DNA from: Tetramitus jugosus
Taxonomy: Eukaryota > Protista > Heterolobosea
Direction of reading: 5' to 3'
Length of the DNA: 64,000 bases
Assembly: GCA_937625935.1 (NCBI GenBank)
Contig: OW569356.1
Location: forward strand, 513,007 to 577,006
The position numbers and the translations under genes are program-made. The notes below the pieces were generated by a model that saw only the letters and a program-made list of their open reading frames with translations, had not been told where the DNA came from and searched no databases. Below are positions 1 to 64,000 of the stretch, one piece after another. Positions within the stretch are counted from its first letter, which is position 1. Every line of letters starts with the position of its first letter.

Positions 1-237
1 GACTTCGATAGGAAGAATAAACATCATTTGTTCTAAGAACAGAGGACAATGGTGGTTGCCAGTCCATGTATGAATCAACTGATTTTAACTTGTGAAAATG
101 TAGAATAGTCATAAACAGATCCGTTAACGGTCGGCGGGGTTGGGATCGGAGATATCTTCTTGTTGAACCCGCTCTTCAGCTTTACAACAACAGCAATTGC
201 TTCTGAAACCTAGATACAAACCTACTGATACAACAAA

Positions 238-1127
238 ATGAATGCCATGTCCCTTGATGCAAGATATCTGCTCAACCAAATCAACGACTTGGAGTGCAAG
301 AGAAGAGAGGAACAAGTGACTCTGATCGAAGAGCAAACCAAGCATCAGAGAACAACACAAGAACTGTCTCAAATCAATGAAGAACTAAAGCTTCAACAAT
401 ACAAAACTGAGCAATTAAAGCTAAAGCTTAGTCAATTAGAGTTTCAAGACATTCCAAACCTCAAAAAGAGAGAAGAAGTGCTCAAAGAGACATATCAACT
501 TACCAAGAGTCAAATTGAAGTCACTGAAAAGGATACAAAATTCAAAATGGAGCAATCGGACTGTAAAATGTATGTACTCACATTGTCCAAACAAATACAT
601 TGACCACACATTCGTTAGACTTACACATGAACACTATTTGCAGCAATAATCTGCAACAAGTAGTCAACGAACTGTTGGACAATAAGCAGAAATCCATTGA
701 TTATTGGAACCAATTGGCTTCAGTGAAGCAAATGCATGACCTGGAGCAAAAACTGAAGCAAATGGAGAATGAGTTAAGTTCTCAACTGGAAGCTAGGGAC
801 CAATCGTTGAAACAAATGAAGCATGAGGCCGACCTGCTTGAAAAGACCAATGAAAGGCTCAATAGAGAATTGAGAGACCTTATCATTGAGAAACAAGTAC
901 TTGATGCCAACCAGCCGGACGTTGACAGTTCCACCTTGGCCTTGGAACGACCGGCGCCACACCAAACAACATCCTTGGATAAAAACCAAGCCCAACTTGA
1001 TGAACTTCATAATCAAGTGGAGCAAATCAAGTCCAATAATGAGCAACAAGAACAAACATTTTTGCGACTCGAAAGGTATGTGATGTGTTGTGACGCATTT
1101 CGTTCTGCCATTCTTTGCCGAATTTGA
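238..1127 (+). CDS. Coiled-coil protein of unknown function (at least 2 exons; probable intron ~563-618)
   Basis: Two adjacent E/Q/K/L-rich heptad-like ORFs are joined in frame by a GTAAAA...TTAG intron. True 5' and 3' ends are uncertain. Confidence 0.55.
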
Positions 1128-1530
1128 AGCTCACCCGTTTTTTGATAATTCTTGCGTTAATGCCGATCCGAAACGACCAGTTCCCTCGAGCAAAAGTTGA
1201 ATGGTTGGGTGCGTATGTCTGTTGTGATTGGAGCTGTCGAGTCCGAGCAAATGTGCTCCCAGTGTGTCGCGAAACAAGTGAGAGAATTTTATTCCTCTCC
1301 TGCCGAAGTAGTAGAATAATTGTTCCTGTTCCGAATTCCAATCAAGAAAGCCCGGCGCACCAAGAATACTCGGCCCCTACACTGTCCGTCTCCTCAAACA
1401 ACTTATCATCCCTGGCCAATTTCTTTCATCTCTTCGCCGAGTGCCCGTCAACTCGACCGAACCAAAACCGAACAACTACGACCACATTAAAAAAACAACA
1501 ACCAATCTTTTAATTGAGAGAACACAATCG

Positions 1531-4500
1531 ATGCTTCCTCCTCTCTCCATCACAACAACAACGACAACAGCGGCCACAACAACAAACGCATCACAAACAT
1601 CGACGAGTCACCGCCACAACAACAATAGCCACCTTCTTCAACAGCATCAACAACGCGTGTCTTCACCCACAATAACAACGTCACCACGGAACAGTTTCAT
1701 CGGTCTCCCCTCAGAAAAAAACCCTGGCACCACTCATCACTCGAAAATTATTCAACCAACAACAACAACAACATTGACTACTCATGCGAACAAAAGCCCT
1801 GTTATGATGAACAATCATCACAGGTCATCACCTCCAAATGTTGTCTCTTCACCACCATCAACACCACCATCGTCCTCTGCTCACATGTGTACCACTGAAC
1901 CATCAAGCTGTAGTAGTAGTAGCAGTAACAGTAGTGATGAACCATGTAAAAGTAATGCGTCACTCACGAGTAATCATCATCACTCATCATCCATGTCAAT
2001 GACACCAACAATGACACATCCACAACAAGCAAAAAAATCCATCAATCATTTTTCTCACATGCAGACCAACAATAACAATAACAACAATCATTTTCAACAA
2101 CTTCAACTCATACAACAAATGCAATTACAACAACGTATGCGACACATACAGTCTATTACCCCGCCTCCATTCAATCAATCATCACTCATGATACGAGGAG
2201 CACCTTCTCCATTTCACTCGTCACCTGAGGCACCCAAACAAAATTTTGTGTTTGTGCAGGAACAGCCACAAGAAGACTATCATTTTGTTGAGAATCGACC
2301 AACACTATATCAACAACATCAACAACAACAACAACAGAGTGTGACTCACATGAATGGACGTTCATGGCAATCGACAACACCACTTGTATCACAACAGCAA
2401 CAGCAATCACTTAACAGTGGTCATCACATGAGTGCTGGTATCAATGGTCAACAACAACAACAACAGTTTATGTCATCATTACCTTCTCCATCATCATTAC
2501 CTTCGCCATCATCATCATCACCATTACCACCATCTGCTACACTACCGACAATGGCGACAACAACCACTACTCTATTGTCTCCACCACCACCACCACCACC
2601 ACAGCAACTACAATGGAATCAAAAGGCATTATCATCGACATCCTCTTTGACTTCACCTTCTATAATGATGATGATGGCTACAGCAGGAACAACACCTCGT
2701 TCAATGACTGCTGCTGCCTCACCAATACCAAATACTCACCACTCACATCACAACCATCATCAGAATCATAGTATGAGTCATGGCATCTCATTGTCACAAC
2801 CATCATCAACAACATCACTATCAACACCACCACCACCATCAACAACAACAGCAGCAGCGGCAGGTAATTCAGGTATGGTCATTGCCAATTCACCTCTTCT
2901 CGCTTCAAACGGAGTGAGAACAAGCACACCAACAATGATCACCACACCACCTACTATTGCTACGCCGACACCTCATAACAATCATACGAATACTAACAAT
3001 AATAGAAATGGGTTGTTGAATCACGCATCAAGCATTACTCCTCCACCACCAAACAGAATCAACAACAATAATAACAACAACAACAACAACAACAACAATT
3101 CAAGTAACAGTAGTCAAGAAAATTCTTCACCATTTATTATCGAGGTAGTGAGACCAAAGGACAAACCAGAGTACACGAGAATATGGGAGAAGAAGAATTC
3201 GTTGGGCAGTGGAGGATTCGCGCAAGTGTATCGATTGTCATTGACTGGCACACCGTATTCCTATGCAGCGAAAATTATTGAAAAAAAGACGTTGATTAGT
3301 GAGAAGAACAGGCAAATGGCTCAGAATGAAATTTTGATTCACAAGTCAATGAGTCATCCCAATATTGTCAAGTATGAGCATTCGTTCCTATCTGGCAATC
3401 AAGTGTTCATCTTGTTGGAGTTGTGTGATTGCAGTGTATGTTTGGCCTTTGTTTTTTTTTTGTGTTTGTTGTTGTAAGAGTTTATTGTAATTGACACATT
3501 AACATTTTTTTTTTTGAAATTGAAACAACCAGACATTGAAAGATCTGGTCAAGAGGAGACGATTGAACGAGAGTCAAGCCAAATTCTATCTGAGACAAAT
3601 TTTGTTGGCAGTCATTTACATGCACGACAATGGTGTGATACATCGAGACTTGAAGATTGGTAACATGTTTCTCACAAACAATTTCACCACGTTAAAGATT
3701 GGTGACTTTGGTTTGTCGATGGCACATGACAAGCCGGATCCATGTGCTTCGACCATTGTGGGCACACCCAACTATTTGGCTCCAGAGATTTTGAACCGAG
3801 GTGGTTATCACAAGACTGGTGATATATGGTCCATTGGATGTTGCTTGTATGCGATGCTGTATGGAAAACCTCCATTTGACTCACCCGATGTCAAAACAAC
3901 CTATCGCAACATCAAGAATCGTCTCTTTGGATTCTCGTCCGATGTGGTCGTGAGTCCTGAAGCAAGAAGTTTGATTGATCGATGCTTGAGTCACGATCCA
4001 ATGCGCAGACCCACGTGCAATGAGATACTGTCTGATGAATTCTTCAAATTGAGCCTACCACCGTCCATTTCACCCATGAGTGGCAACATGAGTATGATGA
4101 TGGGTGGTAGCAGTGCGAGTGCAAGCTCCAGTGGTGGCAGCAGCTCTTCAACAGTACATCATCATCATCATGGTAACAATCAGAACCACAACAGCAACAG
4201 TAATGGTATATCTAGGAATAGTCCTCCATATGGAAACGGACTTTTATCACCTGTTGATCCTAGGCAGTTACCTTCACCTACAGTTTCTCCATTGGTTCGT
4301 TCGATGAACTCTTATGCGCCATCAACGTCCAATAGCAATCAAAACAAGCTAGCAAAGCCAAACAAGATGCGAAGAGTGATGCAACCCAATACCCTGCAGA
4401 GCTATCTCTTGACACAAAGTCCATCACCTACCCACTCAAACATGATGAATGACTCAGTATGTGTTACAGTGCCTCCTGATTCCAAAAACAATCAGATGTG

Positions 4501-4597
4501 CACACCACTGCTCCTGTCGTACGTGCATAGTCGATTTGTTGATCGATTAGACACTGGTGATACCTCTATTGTCTATCATTCACGTCGCAGACTGTAA
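1531..4597 (+). CDS. Polo-like Ser/Thr kinase with long low-complexity N-terminus (intron 3436-3532)
   Basis: Kinase motifs GSGGFAQVY, YAAKII, HRDLKIGNMFL, DFG and GTPNYLAPE, which are PLK-type. The GTATGT...CAG intron restores LELCDCS|TLKDLVKRR. Confidence 0.85.
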
Positions 4598-4932
4598 CTC
4601 TAACCCCTCGTCTGATCTCCAAGTATTTATTGGTTTCGATGTGCGAGTTTGAATAACAACGCAAAGCGGAACTAAACGATGAATGACAAGACATTTACCA
4701 ATGTTTCATTTTCAATACAGTAAAGATCAACGTTCATTGGATGTATTCACAACCAACACCTTCTATTAATAGAACAGGCACCAAGCAAACACCAAAACAA
4801 AACAACCAACATCGCACGAATCACTCAGGTATGCAAAGGTGTGCGCGAACCAAGCATTTCTTCTCCATTCTCCCCCACAATAGAATCAGCACCAACAACA
4901 AGTCCTGCTTTTCCACTCCCATATCCCATCGT

Positions 4933-5313
4933 ATGATGTCATCTTCCACAAGTTCAAAGATACAAGTGAGTCCAGTGGTTCACGACGCAAGGAATCAAAG
5001 ATTTACATGTGATCTGGCGATCCCTTCCTCAAGTGCAGCTGAATCAACAGTCACAAAGGGTCAAGGAATTCTCTCGTATCAAGTGCTTTCCAAGTCCAAT
5101 GATCAAGCACCGCTATCTGTAGAGTACGATCACGTTGAAATTCCAGTTGAATTCAAGGGACATGATCTGGGCAAGGTCTTAGCAAATGCTGCATTCGGGC
5201 ATGCAAAGCAAAATAACTGGAGAGTCAAGGTCACTTGTCCCTATTTGGTGCGCAAGTACATTACATTGGATGAAGTCAAGCAAAAGTATGGCCAGAACAT
5301 CATGAATGAATAA
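4933..5313 (+). CDS. Small GNAT-fold protein, YjdJ/NATD1-like
   Basis: VVHD...RF, LSY, YDHVEIPVEFKGHDLGKVLANAAF and VTCPYL match the HTxVP...GxGxxL...CxY pattern of this family. Confidence 0.75.
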   Translation: MMSSSTSSKIQVSPVVHDARNQRFTCDLAIPSSSAAESTVTKGQGILSYQVLSKSNDQAPLSVEYDHVEIPVEFKGHDLGKVLANAAFGHAKQNNWRVKVTCPYLVRKYITLDEVKQKYGQNIMNE

Positions 5314-5472
5314 ATTAACGAGATTGTTGTCAATTCATTGTAAACAGGCGTTAGGAGAGTCATCTGTCAGGGTGTTTCCTGAAGTTCCATCCGAACAGTG
5401 TTCCAAGGACCGAACTTCTTAAAAAACGCGAAAAACAAAGAAGAAAAGTTCTGGTCCAAACAAAGGTCAGAA

Positions 5473-6210
5473 ATGCAAGAAGAACAAACCACCAATTTGT
5501 TGTTTGATTCGTTTGCTAACATCCATGTACAAGTCATTGCACCCGGTCTTGTTTGTATGAAGGGAGCTCTTTCATCAGAGCAACAAATCTGGTTGGCGTC
5601 CTATGCTATGAGTGCTGGCTCAAGAGAAAAGAGTGGGTTTTGGTTGCCACAATCGACCTCTGACACCGAGAAGCCACGAGTTCTGAATAGTGATGAATTC
5701 CGCGGTCGAATTTACGATGATATTGAGAATTTTCCAGATAGCCCAAAAGTTCAAACTCTGTGTCACTCGTTGGTGAACAGAGCTCGTGAGTGTGATAATA
5801 GGATGCCACAAATGGATCCTACTCATCTTTTGTTGCTCTACTACGCATCAGCTGATGGTATGGAATGGCATTCAGACAGTGATGTAAACGATGGAAACAA
5901 TGATCATCCAATCGTTAGCATTACTATTGGAAATTCAAGTGATTTTGGTTTTAAATTGACAGGTAAACCTGCACAGACAATTCGACTCGATTCAGGCGAT
6001 GTTTTGATATGGGGAGGTCCGAATAGAATGTTGTATCACTGTGTGGAGCGAGTATACAAAGGAACGGTGCCTGAATACTTGAAGCATATTGTACCTGATG
6101 CTCGACTCAACTTTACCTACAGAGATGCACCCAATGTACGAGGAAGAGAGAACGAATTCAAGTATAACCTGGGTGGCTTCAACATCGCAGAATCGACCAA
6201 CCCCAATTAG
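5473..6210 (+). CDS. AlkB-family 2-oxoglutarate/Fe(II) dioxygenase
   Basis: MEWHSD (HxD), PIVSITIG, LDSGDVLIWGG, YH and RLNFTYR. Confidence 0.85.
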   Translation: MQEEQTTNLLFDSFANIHVQVIAPGLVCMKGALSSEQQIWLASYAMSAGSREKSGFWLPQSTSDTEKPRVLNSDEFRGRIYDDIENFPDSPKVQTLCHSLVNRARECDNRMPQMDPTHLLLLYYASADGMEWHSDSDVNDGNNDHPIVSITIGNSSDFGFKLTGKPAQTIRLDSGDVLIWGGPNRMLYHCVERVYKGTVPEYLKHIVPDARLNFTYRDAPNVRGRENEFKYNLGGFNIAESTNPN

Positions 6211-6805
6211 ATATGGACCGATCCCCGTACAACGAATGATCGACATCAACTTAAAGCTACATTACACATCGACCACAAACGTCAGCGATCGTGACTGCCG
6301 GATACCCTAAGCCGCACCATCTGTGAAAAAAAGGGTATCTTTCTCTGTAAACAGGGTGCGGAGTAATGATCTAGACCCCGAAAAAAAAATGTCACATGTC
6401 GATTCCGTCACGTCATTTGTCTAGCACGAGTTGTCTGCATGTCACGTTTCATACCCACCAATGACCAGCAACATTCTCCCATGTATTAAGCCACGAAGAA
6501 GAACCAACCCTCAAGGGACACTCTTTTTTTCGCTTTCTTTCTTGATTTTGTCCAAACACCAACAAAAAAAATCTCATCCACCGAAAGCCCCAAAGCAACA
6601 AACTAGTGAAGAAGAGCAACCCTGCAAAATTGAGTTCTGCTGCAAGGTGAATTTCCCCAAGCAAAACAAAACATCATCTTCTTGTTCTTTTCACTTTGAA
6701 CTCTTCGCCGGCAGTCCACAACAACAACACAAAAAAAGCAAACCAACAAACCAACAAACAACAAAAAGCTACGACGACTACTACTACTACTAACTAGATA
6801 TACAT

Positions 6806-9322
6806 ATGAGCTCATACTCTTCATCTCCCTATTTCAGTAGTTCATTGACTGCCGATGGTGACCTTCATCTGATGAGTCATAGTCACAATAGCAACCATGG
6901 TGCACTGTCTGACATGGACTGGCAAGAAGAAACCAAAAATTTGATTGTAAAGCACATTGAGAACAAGCACTGTGCAGATTGTTTGGCCACAGAGACCGAA
7001 TGGGCATCCATCAATCTCGGTATTTTTGTCTGCATCAACTGCTCTGGTGTTCATCGTTCTTTGGGCACACACGTCTCCAAAGTTCGCAGTATTACGCTCG
7101 ATCAAACAGTTTGGAACCGCGAAATTTACAATTTGATGAACAGTCGGGGAAATCACATCTCCAACAGCTATTGGGAGTGTAATGCGCTGCCGTTTGAGAA
7201 ACCGTTGGCTCAAGACCCGTATCACTACCGTCAACGATACATTGAGAACAAGTATGCAAACAAAAAATTTGTAGCTTCACCGTCCAATATTAGCTATAAG
7301 CTTGAACGTGATTTTTCAATTGATCTTGTCAATGCGAGAGGCATGATTACAAAGCAGGGTGGCACGAGGAAGAATTGGAGACGAAGATATGCTGTTCTCA
7401 ATGGAAACATTCTCAATTATTTTGTAGATGAGCACGACAGTTATCCCAAGGGCTCACTAGAGCTCATGCACGATCACATGATTGTATTTGTAGATGAGGA
7501 TGATGCGCGCATCACGGCTGGCGGCACAGGTCCCAACAGAAAAAATTGTTTTGCCATTGTGACCAAGCAGAGAAATTATTATATTTGTTGTGAGCAGGAG
7601 GAGCAGGCAGCCAAGTGGGTCTATGCTCTGAGAGCAGCAGTGTACTTTACCAATTTGAGAGATGTGCTCAATGATCCTCGAAACTTTTTGAGAGGCGGTG
7701 AGAGCAAGAGTGTGGAAAAGGTTGGTTTTCTCAAGAAGCAAGGCGGCGGTTGGGCCAGTATCAAGAAACGATACTTTAGACTGAAGAATAACAAGTTGGC
7801 GTACTACAAGTCAGAGAAGGAACTGGAGCCAATTGATGAGATTGATCTCAAAGGTGTCAAGATTTCAAACATTTCTCAAAACAGCAAAGACAAGAAACTG
7901 CAGTTCAGTATTATGCTGTCCACCAACACAAGACAATACTTTTTCTATGCAGAGAATGCAGTGGAGCAAAAATCGTGGATTGATGCGCTACAGGCCGTAG
8001 CCAACACTGTGAGTGATCTTCAGTTGGTTCAAGCCAAGAGTTCTGCCATTCATAATTTGATTTTGAATCGTATGATTCATGGCAAGGATCGAAAGGATGA
8101 CAAATCCATCATTACGCCACACTCGCCCATGATGTGGAAGACTATTAGTTTCCACCGATGCAAGCCAATGGACTCAACCTTCCTTGCTCGAATAGAAGAG
8201 TGCTATGGAACGAGCATTGGTCACGCCGAAAGAGCTAACGATACATCCACTAGCTCCTCTCGGTCCAACTCTCTTTGCTCTCCTCTCAGTCCAATCGACA
8301 ATTATTCCTCCAGTCCATTGATGTCCAGCTCGCCAGCTCTCACCGAGACAATGAGAGCAAGAAAGGTTAGCTTGCGAATGTCTGTGGAGCACTCTGCTAA
8401 CATGAGACCTCAATCGCTCTCGGCATCCAGCCCTGATCTATCGTCTAACATCAGAAACTCTATGCCATCTATCCCTAGTAACGTACTCAAGAAGCAAACG
8501 TTCGTTGGAGGTGAGAATTTTGTTGTTCAAGAAGAGTTCTCCAAGGTGCAACTGTCGAATAAGAATAGGTTGTTGCCAAAGAAGAACAAGGATGAAGATC
8601 CAGTGATCATTATGAGTAGTAGATTGTTGCCACATAGCAAGGAAGAAGACAGCGATGACGACGATTTAGAAGATCTGAATGCTCTCATCTCTGATTCTCT
8701 AAAGGTTGCCCAGATGGGAACCAATACATCTTCTAGCGAAGACCAATCACCTAAGAAGATTGAGGTGGTTGCAACAGAGGATGAGGAATATGAATCTGAT
8801 GTCGACTTGGACAGCGATAAGCAAGATATGAGAGAGGAGAGCTTGTCTGACGAGGAGGAGATTGAAATTAAGGCCATACCGTTGCGCAAACCATATTCAC
8901 CAGATAACTCATTGTCAAAAGCAGTGATTGAACAAGTTGATATACAATCCGAAGATGATCAGAGCAATGATTATGAAGAGGAAGAACCTGTGCTGATACT
9001 TAACTCACCTGAACCTGAACCTGAAGAAGAGCCCGAAGAACCTGAAGAAGACAGCTCAGACGACCTCGGAAGTTCCGATGATGAATATGATGAGGACGAT
9101 GACGCCGAACCAGAGATTATCATGGGTCAATTCACCACAGAGGACATATCAGCCACCGCGTTTCCCGATATGGATCAGCCAATCGTGAGAAAGGCCAGCG
9201 TACTCATACCTAGTATGAACCTAACATGCAACAAAAAACCGAAGGGTATGACATCTTTCAGAAAGATGCACACATTCATGCAACCAACATTGCAAGATTG
9301 CGGCGTCCCAGTTCTAGACTAG
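6806..9322 (+). CDS. ArfGAP with two PH domains (ADAP/centaurin-alpha-like) and acidic C-terminal tail
   Basis: CADC...WASINLGIFVCINCSGVHRSLGTHVSKVRS zinc finger. Two PH domains begin GMITKQGGTRKNWRRRY and GFLKKQGGGWASIKKRYF. Confidence 0.92.
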   Translation: MSSYSSSPYFSSSLTADGDLHLMSHSHNSNHGALSDMDWQEETKNLIVKHIENKHCADCLATETEWASINLGIFVCINCSGVHRSLGTHVSKVRSITLDQTVWNREIYNLMNSRGNHISNSYWECNALPFEKPLAQDPYHYRQRYIENKYANKKFVASPSNISYKLERDFSIDLVNARGMITKQGGTRKNWRRRYAVLNGNILNYFVDEHDSYPKGSLELMHDHMIVFVDEDDARITAGGTGPNRKNCFAIVTKQRNYYICCEQEEQAAKWVYALRAAVYFTNLRDVLNDPRNFLRGGESKSVEKVGFLKKQGGGWASIKKRYFRLKNNKLAYYKSEKELEPIDEIDLKGVKISNISQNSKDKKLQFSIMLSTNTRQYFFYAENAVEQKSWIDALQAVANTVSDLQLVQAKSSAIHNLILNRMIHGKDRKDDKSIITPHSPMMWKTISFHRCKPMDSTFLARIEECYGTSIGHAERANDTSTSSSRSNSLCSPLSPIDNYSSSPLMSSSPALTETMRARKVSLRMSVEHSANMRPQSLSASSPDLSSNIRNSMPSIPSNVLKKQTFVGGENFVVQEEFSKVQLSNKNRLLPKKNKDEDPVIIMSSRLLPHSKEEDSDDDDLEDLNALISDSLKVAQMGTNTSSSEDQSPKKIEVVATEDEEYESDVDLDSDKQDMREESLSDEEEIEIKAIPLRKPYSPDNSLSKAVIEQVDIQSEDDQSNDYEEEEPVLILNSPEPEPEEEPEEPEEDSSDDLGSSDDEYDEDDDAEPEIIMGQFTTEDISATAFPDMDQPIVRKASVLIPSMNLTCNKKPKGMTSFRKMHTFMQPTLQDCGVPVLD

Positions 9323-9339
9323 AATAAATCGTTTGTTTA

Positions 9340-10272
9340 TTACTTTGTTGGATTGAATACATCGTAGACAGCAGCAAAGTCACCACTTGCGCCAGATGAG
9401 GTATCTGTCTCTGTTTTCTTGAAGAGTGTCAACAGAGTGTGAATCAATTCAGAGTTTACTCCTTGCTCTTCAGCCAACTCCTCAATGCATTCAAGGTCCT
9501 TCACCATACCGCTGGCAGTAAAATTTGGATCCGCATAGTCTCTGCTAGCCATTCTAGGAGCCTTCGCTTCAATGTACTTGAAATGGAAAGCACTGTTGCG
9601 AACAATGTCCAGGAATTGATCCATATCTAGCTCGTTGCGACTGACCATCGCGAGTGCATTGCCCAACACAGCAGTCAACGATCCAACCATAAAGTTCATT
9701 GTCAACTTCATCTTTGCTGCCTTGTCAACTGTTCCAATATGTCTGACTGTACCCAAAGGCTCCAAAAGCTTATCCTTGACAATGGCATCGGCTTGTTCCT
9801 TTGTGGCGCCTAGAAGGCACTGTAAATTACCGGCCTGAGCAACAGTGTTAGTTCCCAGAACGGGACAGATCAAGAATTGAGCACCTGCTTGTTCCGAGAG
9901 AACCCTGAGTTTTTCATTTTGATCCACACTGATTGTGCTCATTTGGACAATGACCTTGTTGCGAAGGGCTTTGCTGTGATCTGCCTGATCTGATGAAGGG
10001 AACAAGGTGTTCACAATGGATTCGTAGTCGAACAACATGATCATGACATAGAGATCTGAGGCTTGGATAGCTTCTATAGCAGAAGAGTAGGCCTTGATAG
10101 AGGAGCTGCCCGATCTCTTTTCCAGATCCGTGGCCTTTTGAGTGCTTCGATTCCAAATGTGGAGCTTGAAGCCATGGTTGCTTCCTGCGATTCTTTCAGC
10201 CATTGGGGCACCCATGGTACCAATACCAAGGAACGCAACATTTTTAGTTGGATGGTCTTGTGTTGAGCTCAT
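9340..10272 (-). CDS. NAD(P)-dependent beta-hydroxyacid dehydrogenase (3-hydroxyisobutyrate DH / glyoxylate reductase family)
   Basis: VAFLGIGTMGAPMA, WNRS, QMSTIS, CPVLG, KMKLTMN and KDL motifs. Confidence 0.88.
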   Translation of the reverse strand: MSSTQDHPTKNVAFLGIGTMGAPMAERIAGSNHGFKLHIWNRSTQKATDLEKRSGSSSIKAYSSAIEAIQASDLYVMIMLFDYESIVNTLFPSSDQADHSKALRNKVIVQMSTISVDQNEKLRVLSEQAGAQFLICPVLGTNTVAQAGNLQCLLGATKEQADAIVKDKLLEPLGTVRHIGTVDKAAKMKLTMNFMVGSLTAVLGNALAMVSRNELDMDQFLDIVRNSAFHFKYIEAKAPRMASRDYADPNFTASGMVKDLECIEELAEEQGVNSELIHTLLTLFKKTETDTSSGASGDFAAVYDVFNPTK

Positions 10273-10576
10273 TTGTTCTTGTTTGGAGTAGTTGCCTGGC
10301 AAGCGATCTCTCCAAAAACACTTCAAAAACAAATCATCTCCACGATAAATACCAACGGATAATTATTGTTTGAATATCCCGATAGTGAGGCGCACTCTGA
10401 CGAAGGCTCGGTAGTGCACTACAGCTCAATGTTGGATTTCATCATCGCTTGATTTCGACCCCTTCCAAATGTTTTGAGCTCTTCCGAAAGCAGTTTTTAG
10501 AGCTCACAGTTTGTTTTGATAACTACAGTCTTCGTCTTTGAGATCACAAAAACGCAGATACTCACTAGACAACAGG

Positions 10577-13500
10577 ATGAATAGCAGCACTGTTGATTTG
10601 TTGAGTTCTAAAAGTTCTTTGATTGGGAAGCGAGGATGTGGAGACACAGAATCACAAACGAACACAGAAGGGAGTGCAACTCTGAGCCATGTGATGGATA
10701 CTAGTAGTTTCATGCATGTAATTCAGAGTTCTCTAGCTTTCTCTTGGTTGATGTCTTTTCGATTGAAACCGAATTGGTTCATCTATAATGGATTTACAAT
10801 TTGGCAGCTCCTCCTGGCAATACCTCTGGTACGATCTAAATGTCTTGTTTCCTGCTTTTTATCGGTTCTTCGACTTACCTTTCCATATGAATAGACAGTC
10901 CCACCAGAGTTGCAATGGGGAAGCCCTTTCCGAGAGGTTTTTACAATTTTCTATGCCTTGAGGAACTTTGGCTTACAATATGCCAATTTGATGACCTTTA
11001 AGGTTTTGTTGGGGGTTTTCACTGGGATCTATGCGATACTGTTCTTGTTAATGATCACAAGTGTTATGGCTTTTTGGCAAGGGAGAATATTCTTCCAAAA
11101 ACTTCGAAAGTTTATTATCTACCCCGCTATTGTATTTACATTCTTCACAATTCCTCTAACATTTGGATTTCAGGTACTCATTGATTGTCACGATGGAAAT
11201 TTAAGAAGATTCCAAAATTTGACTTGCTTTGGGAATGAAATGATGGTGTGGTCGGTGTTGTCCATAGTGTGTCTCGTCGCTCACTTTGGTTTGACCATAT
11301 TAGTTCTGCATAGCATGATAGTGACTGCGGTAGGGCCTCGGGGCTGTTTTTTCTCTATAGAGTCTCAAGCCTTTGTAATGGTATGTACGTTACTGTTCCT
11401 TTCCGTTGGAATATAGAAATATTAACACTATCCACAGTTCGATTTTGGAACAATCTTACTATTCGTATCCATCGAATTTCTTTTTACGAAAGTGAGTTTC
11501 CTCCGACCTTTGGTGTTAATAGTTCAACCAATGATAGCAATAGTTTTTCTTCTCTATCGACTTCCTTACTACCGAAGGTTAGCAAACAGTGTCCATTGCG
11601 GATTTCTTTTTGCTCGATTGACTGTAAGTACAACATTCTTTGGTTCGTTGTTGAACATTTGGTAACAATGGAACTCGCTTCTATGAAATCAGATGAGTAT
11701 TGTAAGTTTGATTGGACCTGTGGTTAATGATAAGGATAAAAACATACCTGGGATTGTAGCTGGTTCGATTGCTATCGCTTCGTTCATCTTTGGATTTGGG
11801 TTAGGAGCGGGAATTGTTGAACTGTATGGTCGACTTGTTGTTTGGAAAGCAAGCAAATTTGAACAAAACCTTAAGAATCACGAATTCGATAAGATTAACT
11901 TGTTCTTTACTGAAATGTATGGTCGACTAGCTCTTGGAATGTCGGATGAAGAAAGACTACGGGCTGAAAAAGTAATGAAGTTATGTGTTCTCAACAATAT
12001 TGAGAGTGCTTCTCTCTATATTGCTATGGCTGTTCATAATGCTTACTTCCACAAAGAAAGTCCTCGCAACTCACAGCAACTTCTTCGGAAAGCCTATGGA
12101 TGTAGGCCAAGTCTTCTCGTTCGATTATTGATACTGTACAGAAACAGCGATTTTGAAGAAGAACTCGGCGAGGAGAGAAGTTCCAATGTTAAAGTGTTTT
12201 CTTTACTCGCAAGGGGAAAGAAGAAGCAGAAGGACTACTTCTCCAACATTCGGGCGTTCTGGAAGAACATTTTAGAGAAAAAAATAGATCAAAAAGCAGT
12301 GGAGCGAGCTGCAATTGCACTAACTCGCAATGCAGAAGAGTTGGACAAGTTGTATTCTTCACTCTATGAACAATTTCCAAAGAATCCCAATGTTCTCAGA
12401 AGTTATGCAGAGTTTAAGGAAACGGTTGCCTGGGATAATCAGGCGGCAAATTCTTTTAGGGAGGAGGCTGATAATTTGGAAGCTCAATTCGAGAGAGCAC
12501 AGAGAAGGAAGAGATTAACATTTCAGACAAAATCCGAGCTCCCATATTCTGTGCATCAAAACAGAGTAACCCCAGTGGATGATGTTGATCCTTCGGTTGG
12601 TGTTGAGTCTTCAGATGCTGAGGCTCGCAATGAAGATGATGGTTTAATGGATGCCGTAGAAAAGAAAGACAATATCCTTGACATTATACAGGAAGGAGAT
12701 AGTATGTCAGATGTGTCTCAACATGTATCACAACTAGAAACAACAAAGAATGCGATCATGACGCCCAAGAGTCAACGTGTTTTGATGGGTGGGATTGGCT
12801 CTCTTATGTCTTTCCTGAGTATTATCCTCGTGGTCGTGTTATTGATGAACATCTTTGGAATGGATCAACCACAAACAAAGAAAATCATGGATGCGTGCCA
12901 GATGCAAGCAGCTTCGTACGACATTCTCTCTAGCTGGAGGCAAATTCATAAGGAAGGATCATTTCGATCAATTCAGAGAAACGAAACTTCTGATCTCATT
13001 AACGCTATCAAATCGCGAGTAGTGATACTGTACGACACAGTAATGTCTAACCAAGAGTCAACTGCAGGCCACAATTCTCAACCGAGCAAGAAGCTACTCT
13101 CTTCCACTCTTGTTCCTGTCACTGTTCCTATAGTCCCATCAAATACTACAATAGACCGATATCCTTGGAATTCAACGGTAGCAGACCTAGGTATGGACTT
13201 TTTTTGAAAAGTTTCATGGACATGGATTTTCGATACTAACTTCGTCAACTTAGTTAAGCAATACTACCGATCAGTAGTGGAAACGCATGAAGAAAATGTG
13301 TTCCAAACAATTAATTCTTTCAATTTTATGTTTGTGTGGTACAACCGTCGAATAGTCGCAGATAAGTTGGAGACGTACTGCTCTCAATATTATATCGGTA
13401 TGTAGACATTAAGAAACAATCTTTTAACTACTTAAATCGCTCCTCAACTGACTGTTGTTGACCAGAGTATCAGGAAAATCGAAAAACTCATACATCTGTG

Positions 13501-16024
13501 TTGAATTCAATTATTGGAGTGATTGCTGTCTCGTATTCAGTGTATTTTGTACTGATTTTCATTCCCTCTTCTATCCTCTTTTTTATTGAGAGGAAGCGTA
13601 TTTTATCTTTGTTTGATTACTTACCTAAGGAGATCGTAGGTCAAGTTTATCACAGCATGATAGATAACACTGTTCAGGAACATGATAGCAAAATTGTTGT
13701 TTCAAGTCTATCTCTCCCAATAATCAAAGTATTCATCGTGTATGTACAGCACTCGTCTTTACTTATTTTTTTGTTCTTTCTAACTCTTTGTTCGATAGTT
13801 CTCTGGTAGTACTACTGATAAGTTTAGTGTGTGTAGCAGTTGTGATTGCACATTCAGCTCTGCAGCTGTATGGAGAGTCAGGCACTTCAGAGTTGATGTC
13901 ATATTGCGGTAGATTAGGTCGCAATGTGATGGAAGTCGTTCTTATTACGGGGGAAACTATTTTACCAGATCCTCAATTAAAATTTGATGAACACCATGGG
14001 ATAGAGAGAGTAGTTGAACTGCTGGGAGAAACTCGGGAGAACTGGAATTCTCTAGCCTATGGTACTGGGACAAAGATTGGAAGAGGAGTGTTCGGGTTCA
14101 CACCTGAAATTAATCAGTACATTAAGAATGATGTTTGTTTATTGGGTGTATTCTCCAGTTCGGATGAAGAAAGATGGTATTGTAAGAGTACAGAATCTTT
14201 GGTGGAGCGTCTAATCTTCAAGATTGGGGTTCTATCGTACAATTATCATACTCTGAACATAACCGAAAGAATGATAATTTACAAGACAACAATGAGCATA
14301 GCCAACGCCATAAATGATAGATCAGTATGTAAATTTATAGTACTGTAGTACTACAGATAATGATGACTTACTCTTGAATTAGATCAAAATTACCGAGCCC
14401 TTTGCTGCATATTCCGAGGAAGAGTCTGGATTAGGTTTTCAAATCTACTACTTATTCATTGTTTGTATACTACTGATTTTGTTCTTGAGTATCCCTCTAT
14501 TGCTATGGATGCATGAAGAAACAAAGGTCAACCATTCGATTAGGAAGATGTTGTATTTCATATCACCGGACTGTATATCTAGTATTCCAGAAATCAGCAG
14601 TTATGTTTACAATCATACTTTCTCCAGGCGAAAAGAAAAAACAATTGAAGACTCCACAAAAACGAAATCGATCCTGGAAACATCTACGGATGGTGTTGTT
14701 CTTTGCTCAACGAATAGTTACATCATAGAATTAAACAACTCCGCTAAGGTCATGTGGAGCATGTCTGATACTGATGTCGTGGGTACTTCTCTGATTCAAT
14801 GGTTCAAAGAGAAGGAAGAGTTAAGTTTGTTGCTCAAGGAAGTAGTCAAGACAGGAAAGAAAGTATCAAACAAAGAATTTTCTGGAGTAACAAGGTCAGG
14901 TGATTCATTCCCAGTGAAGTTGTCGCTAGGTGTTGGTCGATGGGGTAACACTGTCGTAATTACTATTTTCGTTAGAGATTGCTCTGTCGAATTCAAACAA
15001 AATGCACTGATTCAACAAGAGAAAAAGAACAGTGAAAACTTGCTGTTGAACATTCTTCCAGCTCCTGTTGCCTTGCGGTTGAAGAAGGGAGAAACTCAAC
15101 CCATTTCCGAAACAATCGAAGATGCCACATGTTTTTTTAGTGACATGGTTGGTTTTACAAAGATGAGTAGTACTATGTCTGCTTCTGAACTGGTTGAGCT
15201 CTTGAATGACATTGTGAGCAAGTTTGATGAATTATGTAACTACCATGAGCTAGAAAAAATCAAAACAATAGGTGATGCTTATTGTAAGTACGATACCACT
15301 TGTATTCTTATACATCGGTAGGCTAACAAACAGTATTTTAACACATATTAGTTGCTGTGGGTGGATTACATGGATCTGATAGAAATCATCCAGAGAAGGT
15401 GATTCGATTCGGTCTGGATATCATTGCGTCCCTTGCCAAGTATCAAGGAGCCATTCAAATTCGTTGTGGTTGTCACACTGGCCCAATAGTTGCAGGTGTT
15501 ATCGGATCGACAAAGTTTGCTTATGATGTTTGGGGTGACACTGTCAACGAAGCTTCAAGGTAAGGAGATTGCTTATTGTTTTTGTCATCTAACTTATGAG
15601 ATAATCGACTTACTAATGTTGTGATACTTGCCCCAACAGAATGGAATCCACTGGTGTGCCCATGAAGGTACAATGCAGTCGAGCAACCTATGAACGATGT
15701 TACGATATCTTTGAGTTTGAAGAGAGACCAGGTGTCTATGTGAAAGGAAAGGGAGAGAAAACTTGCTACATTGTATTGAGAGCGAAGGAAGATGTTAGTT
15801 TAGAAAAAGTGAAACCCAAGAAAAGCCCAGCAGACCTTTCTGCATTTTCCCAAACAGAGAAACGATCTTCCTTGTTGCCTCCTATCCCATCTTCACTGGA
15901 AGAGTCACCATCACTGACCCTCACCAAAGATGCCCTCAAACAACACGAAAGTTTACTAGCATCTGAGCCCACCGCTCTACTCATTGATGACTTGGTAGAT
16001 GAACAAACTCCTAATTCAAGTTAG
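10577..16024 (+). CDS. Multi-exon, multi-pass membrane class III adenylyl cyclase with PAS domain
   Basis: A series of hydrophobic exons precedes a PAS domain ([12 protein letters not shown]...FPVKLSL). The cyclase core is FFSDMVGFT / [10 protein letters not shown] / [16 protein letters not shown]|MESTG; Lys and Asp at the specificity positions indicate ATP. Introns checked at 13191-13253, 15284-15351 and 15560-15639. The start and the other exon borders are approximate. Confidence 0.85.
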
Positions 16025-16169
16025 AAGCACTCGCCTAGTCCAGCATCCTTCACGGAATTTCCGCAAAAGGTTCAAATTACGAGTGGAGGAGTTTTTTGGT
16101 CTTGCAGCCATGCAAAAAAATAGCGACGTCGGGCTCAAAAACAAACTGCTGCAAAAACAAAAATCTCGA

Positions 16170-17825
16170 ATGCACTACCAACCACCGCCACCACTGTATG
16201 ATGATGGTACTACAATGACAACAACATCAAGCACACAACTCAATCATGACAATGATCACAATACGACAAACAACAATAATACTAATAAAACAACAACAAC
16301 AACGACCTCACCAACAATCATGAATCAACATTGGTTGAACAGTAGTAGCAGCACACCAAAAACAATATCAAGTTATCAATTGCAACACATGCTTCACACT
16401 GATCCACTCAATGTTCTCATACTGGACTGTCGCTCTCATCAATCTCACTTCAACAAGAGTCACATATTAACTGCTCTTCACTGTGGATCACTCCACAACA
16501 ACAACAACAACAAGATGAAAAATGATCATGAAATTGATGAAACAAATGCAAAACAACTAGAGAATGAATTTTTATCGTTTCAAGATCGAATTTTCTTTAG
16601 ACAGAGAGAATTTGTGGATACTATCGTATTGTACACTTCTGTATCACCACCACCATCATTACTCAACAACAACAATGATAACAATAATGATGATATGAGT
16701 AATCATGCCATTGGTGAATGTTTGGATAAGAAGAGTCATAGTAAGATGAATAATACTAATAATACTATTAATAATACTAATGATATTGATGTTGAGGATA
16801 ATGAGGTAGAGTGGCAGTGCATGACGCTGTTAGTGAATGCGATGAAGGAGGAACAATTGAATGAAAAAATCTATATTTTAGAACATGGGTTTACGCATTT
16901 TCAAACTCATTGTCCACTCTATTGTGAGTACAATTATAATGATAAGCGAGCAATGATGGATTCTGTGTCGGGTGATGATACTGCTAGTCATCATCATCAT
17001 CATAGTGATGCAGTGACGAGTGATGATGACAATGATGAAAAGACGAACAGGACGAATGATGAGAATGGCAATAGTCATCATCATCAGATGAAATCCGTGG
17101 TTCATTGCATGTCCAAGAAACAACGATTGCAATTGTGTCACAAACGACTCTTTGGTAGCTTTACGCATAAAATGAGTTGTGAATCGCCCTCGAAGCTTCT
17201 TCCGTTTCTTTATTTGGGTAGTGCTCAGAATTCATTCAATTTGGATCAGATGAAACAATTGAACATTTCATGTATTGTCAATATGGCACTCGAAGTCGAA
17301 AATTTTTATCCCGAACTATTTCACTACATCAAGTGTGACTTGTTGGATGATGAAACAGCGGATGTTAGTATTCACTTTGAAGAAACGTTTCAGTTTATTG
17401 AACGAGCCAGAAAGAATCGACAGCGTATTCTGATTGCGTGTTTTATGGGCATGTCTCGCAGTGCATCAGTATCGATTGCTTACATCATGAGAGCCAAGCG
17501 TTGGACAATGAAAAAGTCATACATGTTCGTAAAGAAGCAAAGACCTATCATTAATATTAACTCTGCGTTCATGTATCAGCTGATGAGCTACGAGGTTTCA
17601 TTGTTTGGCGAATCGAGTTTTCCCATTATTTTCAAATCATCTGCGTGTCATTCACTTTGTCATCATACGAATCTGAATAAAGGAATTGATGATGATGAAA
17701 AGGAAATCAACATATCCAAGAGTGAGTCTAATGATAGCAAGGTGTTAAAGGACAATCAGCCGACGACTCCACTACCATCGAAATCGATCCAAGTATCTGA
17801 TTCGATGAACATTTTGCTATCCTAG
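16170..17825 (+). CDS. MAP kinase phosphatase-like dual-specificity phosphatase (rhodanese + DSP)
   Basis: Rhodanese motifs LILDCR...SHI and LEHGFTHF; DSP motifs PFLYLGS and ACFMGMSRSAS (CX5R intact). Confidence 0.88.
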   Translation: MHYQPPPPLYDDGTTMTTTSSTQLNHDNDHNTTNNNNTNKTTTTTTSPTIMNQHWLNSSSSTPKTISSYQLQHMLHTDPLNVLILDCRSHQSHFNKSHILTALHCGSLHNNNNNKMKNDHEIDETNAKQLENEFLSFQDRIFFRQREFVDTIVLYTSVSPPPSLLNNNNDNNNDDMSNHAIGECLDKKSHSKMNNTNNTINNTNDIDVEDNEVEWQCMTLLVNAMKEEQLNEKIYILEHGFTHFQTHCPLYCEYNYNDKRAMMDSVSGDDTASHHHHHSDAVTSDDDNDEKTNRTNDENGNSHHHQMKSVVHCMSKKQRLQLCHKRLFGSFTHKMSCESPSKLLPFLYLGSAQNSFNLDQMKQLNISCIVNMALEVENFYPELFHYIKCDLLDDETADVSIHFEETFQFIERARKNRQRILIACFMGMSRSASVSIAYIMRAKRWTMKKSYMFVKKQRPIININSAFMYQLMSYEVSLFGESSFPIIFKSSACHSLCHHTNLNKGIDDDEKEINISKSESNDSKVLKDNQPTTPLPSKSIQVSDSMNILLS

Positions 17826-17954
17826 AGAGTAGTACGAATATTGCTATGCAATTGTGATTACTCTCTCATGACCACTCGTTTCACTGCTGGTAGGTCTCCC
17901 TAACATACGGTGTAGAGTCCATAATTCATGTGTGATGAGAAACTCTAAACACTC

Positions 17955-19670
17955 TCACTCAACAATCTTGAAGAGTATCATGAATGATTGGAACCTGTGT
18001 AGACATGCAGGTATGGTTAAGAAACAACTCCGTTGCTCTAAATCGAGCATACCAAATTGAAACCATTCCTTTTCTGCGTTCCTGGCTGACTTGGCGCATT
18101 GCTCATAGCTGTGTTGAAATTGACAGAATATTTTTGTGGGCTTAGGTCCAAGTAGATCTGGTCGTCTCACATAGAGACACAGTTGCAAATTTCGAGTTAG
18201 ATCTACAGTTGTTTGTCGGCCTCTGACTAACATATCTGCCTCTATCCAACAGAAGCACGCGTCCGCAGATAAGACTTTGCATATCTCAATAGGCATACAG
18301 CCCTCAATACAGATTCCGAAGGTATCTGTAGTGTCAGCCAGTTGATTGCTGTCTGCTTCATCGAGGGATGATTGGATGATTGGTCCAGATTTGTCAATTT
18401 TGCTCTGTTGTTTGTTGACAACATGAATGTACTTGACATTTGGTATGAGTGACGCACTGTTTAGCTGAGGAGAACTTGGCACAATATCATCACTCGTATC
18501 CTCAAAATCCAAGACTGTAGGTCTAATATCCATAAGTGAATGTCTACTTTCAGCTATTCTCTTTGGTAATGGAGAGGCAGTCTTGGGGATCAATTGTGGT
18601 GTATATTGAAGATCGCTCACTTGATAGAACAGAGCATTGATTTGAAGTTTCCATGCAAGTACCACCTCAATCATGCTATCATCACTACCCAACTGCCTAA
18701 ATTTGTGATCATCTACCAAGTACCAACATCCTGATGACTTGAGCACTGTTACATAATGTTTCCCATAATATCCGATGAAGGATATGAGCTCGGCTGTTTG
18801 ATTGGTATCAATACCAGCGAACATCTTTTTGAGCTTCAACGACGTCCGAAGCCTTAGCAGAGCAATCATTGCTCTGTGCTGTCTAGATTTCACGTTGTCA
18901 CTCTCCCAAGTGAGTCCGATACACAGCACACTAGGCACATCAAGAACGTACTTTCGAACCTTGCATTTGCCGCATTCACCACTGATGCAATTCTTTTCCT
19001 CTGATTCTGTTATTAATTTGAATAAATTTTCAAAGGATGAAGTCTTGAGTCGCTGACGTTGATTGCTAAGATTGACCATCTCTGTCACAGAGATGTACCA
19101 ACAGGGAGTTTGATAGACCAATGGCTCACCTCTCTCTCCACACTTTCCACATATCGTCTGCTCACTCACATTGATATCGAACACTGGTATATGTGAACAG
19201 ATGAGAGAGTTGTTAAGTTCGGTCAAAATAGCCTGAAAAGCCTCGCATGCGTCATCCATTTGATGCAGCTGAAATTTGCTTGAATGTTGATATGTTGTTG
19301 ACAGAGCCATTCTGACCTCCTCTGGCAGCAAAACACGATCATCACTGAACTCATAGTTCATAAACAGATTTCTCAACGAACAGAATACGCATGCCTCTTC
19401 TCCACCGGGCAGTCTGGAGTGATCATGCTCATCTTTATGGATCTTCATGAACAAATTCCTAAATGGTTCGCAGTGCCACATGATTTGTATGACTACATTG
19501 AGGAAGCAATTGTGCTCTCCCTTTCTGTTCTCGAGTCCTTTCATCGAGTTGGGTTGTTGTATGTGGTACGTGTCCTCTCTGGGCAGATCCATTGATTCAA
19601 CATGATTCGAAGGGTTAACACATGCAACATCTTTCAACTTCTTTCTCCATTGATTGATAGTGAGAAACAT
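17955..19670 (-). CDS. Ubiquitin-specific protease, USP53/USP54-like
   Basis: Cys box KGLENRKGEHNCFLNVVIQIMWH, QMDDACEAF, His box YYGKHY and WYLVDD. Confidence 0.85.
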   Translation of the reverse strand: MFLTINQWRKKLKDVACVNPSNHVESMDLPREDTYHIQQPNSMKGLENRKGEHNCFLNVVIQIMWHCEPFRNLFMKIHKDEHDHSRLPGGEEACVFCSLRNLFMNYEFSDDRVLLPEEVRMALSTTYQHSSKFQLHQMDDACEAFQAILTELNNSLICSHIPVFDINVSEQTICGKCGERGEPLVYQTPCWYISVTEMVNLSNQRQRLKTSSFENLFKLITESEEKNCISGECGKCKVRKYVLDVPSVLCIGLTWESDNVKSRQHRAMIALLRLRTSLKLKKMFAGIDTNQTAELISFIGYYGKHYVTVLKSSGCWYLVDDHKFRQLGSDDSMIEVVLAWKLQINALFYQVSDLQYTPQLIPKTASPLPKRIAESRHSLMDIRPTVLDFEDTSDDIVPSSPQLNSASLIPNVKYIHVVNKQQSKIDKSGPIIQSSLDEADSNQLADTTDTFGICIEGCMPIEICKVLSADACFCWIEADMLVRGRQTTVDLTRNLQLCLYVRRPDLLGPKPTKIFCQFQHSYEQCAKSARNAEKEWFQFGMLDLEQRSCFLTIPACLHRFQSFMILFKIVE

Positions 19671-19804
19671 TGTGAACCACGCGAATCAATACGTTTATCG
19701 TAGCTTGAGTGAAACGGGTTAAACGGACAAGTTTCTCCGTAGTAGAATTTTGAATGTCCAATAAATGCTTTATAAATAAGAGATTGATTGTGAGAAGTCA
19801 CAAA

Positions 19805-20491
19805 TTATGAAGTCTCAGGTGTTCCACCCAATGGAGCCATAGGGATTGTGATTGTTGGATGTCTCTTCGTCTCGACGAATTGCTTTACAAGCGGTCTGTT
19901 TGCAAAACTCTGGTAAAACTTGTACAATCTGTCGTACTGTTTAATTTGATCCAATCCAATAGGACGAACCAAATCCAAGTAACACCACATTGAATAATCG
20001 ACAAAGGTAACATGAGATCCAACCCAATACTCTTCACTTTCATTCAAAGCGAGATAATTTTCCAAGTCGCTCAATCTCTGTGGAATCGTCCCTTGAAGAA
20101 AAGTCTGCTTCTTGCTCTCCCATTCAAAATCCCAATAGAAACCCATAATCTCACGCAATGAATCCACATATGATTCTTGCACAATATCACAACGAATTGT
20201 CTCTAATGCACTCTTTCCGTACAGATTGTACTTTCTTGCCAAGTGACGAAGAATGGCCTGTGAATGCACAACGCACAGTCCAGAATCAACTTCTTCATAG
20301 AGTGGAACTTGATGGAATGGAAGCTTTCCTTCTTTGCTCAATTGTTCTTTACGTGCTGGCCATTCATGAATTGGAATATTCACTTCTTGATACTCAACTT
20401 GTTGTTCTTCAAGCAGGAGTCGAATTGGATCTACTCTGCCTCTAACGCCAAAGTATGTGAGTTTGATGTTGGGTGTTGTGGTGGATGTCAT
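19805..20491 (-). CDS. Glutathione S-transferase (Tyr-type, pi/mu/sigma-like)
   Basis: KLTYFGVRGRVDPIRLLL, LPFHQVP, SQAILRHLARKYNLYG and VTFVDY. Confidence 0.92.
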   Translation of the reverse strand: MTSTTTPNIKLTYFGVRGRVDPIRLLLEEQQVEYQEVNIPIHEWPARKEQLSKEGKLPFHQVPLYEEVDSGLCVVHSQAILRHLARKYNLYGKSALETIRCDIVQESYVDSLREIMGFYWDFEWESKKQTFLQGTIPQRLSDLENYLALNESEEYWVGSHVTFVDYSMWCYLDLVRPIGLDQIKQYDRLYKFYQSFANRPLVKQFVETKRHPTITIPMAPLGGTPETS

Positions 20492-20664
20492 TCTGCTTGG
20501 GTGTTGTGTTGTTATTCTATTCTGTGACACTGCACAAAAAAGTATCCACCTTTTAAAGTACAGATCACAACCACGGTGGTTCGAGCAAATTATGGAAGTG
20601 GGTCAACTCCAACCTTATTGTAAAGTCGAATCATGTTTGGGCATTCACTCGGAAGAAGTTTTAT

Positions 20665-22482
20665 TTACCAGAACAAAAAGGTATAGACACACTCTAGCTT
20701 TGATGGATTGTCATGTCGATAGACTCTGTAACTTCTGTGGGTAAACTCCAACACAGAGCCCCACCTGTCCATCAACAGAGCTCTTCCCTTGCGCTCCGTT
20801 CTCAAATGGCTGGTGCGCAGCACTTGAGCGCCACTTGTCGGATGATTCCGGATCAACTCTGTTCTCCGTTCTCTTTCTCTCTTGATGCTCTCCAGTGAAG
20901 AGGTAACTTGCAATGGCACAAACAAGTCATTGTACGATTTCAGTGAATCACCCGATGCATATCCCAATTTTTTCACTAGACCATCGGAAACGTACTCTAT
21001 ACTGGGCACTTCTCTACTAATGACCACACCCATTCGATCAGACGATAGTAGAGAATGATTTCTGCCCTGTTTCCACACATCCACATTAATCTTGAAATCA
21101 TTGGCTGAGAATTTAGGTAAATCACTCAGTATACTCTCTAGATTGGTCAATGTTTGATCTTCGTCACTGTCATTGCTGTCGTGGTTGTGCATCAGTATAG
21201 TCGGATCATCTCTTGCTATTGTTGGAGCGACAAGTGGAGGAGATGGTTCAAACAATCTCAATCCTCGCAAATGTTCATTGTCATTCACCATCATTGATGA
21301 TGATGATGAAAGAAATGGTGATGAAGATGGTACAAATTGTTCATTCAACAACAAGTAATCACTCTTGTTATTATTGTTAGTAGTATTAGTAGTAGTAGTA
21401 GAATGATAGTTGTTATTGTTGCTGTTGAGATAATCTGCCAACATGGATGAGAATTGTTGATCGTTGCCATAGAGACTCATCATTTGTTGTTCTAGTTGAC
21501 TCTGTGTACTGAAACCCAAATTGGCTGCATACGGTTGTTGTTGTTGTTGAGCTCTTGTATGATTCAATGAATGATTGTCCATCATCATCATTGTTGATTG
21601 AACATGTGGTGGATGAATAGATGATGATGATGATGATGATGATAATTGTTGTTGTTGTTGTTGTAAGAGTAATTGTTGTGCCATGTATTGACTCAATTGT
21701 TCTTGAGCACCAACAATAGGAGCAGTTTGAAGTAAAGATGATGATGATGATGCTTGATGATGAGAGTATTGTTGTTGTTGTTGTTGTAGTTGAGTACTAC
21801 TACTGCTACTGTCCATGATTCTAGCTCTCTTATTCTCTCTCATCAATGTACCATCTTGTTGCTGTTGTTGTTGCTCTTCAATCACACCTGCATTGGATAA
21901 CCTCTTTTGAGGCAACACTCCTGTTCTTGTTGCTGTTGATGCTGCTGCTGTTGTTGATGCTGTTTCAGTGTGTGATGTAATCATACCATCACTACCATTG
22001 ACAAACGTGTGTTGAAAACACAGTGAAAATTCTTGTTTTTTTTGTGAACGACCTCTTTTTTTAGCGGATTGAACATCGGTACACTCGAGTCCTAATCGTA
22101 CACAACGACCACATGGTCTTTCAAAGCCACATCTAGTGTGTCTTCTTTGACATTCGCCACAGGCTTTTGAGGCTCTTTTTCTACCGTTTGGATATGATTT
22201 TTTGTTTTGTGAGGATGATTGTTTTTCTCCATTGTTGTCATCGTCATTGTCATCGTCGGAGGAATCGTCATCTTGATTGTGGTGATGGTCGTGATGATGA
22301 TGATGATGATCATGATGACTTTGTTTGTTAGAGTGTGTTGGATGTTGTTGTATTGTATCTATTGCTGCCATTGTTGAGTCATTGCTATTGTGATTGTTGT
22401 AGTCTGAGAAAATAAAATCATCGCTGTGGGAAGGAGGAGGACTGGGAACGTCTCCGAAAAAGTCTAGGTCCAAGGTGAGCAT
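20665..22482 (-). CDS. Zn(II)2Cys6 binuclear-cluster transcription factor with possible C-terminal PAS-like domain
   Basis: RASKACGECQRRHTRCGFERPCGRCVRLGLEC, Q/S-rich middle region, C-terminal VVIS...IEYVSDGLVKKLGY. Confidence 0.85.
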   Translation of the reverse strand: MLTLDLDFFGDVPSPPPSHSDDFIFSDYNNHNSNDSTMAAIDTIQQHPTHSNKQSHHDHHHHHHDHHHNQDDDSSDDDNDDDNNGEKQSSSQNKKSYPNGRKRASKACGECQRRHTRCGFERPCGRCVRLGLECTDVQSAKKRGRSQKKQEFSLCFQHTFVNGSDGMITSHTETASTTAAASTATRTGVLPQKRLSNAGVIEEQQQQQQDGTLMRENKRARIMDSSSSSTQLQQQQQQYSHHQASSSSSLLQTAPIVGAQEQLSQYMAQQLLLQQQQQQLSSSSSSSSIHPPHVQSTMMMMDNHSLNHTRAQQQQQPYAANLGFSTQSQLEQQMMSLYGNDQQFSSMLADYLNSNNNNYHSTTTTNTTNNNNKSDYLLLNEQFVPSSSPFLSSSSSMMVNDNEHLRGLRLFEPSPPLVAPTIARDDPTILMHNHDSNDSDEDQTLTNLESILSDLPKFSANDFKINVDVWKQGRNHSLLSSDRMGVVISREVPSIEYVSDGLVKKLGYASGDSLKSYNDLFVPLQVTSSLESIKRERERRTELIRNHPTSGAQVLRTSHLRTERKGRALLMDRWGSVLEFTHRSYRVYRHDNPSKLECVYTFLFW

Positions 22483-22803
22483 TTGATTTATTACGAACGT
22501 TCGTTGTTGCAAGACAATGTTGTATCGGTTGATGGTTGTTTTGATGTACTTCCGAGTGTGATTGCTTTTCTTTGTTGCGTGGTGAACGAGGGGAGACAAG
22601 TTGGTTCTGTTTTGTCCAACGGGGAGTTGCGTGGTGATGATGGAGGAAGTTTTTTTTGCTCGGTGTTTCGTTTATTCCGCAGTAGCTGTACCCGATCGAT
22701 GGTCCCAAAAAGACGTTTGGATTTCTCCTTGTTTGTCCTTTTACGGGTGTTTGCCGAGAGGGGCAAGATAGATAGACGATCCAGCAACACGACCAGACCA
22801 GTT

Positions 22804-25440
22804 TTACCTGAGTCGCTGTTCGATGAATTGCAACATTCGCAGAGAGTATTGCTCTGGAGGCACGGAGCTCACTTGTTCTCGATCTGTTGAAATGAGGTTC
22901 TGTGTCATCTTTCGAATATCGTAATGTCCCAGGAAATCAATCAAACCAAAGAAGTATATCTCTGAGCCGTCGACAGACGATATCTGCTTCAATCTGTTGG
23001 ACGAGTTAGAGAGTAGCAAAGGAGAAGATGAGATTGTGTCAAAAGTCTTCTCAACATTGAGATGCACAATTTTCACTTGTGATCGTTCGACTTCTTCTCT
23101 TGGTCCGAGCAGATTGGTGGTGGCTGCCGACATGGTAGAGAATGCGGATGACACAGAGTCGAATATCGATTTGCTCCGCATAAATTTTCCATCTGTGGCG
23201 GCACTGTTGTTGTTTGATGGAGTTGTCGGTGGAGTGACATCCACAGATGGCGACACTGCATGATTATGGGAGGAAACAGCAGCCTTATGCATACTCACTG
23301 GCGGAGCAGTGTTGGATCTTGAGAGAGAGAGATGAGGCGATGAAGGAGTGTCTGATAATGTAGCAGCATCAGTGCGTCCGGTTAATGAAGCCCGATTGCT
23401 ATTGAACATTTGAACAATATCGTTCACGTTGCTTCCACCGTTTGTGGCAGACGACAAGGATGATGGTGATGCATTTCTGTCTGAAAGTGATGAAGAGGGT
23501 TTGACTGGGGTGATAGTGGTAGTCGATGCGTACTTTTGTTGTGGGAGAGATCTGATTGTGGATGGGGACGTTGTCCTATTATTGTTCACTGCACCTGCAC
23601 TACCATCTCCACTAAATATTTTGCTCCTACTCTTGATGGATAGATCAGTTGTTGTAGCAGTAGTATTAGTAGTAGAGCTTTCGGATGAGGATGCATTGCG
23701 CAAATGACTTGGTATCGGTGGTGTCTTACTCTTACTATTGTTGTTGTTGTTGCTATTATGAAGGGTATTCGTATTCATCGAGTAGCTTCTCGTTAGTGAA
23801 GCCGATGATGATGACTTTGGTAAACTGTGAGATTTGAGGGGTGAGGGTGATCGAATGGATGACGCAGATGATGTTCCACTTGCAGATGAAGATGATGCTG
23901 ATAAGAGACCATTGCTGTTCGTCGTCGTCGTGTTGTTTCGTGGAGATGCAGGTGGACGCGACGACGACGAAGAGTGCTGTTGTTGTTGTGGTGCTTGTTG
24001 CGAAGAGAGTTGAGGGACATGCAAGCCCAATTTCCGGGCAGTCGATGCCTTCAACACACCAACCAACAGCGAGTAATCCATGAGTTTGTGCGACTCTAGA
24101 AAAGCACAATCATTCTTCAACTGAAGCATCACCAGTTGCTTCATTTGAGGTCCAATATGAAAGAATCGATTCCGATTGATAAGATCCTGGTCCTTGAGAG
24201 TTGTTTCTCCGTCTCGCGCCTGTCTGCCTAGTGTACTGCCCTTGAGATCATACATTTCATCCATGTCGTCCGCATCCACCGAAAACAAGTGATTCATAAC
24301 CACAAATCGACGCAAATTTCCATCGACCGTCATACGAAACAGTCCATAGAATCGAGAGAGAAAGGAAGAACAACCAGAGAGATGACTCAAGTAACTTGTC
24401 AAGAATTGATCTCTCAAAAATTTAGCTTCATTCTTTGTCAGTGTTTTGACAATGAATCGATGGTCATTGGTAATACCAAACATGGCACCAGACTTGCTAT
24501 TCATTTGCTTAAAATAAGTTTCTCTAAAGCTTTCGACAAACAATTGTTCCAATTGTGTGCTCGTATAATTGTTAGATGTTACATTGTCACCACCACTGCT
24601 ACTCTTACTACTGTAGTTGCTTGTAAATTCGCTCTGAAGCAACTGTTCTCTGATTTTTCGGAATTGAGCGGGAAAATAATCCTTGAATTGAATAATGGTG
24701 TCGCAGTTGGGAATGATGGGCAGTTCTTGCTTCTTGTTTGCCTGACTCAACTCATACCTCATATCATATCTCAACAATTGATTGATACAAAATTGAATAA
24801 TGTAAAAAATTTGTTGTGAAATGTCCTTTGTGCTGTCACTACTCGTGCTGCTATTATTATTGTTGTTGTTGTTACTATTACCACCACCATTCAAATGAGG
24901 AATATTGTTTGAAAAACGTTGTATTGTGTTGGTCAATAAATTTCCACTTCCACTACTACTACTATTATTATTATTATTAGTATTAGTATTGCTGTGATTA
25001 CTACTGTTGTGCGTAGGATTGGTTGTCCTCTTTTGAAAGGAAAGATGATTAGAATTGTTGGTCGTATTCCTGTTGTTATTATTATTATTAGTATTTGTAT
25101 TAGTATTATTATTATGGTTAGTCGTATTCCTGTTGTTAGTGTTATTGTTATTGATTGAGAGCTTTTGCTTTTGGTGGAGATGAGTGGGTGGAGGTGGAGG
25201 TGGCATCACTGTTGTTGTTGAATTGGATTTGGTAGTGGTAGTGGTAGTAGTAGTCGTCGTGCTAGTGAGCAATATGGTGGACGATGATGAAGATGGTCGT
25301 TGTTGCATTGTGGGTGTCGGTGGAAAGTTGATTGGTGTTGTTTGTTGAGTGGAGGTTGGTTGGGAAGGAGTAAGCTTATTATGATTGTTCGTTGTTTGTT
25401 GTTGTTGTTGTTTGGAAAGAGGGCGGTGGTATTGACTCAT
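22804..25440 (-). CDS. Phosphatidylinositol-phosphate kinase (PIP5K family)
   Basis: FKDYFPAQFRKIR, SKSGAMF, FIVKT, LSRFYGLF, YDLKGS, LKDQD, LMDYSLLVG and YFFGLIDFL. Confidence 0.93.
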   Translation of the reverse strand: MSQYHRPLSKQQQQQTTNNHNKLTPSQPTSTQQTTPINFPPTPTMQQRPSSSSSTILLTSTTTTTTTTTTKSNSTTTVMPPPPPPTHLHQKQKLSINNNNTNNRNTTNHNNNTNTNTNNNNNNRNTTNNSNHLSFQKRTTNPTHNSSNHSNTNTNNNNNSSSSGSGNLLTNTIQRFSNNIPHLNGGGNSNNNNNNNSSTSSDSTKDISQQIFYIIQFCINQLLRYDMRYELSQANKKQELPIIPNCDTIIQFKDYFPAQFRKIREQLLQSEFTSNYSSKSSSGGDNVTSNNYTSTQLEQLFVESFRETYFKQMNSKSGAMFGITNDHRFIVKTLTKNEAKFLRDQFLTSYLSHLSGCSSFLSRFYGLFRMTVDGNLRRFVVMNHLFSVDADDMDEMYDLKGSTLGRQARDGETTLKDQDLINRNRFFHIGPQMKQLVMLQLKNDCAFLESHKLMDYSLLVGVLKASTARKLGLHVPQLSSQQAPQQQQHSSSSSRPPASPRNNTTTTNSNGLLSASSSSASGTSSASSIRSPSPLKSHSLPKSSSSASLTRSYSMNTNTLHNSNNNNNSKSKTPPIPSHLRNASSSESSTTNTTATTTDLSIKSRSKIFSGDGSAGAVNNNRTTSPSTIRSLPQQKYASTTTITPVKPSSSLSDRNASPSSLSSATNGGSNVNDIVQMFNSNRASLTGRTDAATLSDTPSSPHLSLSRSNTAPPVSMHKAAVSSHNHAVSPSVDVTPPTTPSNNNSAATDGKFMRSKSIFDSVSSAFSTMSAATTNLLGPREEVERSQVKIVHLNVEKTFDTISSSPLLLSNSSNRLKQISSVDGSEIYFFGLIDFLGHYDIRKMTQNLISTDREQVSSVPPEQYSLRMLQFIEQRLR

Positions 25441-25611
25441 GATTTTTTTTTTCGTGTTGTTGTCTGTTTGTTTGGATGTGCCTGAAGTGCTGATATCAAA
25501 CGCGAATCTTCCGCGGAGGATGTCGGTGTTTTTGATGGTGAGTGGAGTCCTTTGAACAGTGTCTGAACATGTTGTTGGAGATGGTGCGTGACCATTTGTT
25601 CTTTATTCAAT

Positions 25612-27654
25612 TTAGGCAGCAGATTTGGTGGTGAGGCCAATGATTCTGCTATTGAACTTCTTGACTGAATGGTCCAAGAAGAACCTGTCACTGTCATCCT
25701 TAATGTATTCACAATGTTCGAGCAAGTACTCAAATATGAGTTTACTTCTCCTGTACATGGCCAAGCACTTTTTGAGCTCCTCATTCTCCACGAATGGCAC
25801 ACTCTTGTCATCTTTGGCCAGAAATTCTAGTTGTATGGATTCTTTGGCTAACCGCAGACCATACCTGTACAATATTTGTTCTGCACACACGTGTGAATCG
25901 AAAATTCCCAAAGCACTTCCACTCATACTATTAGAGCTGACAGAAACGTCATCACTGCATGAATTGGTGGAGTTTGTACTATGGGAAGCACTAGTCGCAA
26001 TCGTTGATTCCACGTGTTGAATTCTCTCAAACAAATCATTCAATTGCTTATCAATCCAATCAGACATGATGTACAGTCTTCTACTTAGTTTGTGTTCCTT
26101 CCGGATCGCTTGCAACTTTTCATACTGCGAGTAGAGTAACTCAAGTGATTTGCAATAGAGTGCAATTGCTTCTGTTGCCCTAAAACCTAATTCAAAAAAG
26201 TATGCAGCTTCCGAGATGGTCCATGATTGCCTCATGCCATTCTCTATCGTATTTACATGTGCTTGAATTTCGTCTTCGCAGTCAACATTTGAAAAATCAA
26301 ATACGCAGTCTGGATAAATCAATGCACCTTCATGCTTCAATTTCTTGTCCAGTGGCACATAATCGTGTGTTACAAGATCATTCAACGTCGGCATCACTGA
26401 GTGTATCTCTTCTGTGTTGTTGTTATTGATTGTTGATTGATTGATAGCAACAGAATAGACATCTGCAGACACAACTGATAAATCTGTTTCTGATTTTGGT
26501 TGCAAATCTATAACATTCACATCTTTTGCTTCTTCTTTCGCATTTTCTGCTCCTACAGTTGATTTTGATGCCTTTGGTTCTTTGGTACTACTCCTGTTGC
26601 TGCGGCGAACCCTTTCCTTTGTTGATACTATTTCAGTTATAGGTGATTCAGAAGTGGATGGAAGAGTTGCTGCGAGAATGGATTGAGATCTCTCTGCATA
26701 ATGTGACTGACCCTTCAAATTCAGATAGGGATGCGCGAAAAACTCTTCAAACGACATTCTCAACTCTGGATCAGGTTGCAAAAGACCCTTCAAGAACTGA
26801 ACCGCATGATTCGATATCGAATCATCGTGTTCATACTTTACACTTGTGTTCTTAATCCTTCTCAACAATTCTAAAATGTTGGATGCGACATACGGCGTCA
26901 CACCATACAGCATTTCATACATGATGACTCCAACACTCCATAGATCAGCCTTCGCAGGATCATACTTTTTACATTCGATAATTTCAGGTGCCATATACAA
27001 TGGAGAACCACACAACGTTTCTGCCAGGTCATTCGGCTGTATCTGTCTCACAAATCCAAAGTCTGCAATCTTCAATACTCCGACGTGATTCCCCGTAATT
27101 GGCCGACTGAGCAAAAGATTGGCCGGTTTCAAATCTCGATGAGCCAAATTCATTGACTGCATCACTTTGAGTCCATAGGCAATATCCGACAGGAACTTGT
27201 GAGCCAAATGTTCTGGAACGCGATGATTCTCTTGATGATTCTTCAAAAAAGTGGCCAAATTCGGACCAAAGCACCTCTCAAGCACCAAATAATAGTGCCG
27301 CCTTGATTTATGAACATCCAACAAACGAACAATATTCAAATGATTGACATGCTTCATCAATTGAATCTCCTTGTCCAGTAACTGTATCGTACGAGGGTTC
27401 AATCTCTCTCTTGAAATCACCTTGATCGCAACAGGAAAATTGTCTCTTGTTCGATATCCTTCGTACACTTCGGCGAAACTTCCACGACCAATCAAATGAT
27501 TGATCAACAAGTAAGCGCCGAGTTTTTTGGCAGAAATTTTCTTGTCATTGGTCGATGAAGCACTGCCTGAATCGTCAATGTTGGTAGAGGATTTGAGTGA
27601 GGAGGAGGATGAGGATGATTTTCGGATGGATGATGATGATTTCTTTTCACTCAT
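25612..27654 (-). CDS. ATG1: Autophagy kinase Atg1/ULK
   Basis: IGRGSFAEVY, HRDLKPANLLL, LKIADFGFVR, LAETLCGSPLYMAPE and KADLWSVG. The C-terminal helical region resembles the Atg1 MIT/EAT region (EAIALYCKSLELL, AEQILY). Confidence 0.85.
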   Translation of the reverse strand: MSEKKSSSSIRKSSSSSSSLKSSTNIDDSGSASSTNDKKISAKKLGAYLLINHLIGRGSFAEVYEGYRTRDNFPVAIKVISRERLNPRTIQLLDKEIQLMKHVNHLNIVRLLDVHKSRRHYYLVLERCFGPNLATFLKNHQENHRVPEHLAHKFLSDIAYGLKVMQSMNLAHRDLKPANLLLSRPITGNHVGVLKIADFGFVRQIQPNDLAETLCGSPLYMAPEIIECKKYDPAKADLWSVGVIMYEMLYGVTPYVASNILELLRRIKNTSVKYEHDDSISNHAVQFLKGLLQPDPELRMSFEEFFAHPYLNLKGQSHYAERSQSILAATLPSTSESPITEIVSTKERVRRSNRSSTKEPKASKSTVGAENAKEEAKDVNVIDLQPKSETDLSVVSADVYSVAINQSTINNNNTEEIHSVMPTLNDLVTHDYVPLDKKLKHEGALIYPDCVFDFSNVDCEDEIQAHVNTIENGMRQSWTISEAAYFFELGFRATEAIALYCKSLELLYSQYEKLQAIRKEHKLSRRLYIMSDWIDKQLNDLFERIQHVESTIATSASHSTNSTNSCSDDVSVSSNSMSGSALGIFDSHVCAEQILYRYGLRLAKESIQLEFLAKDDKSVPFVENEELKKCLAMYRRSKLIFEYLLEHCEYIKDDSDRFFLDHSVKKFNSRIIGLTTKSAA

Positions 27655-28370
27655 TATTATTATTAGAGATTGTTGTGTTTTTGTTATATAAAATGATGAT
27701 GATTGTTGTTATTTGAATTTTGAAACGATAGATTTGGTATGGATAAATATAGAATGAGATTGGTGGATGAGTAAAGTGGTGGAAGTGGTGTTTTGGAGTT
27801 GATGTTGTGTCAGAGACACGTGGGGTTGGGTGGATCTGGCTAGGTAGGTCGATTGTTGTTTTGCTTTGCTTTTCTTTGTTATTGTTGGTTCTTTGCGCGT
27901 TTTTGGTGCATCGGCTTTGTGCGGCGCATTTCGCTTTGGAATGGAACTAGGAACGAAAATAGGTGAACAGCCCGACAGATGAATACAATGACACCATTTT
28001 TTTTAGCTCATGAGTAAGCTTACTTGGGTTGACTGTGTTGACCCACATTGATTGGGAAGGATAAGGTGAGAAGAGATATAAAACTAAGGATGATTGATCA
28101 CAGATCTAGGGCAGCTTAGAAGAAGATACACAGCATACACCTTTCCTGAGAAAATCACCCAACAAAAACCACACCAATCATTCCTCTATAGGGAATGGAG
28201 TTCTCATTCACCCATTCTGAATCTCTTCTGTACAACTACTGCCTTGGGTGCATGTGAGCTTTTGATGATTCCTCTGCTTCGGAATATTTGTTCGGCATTG
28301 GCAAAACACTTTCGAAAGAAAAAAAACCAAACCACAACAACAACAACAAAAACAACCAATAATACTTGAA

Positions 28371-30383
28371 ATGCCAAACTCTCACTATCATCAACTTGTT
28401 CCACCACTTCGATTCCGATGTATCGCACCACAAGTCTACGTCGGAGCCTATCCAACCATTCAAAATTTTTGTTTTCTACATCGATTACAACTCAAAACCA
28501 TCATTTCCATGATACCTGAGAAACCAACGACTGATTTGACCGAATTTTGCAACCATGCACATTCATTTTTTGAACAAACCATTGCTCCATCATCATCATC
28601 CAACAACAACAATAACTCATCATCGCATGATCATCAACAAAACAACAACAACAACTCTTCAACAACTACAACAACAATTCAAATACATCACTACAAAGTT
28701 TCACAGTACAAGGACTCTGTACAAGGATTATCATTTAGTGATGTGAGTAGAGTCATTGAAACCATGTTGGACAAGAGACAATGTCCACTGTATATTCATT
28801 GTTTAGATGGTAGGCATGTGAGTAGTCTAGTGGTCATGTGCATTCGAAAATTACAAAATTATGCACACGAGTGTCTCGTCAAGGAATCGAAACGATTCGT
28901 ATCCGAGTGGTCCTCTGAAGATTTGGACTATGTAAAACAGTGGAAAGGACCAGTGAATATGCCATTGAATGATCACTTGGTCAAATGGTGCAATCGAATG
29001 ACAACAAACAACAATGTTCACAAGATTCAAATTGTGAATCATCATCATCATCCTCAATCGTCATCGTCATCATCTGGGTTATCATTGTTATCGTCATCAC
29101 CATCATCGTCATCATCATCATCATCTTATGCCACAACATCACTACTCACTCATTCATCATCACCATTGTTATCCTCTGCATTCTCTAGTCAACATCATAT
29201 CAATAACAATAGTAATGGCAATAGCAATAATAATAGTAGCATAGCGACAAATACAAGCAAAGTTCGTACGAACAAGGCAAGTAGTGTGAGAGGTAGTGGT
29301 AGTGTGAGAGATGAATATGATGGTAGTGATGATGACGTTTCATCAATGGTGGTTGTGAACAAGGGTGGCAGTGATCGCATGATGAACAGTAGTATTGGTG
29401 GTATTGTTGGTATTGATCACAGCAGTAGTAGTAGCAGTGGTAGTGGAAGCAGTGGTAGCAGTAAGACGGGTCACAAGATGACAAGAAGCAAGAATATTCG
29501 AACACGTGATCTTACTGATGATACAGATGATGAAGATGAAGATGATCATTTGAAATCAAAGCTTTTGTCGAAACGTGGCTCTACAAACAAGAACAACTCG
29601 AGTGGAATTCGGGGTGCTGGTAGTGGATTGAGTAGGAGTATTACATTGAGCTTGCTGTCTAGACCTCTTGCCACTTCGCCGCTCTTTGGCTCTCCGACCT
29701 TGTCTAAATATCCCATGAACAGACAAAGCAGCATCAAATACAATGATTCGATCATTAGTGGAAGCACTCATGAAAACAATAAGAGTTCGATTGCTTCTCT
29801 GCTTGGATCTCGAGCAAAACTATTGCGCAACGGAAGTGGCAGTGGCGATTCAGACAACAAGACTCACATCAGCGATGACAAGAAGAGCAACAATAGTAGC
29901 AATCAGAACTCGCCAGAAAGTGGTACACGCAATAGAAGTGACAGTGCCACATCAGTGAACTCTCTGTCTGGTCCAATGTTTCATGAATTTGAATCTGCAA
30001 CACAGAGTTCTTTGGTTAGTGATATGAGCAAGAGCGAATCAACTGATGATATGCAAGCAGGCTCTCAGACTTATCAGATTAACCTTTCCGGGTTGCCCCT
30101 GTTTGATCGAATGAAATTGAAAAAGGATGTATTGTGGTTCTATTCTTCCATGGATCTCTCTGCACTCAATCTGGAATTCGATGAGAATCAATACATGTCT
30201 AGGTATGGGCTCAAGCGCCATCGTGATTCTCATGTCACAGTGCGGAGCTTGGAGCTGGGCAATGAGACATTGGACATTCTCGATCGTCTGTACGATGATG
30301 AATTGGACCTCTTTGATCCAACACAACTCATCACAGATGACAGCAACAGTGACGACCTGACTGAATGCACGCTGCCCCAGTAA
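28371..30383 (+). CDS. Siw14/OCA-family (PFA-DSP) phosphatase-like protein, Oca6-like, probably catalytically inactive
   Basis: LVPPLRF...VYVGAYP...NFCFLHRLQLKTIISMIPE and PLYIHCLDGRHVSSLVVMCIRKLQ. The CX5R Arg is not in register. Confidence 0.75.
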   Translation: MPNSHYHQLVPPLRFRCIAPQVYVGAYPTIQNFCFLHRLQLKTIISMIPEKPTTDLTEFCNHAHSFFEQTIAPSSSSNNNNNSSSHDHQQNNNNNSSTTTTTIQIHHYKVSQYKDSVQGLSFSDVSRVIETMLDKRQCPLYIHCLDGRHVSSLVVMCIRKLQNYAHECLVKESKRFVSEWSSEDLDYVKQWKGPVNMPLNDHLVKWCNRMTTNNNVHKIQIVNHHHHPQSSSSSSGLSLLSSSPSSSSSSSSYATTSLLTHSSSPLLSSAFSSQHHINNNSNGNSNNNSSIATNTSKVRTNKASSVRGSGSVRDEYDGSDDDVSSMVVVNKGGSDRMMNSSIGGIVGIDHSSSSSSGSGSSGSSKTGHKMTRSKNIRTRDLTDDTDDEDEDDHLKSKLLSKRGSTNKNNSSGIRGAGSGLSRSITLSLLSRPLATSPLFGSPTLSKYPMNRQSSIKYNDSIISGSTHENNKSSIASLLGSRAKLLRNGSGSGDSDNKTHISDDKKSNNSSNQNSPESGTRNRSDSATSVNSLSGPMFHEFESATQSSLVSDMSKSESTDDMQAGSQTYQINLSGLPLFDRMKLKKDVLWFYSSMDLSALNLEFDENQYMSRYGLKRHRDSHVTVRSLELGNETLDILDRLYDDELDLFDPTQLITDDSNSDDLTECTLPQ

Positions 30384-30487
30384 TAAATTCCTCATTTCGT
30401 CCAAAGGAACTTGTTTTTTGAAAAGCAACAATCACAAACCACAACACAACAAACTCAAGAAGAAACCAATCATTATCAGACAGCCCC

Positions 30488-32287
30488 ATGCTTGACCCTC
30501 AAAATCTCAAAGTATGCATTCAAGTATTGTCCCTAATTGAACAGAACCGGAATATTTTGTCCAATATTCGCTCATCAGGTGGTGTGACTACAAGCGATGA
30601 GTTCTGTGATGGCATGAGCAGCTTCTCAAAGCAAGAGATGATGGATAAAGAGGTCATTAATCGGGAAGAAATAGAAGAGAAGAGACTGCTGAGACAGTTA
30701 GTATCGATAGGTAAGAAATTGTTCGGTGCAGTGGGTCCAACAGAGAAGAAGGAACAACGAAAAGAACGAAAGAAGCAGGTGCAGCGATTGAAACAGGAGC
30801 ATGACCAAAAGATAAAGAGTCAAGCATTGCTCCAATTAAAGAAGCAAAATGAGAAGAAAGTTATTGCCGAACAGGTGAATAGTCACCCCACAATAGCAGT
30901 CACTCTCCATAGCCCCGTATGGAGAGAACATCTGATCCGCATGAGTGAAGCGATGATCAAAGATTCGAAGGAGATGGATGATAACGACCCTAATATGATA
31001 GAAGTGAAAACCGAGGATAGCCGTGTTGCGATTGGGAGAGAAGAGTCCTCACTTCTTCAACGCTCTGCTCGGTGTCACATTTGCTCCAGCAAGTACAAGG
31101 AGCTGCACTTTTTCTATCATTCTCTTTGTCCCAAGTGTGCTGCTTTAAACTATGAGAAGCGGGTACAAACTATTGATTTAACAGGGAAGGTCGCGATTGT
31201 TACCGGTGCTAGAATCAAGATTGGTTATGAAACTAGTTTGAAACTGTTGAGAAGTGGATGCACAGTAATCGCCACAACCAGATTCCCAAAAGATGCAGCT
31301 GTTCGGTATGCCCGAGAACAAGACTATCACTCCTGGAAGACTAACTTAAAGATTTATGGAATAGACTTGAGACATATCCCATCAATCATCTCGTTTGCCG
31401 AATTCTTGAACACTAATTTACCAAGACTTGATATTGTGATCAACAATGCTGCTCAGACCATCCAAAGGCCACCAGTGTTTTACACAAAAACCATCAATAA
31501 TGAATTGAGTTCCAATTGGGACGATTTGTGTGATGATGTAAAACTGACACTTGCGAGTGACTGGGTCCTTAGGGTAAACTCACCTCCTAAAAACAATGCA
31601 CTCTCTTCACCTAGCACTAGTTCTTTAGAGCTATCAAGCTCAGTTGGCTTGTCGGCCAGTAACACAACTTTGCTTCGTGTGTCCAAAGAGGCTTCACATA
31701 TAGGACAGTGTAGCATCTTGAGCGGTATTGCTCTCGATGTCGAAAACGAAATTAATGATACCACCGTTTTTCCAGAAGAGATGACAGATACCAATGGAGA
31801 ACAAGTGGATCTTAGACGTCTGAACTCTTGGCATTTGAAACTTGATCATGTTCCCATCGTTGAATACTTGGAAGTTCAAACGATAAATGCAACAGCCCCC
31901 TTTCTGTTATGTAAGCACTTGAGACCGCTCATGGCTCGAACGATAGGCGACAAGTTTATCATCAATGTGTCTAGCATGGAGGGTCAATTCTATAAGCGAT
32001 ACAAGTCTCCGAATCATGTGCATACAAATATGTCAAAAGCAGCCTTAAATATGATGACGAGGACTTGTGGCTCGGACTATGTGCAAGATTCAATCTACAT
32101 GAATAGTTGTGACACTGGCTGGGTGTCAGATGAAAATCCCAATGGTTGGTCCTCTCGGCTCATCTGTCCTCTGGATGAACTAGATGGCGCCATGAGAGTC
32201 TTGGATCCCATCTTCTCCTCTGTTCGAGATCCCACTACCAAGACTCATAGTCTTTTCTACAAAAATTACACTGTCACAGTGTGGTAA
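30488..32287 (+). CDS. Short-chain dehydrogenase/reductase with N-terminal CxxC...CxxC module
   Basis: CHIC...FYHSLCPKC, VAIVTGARIKIG, TTRFP, INNAAQT, INVSSMEG, HTNMSKAALNMMTRT and DTGWV. Confidence 0.88.
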   Translation: MLDPQNLKVCIQVLSLIEQNRNILSNIRSSGGVTTSDEFCDGMSSFSKQEMMDKEVINREEIEEKRLLRQLVSIGKKLFGAVGPTEKKEQRKERKKQVQRLKQEHDQKIKSQALLQLKKQNEKKVIAEQVNSHPTIAVTLHSPVWREHLIRMSEAMIKDSKEMDDNDPNMIEVKTEDSRVAIGREESSLLQRSARCHICSSKYKELHFFYHSLCPKCAALNYEKRVQTIDLTGKVAIVTGARIKIGYETSLKLLRSGCTVIATTRFPKDAAVRYAREQDYHSWKTNLKIYGIDLRHIPSIISFAEFLNTNLPRLDIVINNAAQTIQRPPVFYTKTINNELSSNWDDLCDDVKLTLASDWVLRVNSPPKNNALSSPSTSSLELSSSVGLSASNTTLLRVSKEASHIGQCSILSGIALDVENEINDTTVFPEEMTDTNGEQVDLRRLNSWHLKLDHVPIVEYLEVQTINATAPFLLCKHLRPLMARTIGDKFIINVSSMEGQFYKRYKSPNHVHTNMSKAALNMMTRTCGSDYVQDSIYMNSCDTGWVSDENPNGWSSRLICPLDELDGAMRVLDPIFSSVRDPTTKTHSLFYKNYTVTVW

Positions 32288-32402
32288 TTTTTTTGATTGT
32301 ATTTCAATTACTCCACCCAGATTCTCCGAAACTCTTCAGGCAAAATGCTGAAGTTAAACTTTCACATTTGAAGAAGAAAACCACACAACACCGATAAAAA
32401 AA

Positions 32403-32678
32403 ATGTCAGTAGCACAAGTTGAATGGCAATTGAAGCAATTTGAAGAGCACTACAAGAATGTAAGCAAAGCTGGTGAAGTAAGCTCTCAACTCGAACAAAA
32501 AGCAAAGAGAAAGGAAAGACAACAAAAGAAGAAGTCTTTGAATGAAATTGTTCGAAAAGAACGCAAAAAGCAAATTGACAACTATAAGCAAAACTTGAAG
32601 ATTGTGAAACAAAAGAAAAAGCCAGCATTGGTTGACAAGCAAAAGCAACTGTTGAGTTTGTTGACACAGAACAAGTAA
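32403..32678 (+). CDS. Small basic Lys-rich hypothetical protein
   Basis: 91-aa ORF in a gene-sized gap with AAAA-ATG context. No family recognised with confidence. Confidence 0.5.
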   Translation: MSVAQVEWQLKQFEEHYKNVSKAGEVSSQLEQKAKRKERQQKKKSLNEIVRKERKKQIDNYKQNLKIVKQKKKPALVDKQKQLLSLLTQNK

Positions 32679-33082
32679 TTTTGTCAAAACCAGTCGTAGT
32701 CAGATTGATTGGGTTTGGTTGGTTGTTTTTTACAACAACACAAAGCTTTTTTTGCTCGAGCTTGCGCGATTGAGGGCGTGCGTTCTGTTATTCTCCATGT
32801 GTGAAACGTTTCTTGCGTGCACAAGGTCTCCTCTCTCCTCAATCACACCAATAAAAAAAAAATAATCCGTAAGATTCCGTACATCCTCGTCAAGCTTTTT
32901 GTCCGCATCAACAACCGGAACAGCAAGGTGTTCTCGCGTAATCTTCGTACTTGGTATTTTGAGACATCACATACATTTTTTGTCTGCCCACCAATCCAAT
33001 CCAAATTCAAATCCAAAAACAAACAACAACCCCAAACTCACTCTCCACACACTATTTCAACAGACCTAACAAACAACATTCA

Positions 33083-34649
33083 ATGTTATTCAGCCGTTGG
33101 ACCAAATCTTCTTCAAACAATCTCAACAAAACCAACAACAACAACTCATTGGATGACTCTAGTGACAATAGCAATAGCAACAGCAGCAACAATGGAAACA
33201 GCAAAACTGAATTTACATTCATGATTCGAGTGGACCACTTGGAGCAAGTACCTGGTTTCTTCCAACCCAAAGTCTCCATTCTACTACGACTCAACAGCAC
33301 TATTATTGGCAAGACGGGTACGTATAGCACATGAACACACTTTTTTTTTTCGTCGACGAAAAAACATTTTTTCAACTGTGCACTTTGCTAACATAACAAC
33401 AACAATATTTTTAGAATTTAGAGTCGTGTCGACCAATACAGGACAAATCAAGTACAATCAAGCATTTGAGTTCCAGTGCACATTGACTCAACAACCAAAC
33501 AACAAGAGCAAACAAGGTGGAGTGGGCTTTGACTCCAAATTCCTCTTTTTTGATGTGTTGGTCAAGAAGGGTCAAAAAATTTCAACCATTTCACGCACCA
33601 ACAAGCTCAATCTAGCTGATTTTGCCAGTTTGAATCGAACAGTCACTGAAAAAGATTTGATTACAGTCATGGTTCACGAAGGAATGAACGTTCCATTGAA
33701 TGTCAATGTAACATGTACTCCGAGTGTCATTGGACGCAGAGGAAAGAGCTTGGATTTTGGAATGAGAAGTTCTTCTTCATCTTCTCATGCAGGTGCACAC
33801 TCAAAGCATAGAAATCATGATGCTAGTAACCGTGGTGAGGATAGTGTGGATGATGTGAGTCAAAATTATGGTAGGAAAAATATGGGTAATGATGATGTTG
33901 ATGATAATGGTAATTATGATGATGATGATAGCTATGGTGAGGATGGATATAATAATTATGATTATAATAGTCGATTTGTGAGTCATGTGAGATCAAATAG
34001 CGGTCATACTAGTAGTGGTAGTAGTGGTGGTGGTGTACCAAAGCGAAGAATATCATCTTCGACCTCTGCAGAGATTTTACCCTTGTCTGATTTTGAGTCG
34101 AGCACACCAGTCAGTGCACCAACGACACTACAAAGAAACAGTATTAGTAGATTGGATCAAAACCAATCTTCTCCATTCCCTTCTTCAACAACAACAACAA
34201 CAGTAGTTTCATCGTCCATCTTCCAACGACAAGCATCTCCCACTACGACGACTCCAGTGTCTGCTCCTACCAGACAATTCTCGTTTGAGAATATTGCTCG
34301 AAGGAGAACAATGAGTGGAGCAGTGGGAAGTGATGGTAGTCGTGCATCATTGTCGCCTACAACAACATCATCTCCAAACAGTATTCAATCGGGAAATGGT
34401 GCTACTCAAGTGTTCAATGTGTTTGATGCCAGTGCAGATGCGACTCTACAGAAGGAGAATGCAGATTTGCGAAATGAAATACTCGCTTTGAAGAAGGAGA
34501 TTGAAAAGTTGAGATTGGAGAATGCCAAATTGAAGGGAATAGCCGCCAATGATCCAGTGACTCATTACGCTCAAGAGGAAGAACAATTGGAGAGTTCATT
34601 CCACCTGCACTGTGCCAACACAATTGACACTGTTGATGAATTCTTTTGA
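33083..34649 (+). CDS. NT-C2 (EEIG1/EHBP1-type) domain protein with C-terminal coiled coil (intron 33318-33414)
   Basis: FTFMIRVDHL...GKT|EFRVV...FEFQCTL...FDSKFLFFDV...KLNLADFA. The GTACGT...TTAG intron has a CTAAC branch point and preserves the frame. Confidence 0.7.
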
Positions 34650-34718
34650 CGCTCAAGACGTCACAAAAAGAAGGAATCATTACAACTGTTCTATACTATC
34701 AACTGTTTATATAAAACT

Positions 34719-36362
34719 CTACTTTGTCACAAACATTTGTCTAAAGTTGGAGTAGAGAAGAAACAGCACAAAATGTGCGCAACTGTACACTGTACACATG
34801 AACGTATACAAGTCGGGATATCGTTTTGGAGCAGGTAGTGCTATTGTGATTGCGTGAATCACGAAGCATCCAATTAGAGATACTGTTATCAATGTACTCA
34901 GTGCTTTCAGCTTCCATGAGTATTTGGTTCGTGTCGTGTTGAAAAACATGTTCCGAACATCGAATGGATTGTTCAATGTAAGGACAAAGTATTGGAGTAT
35001 GCTCGCCACATATGCAATAGCCAATCCATCTCTGTGAAGAAGTGGATACATGCTAAATGTTGCAACAATAATAAACCAATGATAAACCAATGAGTACTCT
35101 TCATCCAAGTTAGTTCCTGCTTGATTCGCTCTTAACATCATTAGTAAAATAGACGCAGGAACTGTCACAAATAGAATAGTTTTCTCGTGTACATGATAAC
35201 TCCACAGAAAGAATGCAGTGCTTACATTGACCAAGCAAAACAAAAAATTTTGAATCGTAGGTTTTAACATGACGTGAATACAGCTCGGTAACGATGTTAA
35301 TAAAGTCAATAGTGCGCTTAACTTCAAAACAGTGTTCGTATCGAATTTCAAATGTACCTTGTACACGAGGGACAGTGAACACCAAATATTTGCTACCTTG
35401 TCCTCAAACAGTCCTCTATGTAGTGGGAATATTCGATGCACTACTTGATTAAATTGTTCTCGACTCGTCAAAAATGGGAGCCATATGATAGCAAAAGAAC
35501 ATATGACTGTCACTCCAATACACATAAACATATATATACCACTCATCCAATGAACCTTTCTTGATCTCCAAATACACTTACCAGTCAAATAAAAGAAGAC
35601 TGGAAGTGAATAGTACAATGCCATTTGCTTAAAGTTTAAGCTACAACAGAACAGTGCGCTACCAATGAGATACAGCCTCTTTCTCATTGGTTGTGATTCA
35701 TTTTGTTTCGCCTCTTGTATCTCAGCCTTCAAAAAACAAACAATGGCCCACAACGTCAATCCAATCGAAACTGAATTGTACTGGAAATGACCGTGATCAA
35801 TCAGAACAATCGATGGTTGCATCAACACGTACAACAATGACCACAAAAATGGCTTAACACTAATACTCTTTGTTCGTTCTCGTTCATCATCGCCCACCTT
35901 TGCAGCGACAGCATCAACTGTTTGAATAGACAATAACAATCGAAACATGACAATAATAGGCGCAATAAACATGAACAAATCCCAGATCAATACTGTCATT
36001 CGCATAAATAATCTAGTAGTCAAAGTTTCCGATCCTCTGCTCTCCATGAGTGCAATCACTGATTTTGGAGCGAATTGAGAGGTGAGCCACGAGTGATACG
36101 CAGTCAATGGAGGATAATCCAATCCCCAATACTCCAAATTGTTCTCCGTACTATTAAAGTACCATTGACCGATGGGTAAATGATGGGTAATCTCCAACCA
36201 GTGCCTCTGAGCTTCGAAATCACCATATTTTGGACCTACTTGATAACCAGAGTGAGAATTGAGAGACATGGCAGCACGGTAGGTGATTGAGAGCAGCAGT
36301 GCCAACAATGTGAACATTGTGACGATGGATGTTTGACGATTGAGAGAAATCTTGTTCAACAT
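34719..36362 (-). CDS. ALG6: Dolichyl-P-Glc:Man9GlcNAc2-PP-Dol alpha-1,3-glucosyltransferase
   Basis: GDFEAQRHWLEIT, YWGLDYPPLTAYHSW, IDHGHFQYN, NFKQMALYY, RIFPLHRGLFEDKVAN and HVHEKTIL. Confidence 0.95.
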   Translation of the reverse strand: MLNKISLNRQTSIVTMFTLLALLLSITYRAAMSLNSHSGYQVGPKYGDFEAQRHWLEITHHLPIGQWYFNSTENNLEYWGLDYPPLTAYHSWLTSQFAPKSVIALMESRGSETLTTRLFMRMTVLIWDLFMFIAPIIVMFRLLLSIQTVDAVAAKVGDDERERTKSISVKPFLWSLLYVLMQPSIVLIDHGHFQYNSVSIGLTLWAIVCFLKAEIQEAKQNESQPMRKRLYLIGSALFCCSLNFKQMALYYSLPVFFYLTGKCIWRSRKVHWMSGIYMFMCIGVTVICSFAIIWLPFLTSREQFNQVVHRIFPLHRGLFEDKVANIWCSLSLVYKVHLKFDTNTVLKLSALLTLLTSLPSCIHVMLKPTIQNFLFCLVNVSTAFFLWSYHVHEKTILFVTVPASILLMMLRANQAGTNLDEEYSLVYHWFIIVATFSMYPLLHRDGLAIAYVASILQYFVLTLNNPFDVRNMFFNTTRTKYSWKLKALSTLITVSLIGCFVIHAITIALPAPKRYPDLYTFMCTVYSCAHFVLFLLYSNFRQMFVTK

Positions 36363-36451
36363 TGCGTGATCTCAAGTTGCTTTTTTGGAGGGAAGTTAAT
36401 TGTCCGCGATGTTGTATTGTGAGGCACTCTTAGTTTGTACCTTGTCACAAT

Positions 36452-37763
36452 TTATTTTGAAAGTTCATTCTTCATAGATTGAGGCAGTTCGTTGTAGACC
36501 TTTGGCGAATAGTCGAACAAATAGTCTGTGGTAATGGCAATATCACCAACACTTAGTAGTTGCTTCTTTTGTTGCATTGTGTTCACTACCCAGACGTTCA
36601 CTTTGTAACCTCTCTTTTGCAAGGAACGAACAAAGTCGATATCAAATGCCATCTTGTTCTCAAATCCCAAGACACCGGCTCCGATGAAGCTTGGTAACCA
36701 ATAAACCATACACTTCAACAGAATCCAGTCCCATAATGGCAGAGTGCTCAAAAACAGAGAATAGAGCAGTCTCATTGGAGTGTCCAATGAGCCCTTGTAG
36801 TATCCCTTGTGCAACTCCTCTAGAAACACTGGATAGTCCTTGGATTTGTGCACATTTGGATCATACTTCATCCAATCGCCCAAGAATCCCTCCTTGAACA
36901 ACAAATTGGTCACAATCTTGGCATCCATACGTCTGACCATGTATAGAACTACGGGATTGAATGAAGCGACCACAGACTGCTTATACAGGTGTGGATACTT
37001 TTTAAATGTCTTAATAATGTAGTCTGCCATTTCCTTTGATCTTTCGTACTCTTTGATCTCAATCATGAGAACCTTGGTGGGATCACGTGCAAACATATCA
37101 TCAATAAACTCGTCCAATGTTGGTATACTGTGTTCAATGTGTGCAGGGAACGCCAATCGACAATCAGGGAACAACTTTTTGATCGTGTTGGCATCTTGAC
37201 CACGAATGTATTCAAACTGAGATTGAATTTGCTTTCTTGTCATGAACGGAATGCCAATTTCAGTGTCATAGCTGCCTTCAACTACAGACGTGGTCTCTTC
37301 TTCCACTTCCTCACCACTACCCGTAATGTGCTTTGTTCTCGTTGTAATGGTTTGTTTCTGCGATTGACAGAGACGAGAAACGCGATTCGTGTCATGAAAA
37401 ACCATGGGAACTCCATCCTTGCTCAACATGATATCAATCTCAATGCCATCTGCCTTGTGATCAATCGCAAATCGCATTGATTGAATCGAGTTCTCAGGAA
37501 TGTCCAAATCAGGGTGTTTGCTGCCTCTGTGACCTACAATGCTGTTTGTTTCCGGATGCAAGGTTTGTTAGACATTTGCACATGGTTAATCACACACACA
37601 CAAATTAAAAAAAAAAGATAGAGAGCTGCTCAAACGCAACGTACATGTTGGAGAAGAAGGACGCATCTTTGGATGATGGCAACTTGTAGATGAGGTGGAA
37701 TACGAGGAAGGAGAGTATGACCACAAGGAGAGTGATGGCCACAATGAGCAGCAGCAAGAACAT
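36452..37763 (-). CDS. Membrane-anchored glycerophosphodiester phosphodiesterase, GDE1-like (intron 37542-37644)
   Basis: An N-terminal TM exon splices to IIVGHRG; further motifs PENS, GIEIDI, VFHD, IEIK, VWVVN and ITTD. Confidence 0.9.
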
Positions 37764-38055
37764 GTTGTTCTGTGTTGTTGTGTGTTTGTTGTTTGTTGCT
37801 TGTGCTTTTGGGTGTGTTTTCGCTTCTTTCAAACAAGAGCTCTTTCAGAAAGAACACCCACCCAATTCCGCGAACAGCTTCCAGAACCAAACTCAGTTGT
37901 CGCTTTGATTCGCAGCGAGATTCATTTCTTCTTTGACAGGGGTCGCGGAATTTAATTTTGCCTGCTTTTGTACGATGGGGGTTTTTTATGGGATGGGAGA
38001 ATACAAAATGAGTAGGTAAGTTAATCATCGCAAATTTTATTGTACAAACGAAAGT

Positions 38056-39525
38056 TTAGATGTCAGTGGGGATTCTATACTTGAAGTTGGAAGGCATGGG
38101 TCCAGGAAAGGCTGGTACGTTCTTGCTCGAGATTGCCTTCTTCTTTTGCTTCTTTTCTGCCTTTTTCTTTGCCTTCTTTTGTTTCTTTGTCAGTAAAACG
38201 GCAGGTGCAATGGAAGGGGTTGGTTGAGCAAGGACAGTCTGTGTCTTGGATTTTTCCCATGTGCTCTCTAGAACACTTGGCATTCTGGTTGTGTAGTCAG
38301 TTGGCATCTCTTTTGGAGCTTCTGGAACGTCGACCACATCAATAATGTGTTGCTCAGGTCGAATAATTGGCAAGTTCTCAAATTCTCTCTTCTTTTCAGT
38401 TCTCTCTCTTTCACTGGAGGAATAGCACAACTCATCAGATTTCAATTTCAAATGAGAGAAAACTTTCTTCTCTTGCTCATCTGAGGTTTTTTGAGCGTAG
38501 AGGGTAGCTGTTGGAGCTTTCTCAGATGTGTAGCACAATTGATCAGGGAGTAACTTGTCACTGTGAAGAATTCCGGATTCTGTTGGAATCTTGGAGTGAT
38601 AGTCTAATGGCATTGGTCCAGGTGGTGGAGGAACACCTTGTTGGATGAAACCTCTTTCTCTTGTTTCAAAGAATGGTTTCTGGGCAAATGTATCACGTTT
38701 CTTCAATTCTTTCAATCTTTGGGAGAGCGATGGTCTTTGGTAGCCTGTGAATATTCTCTCAGAGTACGTTGATATCCTTGGTTGATAGTCTGAAGGCATT
38801 GGTCCCGGAGGTATTGGCACTCTATGACTCTTTGGTCGATAGTTCTGTGGCATTGGTCCTGGAGGTGGTGGTACAGCACCTCCGCGTTGAATGAAACCCT
38901 CTCCTCCTCTGACAAATGGTTGCTGTGTCAATTTTTGGAAGATGAATGATTCAGAAGGGGGTGCCAGTGCACGATGGAAACCGAGACCCTCTTGAGAAGT
39001 ACCCAGCACACCACCCAGATAGTTGTAGTAGTCTTGATTGATATAGGGTTCTCTGTTCATGAGATCCAAATTCAGTAAGTAGGAATCATCGGAGGCTTTT
39101 GTTGAAGACCAAGAACCTTCTTGATATGTTTGGGTTGAGACGATAGGTTTTTCAGACATAACAGTTTCCACAGTTTTTTGATCCTGAACATTTATTAACA
39201 CAGGATTGGGCTTGTAGACTGTGCGATACACTGGTTGTTCATGGATCTCTCGAATTGGCTGTTCGTGAATTTCTGTGATTCTTGGAATAGTGACAATATC
39301 TTTCTCATAAACATATCTGCGGATGGATGGAGTAGTTTCATCGATGATCGTTGCACGAGCAATCAACGTTTCTTGCAGTGGAGTCATCTGTTGTTGAGTC
39401 TGATTGCTATATCCCCATTGTTGTTGTTGAGGTGCGATATAACCTTGATCCAGTTTCTGGAATCCAGATAGTGGTTGTTGTTGCCAAGTGGTTATATTTG
39501 CCGGAACTCTCTGTGTTTCAACCAT
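38056..39525 (-). CDS. Hypothetical protein with five PxxPGPMPx(D/N)(Y/F)-like repeats
   Basis: 489-aa ORF with visible internal repeats and no recognised domain. Confidence 0.7.
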   Translation of the reverse strand: MVETQRVPANITTWQQQPLSGFQKLDQGYIAPQQQQWGYSNQTQQQMTPLQETLIARATIIDETTPSIRRYVYEKDIVTIPRITEIHEQPIREIHEQPVYRTVYKPNPVLINVQDQKTVETVMSEKPIVSTQTYQEGSWSSTKASDDSYLLNLDLMNREPYINQDYYNYLGGVLGTSQEGLGFHRALAPPSESFIFQKLTQQPFVRGGEGFIQRGGAVPPPPGPMPQNYRPKSHRVPIPPGPMPSDYQPRISTYSERIFTGYQRPSLSQRLKELKKRDTFAQKPFFETRERGFIQQGVPPPPGPMPLDYHSKIPTESGILHSDKLLPDQLCYTSEKAPTATLYAQKTSDEQEKKVFSHLKLKSDELCYSSSERERTEKKREFENLPIIRPEQHIIDVVDVPEAPKEMPTDYTTRMPSVLESTWEKSKTQTVLAQPTPSIAPAVLLTKKQKKAKKKAEKKQKKKAISSKNVPAFPGPMPSNFKYRIPTDI

Positions 39526-39821
39526 ATTGCTTATCTATTTATCACTTGTTGGAGTAAATTGATGAAAGTGAATGTTGTAGTGAAATAATTTGAATTTGTT
39601 GGTTTTTAACTGACTGTTATAAAAGTATTATTTACTCGATCGAAATGGTTTCTTATTTATACGGTTGATCAGATCAAATGACACCCCGTTGTATTCGCTC
39701 GCTTCAATTTTTGGACAATAATTATTCTTTTTTTGTTTTTCTGATATCGATTCGGATGTTGCCCGGTTGACACAGAGCTGTAAATGATGAGATTTCTTGT
39801 GAATCTTTGTACCTTGACGAT

Positions 39822-41096
39822 TTATTCGACAACTTCACTGGGAGAGCATGCCTGCACCTCTGTTGTAGTTTGAGCCGTTGTCACTTTAACTTCGTTTTGC
39901 ATCTTGAGCGTCTTGCCCTTGTTTTGATTAGCCCGAATCAATATGGAGGCAAACTCATTGGATAACACAAAATCAATAATAACAATATTGACTTGTGATC
40001 CCCACTCCTTCATCCATCTTTCGACATGAGGGTTCACTATGAGGGCCAATACTTTGACAGCCAATGGTTTCGAGCGTTGAGGTGACAAAACAGTTTGTAG
40101 AATCCACAAGCCATCTCCATGATCGTTCGTTAGTTCCTCATAACAACACCTCCGCAGATAATCCACATCTGCCGTGTCAAACCATCGCGAGCAAATGACA
40201 GAATTTGAGAACACTTTCTCATCCCCTCCATCAGTGCCCTCTAAAGACAAGAGAACTCTCTCGTCTCTGTCCCATAAATCCTTCAGTTTTTTGTCCAATC
40301 CACTCACTGATGCTTTTATCATCTGACCATCGTCACTTGCATCGCTTGCATCAGATACATTGGTCATGCACGGAATCAACCACTTGTCCAATTTTTCAAC
40401 TAATCGCTTCTTAAACTGTTGAAACACAACAGGTTGATTCACAAACGGTAGATGAGACACCTCCAATATCACAACTTCCTTCTTGTTCTCCTCTAAAAAC
40501 AAACATACAGAGGCAAGTATCTCAGAGAGTGACACTCTAGAGGACCATTGATGATGCATGATCCAAAATTCGTCCTTCTTGTTACCCTGAAAATAGTCGA
40601 ACCGCAGATCAAAATACCGAATTCCACTCATGAGCTGCTCCAAAATATTCAAGCTTTGACAAGCAGTCCAAGGAGCAGCAATGGCCGAAGTCATCCGATA
40701 GCATCCACTGTCATGCGAACCAGGTATCGCAAGCTGCCTCAATGAAAAATCACTAATGTCATCTCGAATCTGTTCCATCCATTTACTCGTGTCAAACTCT
40801 TCTTCATCAGCAATCTCTCCACTTGTACTCTTCTGCCGATGCTTGTGGTTGTTGTTATTTGAATTGAATTTCTTCTTCTTGTTGAAACTGTTACTGTTCT
40901 TTGTAGAATTCATGATAGAGTTGTGAGTGCACTCGGTGGATTGAGTACATGAATTCGTTGTCATTGTCGTGTTATTGTTGTTGTTGGTGGTGGAGCACTG
41001 TTGTTGTGTGTCGCTTGTTGTTGTTGTGCTTGCACGTGTGTTGTCCGAGCTAAAAATGGGTGCTTGGAAATTGTCCTTGTGGTTTGCATTGCCCAT
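39822..41096 (-). CDS. PI-PLC X-domain protein (PLCXD-like), possible N-myristoylation
   Basis: LAIPGSHDSG, Q..I.EQL..GIRYFDLR, FL......EVVIL and NIVIIDFV. Starts Met-Gly. Confidence 0.88.
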   Translation of the reverse strand: MGNANHKDNFQAPIFSSDNTRASTTTTSDTQQQCSTTNNNNNTTMTTNSCTQSTECTHNSIMNSTKNSNSFNKKKKFNSNNNNHKHRQKSTSGEIADEEEFDTSKWMEQIRDDISDFSLRQLAIPGSHDSGCYRMTSAIAAPWTACQSLNILEQLMSGIRYFDLRFDYFQGNKKDEFWIMHHQWSSRVSLSEILASVCLFLEENKKEVVILEVSHLPFVNQPVVFQQFKKRLVEKLDKWLIPCMTNVSDASDASDDGQMIKASVSGLDKKLKDLWDRDERVLLSLEGTDGGDEKVFSNSVICSRWFDTADVDYLRRCCYEELTNDHGDGLWILQTVLSPQRSKPLAVKVLALIVNPHVERWMKEWGSQVNIVIIDFVLSNEFASILIRANQNKGKTLKMQNEVKVTTAQTTTEVQACSPSEVVE

Positions 41097-41334
41097 GATT
41101 GACTTATACTCACTCTCTATCGATGATGAGTTCTCCGTGTGGTTTCGTTTGTGTGGTGCGCAAGTTTCTGGTTCTGGAGATGACAGCAGGTGCGCTTCTT
41201 GGCCAGTGTTGATGGAATATTACACCACGGCTTTGCGCGGACTTTGCTGTCAAAACAAGCTTTTTCTATTTTTTGTCACCGATTATTTTCCGATTGATTG
41301 TGTTTCCGTTCAAGAAGTTTGTTCGAAACAAAAA

Positions 41335-43713
41335 ATGAATTCAGGTACTGATCTCGCTTTTACGATCTCTGGACCATCTTCAACGTTGCCTTCGAGATCT
41401 GGTTTCTCTTTTTCATTGGGAGGAGGAAGTGCTCCTCATCCTACTAGACATGGTAGACAAACCACGTCTTCAAAGAGTCACCCGCGTTATCATTCATCCA
41501 GTCAATCATCCTCACTCAAGAATGTTTCATCAATGCCATCGTCCAAGGAAGCACCGATTCAAATCCAGTATACTCTATCAGATGTGCAGCTGAACACCAT
41601 GCGTTCTCTGTTGGATGGAAAAGTAAGAAGATATGATGACATGATTGAGCTCATCAACAGCGCTAGCAGCAACAGTAATGAACCAGCACAAGAGAACGAA
41701 CAATCGATTAAGATTCAAAAACCCAACTTTACATTGACGTTGCATGTGACTAGCAAAGAAGAAACGAGTGAAACAACGGTTGTTGATCAACAAAATGAGA
41801 AGAGTGTTAATGATACGATTGGTGATCAACAAGAGACAAACAAGAGCAACACATTTTCATTTTCTGGTATGGATAAAGTGTTGAACAGTATTGAGCACGA
41901 GATGGACAATCCATTTGATCAAAACAAGAAAAAGAAGGTTGGAAGTGACCAGAGTTCTCCTCCGAGCTTTCACTTCTCTTTCTCTCCTCAACCCAATCTG
42001 ACGCTCGGTTCAACTACGCACATTGATATATCATCATTGCCACCTCCCACTGTTGATGAGCAAACAATGATCAATTGTACTATAGTCAATAACAATGAAT
42101 ACTCTTGGAGTGTTCACTCCGAAATACTGACCATGTGGATGCCCGCTCATTTTAGTGCGACAGCTCGATTGATGGGTATTGATGACTCATTTGTGTTGGA
42201 CAGTGAACTCCTAGAGTATGATATATCGCCTAGAAATATGAAACAAATGATTGATTTCATGTACAGTGGTTGTCTCACTATTTACACGATGGAAGATACA
42301 CTCAAATTGGTGACATTGAGTGATTACTTTGTTTTTCATACATTGAGGAACTTGTTGTTAGAGCAAATAGAGAGCAGAGTAACATATAACTCTGCACTCT
42401 TTTACCTTAGTTGGTGTGGTCGACGCTCTGATAACCCGTGGAGAACTTTAGCAGAGAGATGCATAACTGAAATCACTCGGGTTTCTTCAATGGTTGTAAC
42501 TGAGATCTCAAATGGCAATATACCACGTTCTCTCTTCAGAGATATTAGCTTTGACAAGATATATAGTCTCTTGAGAAGTATCGATGGCAAAAACATGTAC
42601 TATATTCGATGGTGCTTCTTGCAATGGTGGATGCAGGAAGCATTCGAAGTAAACTTATCGGAACACAAATACATGATTATGGAAGTGTTTCTCGAAGCCT
42701 ATACAAAACTATTAGCCCTATTGGTCAATACCAAAATTCCAATGACAGTGTGCAGTGAGGTTGTCAGTGATGGCCGAAAGCGAAAGGCAATGGATGAGAT
42801 TTTTTATTCCACCGCTCATAATAGTAACGTATCTGTGGAGAGTAGTAGTGATCCTCATGATCAACCACACTTAGTAGAAGAGTCACAAGACATATCGGCG
42901 TTAAAAAGGACAATTTTCGAAGAACTGAACTGCCCTCCAGAGCTGATCGATTTGTTGTGTCAAGGAAATCCCATGGAATGGAATTTTATTATCACCGATG
43001 TTATTATTAATGAGATTGCTCATTGTTTTTACAAGGAGCGAGAACAGCTAATCGTTCAAGATAGTTCTGTGATAGACATGGTCTTAAGCTCAGATTTACT
43101 ACAAGTCAAATCTGAAGATGATGTTGTGGACTTTTTGATGGATTGGTATAGTCGTGCTGATGAAGAAGAGAAGGAGATGGTCGCACTGAAACTCTTCTCT
43201 ACTGTTCGATATTTTCACATTTCTCTACCATGTATCAATCATCTGTGTACGAGTGGAATGAAAAAGTTGTTGAACCATATTAGCCCAAATATGCTTCGAA
43301 ATGTTCTGGAGTTTAGAGTCAGTAATCTAGAAACAAAGGTGAATCGTGAAACGAGTTCACAATTCGGAAGACCAAGACGCTCTTCAGAGTGGACAGATAT
43401 TCAAATGTCAAACAAGCATCAGAAGAGAACAAAGAAACCAAGTCGTTCTGCCCATCTGGCACGGTCATACAAAACGGTGGAAGAAGAAGACAGTCAAAGT
43501 GAATCTGATGATGATATGCCAGATAGTGTCTCATATCTCAGCGATTACACCAGAGTTGAAGTTTTGGATCTCATGCTCAGCATGTTCACTGCTTCGAAGT
43601 TTAGCAGTGAGCGCATTGTGAAAATGATTGAGGCTAACAAGGCCAGAGACAGAAGGATTCATGCAAAGAGTCATAGAGTGTCTGTCAATCAGGACGGATA
43701 CATGAATGAGTAA
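41335..43713 (+). CDS. BTB/POZ + BACK domain protein
   Basis: BTB motifs VHSEIL...F and MIDFMYSG.L...LSDYF...L; BACK motif LSSDLLQVKSEDDVVDFLMDW...LFSTVRY. Confidence 0.78.
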   Translation: MNSGTDLAFTISGPSSTLPSRSGFSFSLGGGSAPHPTRHGRQTTSSKSHPRYHSSSQSSSLKNVSSMPSSKEAPIQIQYTLSDVQLNTMRSLLDGKVRRYDDMIELINSASSNSNEPAQENEQSIKIQKPNFTLTLHVTSKEETSETTVVDQQNEKSVNDTIGDQQETNKSNTFSFSGMDKVLNSIEHEMDNPFDQNKKKKVGSDQSSPPSFHFSFSPQPNLTLGSTTHIDISSLPPPTVDEQTMINCTIVNNNEYSWSVHSEILTMWMPAHFSATARLMGIDDSFVLDSELLEYDISPRNMKQMIDFMYSGCLTIYTMEDTLKLVTLSDYFVFHTLRNLLLEQIESRVTYNSALFYLSWCGRRSDNPWRTLAERCITEITRVSSMVVTEISNGNIPRSLFRDISFDKIYSLLRSIDGKNMYYIRWCFLQWWMQEAFEVNLSEHKYMIMEVFLEAYTKLLALLVNTKIPMTVCSEVVSDGRKRKAMDEIFYSTAHNSNVSVESSSDPHDQPHLVEESQDISALKRTIFEELNCPPELIDLLCQGNPMEWNFIITDVIINEIAHCFYKEREQLIVQDSSVIDMVLSSDLLQVKSEDDVVDFLMDWYSRADEEEKEMVALKLFSTVRYFHISLPCINHLCTSGMKKLLNHISPNMLRNVLEFRVSNLETKVNRETSSQFGRPRRSSEWTDIQMSNKHQKRTKKPSRSAHLARSYKTVEEEDSQSESDDDMPDSVSYLSDYTRVEVLDLMLSMFTASKFSSERIVKMIEANKARDRRIHAKSHRVSVNQDGYMNE

Positions 43714-44187
43714 TATTTATTACATTGAACGCACATGAAATCATTGCGAGCAGTTATGTTACAAGAGTGAGAATGAACTAATAGCGGAGGACCTTGAACT
43801 CTTTTTCAAGATTTGTTGAATTTTATGTGATGTGCGGCCACAGTCAATCTGTTCTGTATGAAATGAGCTTGCGGTCCACCTGATAAAGTTTTCTCGATGT
43901 AACTCAGAATTGTCATGCAAGTTGTTGGCGTTCTTTTGATTTGGTCCTTGATGGAGTTCTACCATGTTTGTCTAGTGTTGTGGTTATGTGTGGGTTTTCT
44001 TGTTGTAGCGACTTGTCAGTTTGTTTCTGTTTGCAACACGCTTGATCTGAATTCTGGTGGTGATTTGCCAGGTTGAGAAACAGCCATCACCAAAAATACT
44101 GTCTCCCCGCTTTTTTTGGAACGGAATCTGCGCTCATCAGCCGAGATGAACACCAAAAGAAACGCACAAAAAAAAAGCGAGCAGAGG

Positions 44188-45816
44188 ATGACCCTGGCAG
44201 ATCAACAAACAAAAGAACTAGTGAAAAATGAATTGCTCAAATTGCGACAAAATTACAAACCTTTCAAGGTGAGGAGCGACCCTGGAAAATTTCCACTCAT
44301 CTTCACAATAGTCTTCCACCCGACCCACCAAATGAATGTAGACTTTGAAGGTGTGCAATTGCGCATCACTATTGATGAGGATTATCCGATCGGGTCATTC
44401 CCTGTGATTGACTCGGTCGAGTCATTAAAGACGCAACCATTACCGGCTGGTCTCCTACGTAAATTGCAAACCTCTCTTCAAAATCAGTGTCGTGTTATGT
44501 ATGACCGACAAACACGAGAGATCAAGGTACCAATACTATTGGATTTATTGGACTGGTTTGATCGCAATTGTGCGAGTCTGGTAATGGATATGCAATATGT
44601 GGAATCATACATGGCTGAGAATGCCGATGGTAGCAGCTGTAGGAGATATGCTTTCAAAGTTGGGCTTGTGACAGAGCAATCATCATCGGCGTTGTCATCG
44701 ATATCTGATATTGTTTCACAAGGGGGTCAGAACAACAAGAAGAAAGCATCAGCAGAGACTGGCAAAAACATAGGGAAGTCATCAAAGATTCATGATGAAT
44801 TCAATGATCGGAATAGTGACGAAAGTGATCAAGAAGAATTGAGTAGTGATGAGGAGGGGGATAGTGATGACGATGACGATGACGATGGAGGAGTTGATGG
44901 ATCAAATGTAATGATTTCACTGATGCATGCTCCTTTATCGTTATCCATAGGTTCAGTGAGTGAAGAAGATGTGGGTCTTGCATTCGAGTACATTGACTTA
45001 CAAGGCATATCAGTGATCGAGTGTAGTGAGTTGAGTATTCTTGTATTGTGCAGCAGATGCCAAAAGCAGATTCCTGTACGCAATCTCAGTGCCACAGACA
45101 CTTTCCATTGTGAATGTGATGCATGCAAAAAAGAGATATCAGTCACGTTCCATCCAGTGCCAATCATCAACAACGATACCGATGAAGATGCTGATAAATC
45201 GATAATAGGAAAACAATGGGCCCAGATTGAACTGTCCGGTTGCACATTTTTTGATACCTTACCAGCATGCGAGTTCAGGGCCCTATGTTTCGAATGCTCC
45301 ACTGTAAACCTTGTGGGAACACTACGACCTAGAACTCACAATTCGTCCACATGCAGAAAGTGTCACAAGGATCTAGATATAGTGTTCAATGGGATCAAAA
45401 AGCAAGAATTAGCTGACTTAGCGAAGAGGTTATCCGCTTCTACGACAAAGGGCAAAACTTCACCTCGAAGTAATCAGAAAAAGAAAGCAACCACAAAGGT
45501 TCAAGGAATAACGGAGGGACGTCCATTGCCCAACAATGGAACATGCAAACATTACAAACATTCAAAGAGATGGTTAAGGTTTTCATGCTGTGGGCGGGCA
45601 TTCCCCTGTGATATTTGTCATGAGGAACAAACCTCTGATCGATCGATCTTTGCTACAAGAATGTTGTGCGGATACTGTTCCAGAGAGCAACCATGTGGCG
45701 ATACTTGCAAGTTTTGTCAAAAGAAGCTGACCAAGAAGGTATTTGATCCTTCCTCACGCAAGAAGAGTGCCTTCAAAACAGCTTCAAGAAAGAGTGAACG
45801 ACAAGCAAAAAAGTAA
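44188..45816 (+). CDS. RWD-like domain + Cys-rich + CHY zinc-finger protein
   Basis: ITIDEDYP (RWD-type YP motif), several CxxC pairs, and GTCKHYKHSKRWLRFSCCGRAFPCDICHE...RMLCGYCSREQ. Confidence 0.8.
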   Translation: MTLADQQTKELVKNELLKLRQNYKPFKVRSDPGKFPLIFTIVFHPTHQMNVDFEGVQLRITIDEDYPIGSFPVIDSVESLKTQPLPAGLLRKLQTSLQNQCRVMYDRQTREIKVPILLDLLDWFDRNCASLVMDMQYVESYMAENADGSSCRRYAFKVGLVTEQSSSALSSISDIVSQGGQNNKKKASAETGKNIGKSSKIHDEFNDRNSDESDQEELSSDEEGDSDDDDDDDGGVDGSNVMISLMHAPLSLSIGSVSEEDVGLAFEYIDLQGISVIECSELSILVLCSRCQKQIPVRNLSATDTFHCECDACKKEISVTFHPVPIINNDTDEDADKSIIGKQWAQIELSGCTFFDTLPACEFRALCFECSTVNLVGTLRPRTHNSSTCRKCHKDLDIVFNGIKKQELADLAKRLSASTTKGKTSPRSNQKKKATTKVQGITEGRPLPNNGTCKHYKHSKRWLRFSCCGRAFPCDICHEEQTSDRSIFATRMLCGYCSREQPCGDTCKFCQKKLTKKVFDPSSRKKSAFKTASRKSERQAKK

Positions 45817-45945
45817 CAGGAATAAATAGTGATGCTAAGGTTGATCAAAGTGTATTTCATTTATACTCACACATTTGTTGTAATCCATGATTGTATTTCC
45901 CGCCGCAAAAACAAGATCAAGCCCAGATCAAAAAAAGACACAGCA

Positions 45946-46715
45946 ATGATGGACAATCCCTTCACGAAAAGGACGTTTGATAGTCCCGATGTCGATCGAC
46001 AGCGCTATTCATCATCTTCTACGACCAGAAGACCACTGTTGCAACAGTCATCAACGCACAGCTACTACAGTAGCGATAGAAATGGATACAAGGAGGTTCA
46101 TGATCATCACCAACAGCTGAAAAGAAGGTCCAAATGCGCGTGTTTTTGTAAAGTGTCATGTATTCTTCTTTTACTTGCTGTCAGTTGTTTGTTCGTAGCG
46201 GCTGTTGTGCTTGCCACTGTTGGAGGTGTGTTCATCAAGAAGGGAAAATTAAGCAATCACTGTAGTCTCTTATTGCATGTCAATAGAACTCTGCTAACGA
46301 CCTCTGTTAATGATCTCTCAACTGTTTTTCATTCCATTGGAAGTGCCTGTAGCAATATTCTTCCGTTTCGATTGATCGAGATTGATGAATTAACTCACAC
46401 AATCTATTGCATGCACATTACGAGACAATATCACGTTGTTGAGAATGTAACAGTGGTTGTGAACTCTGTCGCTGGCCAACCTAACTTGCTCAGTGTGGAG
46501 GCCACGAGTAAGAGTCGACATGGAAAGTTTGTAAGTACTTACTTTTCTCATCTCGCTCATTTCAACTTCATTATCATGTCTGTACTAACATGCACCCACT
46601 CCTATAATAGGATTTCGGTCAAAATTTTCGAAACCTCAAACTTCTGTTCTCATTGGCCAAGTTAGATATCGTACAACAGACGAGGATGGGTGGATGTTGG
46701 TTCCCCTATAACTAA
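45946..46715 (+). CDS. Type II membrane protein with DUF1499-like C-terminus (intron 46531-46610)
   Basis: Single TM segment. Splicing at GTAAGT...TAG gives SKSRHGKF|DFGQNFRNL, resembling the SR.G..D.G.N motif. Stop at 46713-46715. Confidence 0.55.
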
Positions 46716-46760
46716 TAGTACTGTTCGATATTAGCGTCGACATCACAATCTCATTTATTG

Positions 46761-49700
46761 TTAGTAATCTTCCACCTTGAGTTTTGGCACGATGCACATA
46801 CTCTGCAATTCCTGGAACAACAGCTTGCAAGCGTATGGAATGGTCAATACGGCCATTGAGCGACCACTCTTGCAGTATTGGCAATAACCGAGATATCCGA
46901 TGTAGCCACATTTCTCACAGACGTGAACCTTGAATGCATCACTGGATATCATCAATCTTTCCATGAGCAACATTGAGGCACCATAACCAATCAAACAATC
47001 TCTCTCCATCTCACCCAGACGCAAACCACCATCATGAGAACGACCTTCAGTTGGTTGACGAGTGAGCATAGCCCTAGGACCACGTGATCGCGCATGCATT
47101 TTATCCATGACCATGTGCTTTAGTTTTTGATAGTATACTGGACCAAAGAAAATGTAAGCACTCATTGGCTCACCAGTGATACCACTTGTCAGATAATCCT
47201 TTCCGGAATACGAAAATCCATAGCTGACCAAAATTTCAGAAATGTCTTTGACTTTGTCACCGCCGAATGCAGTACCATAACCTTGGCGACCCTTCAGCAC
47301 ACCAGCTTTACCTCCAATCAACTCAATCATTTTACCAACAGTCATTCTAGATGGGAAACCATGAGGATTCATAATCACATCAGGGCAAATACCCTGTTCA
47401 TTAAACGGCATGTCTTCTTGCTGTACAATTAGACCACAAACTCCCTTTTGACCGTGACGGCTGGAGAATTTGTCACCAAGTTCAGGTCTTCTGGTGTGTC
47501 TGATCAAGCATTTGACAATCATATGGGATTCTTCGCTCGAAGTCAATAGTACTTGATCCATGTACACACTTGTAGGTCCCTTGTAAACACTCGGAGATTC
47601 TCTGTATCCGACAGAAGAGGTTTCACCTTGAACAGGACTGAACTTGTTCACATACACATCTCCTGGATAAATACGCTCCGAAGCTGGACACAAACCATCA
47701 ATATCTAGAATGGAGTATCTCTTGTTTCTTGCATCAGGTCCTTGAGGTGGGGCACCAATCATATCCGTGGCCCCGTTTGGATATCTTCGAAGTTGTGTTA
47801 CATATTTTTTCAAAACGATACAACGACCATAGCCTCTATCAATAGAGGCTTTGTTAATAACGGTGGCATCTTCAATATCATAACCAGAGTAACTCATAAC
47901 AGCCAATGTTGCATTTTGTCCTGCTGGTAGCTTTTCAAAATTGATCAACTCGATTGTCTTTGATTTAACCATCGGCTTTTGTGGATAGCAATGCAAATAG
48001 AGTAGAGTATCAATTCTGTTAAGTTGATTATAGGCAATAGCTCCGATAGCTTGCTTACCCATAGCACATTGATACGTGTTTCTTGGTGATTGATTGTGAT
48101 GAGGATAGGGCACAAGACCGACACATACACCAAGAATCGTGAACGGCTCAATCTCGAGATGAGTCGTCTCGGGTTTGATATCATGCTCTCTAAAAACAAT
48201 CATACAATTATTTTCCTCATTCACATCCAAGTATTCAATAAGACCTTGCTTAAGGAAGTCATCGAATGTCCGAATTCCTTCTGCTAACTCTTGCATATGT
48301 CTCTTCTTGACCTTTGATCTTCCATTCTCCACAATAATTAACGGACGACATACACGTCCACCGTCAGAAGCAATATAAATTGTCTTTTGTGGATCATTCT
48401 TGAAGATACTGACAAACTCTCGGACTCTACCAGCACGTCTCATCAAACGAAACATTCGTACGAATCTGTTGGCAAATCTATGAACTCCTAGAATCAAACC
48501 GTTTAAGAAGACAACATAACTTCCGGGAGCGTTCAACTCCTCTCCTGATACCAAGTTAATATCTTCGACACCCAGATCATACGCTAAACGAATAATTGGT
48601 TCTTCATCATCATCTGTAGTAACGTGTGTCAATAGAGCAAGATTCTTCACCAATCCACAGGCCTCTCCTTCTGGAGTATCGGATGGACACAAAACACCCC
48701 ATTGTGAAGGCTGAAGGGCTCTAGGTCCAGACACCTTTCTCGTCTTTTCAAATTGTGAACTGACACGAGTCATCATACCAAGAGCGGAAATAAAGCTCAA
48801 TCTACTTAAAACATGCGTCACACCAGCTCTTTCCATTTTAAATCTCTTAACATTCCAATTACCAGATGAAATTGAATTTGTCAATCCTTGTGTAATTCTC
48901 AAGGAGTTTTGAGCAAAATTATGAACAATGTCGAATTCGTTTCTGCTCGATTTGGATAGTGTTTTTTCGGCAATGGTTTTTAGGGCAGCATTAAAATTCT
49001 TGAACAAATCTTCAAAAAGCAAGGAAAGCAATTGTCCAGCCATTTCTAATCTTTTGTTTCCATAATAATCCTTGTCATCCAAGTGAATAGGATCGAGCAT
49101 AGCATCTACCATTCTTCTTAACATTAGTGCCATGTACACCATCTTCATTGTGAAATTATATTTGTGAACTGGAACGTGACACAGAATCACATTCAATAGA
49201 ATATCTCTGGCTTCCTGTTGCTTTGTTCTATTCTTGTTGGTTGTACCGAATCGATTCTTAATCTTACTTCCAATCCATTCAAGTGCTTTATCTTGCGTGT
49301 AAACTCGTTGTTCGATGCACTGTTGGAAACTTGGTCCCAACATGTCTGCATATTTTGGCTCCGATCCCACAAACTGTAGAATCTCTTGATCCTTTTCACA
49401 TCCCATAGCTTTCATCACAATAATAATAGGAATGAGGTCCGTGAACGAATTATGTTTCAAATAAATCTTTCCATTCTTGACAATAATGTTCGTTTTTGAT
49501 TTTCTTTCATGAGTAGAACTGGTGACACTAGAATTCACATTTCCATGACTGTCTAAATCAATGATAATTCTATTCTTGCTCAGCTGTTCTTGAATCAGAC
49601 AAGCCTTCTCAACTCCCTTCACAATAAAATAACCACCAGGATCAATAGGACATTCTCCCAATTCAGCAAGTTGCTTATGATTCTTTCCGTGAAGAACACA

Positions 49701-50262
49701 ATGAGACGAACGCAACATAATAGGCATTTTTCCAATTGGCACACCTCTTCTCTCCACAATTTGTTTGCCTCTCGTGTACTCGATATCAACTTTGATATGA
49801 GCAGAATAAGTTAAATCTCTCAAACGACACTTTTGAGGAGTCGCCTTGTCCACAACCACATCATCAATTGTTGGTTGTCCTATATATATGTTTTTGTATC
49901 TTTAGAGACAATGAGTAAGTGTGAATATATTTGTATGACGACGTGTTAGGTCTATATGTGTTGTGGAAAAATCATATGAGGAGGATGACTACATACTTCA
50001 AGTAAAAGGAAGGGTCCGTGTCGGGAATGACAGTATCATTTGCCTTCATAATCTTCTTGATATCAACGTTAATCAAATAGTTGAACGAGTCAACATGCTG
50101 TTTGACCAGTCCCTTCAATTTCAAAAAAGCAGGTAATAACTTCCATTTTTCTTCCACTTCTTTGATAGGTTTGGTGAGTTTGGATTTGTCAAAGAGTTCC
50201 TTCTCCCAGTTAGTTGAGCTGTTGTTCGAGAACAAATCATCCACGTTTGGTAGATTGCTCAT
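46761..50262 (-). CDS. RPC2: RNA polymerase III second-largest subunit (intron 49900-49996)
   Basis: [75 protein letters not shown] and [14 protein letters not shown]. Confidence 0.97.
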
Positions 50263-50428
50263 GTTTTTTGCAGTGCTCTTTGATTTGTTGTTGTTTGAGT
50301 GAAATTTTTTTTTCGCGCAGCTCGATCGCGGAAATAGCAAAAGTGCGTGAAACTCGTTGAACTTTGCGCATTAATTTTTGGCGGGTTAGAGTTACGAATA
50401 ACTTGCCAAATCGTTTCGCAACCAACGA

Positions 50429-51498
50429 ATGGAAGAAAGCAGATATTTGAAGGAATCTGTGGGATCAGTATTGGCTCAAGGAGTGGCTCAAGTTGTCAAA
50501 GTTCGACCTTCTGATCCTATAGAATACTTGGGATTGTGGTTGTTGCACCAGACTCAACTTAGGGACAACAAAGAGAAAAGGGAAGCAAAGTGTAGGATCG
50601 TGGATAACGAAAGGATATCCTATGACATTGAAAATTCAAAGCGAAGAAACGAAGCAGCATCAACAATTCAAAAAGAGATGAGAAATGCTTTGGAGAAAAG
50701 AAGGGAACAACAGAAATTGCGTCTTGAGGAACAGAGAGCCGTTCTAAGGGAGGAACAAGAGTTATTAAAAAGTATGATCTATCTCTTCTCAATTGATTGA
50801 ATAATTTCATTCTAACGTTGATACTGCAATTTTCAGAAGCCCAAACATCGAAAGATGACCAGCCTGCTGTTGACAGAGCAGAAGAGGATGACGAAATAGA
50901 CGAGTCCGTTCTGAAAGCAGAGGTTAATGTTCGTCATCAAAGAAGTGTTTACAGTGTCTATCAAGAGTTCATGAAGAAAATTAGGATTGATTCAGTGAAA
51001 AAGTTCCTGGGTAGTCCAGATCTTGTGATTCATAAACTCATCAAGTGTATACTCTTGTTAATTGGTATCAGACCTAAACTTCTTAATAACTGGGAGCAAA
51101 TCAAGAAACAAGTGAAATCTCCTAAATGGTTCTTGAGATCTCTTCAAGCTTATGATCCAGAGGCAATTCCTCAGCCGAAGAATAAGTTTACAGCTATCCA
51201 CAGAATTCTTAGAGCCCCAGCTCTTTCTCCTGACCAGATTATTCAGGTAGACACATCTGCTTACATACTAATTCAATCTTTACACAACGCATTGTCACTA
51301 CATCAACTTGTTGTTCAAGAACGGAAAGCAAAGAACCAAACTGATGAAGAGGATGACGAGGATGATGAGGATTTCAACATTCCAGATGAACTTGAAACTC
51401 TTGTAGGAGAGGAGTTACCACAAGTGAGCCAAGAAGAGGTTGACCATGAGGAGAAACCAGAGGATGACGAGAACACGTCAGTAAACCACGAGCTTTGA
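50429..51498 (+). CDS. Dpy-30-motif + IQ-like protein (DYDC / radial-spoke-like; intron 50772-50836)
   Basis: Dpy-30 dimerisation motif YLKESVGSVLAQGVAQVVKVRPSDPIEYLGLWLL and IQ-like AASTIQKEMR. The GTATGA...CAG intron preserves the frame. Confidence 0.72.
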
Positions 51499-51643
51499 TG
51501 AAAAAGTAACGGGATTTAATAAAGAAATCGAAAATCAACAAGGATAAATGAATCTGCACTTCAATGTCACAAACAAATCATGTTCATTGGAGACACATGA
51601 TTGTAAGTGAATACCTAAAGAGTGTACCACAGATGGACAACAA

Positions 51644-52546
51644 TTATGTGCGTCCATACTTGTTGGTAGCCAAAAAATCGTGCCAACTGCCTTTCAATCC
51701 ATTCAAATCCAATTTCCACTTCTTGGCCAACAGACTCAACACACTCTGATCATGTCTGTGATCTTTAAAACCTGGATGATTGGGCAATCCGAAGGTGTTT
51801 TCCTCATCAGTACTTGCTCTTGGATCCTGCATGTACGTTAACCATTCACCAATGAATCTCTGAGCCTTGAACGTGTTCTTGACAATCACCACGGCAGCGT
51901 TCATTTGACCTGACGACTTGAGTTTTGGATCAGAGTCCATTCCCATCAACACAAAAGCATCTCGCTTTGTCCAATACCTCTCTCCCAAACCCATTGGAAA
52001 TATGACTATATTCTGTGTGTCCAACAATTTCTTGATCTTATTATTTGAGGTAATGAATGGTCTCTTGTTCTCTCTGTCAGCATCTGAGTATATAATGTAG
52101 TCATCTGGCTTTGCAATATTGACCATTGTGTGAAGTATGATGTAAGGTTTCCACAACCAGTAGCCAGCACCTCTTTTCCTTGATAAGATATCCTTGTTCT
52201 TCTTGCTGAATTCCTTGTCCAGTGCGCTCATATCGAACATGAGACACTCGTCGACAGCGCCCTTGGATCGTGCGAGCTCGCAGTTTCGTTTCTGAGCATC
52301 TTTGCAACATCCATCAGCAAAATTAATATGGTAAATGTATCCTAGTTTCGTCATTGCTGTTGAATCTGGTGATTGTTGATCGATAGTCGAGGCAGATTCA
52401 TCTCTCAATGCGTCAATAAAGTCACGATACTTCATGATCCAAACAAAAGTCGCAACAATTATAACAATAAAGAGTGCAAGTGCCAGTTTGACTCTCGAGG
52501 ATGAGAGTGATGGAAAATTGGATCGATGAAGGTGTGATGCTGACAT
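51644..52546 (-). CDS. Type II membrane putative glycosyltransferase (GT-A-like)
   Basis: N-terminal TM anchor, RGAGYWLWKPYII, YSDAD (DxD) and HRHDQSVLSLL. Confidence 0.7.
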   Translation of the reverse strand: MSASHLHRSNFPSLSSSRVKLALALFIVIIVATFVWIMKYRDFIDALRDESASTIDQQSPDSTAMTKLGYIYHINFADGCCKDAQKRNCELARSKGAVDECLMFDMSALDKEFSKKNKDILSRKRGAGYWLWKPYIILHTMVNIAKPDDYIIYSDADRENKRPFITSNNKIKKLLDTQNIVIFPMGLGERYWTKRDAFVLMGMDSDPKLKSSGQMNAAVVIVKNTFKAQRFIGEWLTYMQDPRASTDEENTFGLPNHPGFKDHRHDQSVLSLLAKKWKLDLNGLKGSWHDFLATNKYGRT

Positions 52547-53718
52547 GATTTGGTTTTGCTCAGTGCCAGCTCTGGCGGCTTCTTTGTCAATGGAAACAAC
52601 ATCAACAACTTCCCACGGATTTTTGAGCCAGATACTAATTTTTGCATAAGGCATGTCGCGCACGAGAGTCAAAAAAAAAGTTGATGTTTCCCATACAAAT
52701 TTTTTCCTCAGGATCAGATAGATCAATTGAGTAGATTTGATGTTGATCTCCCCTCACGATATCGTCAAGTTTTGGTTGAAATACTGCAACTTTCAAGTAA
52801 GCTCCTTTACCTTCGTTTGCCTTGTCATTGTATCCACTAAATGTAATCTCCATGAAAGTCTGATGCATGACAATAAACAAGACCGGTACTCTTCACCAGT
52901 TGAGTCAAGGACAACTGGTTCTACTTTGTTCCAACTTTTTTTTGCCATGTTCATTTTCAATCAGCATGTTCATCTACCAATAAACCTTATCCCACCACGA
53001 ACACGACCCCTTGAAGCCATTGTGAAAAGATTCACTCCACATCCATGAAGTAGTCCTAAGCGATAAGGAGTCATTCACTCGTTGTCTCAGTATTTAACTC
53101 ATGAACGAATTGTGAATGCTTGGTCAAGACATTGCTGTCGATTCCAACAAAAATGAGCGAACATCTACTCTTATTTCTACTCAAGCGACACTATTGGAAG
53201 AGACTGTTGCGATCAATACTAACGGCGCTGTTTTGTATGATTTGTAGTCTCGTCTTCGAAGTTTCGTACGGAAACAAATAAGTCCTGAGTGTACTCTACT
53301 CGAAGAATGAGTGTAGCTTGCTCTTCAATTTCACTGTGTAGGCTAGGTTCCAGTTTCTAATCTGCATTGCTTTTCATCTCTTTTTTGATCGGACATGAAT
53401 GAATTCAAACCTCTATTTTGTGTGCATTTGTAGTGGTATTGGTCTGGCAACCTATTCCGTGGCAGCTTTAGATGACAAATGTGGTCTCGTCATCTTCTGT
53501 CTGGATGAATTCAGAAAGGTGATTGTAAGACTGCGGACTGCTTCCTTTTTGTGAGAATCGCAAGAAGACTTACAAAATCCCCACTTGCAATTTGTTGAAT
53601 CATGTCAGCTGGTCGTGTTAATAATGAAGTTGTTTTGACTATCGGGTTCGATTCATGGTGATCGAGGATTTGAAACGGTCTACAGTGAACAAAAAAACCA
53701 AGACACCAACAAAAACGA

Positions 53719-55554
53719 ATGCTGTGTTCCTCGCGGGTCTTTTGTTCAAGGACGAATCGTCTCTTCATGAATCGCAGTTCTTTCAATCTCAAGACCCAAC
53801 AACGCAATCAATCTCTCGAGGTCATTCCAACAACCCAAGACTTTTTTCGTGAGCGAGAGCGTGGTGCCAAGTTTGTTGACAAAACCAAGATGATTGAAAG
53901 AATCATGAGACGAGAATTTGGTAAGAAGATTTTGTTTACAAGACCAAGAAAGATGGGAAAATCTTTGACAGTTGAACAAATGAAACTTATTGCCTTGGGA
54001 AAAAGAGAAGCATTTGGACCATTGGAGAACAATGAACAACAATTTGAGATTTACAACTCTGAGGATTTGTTCTCAAAATTGAAAAACACACCGGTACTAC
54101 ATTTAGATTTTTCTTCCGTGGATGTAAATGATATGGTTTTTGGAATCACAGATGAACTCAGGAACAACTTTGAGGAGAACAGATTGCAAGTTCCATCCGA
54201 TATTGAGAAAGAGTTTATCAAAATGAGCAGTCTTGTAGAGATGCTAAAATTGACTGTTCGCTACTTTGCTAGACACTCACCATCTGGACAAATTATCATT
54301 TTGATTGATGAATATGACAGTCCAATTACAAAAGCAATTGCTGAAAATCTGACAGATCAGGCCAATATTTCACTTGCAAAAAAGAATAGAGACTTGCTCA
54401 GAGCTTTCTTCTCTCCACTCAAGGCTCTTGGATCAATGATTCACTTGTTATTTATTACTGGTGTGACCAAGTTTTCATATACCAATCTTTTCTCATCGAT
54501 GAATGATCTTGACGATATGTCAACTGATACATCCTTGCACGCTCTGACAGGATATACATTAGACGAAGTAAGAAACACATACCCGAATGCATATGAGGAA
54601 CTTGAGCGAAAGTATTGTGCCAACTTGGATGAGAGAATTATCAATGAATATTATGGCTACAAATTCTGCACTGATGCAACAGAAGGGCTTTTGAATCCTT
54701 GGGATCTGAATCAACTTCTGAAGAAACACCAATTCGAAAATTACTGGGCAGCAAGAGGTAGAAGCATTCATCTATGGACCTTATTTGATCCAACAGTTCA
54801 CTCCATTCTTGAAATCATTGAACCGCAAGGAGTGGTGAACAAATTTACTCAGCCTGTAGACTTGAGTGAGTTGATCAAACCCTCAACACGAACAATTCAA
54901 AAGTTGTTTTATGAGACAGGATACTTGACGATCAAAGACAACAAACTAACAGTACCCAACAATTCTGTTCGAGAAACATTGATTAGTGATCTATCAGCAA
55001 GACTGGGGTTAGTTGATAACAATGATATTACAATCAAGATGAAAGAAGCACTGATAGAAGAAAATATGAAGAAATTATTTGAGCAACTTGGAAGATTGAT
55101 CAAGTCCTTTCCTCACCCAATGTTCCGGACAATACAAGGAGAGAAGCATGTTGGCAAGATTGAAGCTGTGTATGCAACAGCATTGTACGTATCAATGCTT
55201 CATTTGAAACGCTATTTCCCTCAGCTTACTTTTTTGGCAGAAGGATCCACGCTGGGCGGAACTCTGGATCTCTTCATCAAATTGAAGCGATCAATGCATA
55301 TTATTGAGTACAAATTTGTGCAGGACAAATCAAAGAAAGGTCTGTCAGCGTTCAATAATCAAGCTTTGGCACAGATGAAGCAGAAGAATTATGCGAATCA
55401 TCATTTGATCTTGCAATCCAGATCTGATTTGAAGTTGCATCTCACTGTTTTTGTTTTTGATATTGAAGACAGTAGATTTGGAATAGCGGAGACAATCGTG
55501 ACAGATGATAGTATAGGTGAGGTACATATTGAAGAATGCTCTCTTGAAGAATGA
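53719..55554 (+). CDS. Bacterial-type AAA-ATPase-like domain + C-terminal PD-(D/E)XK nuclease protein
   Basis: FVDKT, Walker A TRPRKMGKS, Walker B IILIDEYD, FITGVTKF, YYGYKF, NPWD, YW, GYLT and PN. Nuclease part GTLDL...IIEYK...ALAQMKQKNY. Intronless. Confidence 0.88.
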   Translation: MLCSSRVFCSRTNRLFMNRSSFNLKTQQRNQSLEVIPTTQDFFRERERGAKFVDKTKMIERIMRREFGKKILFTRPRKMGKSLTVEQMKLIALGKREAFGPLENNEQQFEIYNSEDLFSKLKNTPVLHLDFSSVDVNDMVFGITDELRNNFEENRLQVPSDIEKEFIKMSSLVEMLKLTVRYFARHSPSGQIIILIDEYDSPITKAIAENLTDQANISLAKKNRDLLRAFFSPLKALGSMIHLLFITGVTKFSYTNLFSSMNDLDDMSTDTSLHALTGYTLDEVRNTYPNAYEELERKYCANLDERIINEYYGYKFCTDATEGLLNPWDLNQLLKKHQFENYWAARGRSIHLWTLFDPTVHSILEIIEPQGVVNKFTQPVDLSELIKPSTRTIQKLFYETGYLTIKDNKLTVPNNSVRETLISDLSARLGLVDNNDITIKMKEALIEENMKKLFEQLGRLIKSFPHPMFRTIQGEKHVGKIEAVYATALYVSMLHLKRYFPQLTFLAEGSTLGGTLDLFIKLKRSMHIIEYKFVQDKSKKGLSAFNNQALAQMKQKNYANHHLILQSRSDLKLHLTVFVFDIEDSRFGIAETIVTDDSIGEVHIEECSLEE

Positions 55555-55799
55555 CGATGTCGATAGAAAACTAAACTGATTACATAATTCTTCTTCCCTC
55601 CACTGGCATCCATTCGAGCAAATCTTCAATTTGGATCATCGATGAATACCGGTGATTCAATGGGTCAGAGTTTAACACTCTAAGATTTGAACTTGGAGTC
55701 CTCAATGGTCACGCTGATCGAATCTCCCAGAGTGCATGCACAAGAAGAGACGTTAGGTGTACGGTTGATGAAGAGTCAGTTATCCAACTTGGATTTGAC

Positions 55800-56140
55800 G
55801 TGCGACAAGTTAACAAACTGAGGAGCTTAAAACTTGCTGTCCCATTCAAGTACAAGACATCGTCCAACAAGAAGGAAAGAACAGATGGATCACTGGGATT
55901 GAGTGGAGGTATCTCTGTTGATGATAATTTTATGGTCAATGCAACAGGGTTGACATCATTGGCTCAATTACATTCTCTTACCACATTGCACTTTGAGAAT
56001 GTTGCAGATTTTGGCCGAGAGGAAATTGAGTTGATTATCGAAGTCAAATCACTCAAAAACTTTAGCATAATTAACTGTGGTCTAACAGATGAAACATTGA
56101 ACATCTTAACAAAGTTGGGACCTACTCTTGGGAAAAACCA
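55800..56140 (+). pseudogene. Possible LRR-protein remnant
   Basis: LTSLAQLHSLTTLHF and LKNFSIINCGLTDETLNILTKL look LRR-like. No coherent long ORF. Confidence 0.35.
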
Positions 56141-56978
56141 AAACATAAATCATGAGAAACGAACTGGTATTTCTTCTTGTTGCTCTTGCATCCATTCTAG
56201 TGTACTGTTCTTGTACTGCAGCACAAGTTGTGATCAATGAGGTGTGTTCATTCTTTCTAGTGTTATTCTTGCTGTTCCTACGATCCATTGATTTTTACTC
56301 ACGGTACGAGCATCATCCTATGCTATTGTTTTTTTTTCTATTCAGAAGAGCAAATAAATATACATTGACTAACACCAAAAATGGACCAAGAAATGGTCCA
56401 TTTGTTGCAAGAAAGCCAAATGTCACGGATGAATTTTCCGGTTGAGATGACCAAAGCATTATCAATAGAAGTGAGGCTTGGAGCTCTATGAGTAGAGTTA
56501 GTTCCGTTCCCGATTGGGCAACCTCATTTCGGCCCCAGGACAAGAGTTACCCATCAGATGTAATGGCATACGAAGAATCCGACTGCTTATAACTTTTTCC
56601 TTGTATGTAATCCTTTCACTCACCCACGAGGTATTGCTACTGTGTGATATGCACCACTCAACACTTTTTGTTCTGCCAAACTCTGCTTGGATAGTGTCAG
56701 TTTAAGATTGTTCCAGTACTTAATCTGTAATGGGAACCAATTCAATAAATCTCCTTGAGTAGAAATGGCAAGGCATAGAGCTTCCCAGAAGAAGAGCGAG
56801 CTATTGCATGATGTGTACAACTGACAGCAAGTATTTTCTCATTGTTGGCCAAAGAAGAAAAAGTGATTGATCTGGGATTTTTCGTTTTGTAGTACAAGAA
56901 TGAATCGAAATGGTTTTTTTGAAAGCAAGAACCAGAGATAGGGAAACCTAAAATCAAGCTTTTTTTTTTCACAAAAAC

Positions 56979-58874
56979 ATGAGTGATGATTCAGTAGGTG
57001 TTGTGACACGGGTGGAGTCTTCTTTCACAGAAAGAACTCTGAATTATTGGAACACTCTCAAACGTTTCAACAATTGTTCAAACATGGATTTTGAGTATTC
57101 AGCGAGTTGGAGATTATGGCACAGTTTCAACCAAATGGAACAACTGGAAATGATAAAAGAATTTCAATCAGCCTTGAATTTGCTTCCAGAGAAACATTCT
57201 GACATTACTTATCTTCTGCATTATGGTATCTTCAGAAGAACGTATCAAGATCAAACGAATGATTTGCCTATTTTGAAAGAGCTTCTGCGCCAATTATCAC
57301 AAAAAGCTCTTAAATCGTATGGAATCGTGTCAGATAAGAACATATTGGTGCTACTTTTGGATATTGAAGCACAAACTTTGCTTCACATGAAAAGCTATAT
57401 TGAATCATTGAATAGCTATTCACAAATTCTCCTATTGGACAGACAAATTGCATGGGTCTACAACAACAGAGGCTTAATTTATTTGTGCAGAGGTCATGTA
57501 TACAATGAGCTCAGAGAATACAAGAAAGCAATTACTGACTTCACCAAAGCAATAGAAATGGATACCACTGATGAAGATGTCTTTTTTAACAGAGGTTGTG
57601 CATACCTTGATTTGAAAGAATACAAGAAAGCAATATCAGACTTCACCAAGACTATTAAAATCAATGCTGCTCATGAAAGTGCATACTTTAACAGAGGTTG
57701 TGCATACGATGCGCGAAAAGAATACAAGAAAACAATATCAGACTTCACCAAGGCAATCGAAATCAATCCTGCTCATGATGGTTTCTACTACGACAGAGGC
57801 AAGATATGGTTTAAGCTGAAAGAACATGAGAAGGCAATATCAGACTTCAACAAATCAATAGAAATCAATCCTGTTCATGAAAAAGCCTACAACGAAAAGG
57901 GTTATGTATACCTTGATTTGAAAGAATACAAGAATGCAATATTAGAGTTCACCAAAGCAATCGAAATCAATCCTGCCGATGAATGTGCCTACTATGATAG
58001 AGGTTGGGCATACAATGAGCTGAAAGAATACGAGAAAGCATTATCAGACTTCAACAAATCAATAGAAATCAATCCTGTTCATGAGAATGTCTACAATGAT
58101 AGAGGTTGCACTTATCTTGATTTGAACGAATATAAGAAAGCAATATCAGACTTCACCAAGGCAATCGAAATCAATCCTGATGATGAAAGTACATACCATA
58201 ACAGAGGTTGCACTTATCTTGATTTGAAAGAATACAAGAAAGCAATATCAGACTTCAGCAAGACTATTAAAATCAATGCTGCTCATGAAAATGCCTACTT
58301 TAACAGAGGTTGTGCATACAATGAGCTGAAAGAATACAAGAAAGCAATATACGACTTCAGCAAGACTATTAACATCAATGCTGCTCATGAAAGTGCCTAC
58401 TACAACAGAGGTTATGTATACAATGAGCTCAAACAGCATAAGAAAGCAATATCAGACTTCACCAAGGCAATCGAAATCAATCCTGCTCATGATGGTGTCT
58501 ACTATGATAGAGGTTGTGCATACAATGAGCTGAAAGAATACGAGAAAGCAATATCAGACTTCACCAAGACTATTAACATCAATGCTGCTCATGAAAGTGC
58601 CTACTACAACAGAGGTTATGTATACAGTGAGCTCAAACAGCATAAGAATGCAATATCAGACTTCAGCAAGACAATCGAAATCAATCCTGCCGATGAAAGT
58701 GCCTACTACAACAGAGCTTGCGCATACCTTGATTTGAAAGAATACAAGAAAGCAATATCAGACTTCAACAAAGCCATAGGAATCAATCCTGATCTCGAAG
58801 AAGACTGTATGAGGTATGTGAGGATAATGTGTCCCACTGATCAGTTTACAGCTCCCTTGGAGCGCTGTGAGTGA
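56979..58874 (+). CDS. TPR-array protein with ~13 tandem, highly similar 34-aa TPRs
   Basis: Consensus ExAYYNRGxAYxxLKEYKKAISDFxKxIEINPxx, repeated in an intronless ORF. Confidence 0.93.
   Translation: MSDDSVGVVTRVESSFTERTLNYWNTLKRFNNCSNMDFEYSASWRLWHSFNQMEQLEMIKEFQSALNLLPEKHSDITYLLHYGIFRRTYQDQTNDLPILKELLRQLSQKALKSYGIVSDKNILVLLLDIEAQTLLHMKSYIESLNSYSQILLLDRQIAWVYNNRGLIYLCRGHVYNELREYKKAITDFTKAIEMDTTDEDVFFNRGCAYLDLKEYKKAISDFTKTIKINAAHESAYFNRGCAYDARKEYKKTISDFTKAIEINPAHDGFYYDRGKIWFKLKEHEKAISDFNKSIEINPVHEKAYNEKGYVYLDLKEYKNAILEFTKAIEINPADECAYYDRGWAYNELKEYEKALSDFNKSIEINPVHENVYNDRGCTYLDLNEYKKAISDFTKAIEINPDDESTYHNRGCTYLDLKEYKKAISDFSKTIKINAAHENAYFNRGCAYNELKEYKKAIYDFSKTININAAHESAYYNRGYVYNELKQHKKAISDFTKAIEINPAHDGVYYDRGCAYNELKEYEKAISDFTKTININAAHESAYYNRGYVYSELKQHKNAISDFSKTIEINPADESAYYNRACAYLDLKEYKKAISDFNKAIGINPDLEEDCMRYVRIMCPTDQFTAPLERCE
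57471..58796 (+). repeat. 102-bp tandem repeat array (13 units, first one partial) encoding the TPRs
   Basis: AAAGCAATATCAGACTTCA and AATCAATCCTG recur at 102-nt spacing. Unit 2 starts at 57573 and unit 13 ends at 58796. Confidence 0.92.
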
Positions 58875-59878
58875 CACAGCTATTCTTCATAAAAACATTG
58901 AAACGAGGACAAAGATTTCCCTGCCAGCATACCACAAAACACAATTAAATGGTGGAATTCATCTTCAATTGCGTGGATACAAAGTGCGTCGTGTGCAATG
59001 CTCGTTTCAGACAACTGAAACTGCTGGGAGAGTATGATCTAGCTGTCATGAGACCCATCTTCATCTGCCTACCTCCTATGTACATCAAAAGTGTACTATT
59101 GGAACACATGTTGGTGTGATAAACCGTTGTCAGTACTCCAGTGGATCGTGGAGCTTCTTCATCCCATTTATCATCCCAATCATCATCACCACCATCATCA
59201 TCACCTGTTGATTTCAAACCTGTGAAACAAAAATCCAATATGAATCATGTGATTACTTGCGTCAAATGAGTAGGTAGTAAAACTGCTGCTTCAATGCATT
59301 ATTATAAGCTTGCTTAGAAATTGGAACACTTCCGATCAAATGACAGGAATAATATTATATGCTCACTATGAACTCTAAAAACCACCCCAAGTGGTTGTGG
59401 CATAGTGGATCACTGGGGACCACAAAATTCGATTTCTTCATCATCCTCAACTCACAATCCATTCTGATAGAAATGAAAACTGCGTCACAGATGATACAGC
59501 TCTATTCTTCCCAGAAGCGCGATTAAGTCGTGCAACTTGTGGGCTCTTAGATACTGTTTGTTTCAGAGTAATGGTGACAGATCAACAACAGTGGGTGCAT
59601 CGCGATGCAGGCAACAGAACGAATCAACAACGAGTTTTTCGCACAATACATGTATTTCATTGTACATGTGCAAGCCATTGAAAGAGATATTTTGGTTGAA
59701 ATGTACTTGTTGCTAAATAGATAGATTTCTCCCCAGAGTTGTTGCTGATCAATTACTGTTCCATCTTCAACCTGGTTTGATGGATGATAATCATCTGGGA
59801 TTCCATGGACCGCCACACGATCAACTTTGACAGTAGGGAGATCTAGAAGCGTTTGGGTTGCAACCTCGAGTGTTGTCA

Positions 59879-59896
59879 GGGTTTGGGTTTGGGTTT
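59879..59896 (+). repeat. Interstitial telomeric repeat (GGGTTT)3, same orientation as the terminal telomere
   Basis: Exact GGGTTTGGGTTTGGGTTT. Partial units also occur at 59851-59859 and 60050-60070 (GTTGGGTTTC twice). Confidence 0.8.
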
Positions 59897-60081
59897 TAAC
59901 GTATACACTAACCAAAAGTACGTCAAGGAGTGTATTCATGCGTTACAATACCTGTTTTTGTATTCCTCATATCTTGAAATGTTCAACTTAACATTATGGT
60001 TGTTTTTTGACTTGTGGTTGTGGAACTATAGACGAAACATGTGATTTCCGTTGGGTTTCAGTTGGGTTTCGCATATCTGGT

Positions 60082-60404
60082 GGCCCGTAAACGGGCCGCA
60101 TATGACTGCTTTTTTACTATGGCCCGTAATAAAGGTCGATTTTTATTGAGAGAGTTTACGGGCCACCTAAAAAATGCTTTTACTATGACACGTGAACGGG
60201 CCACCTATTCTATCTAGCCCGTTTACGGGCCGCCTATTTATCAACTTTTCTCTAGCCCGTTCACGGGCGACCGAGACTTGATTTTTTATGGGCAAACAGT
60301 TGATTACTATGGCCCGTTCACGGGCGGCCCAAAAATCATTTTTACTAAGGCACGTTTACGGGCCCTTCTAAAATTTCATTTCTACCTAGGCCCGTTTACG
60401 GGCC
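60082..60404. repeat. Array of ~9 spaced imperfect 16-bp palindromes, consensus GGCCCGT(TT/AA/TC)ACGGGCC
   Basis: Copies start at 60082, 60121 (left half), 60149 (right half), 60187, 60216, 60254, 60311, 60349 and 60389. Spacers are AT-rich and several end in TTACTAT or CTA. Confidence 0.9.
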
Positions 60405-60414
60405 GCAAGATCTG

Positions 60415-60627
60415 GTTACACTGGTGGACCATAGTCTGCAGTAGTGGAAGGTGAAATATGATTGAACTGACCTACCGAGAGGTAGAATTGAGGGCCCGAT
60501 CCGGGAGCAGGGACAGTCCCCGCAATGCAATGAGCTTATGCGGTGTAAATCCCCGTTCAATGATTCGAAGCCAACCACTACGCGAAGAAGATGGTTCCAA
60601 GCGCTAAGTTAACTTGGCACGTGTAAC
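60415..60627 (+). ncRNA. Candidate structured RNA (nested multi-helix fold) upstream of ORF1
   Basis: Nested pairings GTTACAC/GTGTAAC, GGACCAT/ATGGTTC, GC(A)GTAGTGG/CCACTACGC and ATTGAAC/GTTCAAT, plus a CTACC-GAGA-GGTAG GNRA hairpin. Folded by eye only. Confidence 0.6.
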
Positions 60628-60727
60628 GAGTAGCTGCACAAATAAACAAAGTTTTTCCTTTCGAATCTCGGAGTTTTGATCAAAAACAAACGCAAACAAA
60701 ACAAATCACAAGGTTATCAACTACATC

Positions 60728-61680
60728 ATGTCTACAACTACAGAAACTAACTCAATTTCTTTTATTGTTTCTAATGATATAGAGAGAAGTTACCAACGAC
60801 TGGTAATAAAATTAGTTCACTTGTTATCATCTCCAAAGTTGGTAACAACTTCTTCATCGGTGAAGATAAAGAAGGAGTGAAGGAGGTGAGCAAGGAGATT
60901 GAAGACTTGAAGAAAAAATTGGAGGAAGAGAAGACTTCCAATAGTAGCCTTACAAGCCAACTAAGAGATGCTTTATTGAATCTCAACAACAAGAAGCAAG
61001 AGATTGAGAAGCTCTCTGAACTGTGTGAAGAATTGGAAATTGAAATTCCACCAAGTGAGTCTGCAAAGAAGGCTTTGAATTGGCTGGAGAGATCTCTGGT
61101 CATTGTGGAGACTGAGGAAAGGCCTCCCCATTCTCAAGAAACGGTTGGTCAGATGGCCAAAATGAGTGATCAGGAGTTTGAACGACTCCGAAAACACGTG
61201 TCCATCGTTGCCTGCATGAGGTATGCGATTCGTAAGAGGGAGACCGGAGAGGAGGGGGCGAATCTTTTCCGAACCATTAAGGGTGCGGATCCGATCGGAT
61301 CGGAATTGAAGAGTTTCCTAAGAGAGATCCGAGTCGGAGAGTTCTTGGTCCATTTAACCCTTGTCTTCAATGAGAGAAGTTCAAATTTGGAGACCACTTC
61401 CATTTTAAGAAGTCCAAAATTGATGGTAGAAAGTATGACCGCATTAGAAGCCTTCCCGTATTGGGTCATGTCCCAACATAGTCCTTCTACAATTGATGAT
61501 AACATCAAGAAGGAATTGTTGTCTCAGGATAGAATGCCTTCCAGAATTAGACAACTCCTTATCAAGATGAGAGAAAATGGAGGCGATAATGCCACGTCTC
61601 CTTCCACCTCTACCTCTGGTGGTTCCAAGAGACGAAGCTCGTCCAGCGGTCCCAACAAAAAAAAGAGTAAAACCAACTAA
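60728..61680 (+). CDS. Element ORF1: coiled-coil, gag-position protein with basic C-terminus; apparent frameshift near 60780
   Basis: The ATG at 60728 opens a frame that closes early, while the long frame is open from ~60778 to TAA 61680. Removing 2 nt from AGAGAGAAG joins them. Heptad region KEIEDLKKKLEEEK...; NLS-like end SKRR...PNKKKSKTN. Confidence 0.6.
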
Positions 61681-61685
61681 TCTCA

Positions 61686-63149
61686 ATGACAATAGAAGAA
61701 GAGTACTCCAATCAGTTAGAAAGAATAAAAAAGTCTCCTTCTCATCCTTTTGTTTCTAATGGTCTAATCATTGTTGAAGACTCTTTCGAACCACAGGAGG
61801 TTGATGGTCCAACGATGGAAGACATTGACAAGGAGCTTTCAATGTTAGCAGGAAAAACAGGAATAAAGAAGGTGACGGATGACCTATCGTTTAATCCTAT
61901 CAAGAGAATGGAGAAAACAGGTGGAGGAGAAGATTTTTGCCGTCAAGTGACCGTCAACATCGATGAGAACCAATCAATTGAGGATCAAATGATTCAATTG
62001 ATGAATCTATTAGAGTTATCTAAAGCTCCTGGTACAAAACTGGTTCAAGCCTATGCCTGGAGGAGTTGGATTAGCTGGCTAAAGGAGCAAGAAAACAAGC
62101 ACTCAGAGTTGACAACAGTTGACCCTTACAACCCAAACAAGTTTGTAGTTGGATTATATCTCTTGCATATGCGAGTGATACACAAATACAGTCATAGTAC
62201 TGTCGTCAACTGCTTCTGGAATCAACTATGTTCTGTATTGAAGGAGGAAAGAGGAATCGACTTGAAGAAAGAGATGAAGGATTTTATACATAAACTCTTC
62301 CGAGCTTTGATACGAAAGTACGGGAACTCGAAATTTAAAGTGTGCCCATTGCTCAACAATGATTTAGAGAAATGGCAGAAAAAATTGCACAAGAGAGACA
62401 ACAGAGAACTACAAATTAAGTTGAGAGCTCTCATAATGTTTGGTAGACATGTTGGATGGAGAGGAGACACTCTTTCCTATATGAAATTGAGACACATCAC
62501 CTTTTCAAGTTTGAAAAACGATGAACATTTGTATTTAGTTGCCCAGAATGTGGGTTATAAGAACAAAGGTGTTGGAGGACATGAGTTAAGAAACACTGTA
62601 TACGGCAGTAGTGACTTGAATCGATGTCCAGTGTTTGCTCTTCTTTGGTACCTCTTTCACATCAGGAAGGTTTTTGTTTCACCAACGTTAGAGGAAGTGA
62701 TCAATTCAGGTGATTATAGATTAGTTGAAGGAGCACAAGACGAATTTTTATTCACCCAATCGACTAGTGAACAACCAATGACATCCAAAGATATGTCAAA
62801 CTTGATGAAAAAAAGTTCTGCAGAGGAATTGAAATGCAGATACACTATGAGATCATTACGAAGTGGACATATCTGTCAAGCACTCCTAACTAGCATCTTG
62901 AGATACGGTATCATTAAGGACAGTGTAAGACAGGCAATCAAGAGACATGTGGGTTGGAACTCAGATGAATCAATCGACGCGTATGAACGAATGTCAATCT
63001 TCTGTTCTCAAAATGTCGCCAACCTACAAGATCTTCAGCAACACACAGATGCACAAGAACTGGTCAAATATTTCTGGAAAATGGATCAACCACAACCAAA
63101 CAGTCTCACACCAATCAGAACCACAATGAGGCAAGTGCGAAGATCCTCG
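61686..63149 (+). CDS. Tyrosine recombinase (DIRS/Crypton/Cre-like catalytic domain); no stop codon, runs into the telomere
   Basis: Manually translated 488 open codons from ATG 61686. Motifs: [18 protein letters not shown] (R259), YKNK (K292/K294), [19 protein letters not shown] (R389-x-x-R392) and [13 protein letters not shown] (W424, Y433). Confidence 0.85.
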
Positions 63150-64000
63150 GGGTGTGGGTTGGGTTTGGGTTTGGGTTTGGGTTTGGGTTTGGGTTTGGGT
63201 TTGGGTTTGGGTTTGGGTTTGGGTTTGGGTTTGGGTTTGGGTTTGGGTTTGGGTTTGGGTTTGGGTTTGGGTTTGGGTTTGGGTTTGGGTTTGGGTTTGG
63301 GTTTGGGTTTGGGTTTGGGTTTGGGTTTGGGTTTGGGTTTGGGTTTGGGTTTGGGTTTGGGTTTGGGTTTGGGTTTGGGTTTGGGTTTGGGTTTGGGTTT
63401 GGGTTTGGGTTTGGGTTTGGGTTTGGGTTTGGGTTTGGGTTTGGGTTTGGGTTTGGGTTTGGGTTTGGGTTTGGGTTTGGGTTTGGGTTTGGGTTTGGGT
63501 TTGGGTTTGGGTTTGGGTTTGGGTTTGGGTTTGGGTTTGGGTTTGGGTTTGGGTTTGGGTTTGGGTTTGGGTTTGGGTTTGGGTTTGGGTTTGGGTTTGG
63601 GTTTGGGTTTGGGTTTGGGTTTGGGTTTGGGTTTGGGTTTGGGTTTGGGTTTGGGTTTGGGTTTGGGTTTGGGTTTGGGTTTGGGTTTGGGTTTGGGTTT
63701 GGGTTTGGGTTTGGGTTTGGGTTTGGGTTTGGGTTTGGGTTTGGGTTTGGGTTTGGGTTTGGGTTTGGGTTTGGGTTTGGGTTTGGGTTTGGGTTTGGGT
63801 TTGGGTTTGGGTTTGGGTTTGGGTTTGGGTTTGGGTTTGGGTTTGGGTTTGGGTTTGGGTTTGGGTTTGGGTTTGGGTTTGGGTTTGGGTTTGGGTTTGG
63901 GTTTGGGTTTGGGTTTGGGTTTGGGTTTGGGTTTGGGTTTGGGTTTGGGTTTGGGTTTGGGTTTGGGTTTGGGTTTGGGTTTGGTTTGGGTTTGGTTTGG
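63149..64000 (+). repeat. Telomere (GGGTTT)n, ~140 units, G-rich strand 5'->3' toward the end
   Basis: Variant junction GGGGTGTGGGTT, then perfect GGGTTT units from 63161. Two GGTTT variants occur in the last ~20 nt. Confidence 0.97.

Follow-up and report, generated by a model that had tools for sequence, protein, structure and literature searches.

The distal end of the window, by which we mean the whole 64-kb stretch of DNA analysed here, may carry a copy, truncated at its 3' end and capped by telomere, of a multi-copy, telomere-targeting, Crypton-like tyrosine recombinase (YR) DNA element without a reverse transcriptase (RT), one that integrates into GGGTTT repeats in the form of an excised circle, a reading to which we assign a probability of about 0.5. 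A literature search returned no published description of the element. As the original prediction had it, about 3.3 kb of unique sequence lie between (GGGTTT)3 and the true telomere, and the parts follow one another in the order telomere seed, palindrome array, folded segment, ORF1, YR and telomere:

58900–59878, no strand assigned: multi-copy subtelomeric flank, outside the element (variant contigs in runs X1, X3 and X4; X1 loose end behind 59862)
59879–59896, plus strand: (GGGTTT)3 telomere seed at the left junction of the element (sequence; X4 records 9 and 10)
59897–59915, plus strand: conserved left end of the element (depth step, diverged X1 contig, P0005 tail)
60050–60069, plus strand: two internal telomere-like GTTGGGTTT motifs (sequence; repeat family D10)
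60083–60403, no strand assigned: palindrome array, GCCCGT-NN-ACGGGC (6 units and about 3 degenerate or half units)
60438–60583, plus strand: predicted structured RNA (folding; compensatory changes in one X4 contig)
60728–61680, plus strand: ORF1, about 300 codons (open reading frames)
61686–63150, plus strand: tyrosine recombinase (YR) gene, cut at codon 488 (fold and motifs)
63150–64000, plus strand: terminal telomere array (142 copies, about 850 bp)

Apart from the terminal array, the (GGGTTT)3 tract is the window's only run of at least two units, and it is likely a remnant of the target array. The flank is apparently cut at 59878, as the sequence of a paralogous flank continues differently at the point at which GGGTTT begins in the window. 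The terminal array becomes regular GGGTTT after two initial variant units, GGGTGT and GGGTT. The cassette had been predicted to be compact, intronless and directed towards the chromosome end; both ORFs do point telomere-ward and sequence inspection found no convincing intron in the element, but the cassette is not intact, with YR lacking a stop and ORF1 frameshifted.

Contig comparison, which covered runs X1, X3, X4 and X8 out of 21 runs, revealed a multi-copy element with a common left end at GGGTTT rather than a single-copy region without shared boundaries. Depth steps up at about 59900 (from 395 to 614 in X1 and from 35k to 135k in X3), and a diverged X1 contig matches the left end through 59915 and then departs. 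The same left end is preceded by three or more GGGTTT units in X4 record 9 and follows a single unit in X4 record 10, there next to an unrelated 51-nt unique flank that does not occur in the window. After its telomere codons, the protein P0005 continues into a peptide matching the translated left end, and it is the one protein that points to a tandem order of cut copy, telomere and left end. The insertion phase is identical in the window and both X4 records; P0005 is one codon short at the junction, so that the phase may not be fixed. The proposal of a YR element targeting GGGTTT thus holds with regard to copy number and association with these repeats, while active targeting is what the junctions point to. 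Since the flank, a multi-copy subtelomeric block in its own right, equals the window copy in depth (about 170 in X1), passive duplication accounts for some of the copy number. The first ~370 bp of the element are over-represented and exit at 60268 into one common other sequence in X1, X3 and X4, a pattern that fits split repeats or other subfamilies. Viral contigs, metagenome contigs and prokaryote genomes yielded no DNA around YR relatives.

The YR frame (61686–63150) contains no stop and reads into the telomere. Six close homologs extend 220–299 residues beyond the window cut, with 41–61% identity between different proteins in the next ~150 columns, and past 63150 X1 record 8 continues for 778 nt and X4 record 24 for 116 nt without telomere. 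Because contigs of two runs pass this position, we concluded that the window copy is truncated and telomere-capped, in agreement with the terminal truncation anticipated earlier. Three other copies are cut within YR with telomere repeats after the cut; in P0005 and P0006 (2 of the 62 stored proteins), WVWVW, the GGGTTT-repeat translation, replaces the C-terminal motif of the family, and one X1 contig departs from YR at 62488 into telomere repeats. No X1 or X4 contig contains the window junction at 63151, which may therefore be specific to one clone, rare, or a patch made in assembly. We also rejected the idea of a YR gene that is split by design and made whole by circularisation, since the homologs continue normally and the cut sites differ.

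The structure model of YR (pLDDT 87.8; an earlier model from 7 sequences was poor, with pLDDT 43, and not used) gave Cre (3crx) as top PDB match (E 2.5e-8, TM 0.61), followed by XerH and the Tn1549 integrase, and by this model YR has the tyrosine recombinase core-binding and catalytic fold as in Cre/Xer. Protelomerase was rejected, being absent among the best 30 PDB structure matches listed. The putative catalytic set, with roles assigned by motif, comprises R259, K292/K294, R389-S-L-R392, W424 and Y433, and conservation among aligned rows amounts to 38/39 (R259), 38/38 (K292), 36/38 (R392) and 32/33 (Y433), with the His of the HxxR motif replaced by Arg (R389, 39 of 42 rows). Pfam and NCBIfam searches missed YR, including any match to PF00589, and a domain search with the window YR returned no DUF3504, GCR1_C or NDC10; of 21 relatives, two matched NDC10_II below the cut-off (E 5e-3 and 2.6e-5). 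Sequence searches of the PDB yielded 0 matches and 1 spurious match, and the C-terminal domain missing from the window YR and present in homologs had no Atlas match. A YR family that both Pfam and NCBIfam miss despite an intact-looking active site has likely been overlooked in Naegleria and Willaertia genomes.

Upstream of YR, the first ATG of ORF1 (60728) lies in a frame stopping at 60880, and the 300-codon frame (60778–61680) has no ATG before 61153. As judged from its letters, which are identical in run X1 contigs (record 5), ORF1 is frameshifted near 60780–60790, close to its start, in the window copy; no intron candidate with typical sites that would restore the frame was present among those listed. 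The product is predicted to have a coiled coil at its N terminus, and its tail is basic and rich in serine. No homolog emerged among 3022 candidates, Atlas scores were at most 0.82, Pfam and NCBIfam returned coiled-coil noise only, and a CCHC knuckle is absent, so that ORF1 is gag-like solely by its position upstream of YR, which starts 5 nt after the ORF1 stop.

Six occurrences of GCCCGT-NN-ACGGGC at no more than one mismatch were found, all inside 60083–60403 (0 of 100 shuffles contained any), spaced by about 38–67 bp with some 3 further degenerate or half units interspersed. Diverged copies retain the units in differing numbers. Given conserved arms around a variable 2-nt centre, the palindromes are likely binding sites for a dimeric protein on double-stranded DNA; hairpins were rejected, the 2-nt centre being too short.

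The segment at 60438–60583 folds with a z of −4.19 (0 of 200 shuffles) into a predicted rod that terminates in a four-way junction bearing a GAGA tetraloop hairpin. In fixed 200-nt windows its scores were no stronger than −2.0 and −1.7, and two other such windows of the element scored more strongly; folding energy alone is therefore not decisive. The closing helix pairs 60461–60467 with 60555–60561; one diverged relative, an X4 contig, keeps the helix via 3–4 compensatory pairs, as read by eye, and the core at 60468–60513 is preserved in a diverged relative. An Rfam covariance-model search gave no notable ribozyme, riboswitch or group I match at E up to 10, with best scores of 7–18 bits against gathering scores of 35–55; by that test the segment is not a lariat-capping ribozyme, whose suggestive helix moreover differs in sequence in the relative. 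We consider the segment, supported by covariation, a candidate for a new conserved RNA motif. Both the palindrome array and the folded leader, which had been thought to be unlike described YR elements, are real and are retained in diverged copies; no published description of either was found.

No RT was detected in any frame of 59897–63150, over which the longest alternative frame spans 120 codons, and the sense strand holds no RT motif. Leader, ORF1 and YR together measure about 3.9–4.1 kb and, with a short tail, match the homolog contigs of 4.0–4.7 kb (6 of 19, one of them holding a telomere-cut copy; 13 of 19 fall outside), which suggests a full unit of 4.0–4.7 kb. Of the two options originally put forward, a TATE/VIPER-like element deprived of its RT by truncation or a new YR DNA element, these lengths indirectly favour the RT-less one. 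Speaking against it, RT in the TATE order lies downstream of YR, exactly in the lost part. In the contigs read, the left end adjoins GGGTTT; a genuine right end, an empty site or a circle junction did not occur among them.

As a working model, a dimeric protein, be it ORF1, YR or a transcription factor of the host, would bind the palindrome array, which would drive a transcript starting near the folded segment. The folded leader would act in cis on the bicistronic ORF1-YR RNA, most likely controlling translation or processing, and YR could be translated by reinitiation 5 nt downstream of ORF1. YR would then excise a circle and recombine it with a GGGTTT unit near the telomere base, leaving 1–3 units on the inner side. 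Later breaks would erode the distal end, telomerase would cap the cut, and a new copy landing in the new repeats would produce the series of cut copy, short telomere tract and next copy. Counting against this model, a retroelement would be a better match than a Crypton for the conserved folded leader and the bicistronic ORF1-YR layout.

The main rival, possible but in our view rather unlikely, is a TATE/VIPER-like YR retrotransposon (gag-like ORF1, YR, RT/RNase H and split direct repeats) that lost its RT half together with the distal end and whose folded leader would serve as a packaging or priming signal. The conserved RNA helix agrees with it, and both the ~370-bp over-representation and the succession of unique DNA, one hexamer and left end in X4 record 10 could be split-repeat junctions. 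TATE elements, as portrayed in excerpts of PMC6681497, form tandem clusters within telomeric hexamers with the order gag-like, YR and RT. Set against this, the contig sizes of homologs cluster without room for an RT of 2–3 kb, all 5 of the 5 homolog matches carrying an organism name are heterolobosean, and left-region variants differ from the window in 15–21 of 121–164 letters, whereas repeats are 96–100% alike in most TATE copies according to the same excerpts. No YR-RT fusion was found, a weak point given that TATE keeps YR and RT apart. Doubtful, too, is a more far-reaching version of the RT-less reading: a new eukaryotic telomere parasite whose spread into telomere repeats depends on a structured RNA of its own (a new ribozyme, an internal ribosome entry site, or a recruiter in trans of telomerase or another RT) and which drives insertion-breakage-healing cycles at heterolobosean chromosome ends.

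Quite improbable is an origin without targeting, in which subtelomeric blocks carried along an ordinary YR element or its remnant, and the GGGTTT tracts are scars of recurrent breakage-healing. The multi-copy flank, itself cut at 59878, would agree with this, as would observed right junctions that are all random cuts inside the YR gene and five distant relatives on long contigs (146–591 kb); scars would be expected at random, yet the window, two X4 contigs that differ in repeat number and, it appears, P0005 all have GGGTTT directly at the same left end. An integrated nuclear plasmid or DNA-virus piece, with YR as integrase or amplifier and the palindromes as origin or partition sites bound by ORF1, on the model of the protein-bound origin/partition repeats of the yeast 2-micron plasmid, would suit the small size, the two ORFs, the iterated palindromes of variable number and the Cre-like fold, but is highly improbable, as viral contigs hold no relative, the stretch contains no capsid, polymerase or helicase, and the X1 depth of window-identical contigs (173 vs 166–180 for the flank) indicates no high-copy episome in that run.

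Among known systems, DIRS1-like elements encode RT/RNase H in a position that lies between gag and YR or overlaps them, an arrangement that the present element does not show, and the MoTeRs of Magnaporthe are non-LTR, endonuclease-based elements. DIRS1-like/PAT elements, reported in Naegleria gruberi in the part of PMC3266345 considered, resemble ours as YR-encoding elements of the same host group; they differ in encoding RT, whereas here ORF1 and YR lie 5 nt apart. MoTeRs, as far as PMC7367193 was covered, share unstable ends and interstitial telomere tracts arising from insertion, truncation and healing, but are retrotransposons rather than YR elements.

The kinetoplastid TATEs, VIPER-like YR retrotransposons, are alike in residing in telomeric hexamer arrays, in an apparent tandem arrangement and in a domain-less ORF1 before a long YR; the excerpts of PMC6681497 give 434–982 aa for the aligned YR and a gag-like ORF without domain or CH box. 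The differences are RT/RNase H, present there and here not seen and likely absent, another host group and another hexamer. Those excerpts mention neither a palindrome array nor a covarying RNA, both present here, and supplement file 2 of PMC6681497 gave no TATE junction hexamer. The matches of the YR included no named TATE protein.

Cryptons, especially CryptonV (in the parts of PMC3212892, PMC8869645 and PMC13465315 considered), are alike in being YR-driven and apparently RT-less, with no terminal inverted repeat seen at our left end and a 6-bp repeat unit at the junction. They are proposed to move as circles using 4–6 bp direct repeats (PMC3212892, in part), and two distant relatives of the window YR weakly match NDC10_II, a Crypton-derived domain. 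The literature search returned no report of Cryptons in Naegleria. Our element departs from them in the extra upstream ORF1 (bicistronic), the folded leader, the palindrome array and the telomere-repeat target. Telomere targeting is documented for the retroelements TATE (PMC6681497) and MoTeR (PMC7367193), and some CryptonV families target microsatellites (PMC8869645), which is the most that RT-less YR transposons do in the literature found, in so far as these sources were covered. Against this background, the element is of interest as the source of a candidate recombinase with possible recognition of telomere repeats, and as a candidate explanation of chromosome-end turnover in amoebae that can be put to the test.

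The telomere seed, palindrome array, ORF1, tyrosine recombinase (YR) frame and telomere of the original prediction were all located within 59879–64000 of the window, and the parts follow the seed in the order in which they are given here (forward strand):

59879–59896, (GGGTTT)3, outside the terminal array the sole run of at least two telomere units in the window
60050–60069, two telomere-like 9-mers, between (GGGTTT)3 and the palindrome array
60083–60403, six palindromes GCCCGT-NN-ACGGGC at no more than one mismatch
60438–60590, folded segment
60778–61680, long ORF1 frame
61686–63150, YR frame
63150–64000, terminal telomere array closing the window, 142 copies of GGGTTT

This order is that of the compact cassette proposed earlier, although the ORF1 frame is broken near its start and the YR frame has no stop codon. 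Further inward lie a subtelomeric gene whose 102-bp TPR unit is repeated about 13 times in tandem (56952–58874) and an ORF (53689–55554) whose N-terminal P-loop resembles a bacterial-type family of AAA-ATPases with a PD-(D/E)XK nuclease, and for which NCBIfam gave no real match.

The YR gave no meaningful match in Pfam or NCBIfam, while seven homologs at 60–73% identity were found among 6950 candidates and 53 homologs among 1.84 billion representative proteins. Alignment of the window core with 49 of 60 fetched proteins, omitting ten short fragments and one fusion, revealed conservation of R259 (38/39 aligned rows), K292 (38/38), K294 (37/38), R389 (39/42), R392 (36/38), W424 (31/36) and Y433 (32/33). 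The structure model (pLDDT 87.8) had Cre as its top PDB match (E 2.5e-8, TM 0.61), which together with the catalytic residues confirms the predicted recombinase; viral matches were mainly phage integrases at 8–15% identity. A tree built from the 26 longest rows placed the window YR inside a seven-row clade with 100/100 support. Organism names were known for five of ten relatives looked up (N. lovaniensis, N. gruberi and three from Willaertia magna), which makes a heterolobosean amoeba related to Naegleria the probable host. A domain scan of 21 relatives returned a weak NDC10_II in two, Phage_integrase below cut-off in three and a chromodomain in one, the distant family member P0034 (N. gruberi NAEGRDRAFT_68309; C-terminal residues 849–902, E 4.7e-10), which hints that chromatin may guide the targeting of some members. 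Sequencing run X1 holds several diverged YR subfamilies together over 62188–62331, one at a depth equal to that of the window copy.

Comparison with contigs from runs X1, X3 and X4 established a real, multi-copy family at amoeba telomeres. The single-copy region without shared boundaries that would have spoken against the prediction was not what we found: a common left end recurs in two X4 contexts, in one contig behind at least three GGGTTT units (record 9) and in the other behind a single unit that has 51 unrelated letters ahead of it (record 10). Depth, which is not a copy number, rises close to 59900 in both X1 and X3. Targeting of TTTGGG arrays is supported by this left end beside GGGTTT in the window and both contigs. 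A paralogous flank in X1 carries other letters at the position of the window's GGGTTT, so that the cut in the flank came no later than insertion. It counts against simple targeting that the flank is itself multi-copy, at the depth of the window's copy. A common GGGTTT phase, which had been proposed as a check, holds for the window and the two X4 contigs, but not strictly for homolog P0005, which continues after its repeats with LTETLT versus LTYTLT in the window, one codon short; this reading suggests a next element copy in tandem. At position 60005 the window has T, but G is read in every X1 and X4 contig and in most of the X3 depth, likely an assembly error or strain difference.

The window copy is truncated and defective, because its YR lacks a stop, six close homologs extend 220–299 residues beyond its end, with 41–61% identity between different proteins over the next ~150 columns, and contigs run past 63150. 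Continuation of copies beyond 63148 had been proposed as a check: X1 record 8 is identical over 62595–63150 and proceeds for 778 nt, and X4 record 24 proceeds for 116 nt. X1 is possibly the source sample, and its agreement gives no independent support. By depth arithmetic, nothing in X1 or X4 covers 63151–63170. Because contigs drop rare variants, the junction at 63151 may be peculiar to one clone, infrequent, or a patch made in assembly. Telomere capping recurs elsewhere. Two of 62 proteins, P0005 and P0006, carry the telomere translation WVWVW (residues 693 and 758, respectively) and by eye lack a hydrophobic C-terminal motif present in the other five close clusters, and an X1 contig departs from the YR at 62488, adds 14 other letters ending in GGGTT and then maps to 59879. 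Together with the window's own cut this makes four cuts at four places, each time with the G-rich strand continuing the sense strand. At both healed junctions read as DNA (63150–63166 and the X1 joint at 62488), the five bases GGGTT precede the regular GGGTTT units, and P0005 and P0006 would agree with such an opening, possibly a signature of telomerase starting on a broken end in this amoeba group.

An ATG at 60728 opens a frame closed by a stop at 60880, and the long ORF1 frame has no early ATG; ORF1 as read here is broken near its start, with identical letters in X1 contigs (record 5). Upstream, 100 shuffles yielded no palindromes versus six in the window. The arms of the palindromes are invariant, in contrast to the central dinucleotide (AA, TT, TC), a pattern that fits a protein dimer on double-stranded DNA. 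Their core, CCG-N4-CGG, corresponds to the kind of site bound by the yeast Zn2Cys6 factor Leu3. Given such a core, and since the transcription factors of Naegleria are dominated by C6 fingers (PMC3537659), the array is a plausible candidate for a host-factor promoter; alternatively, ORF1 or the YR would bind it. Copies departing at 60268, inside the array, share another sequence in X1, X3 and X4 (at least 492 nt in X4), either the leader of another subfamily or a split-repeat junction.

For the predicted structured RNA, folding gave z = −4.19 (plus strand) and −3.58 (minus strand) with bounds picked after a first fold instead of preset windows, but fixed 200-nt windows gave just −2.0 and −1.7, whereas those at 60700 and 61400 reached −3.4 and −3.1. 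A diverged X4 contig, fitting the window over 60468–60513, has by eye ATCATA(G) and (C)TATGAT in place of ATTGAAC and GTTCAAT, altering three pairs on both sides (four with the shared C) and breaking none, and retains the GGGA/TCCC stem around a shorter hairpin. We estimate the chance of three exact compensations at ~2%, or a few percent allowing register freedom, for this single, unreplicated contig of depth ~3, the ninth of nine, to which the helix strands were assigned by elimination (eight listed) in agreement with bin depths. In a second variant, the outermost stems of the predicted fold have no 5' strands, and support therefore covers the core of the fold alone. An Rfam search up to E = 10 returned nothing of note; lariat-capping ribozymes are treated in PMC4167309. 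We propose the segment as a cis-acting leader of a predicted bicistronic ORF1–YR transcript.

The original prediction left open a retroelement that lost its reverse transcriptase (RT) or a YR DNA element. The terminal truncation stands, and we favor an RT-less, telomere-targeting element at a probability of about 0.5. No RT motif occurs on the sense strand of 59897–63150, and six of 19 homolog contigs measure 4033–4698 nt, approximately leader, ORF1 and YR plus 0.1–0.6 kb, a size that leaves an RT no space. A cut copy occupies one of these six, and the remaining 13 contigs are either shorter or far longer. The contig sizes weigh against a TATE-like retroelement, which would nevertheless match ORF order, YR length and tandem telomeric siting (TATE features from PMC6681497) as well as the over-represented first 370 bp, and which we regard as unlikely. 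Passive spread appears distinctly improbable, and a plasmid or virus piece hardly credible.

The family is apparently undescribed: no telomere-associated YR element in Heterolobosea appeared in the literature searched, with most subscription papers and Repbase outside its scope. Published descriptions were used for Naegleria DIRS elements (PMC3266345), MoTeR (PMC7367193) and Crypton features (PMC3212892, PMC8869645, PMC13465315). Known here without its right end and assigned to neither class, the element works like a Crypton or a TATE.
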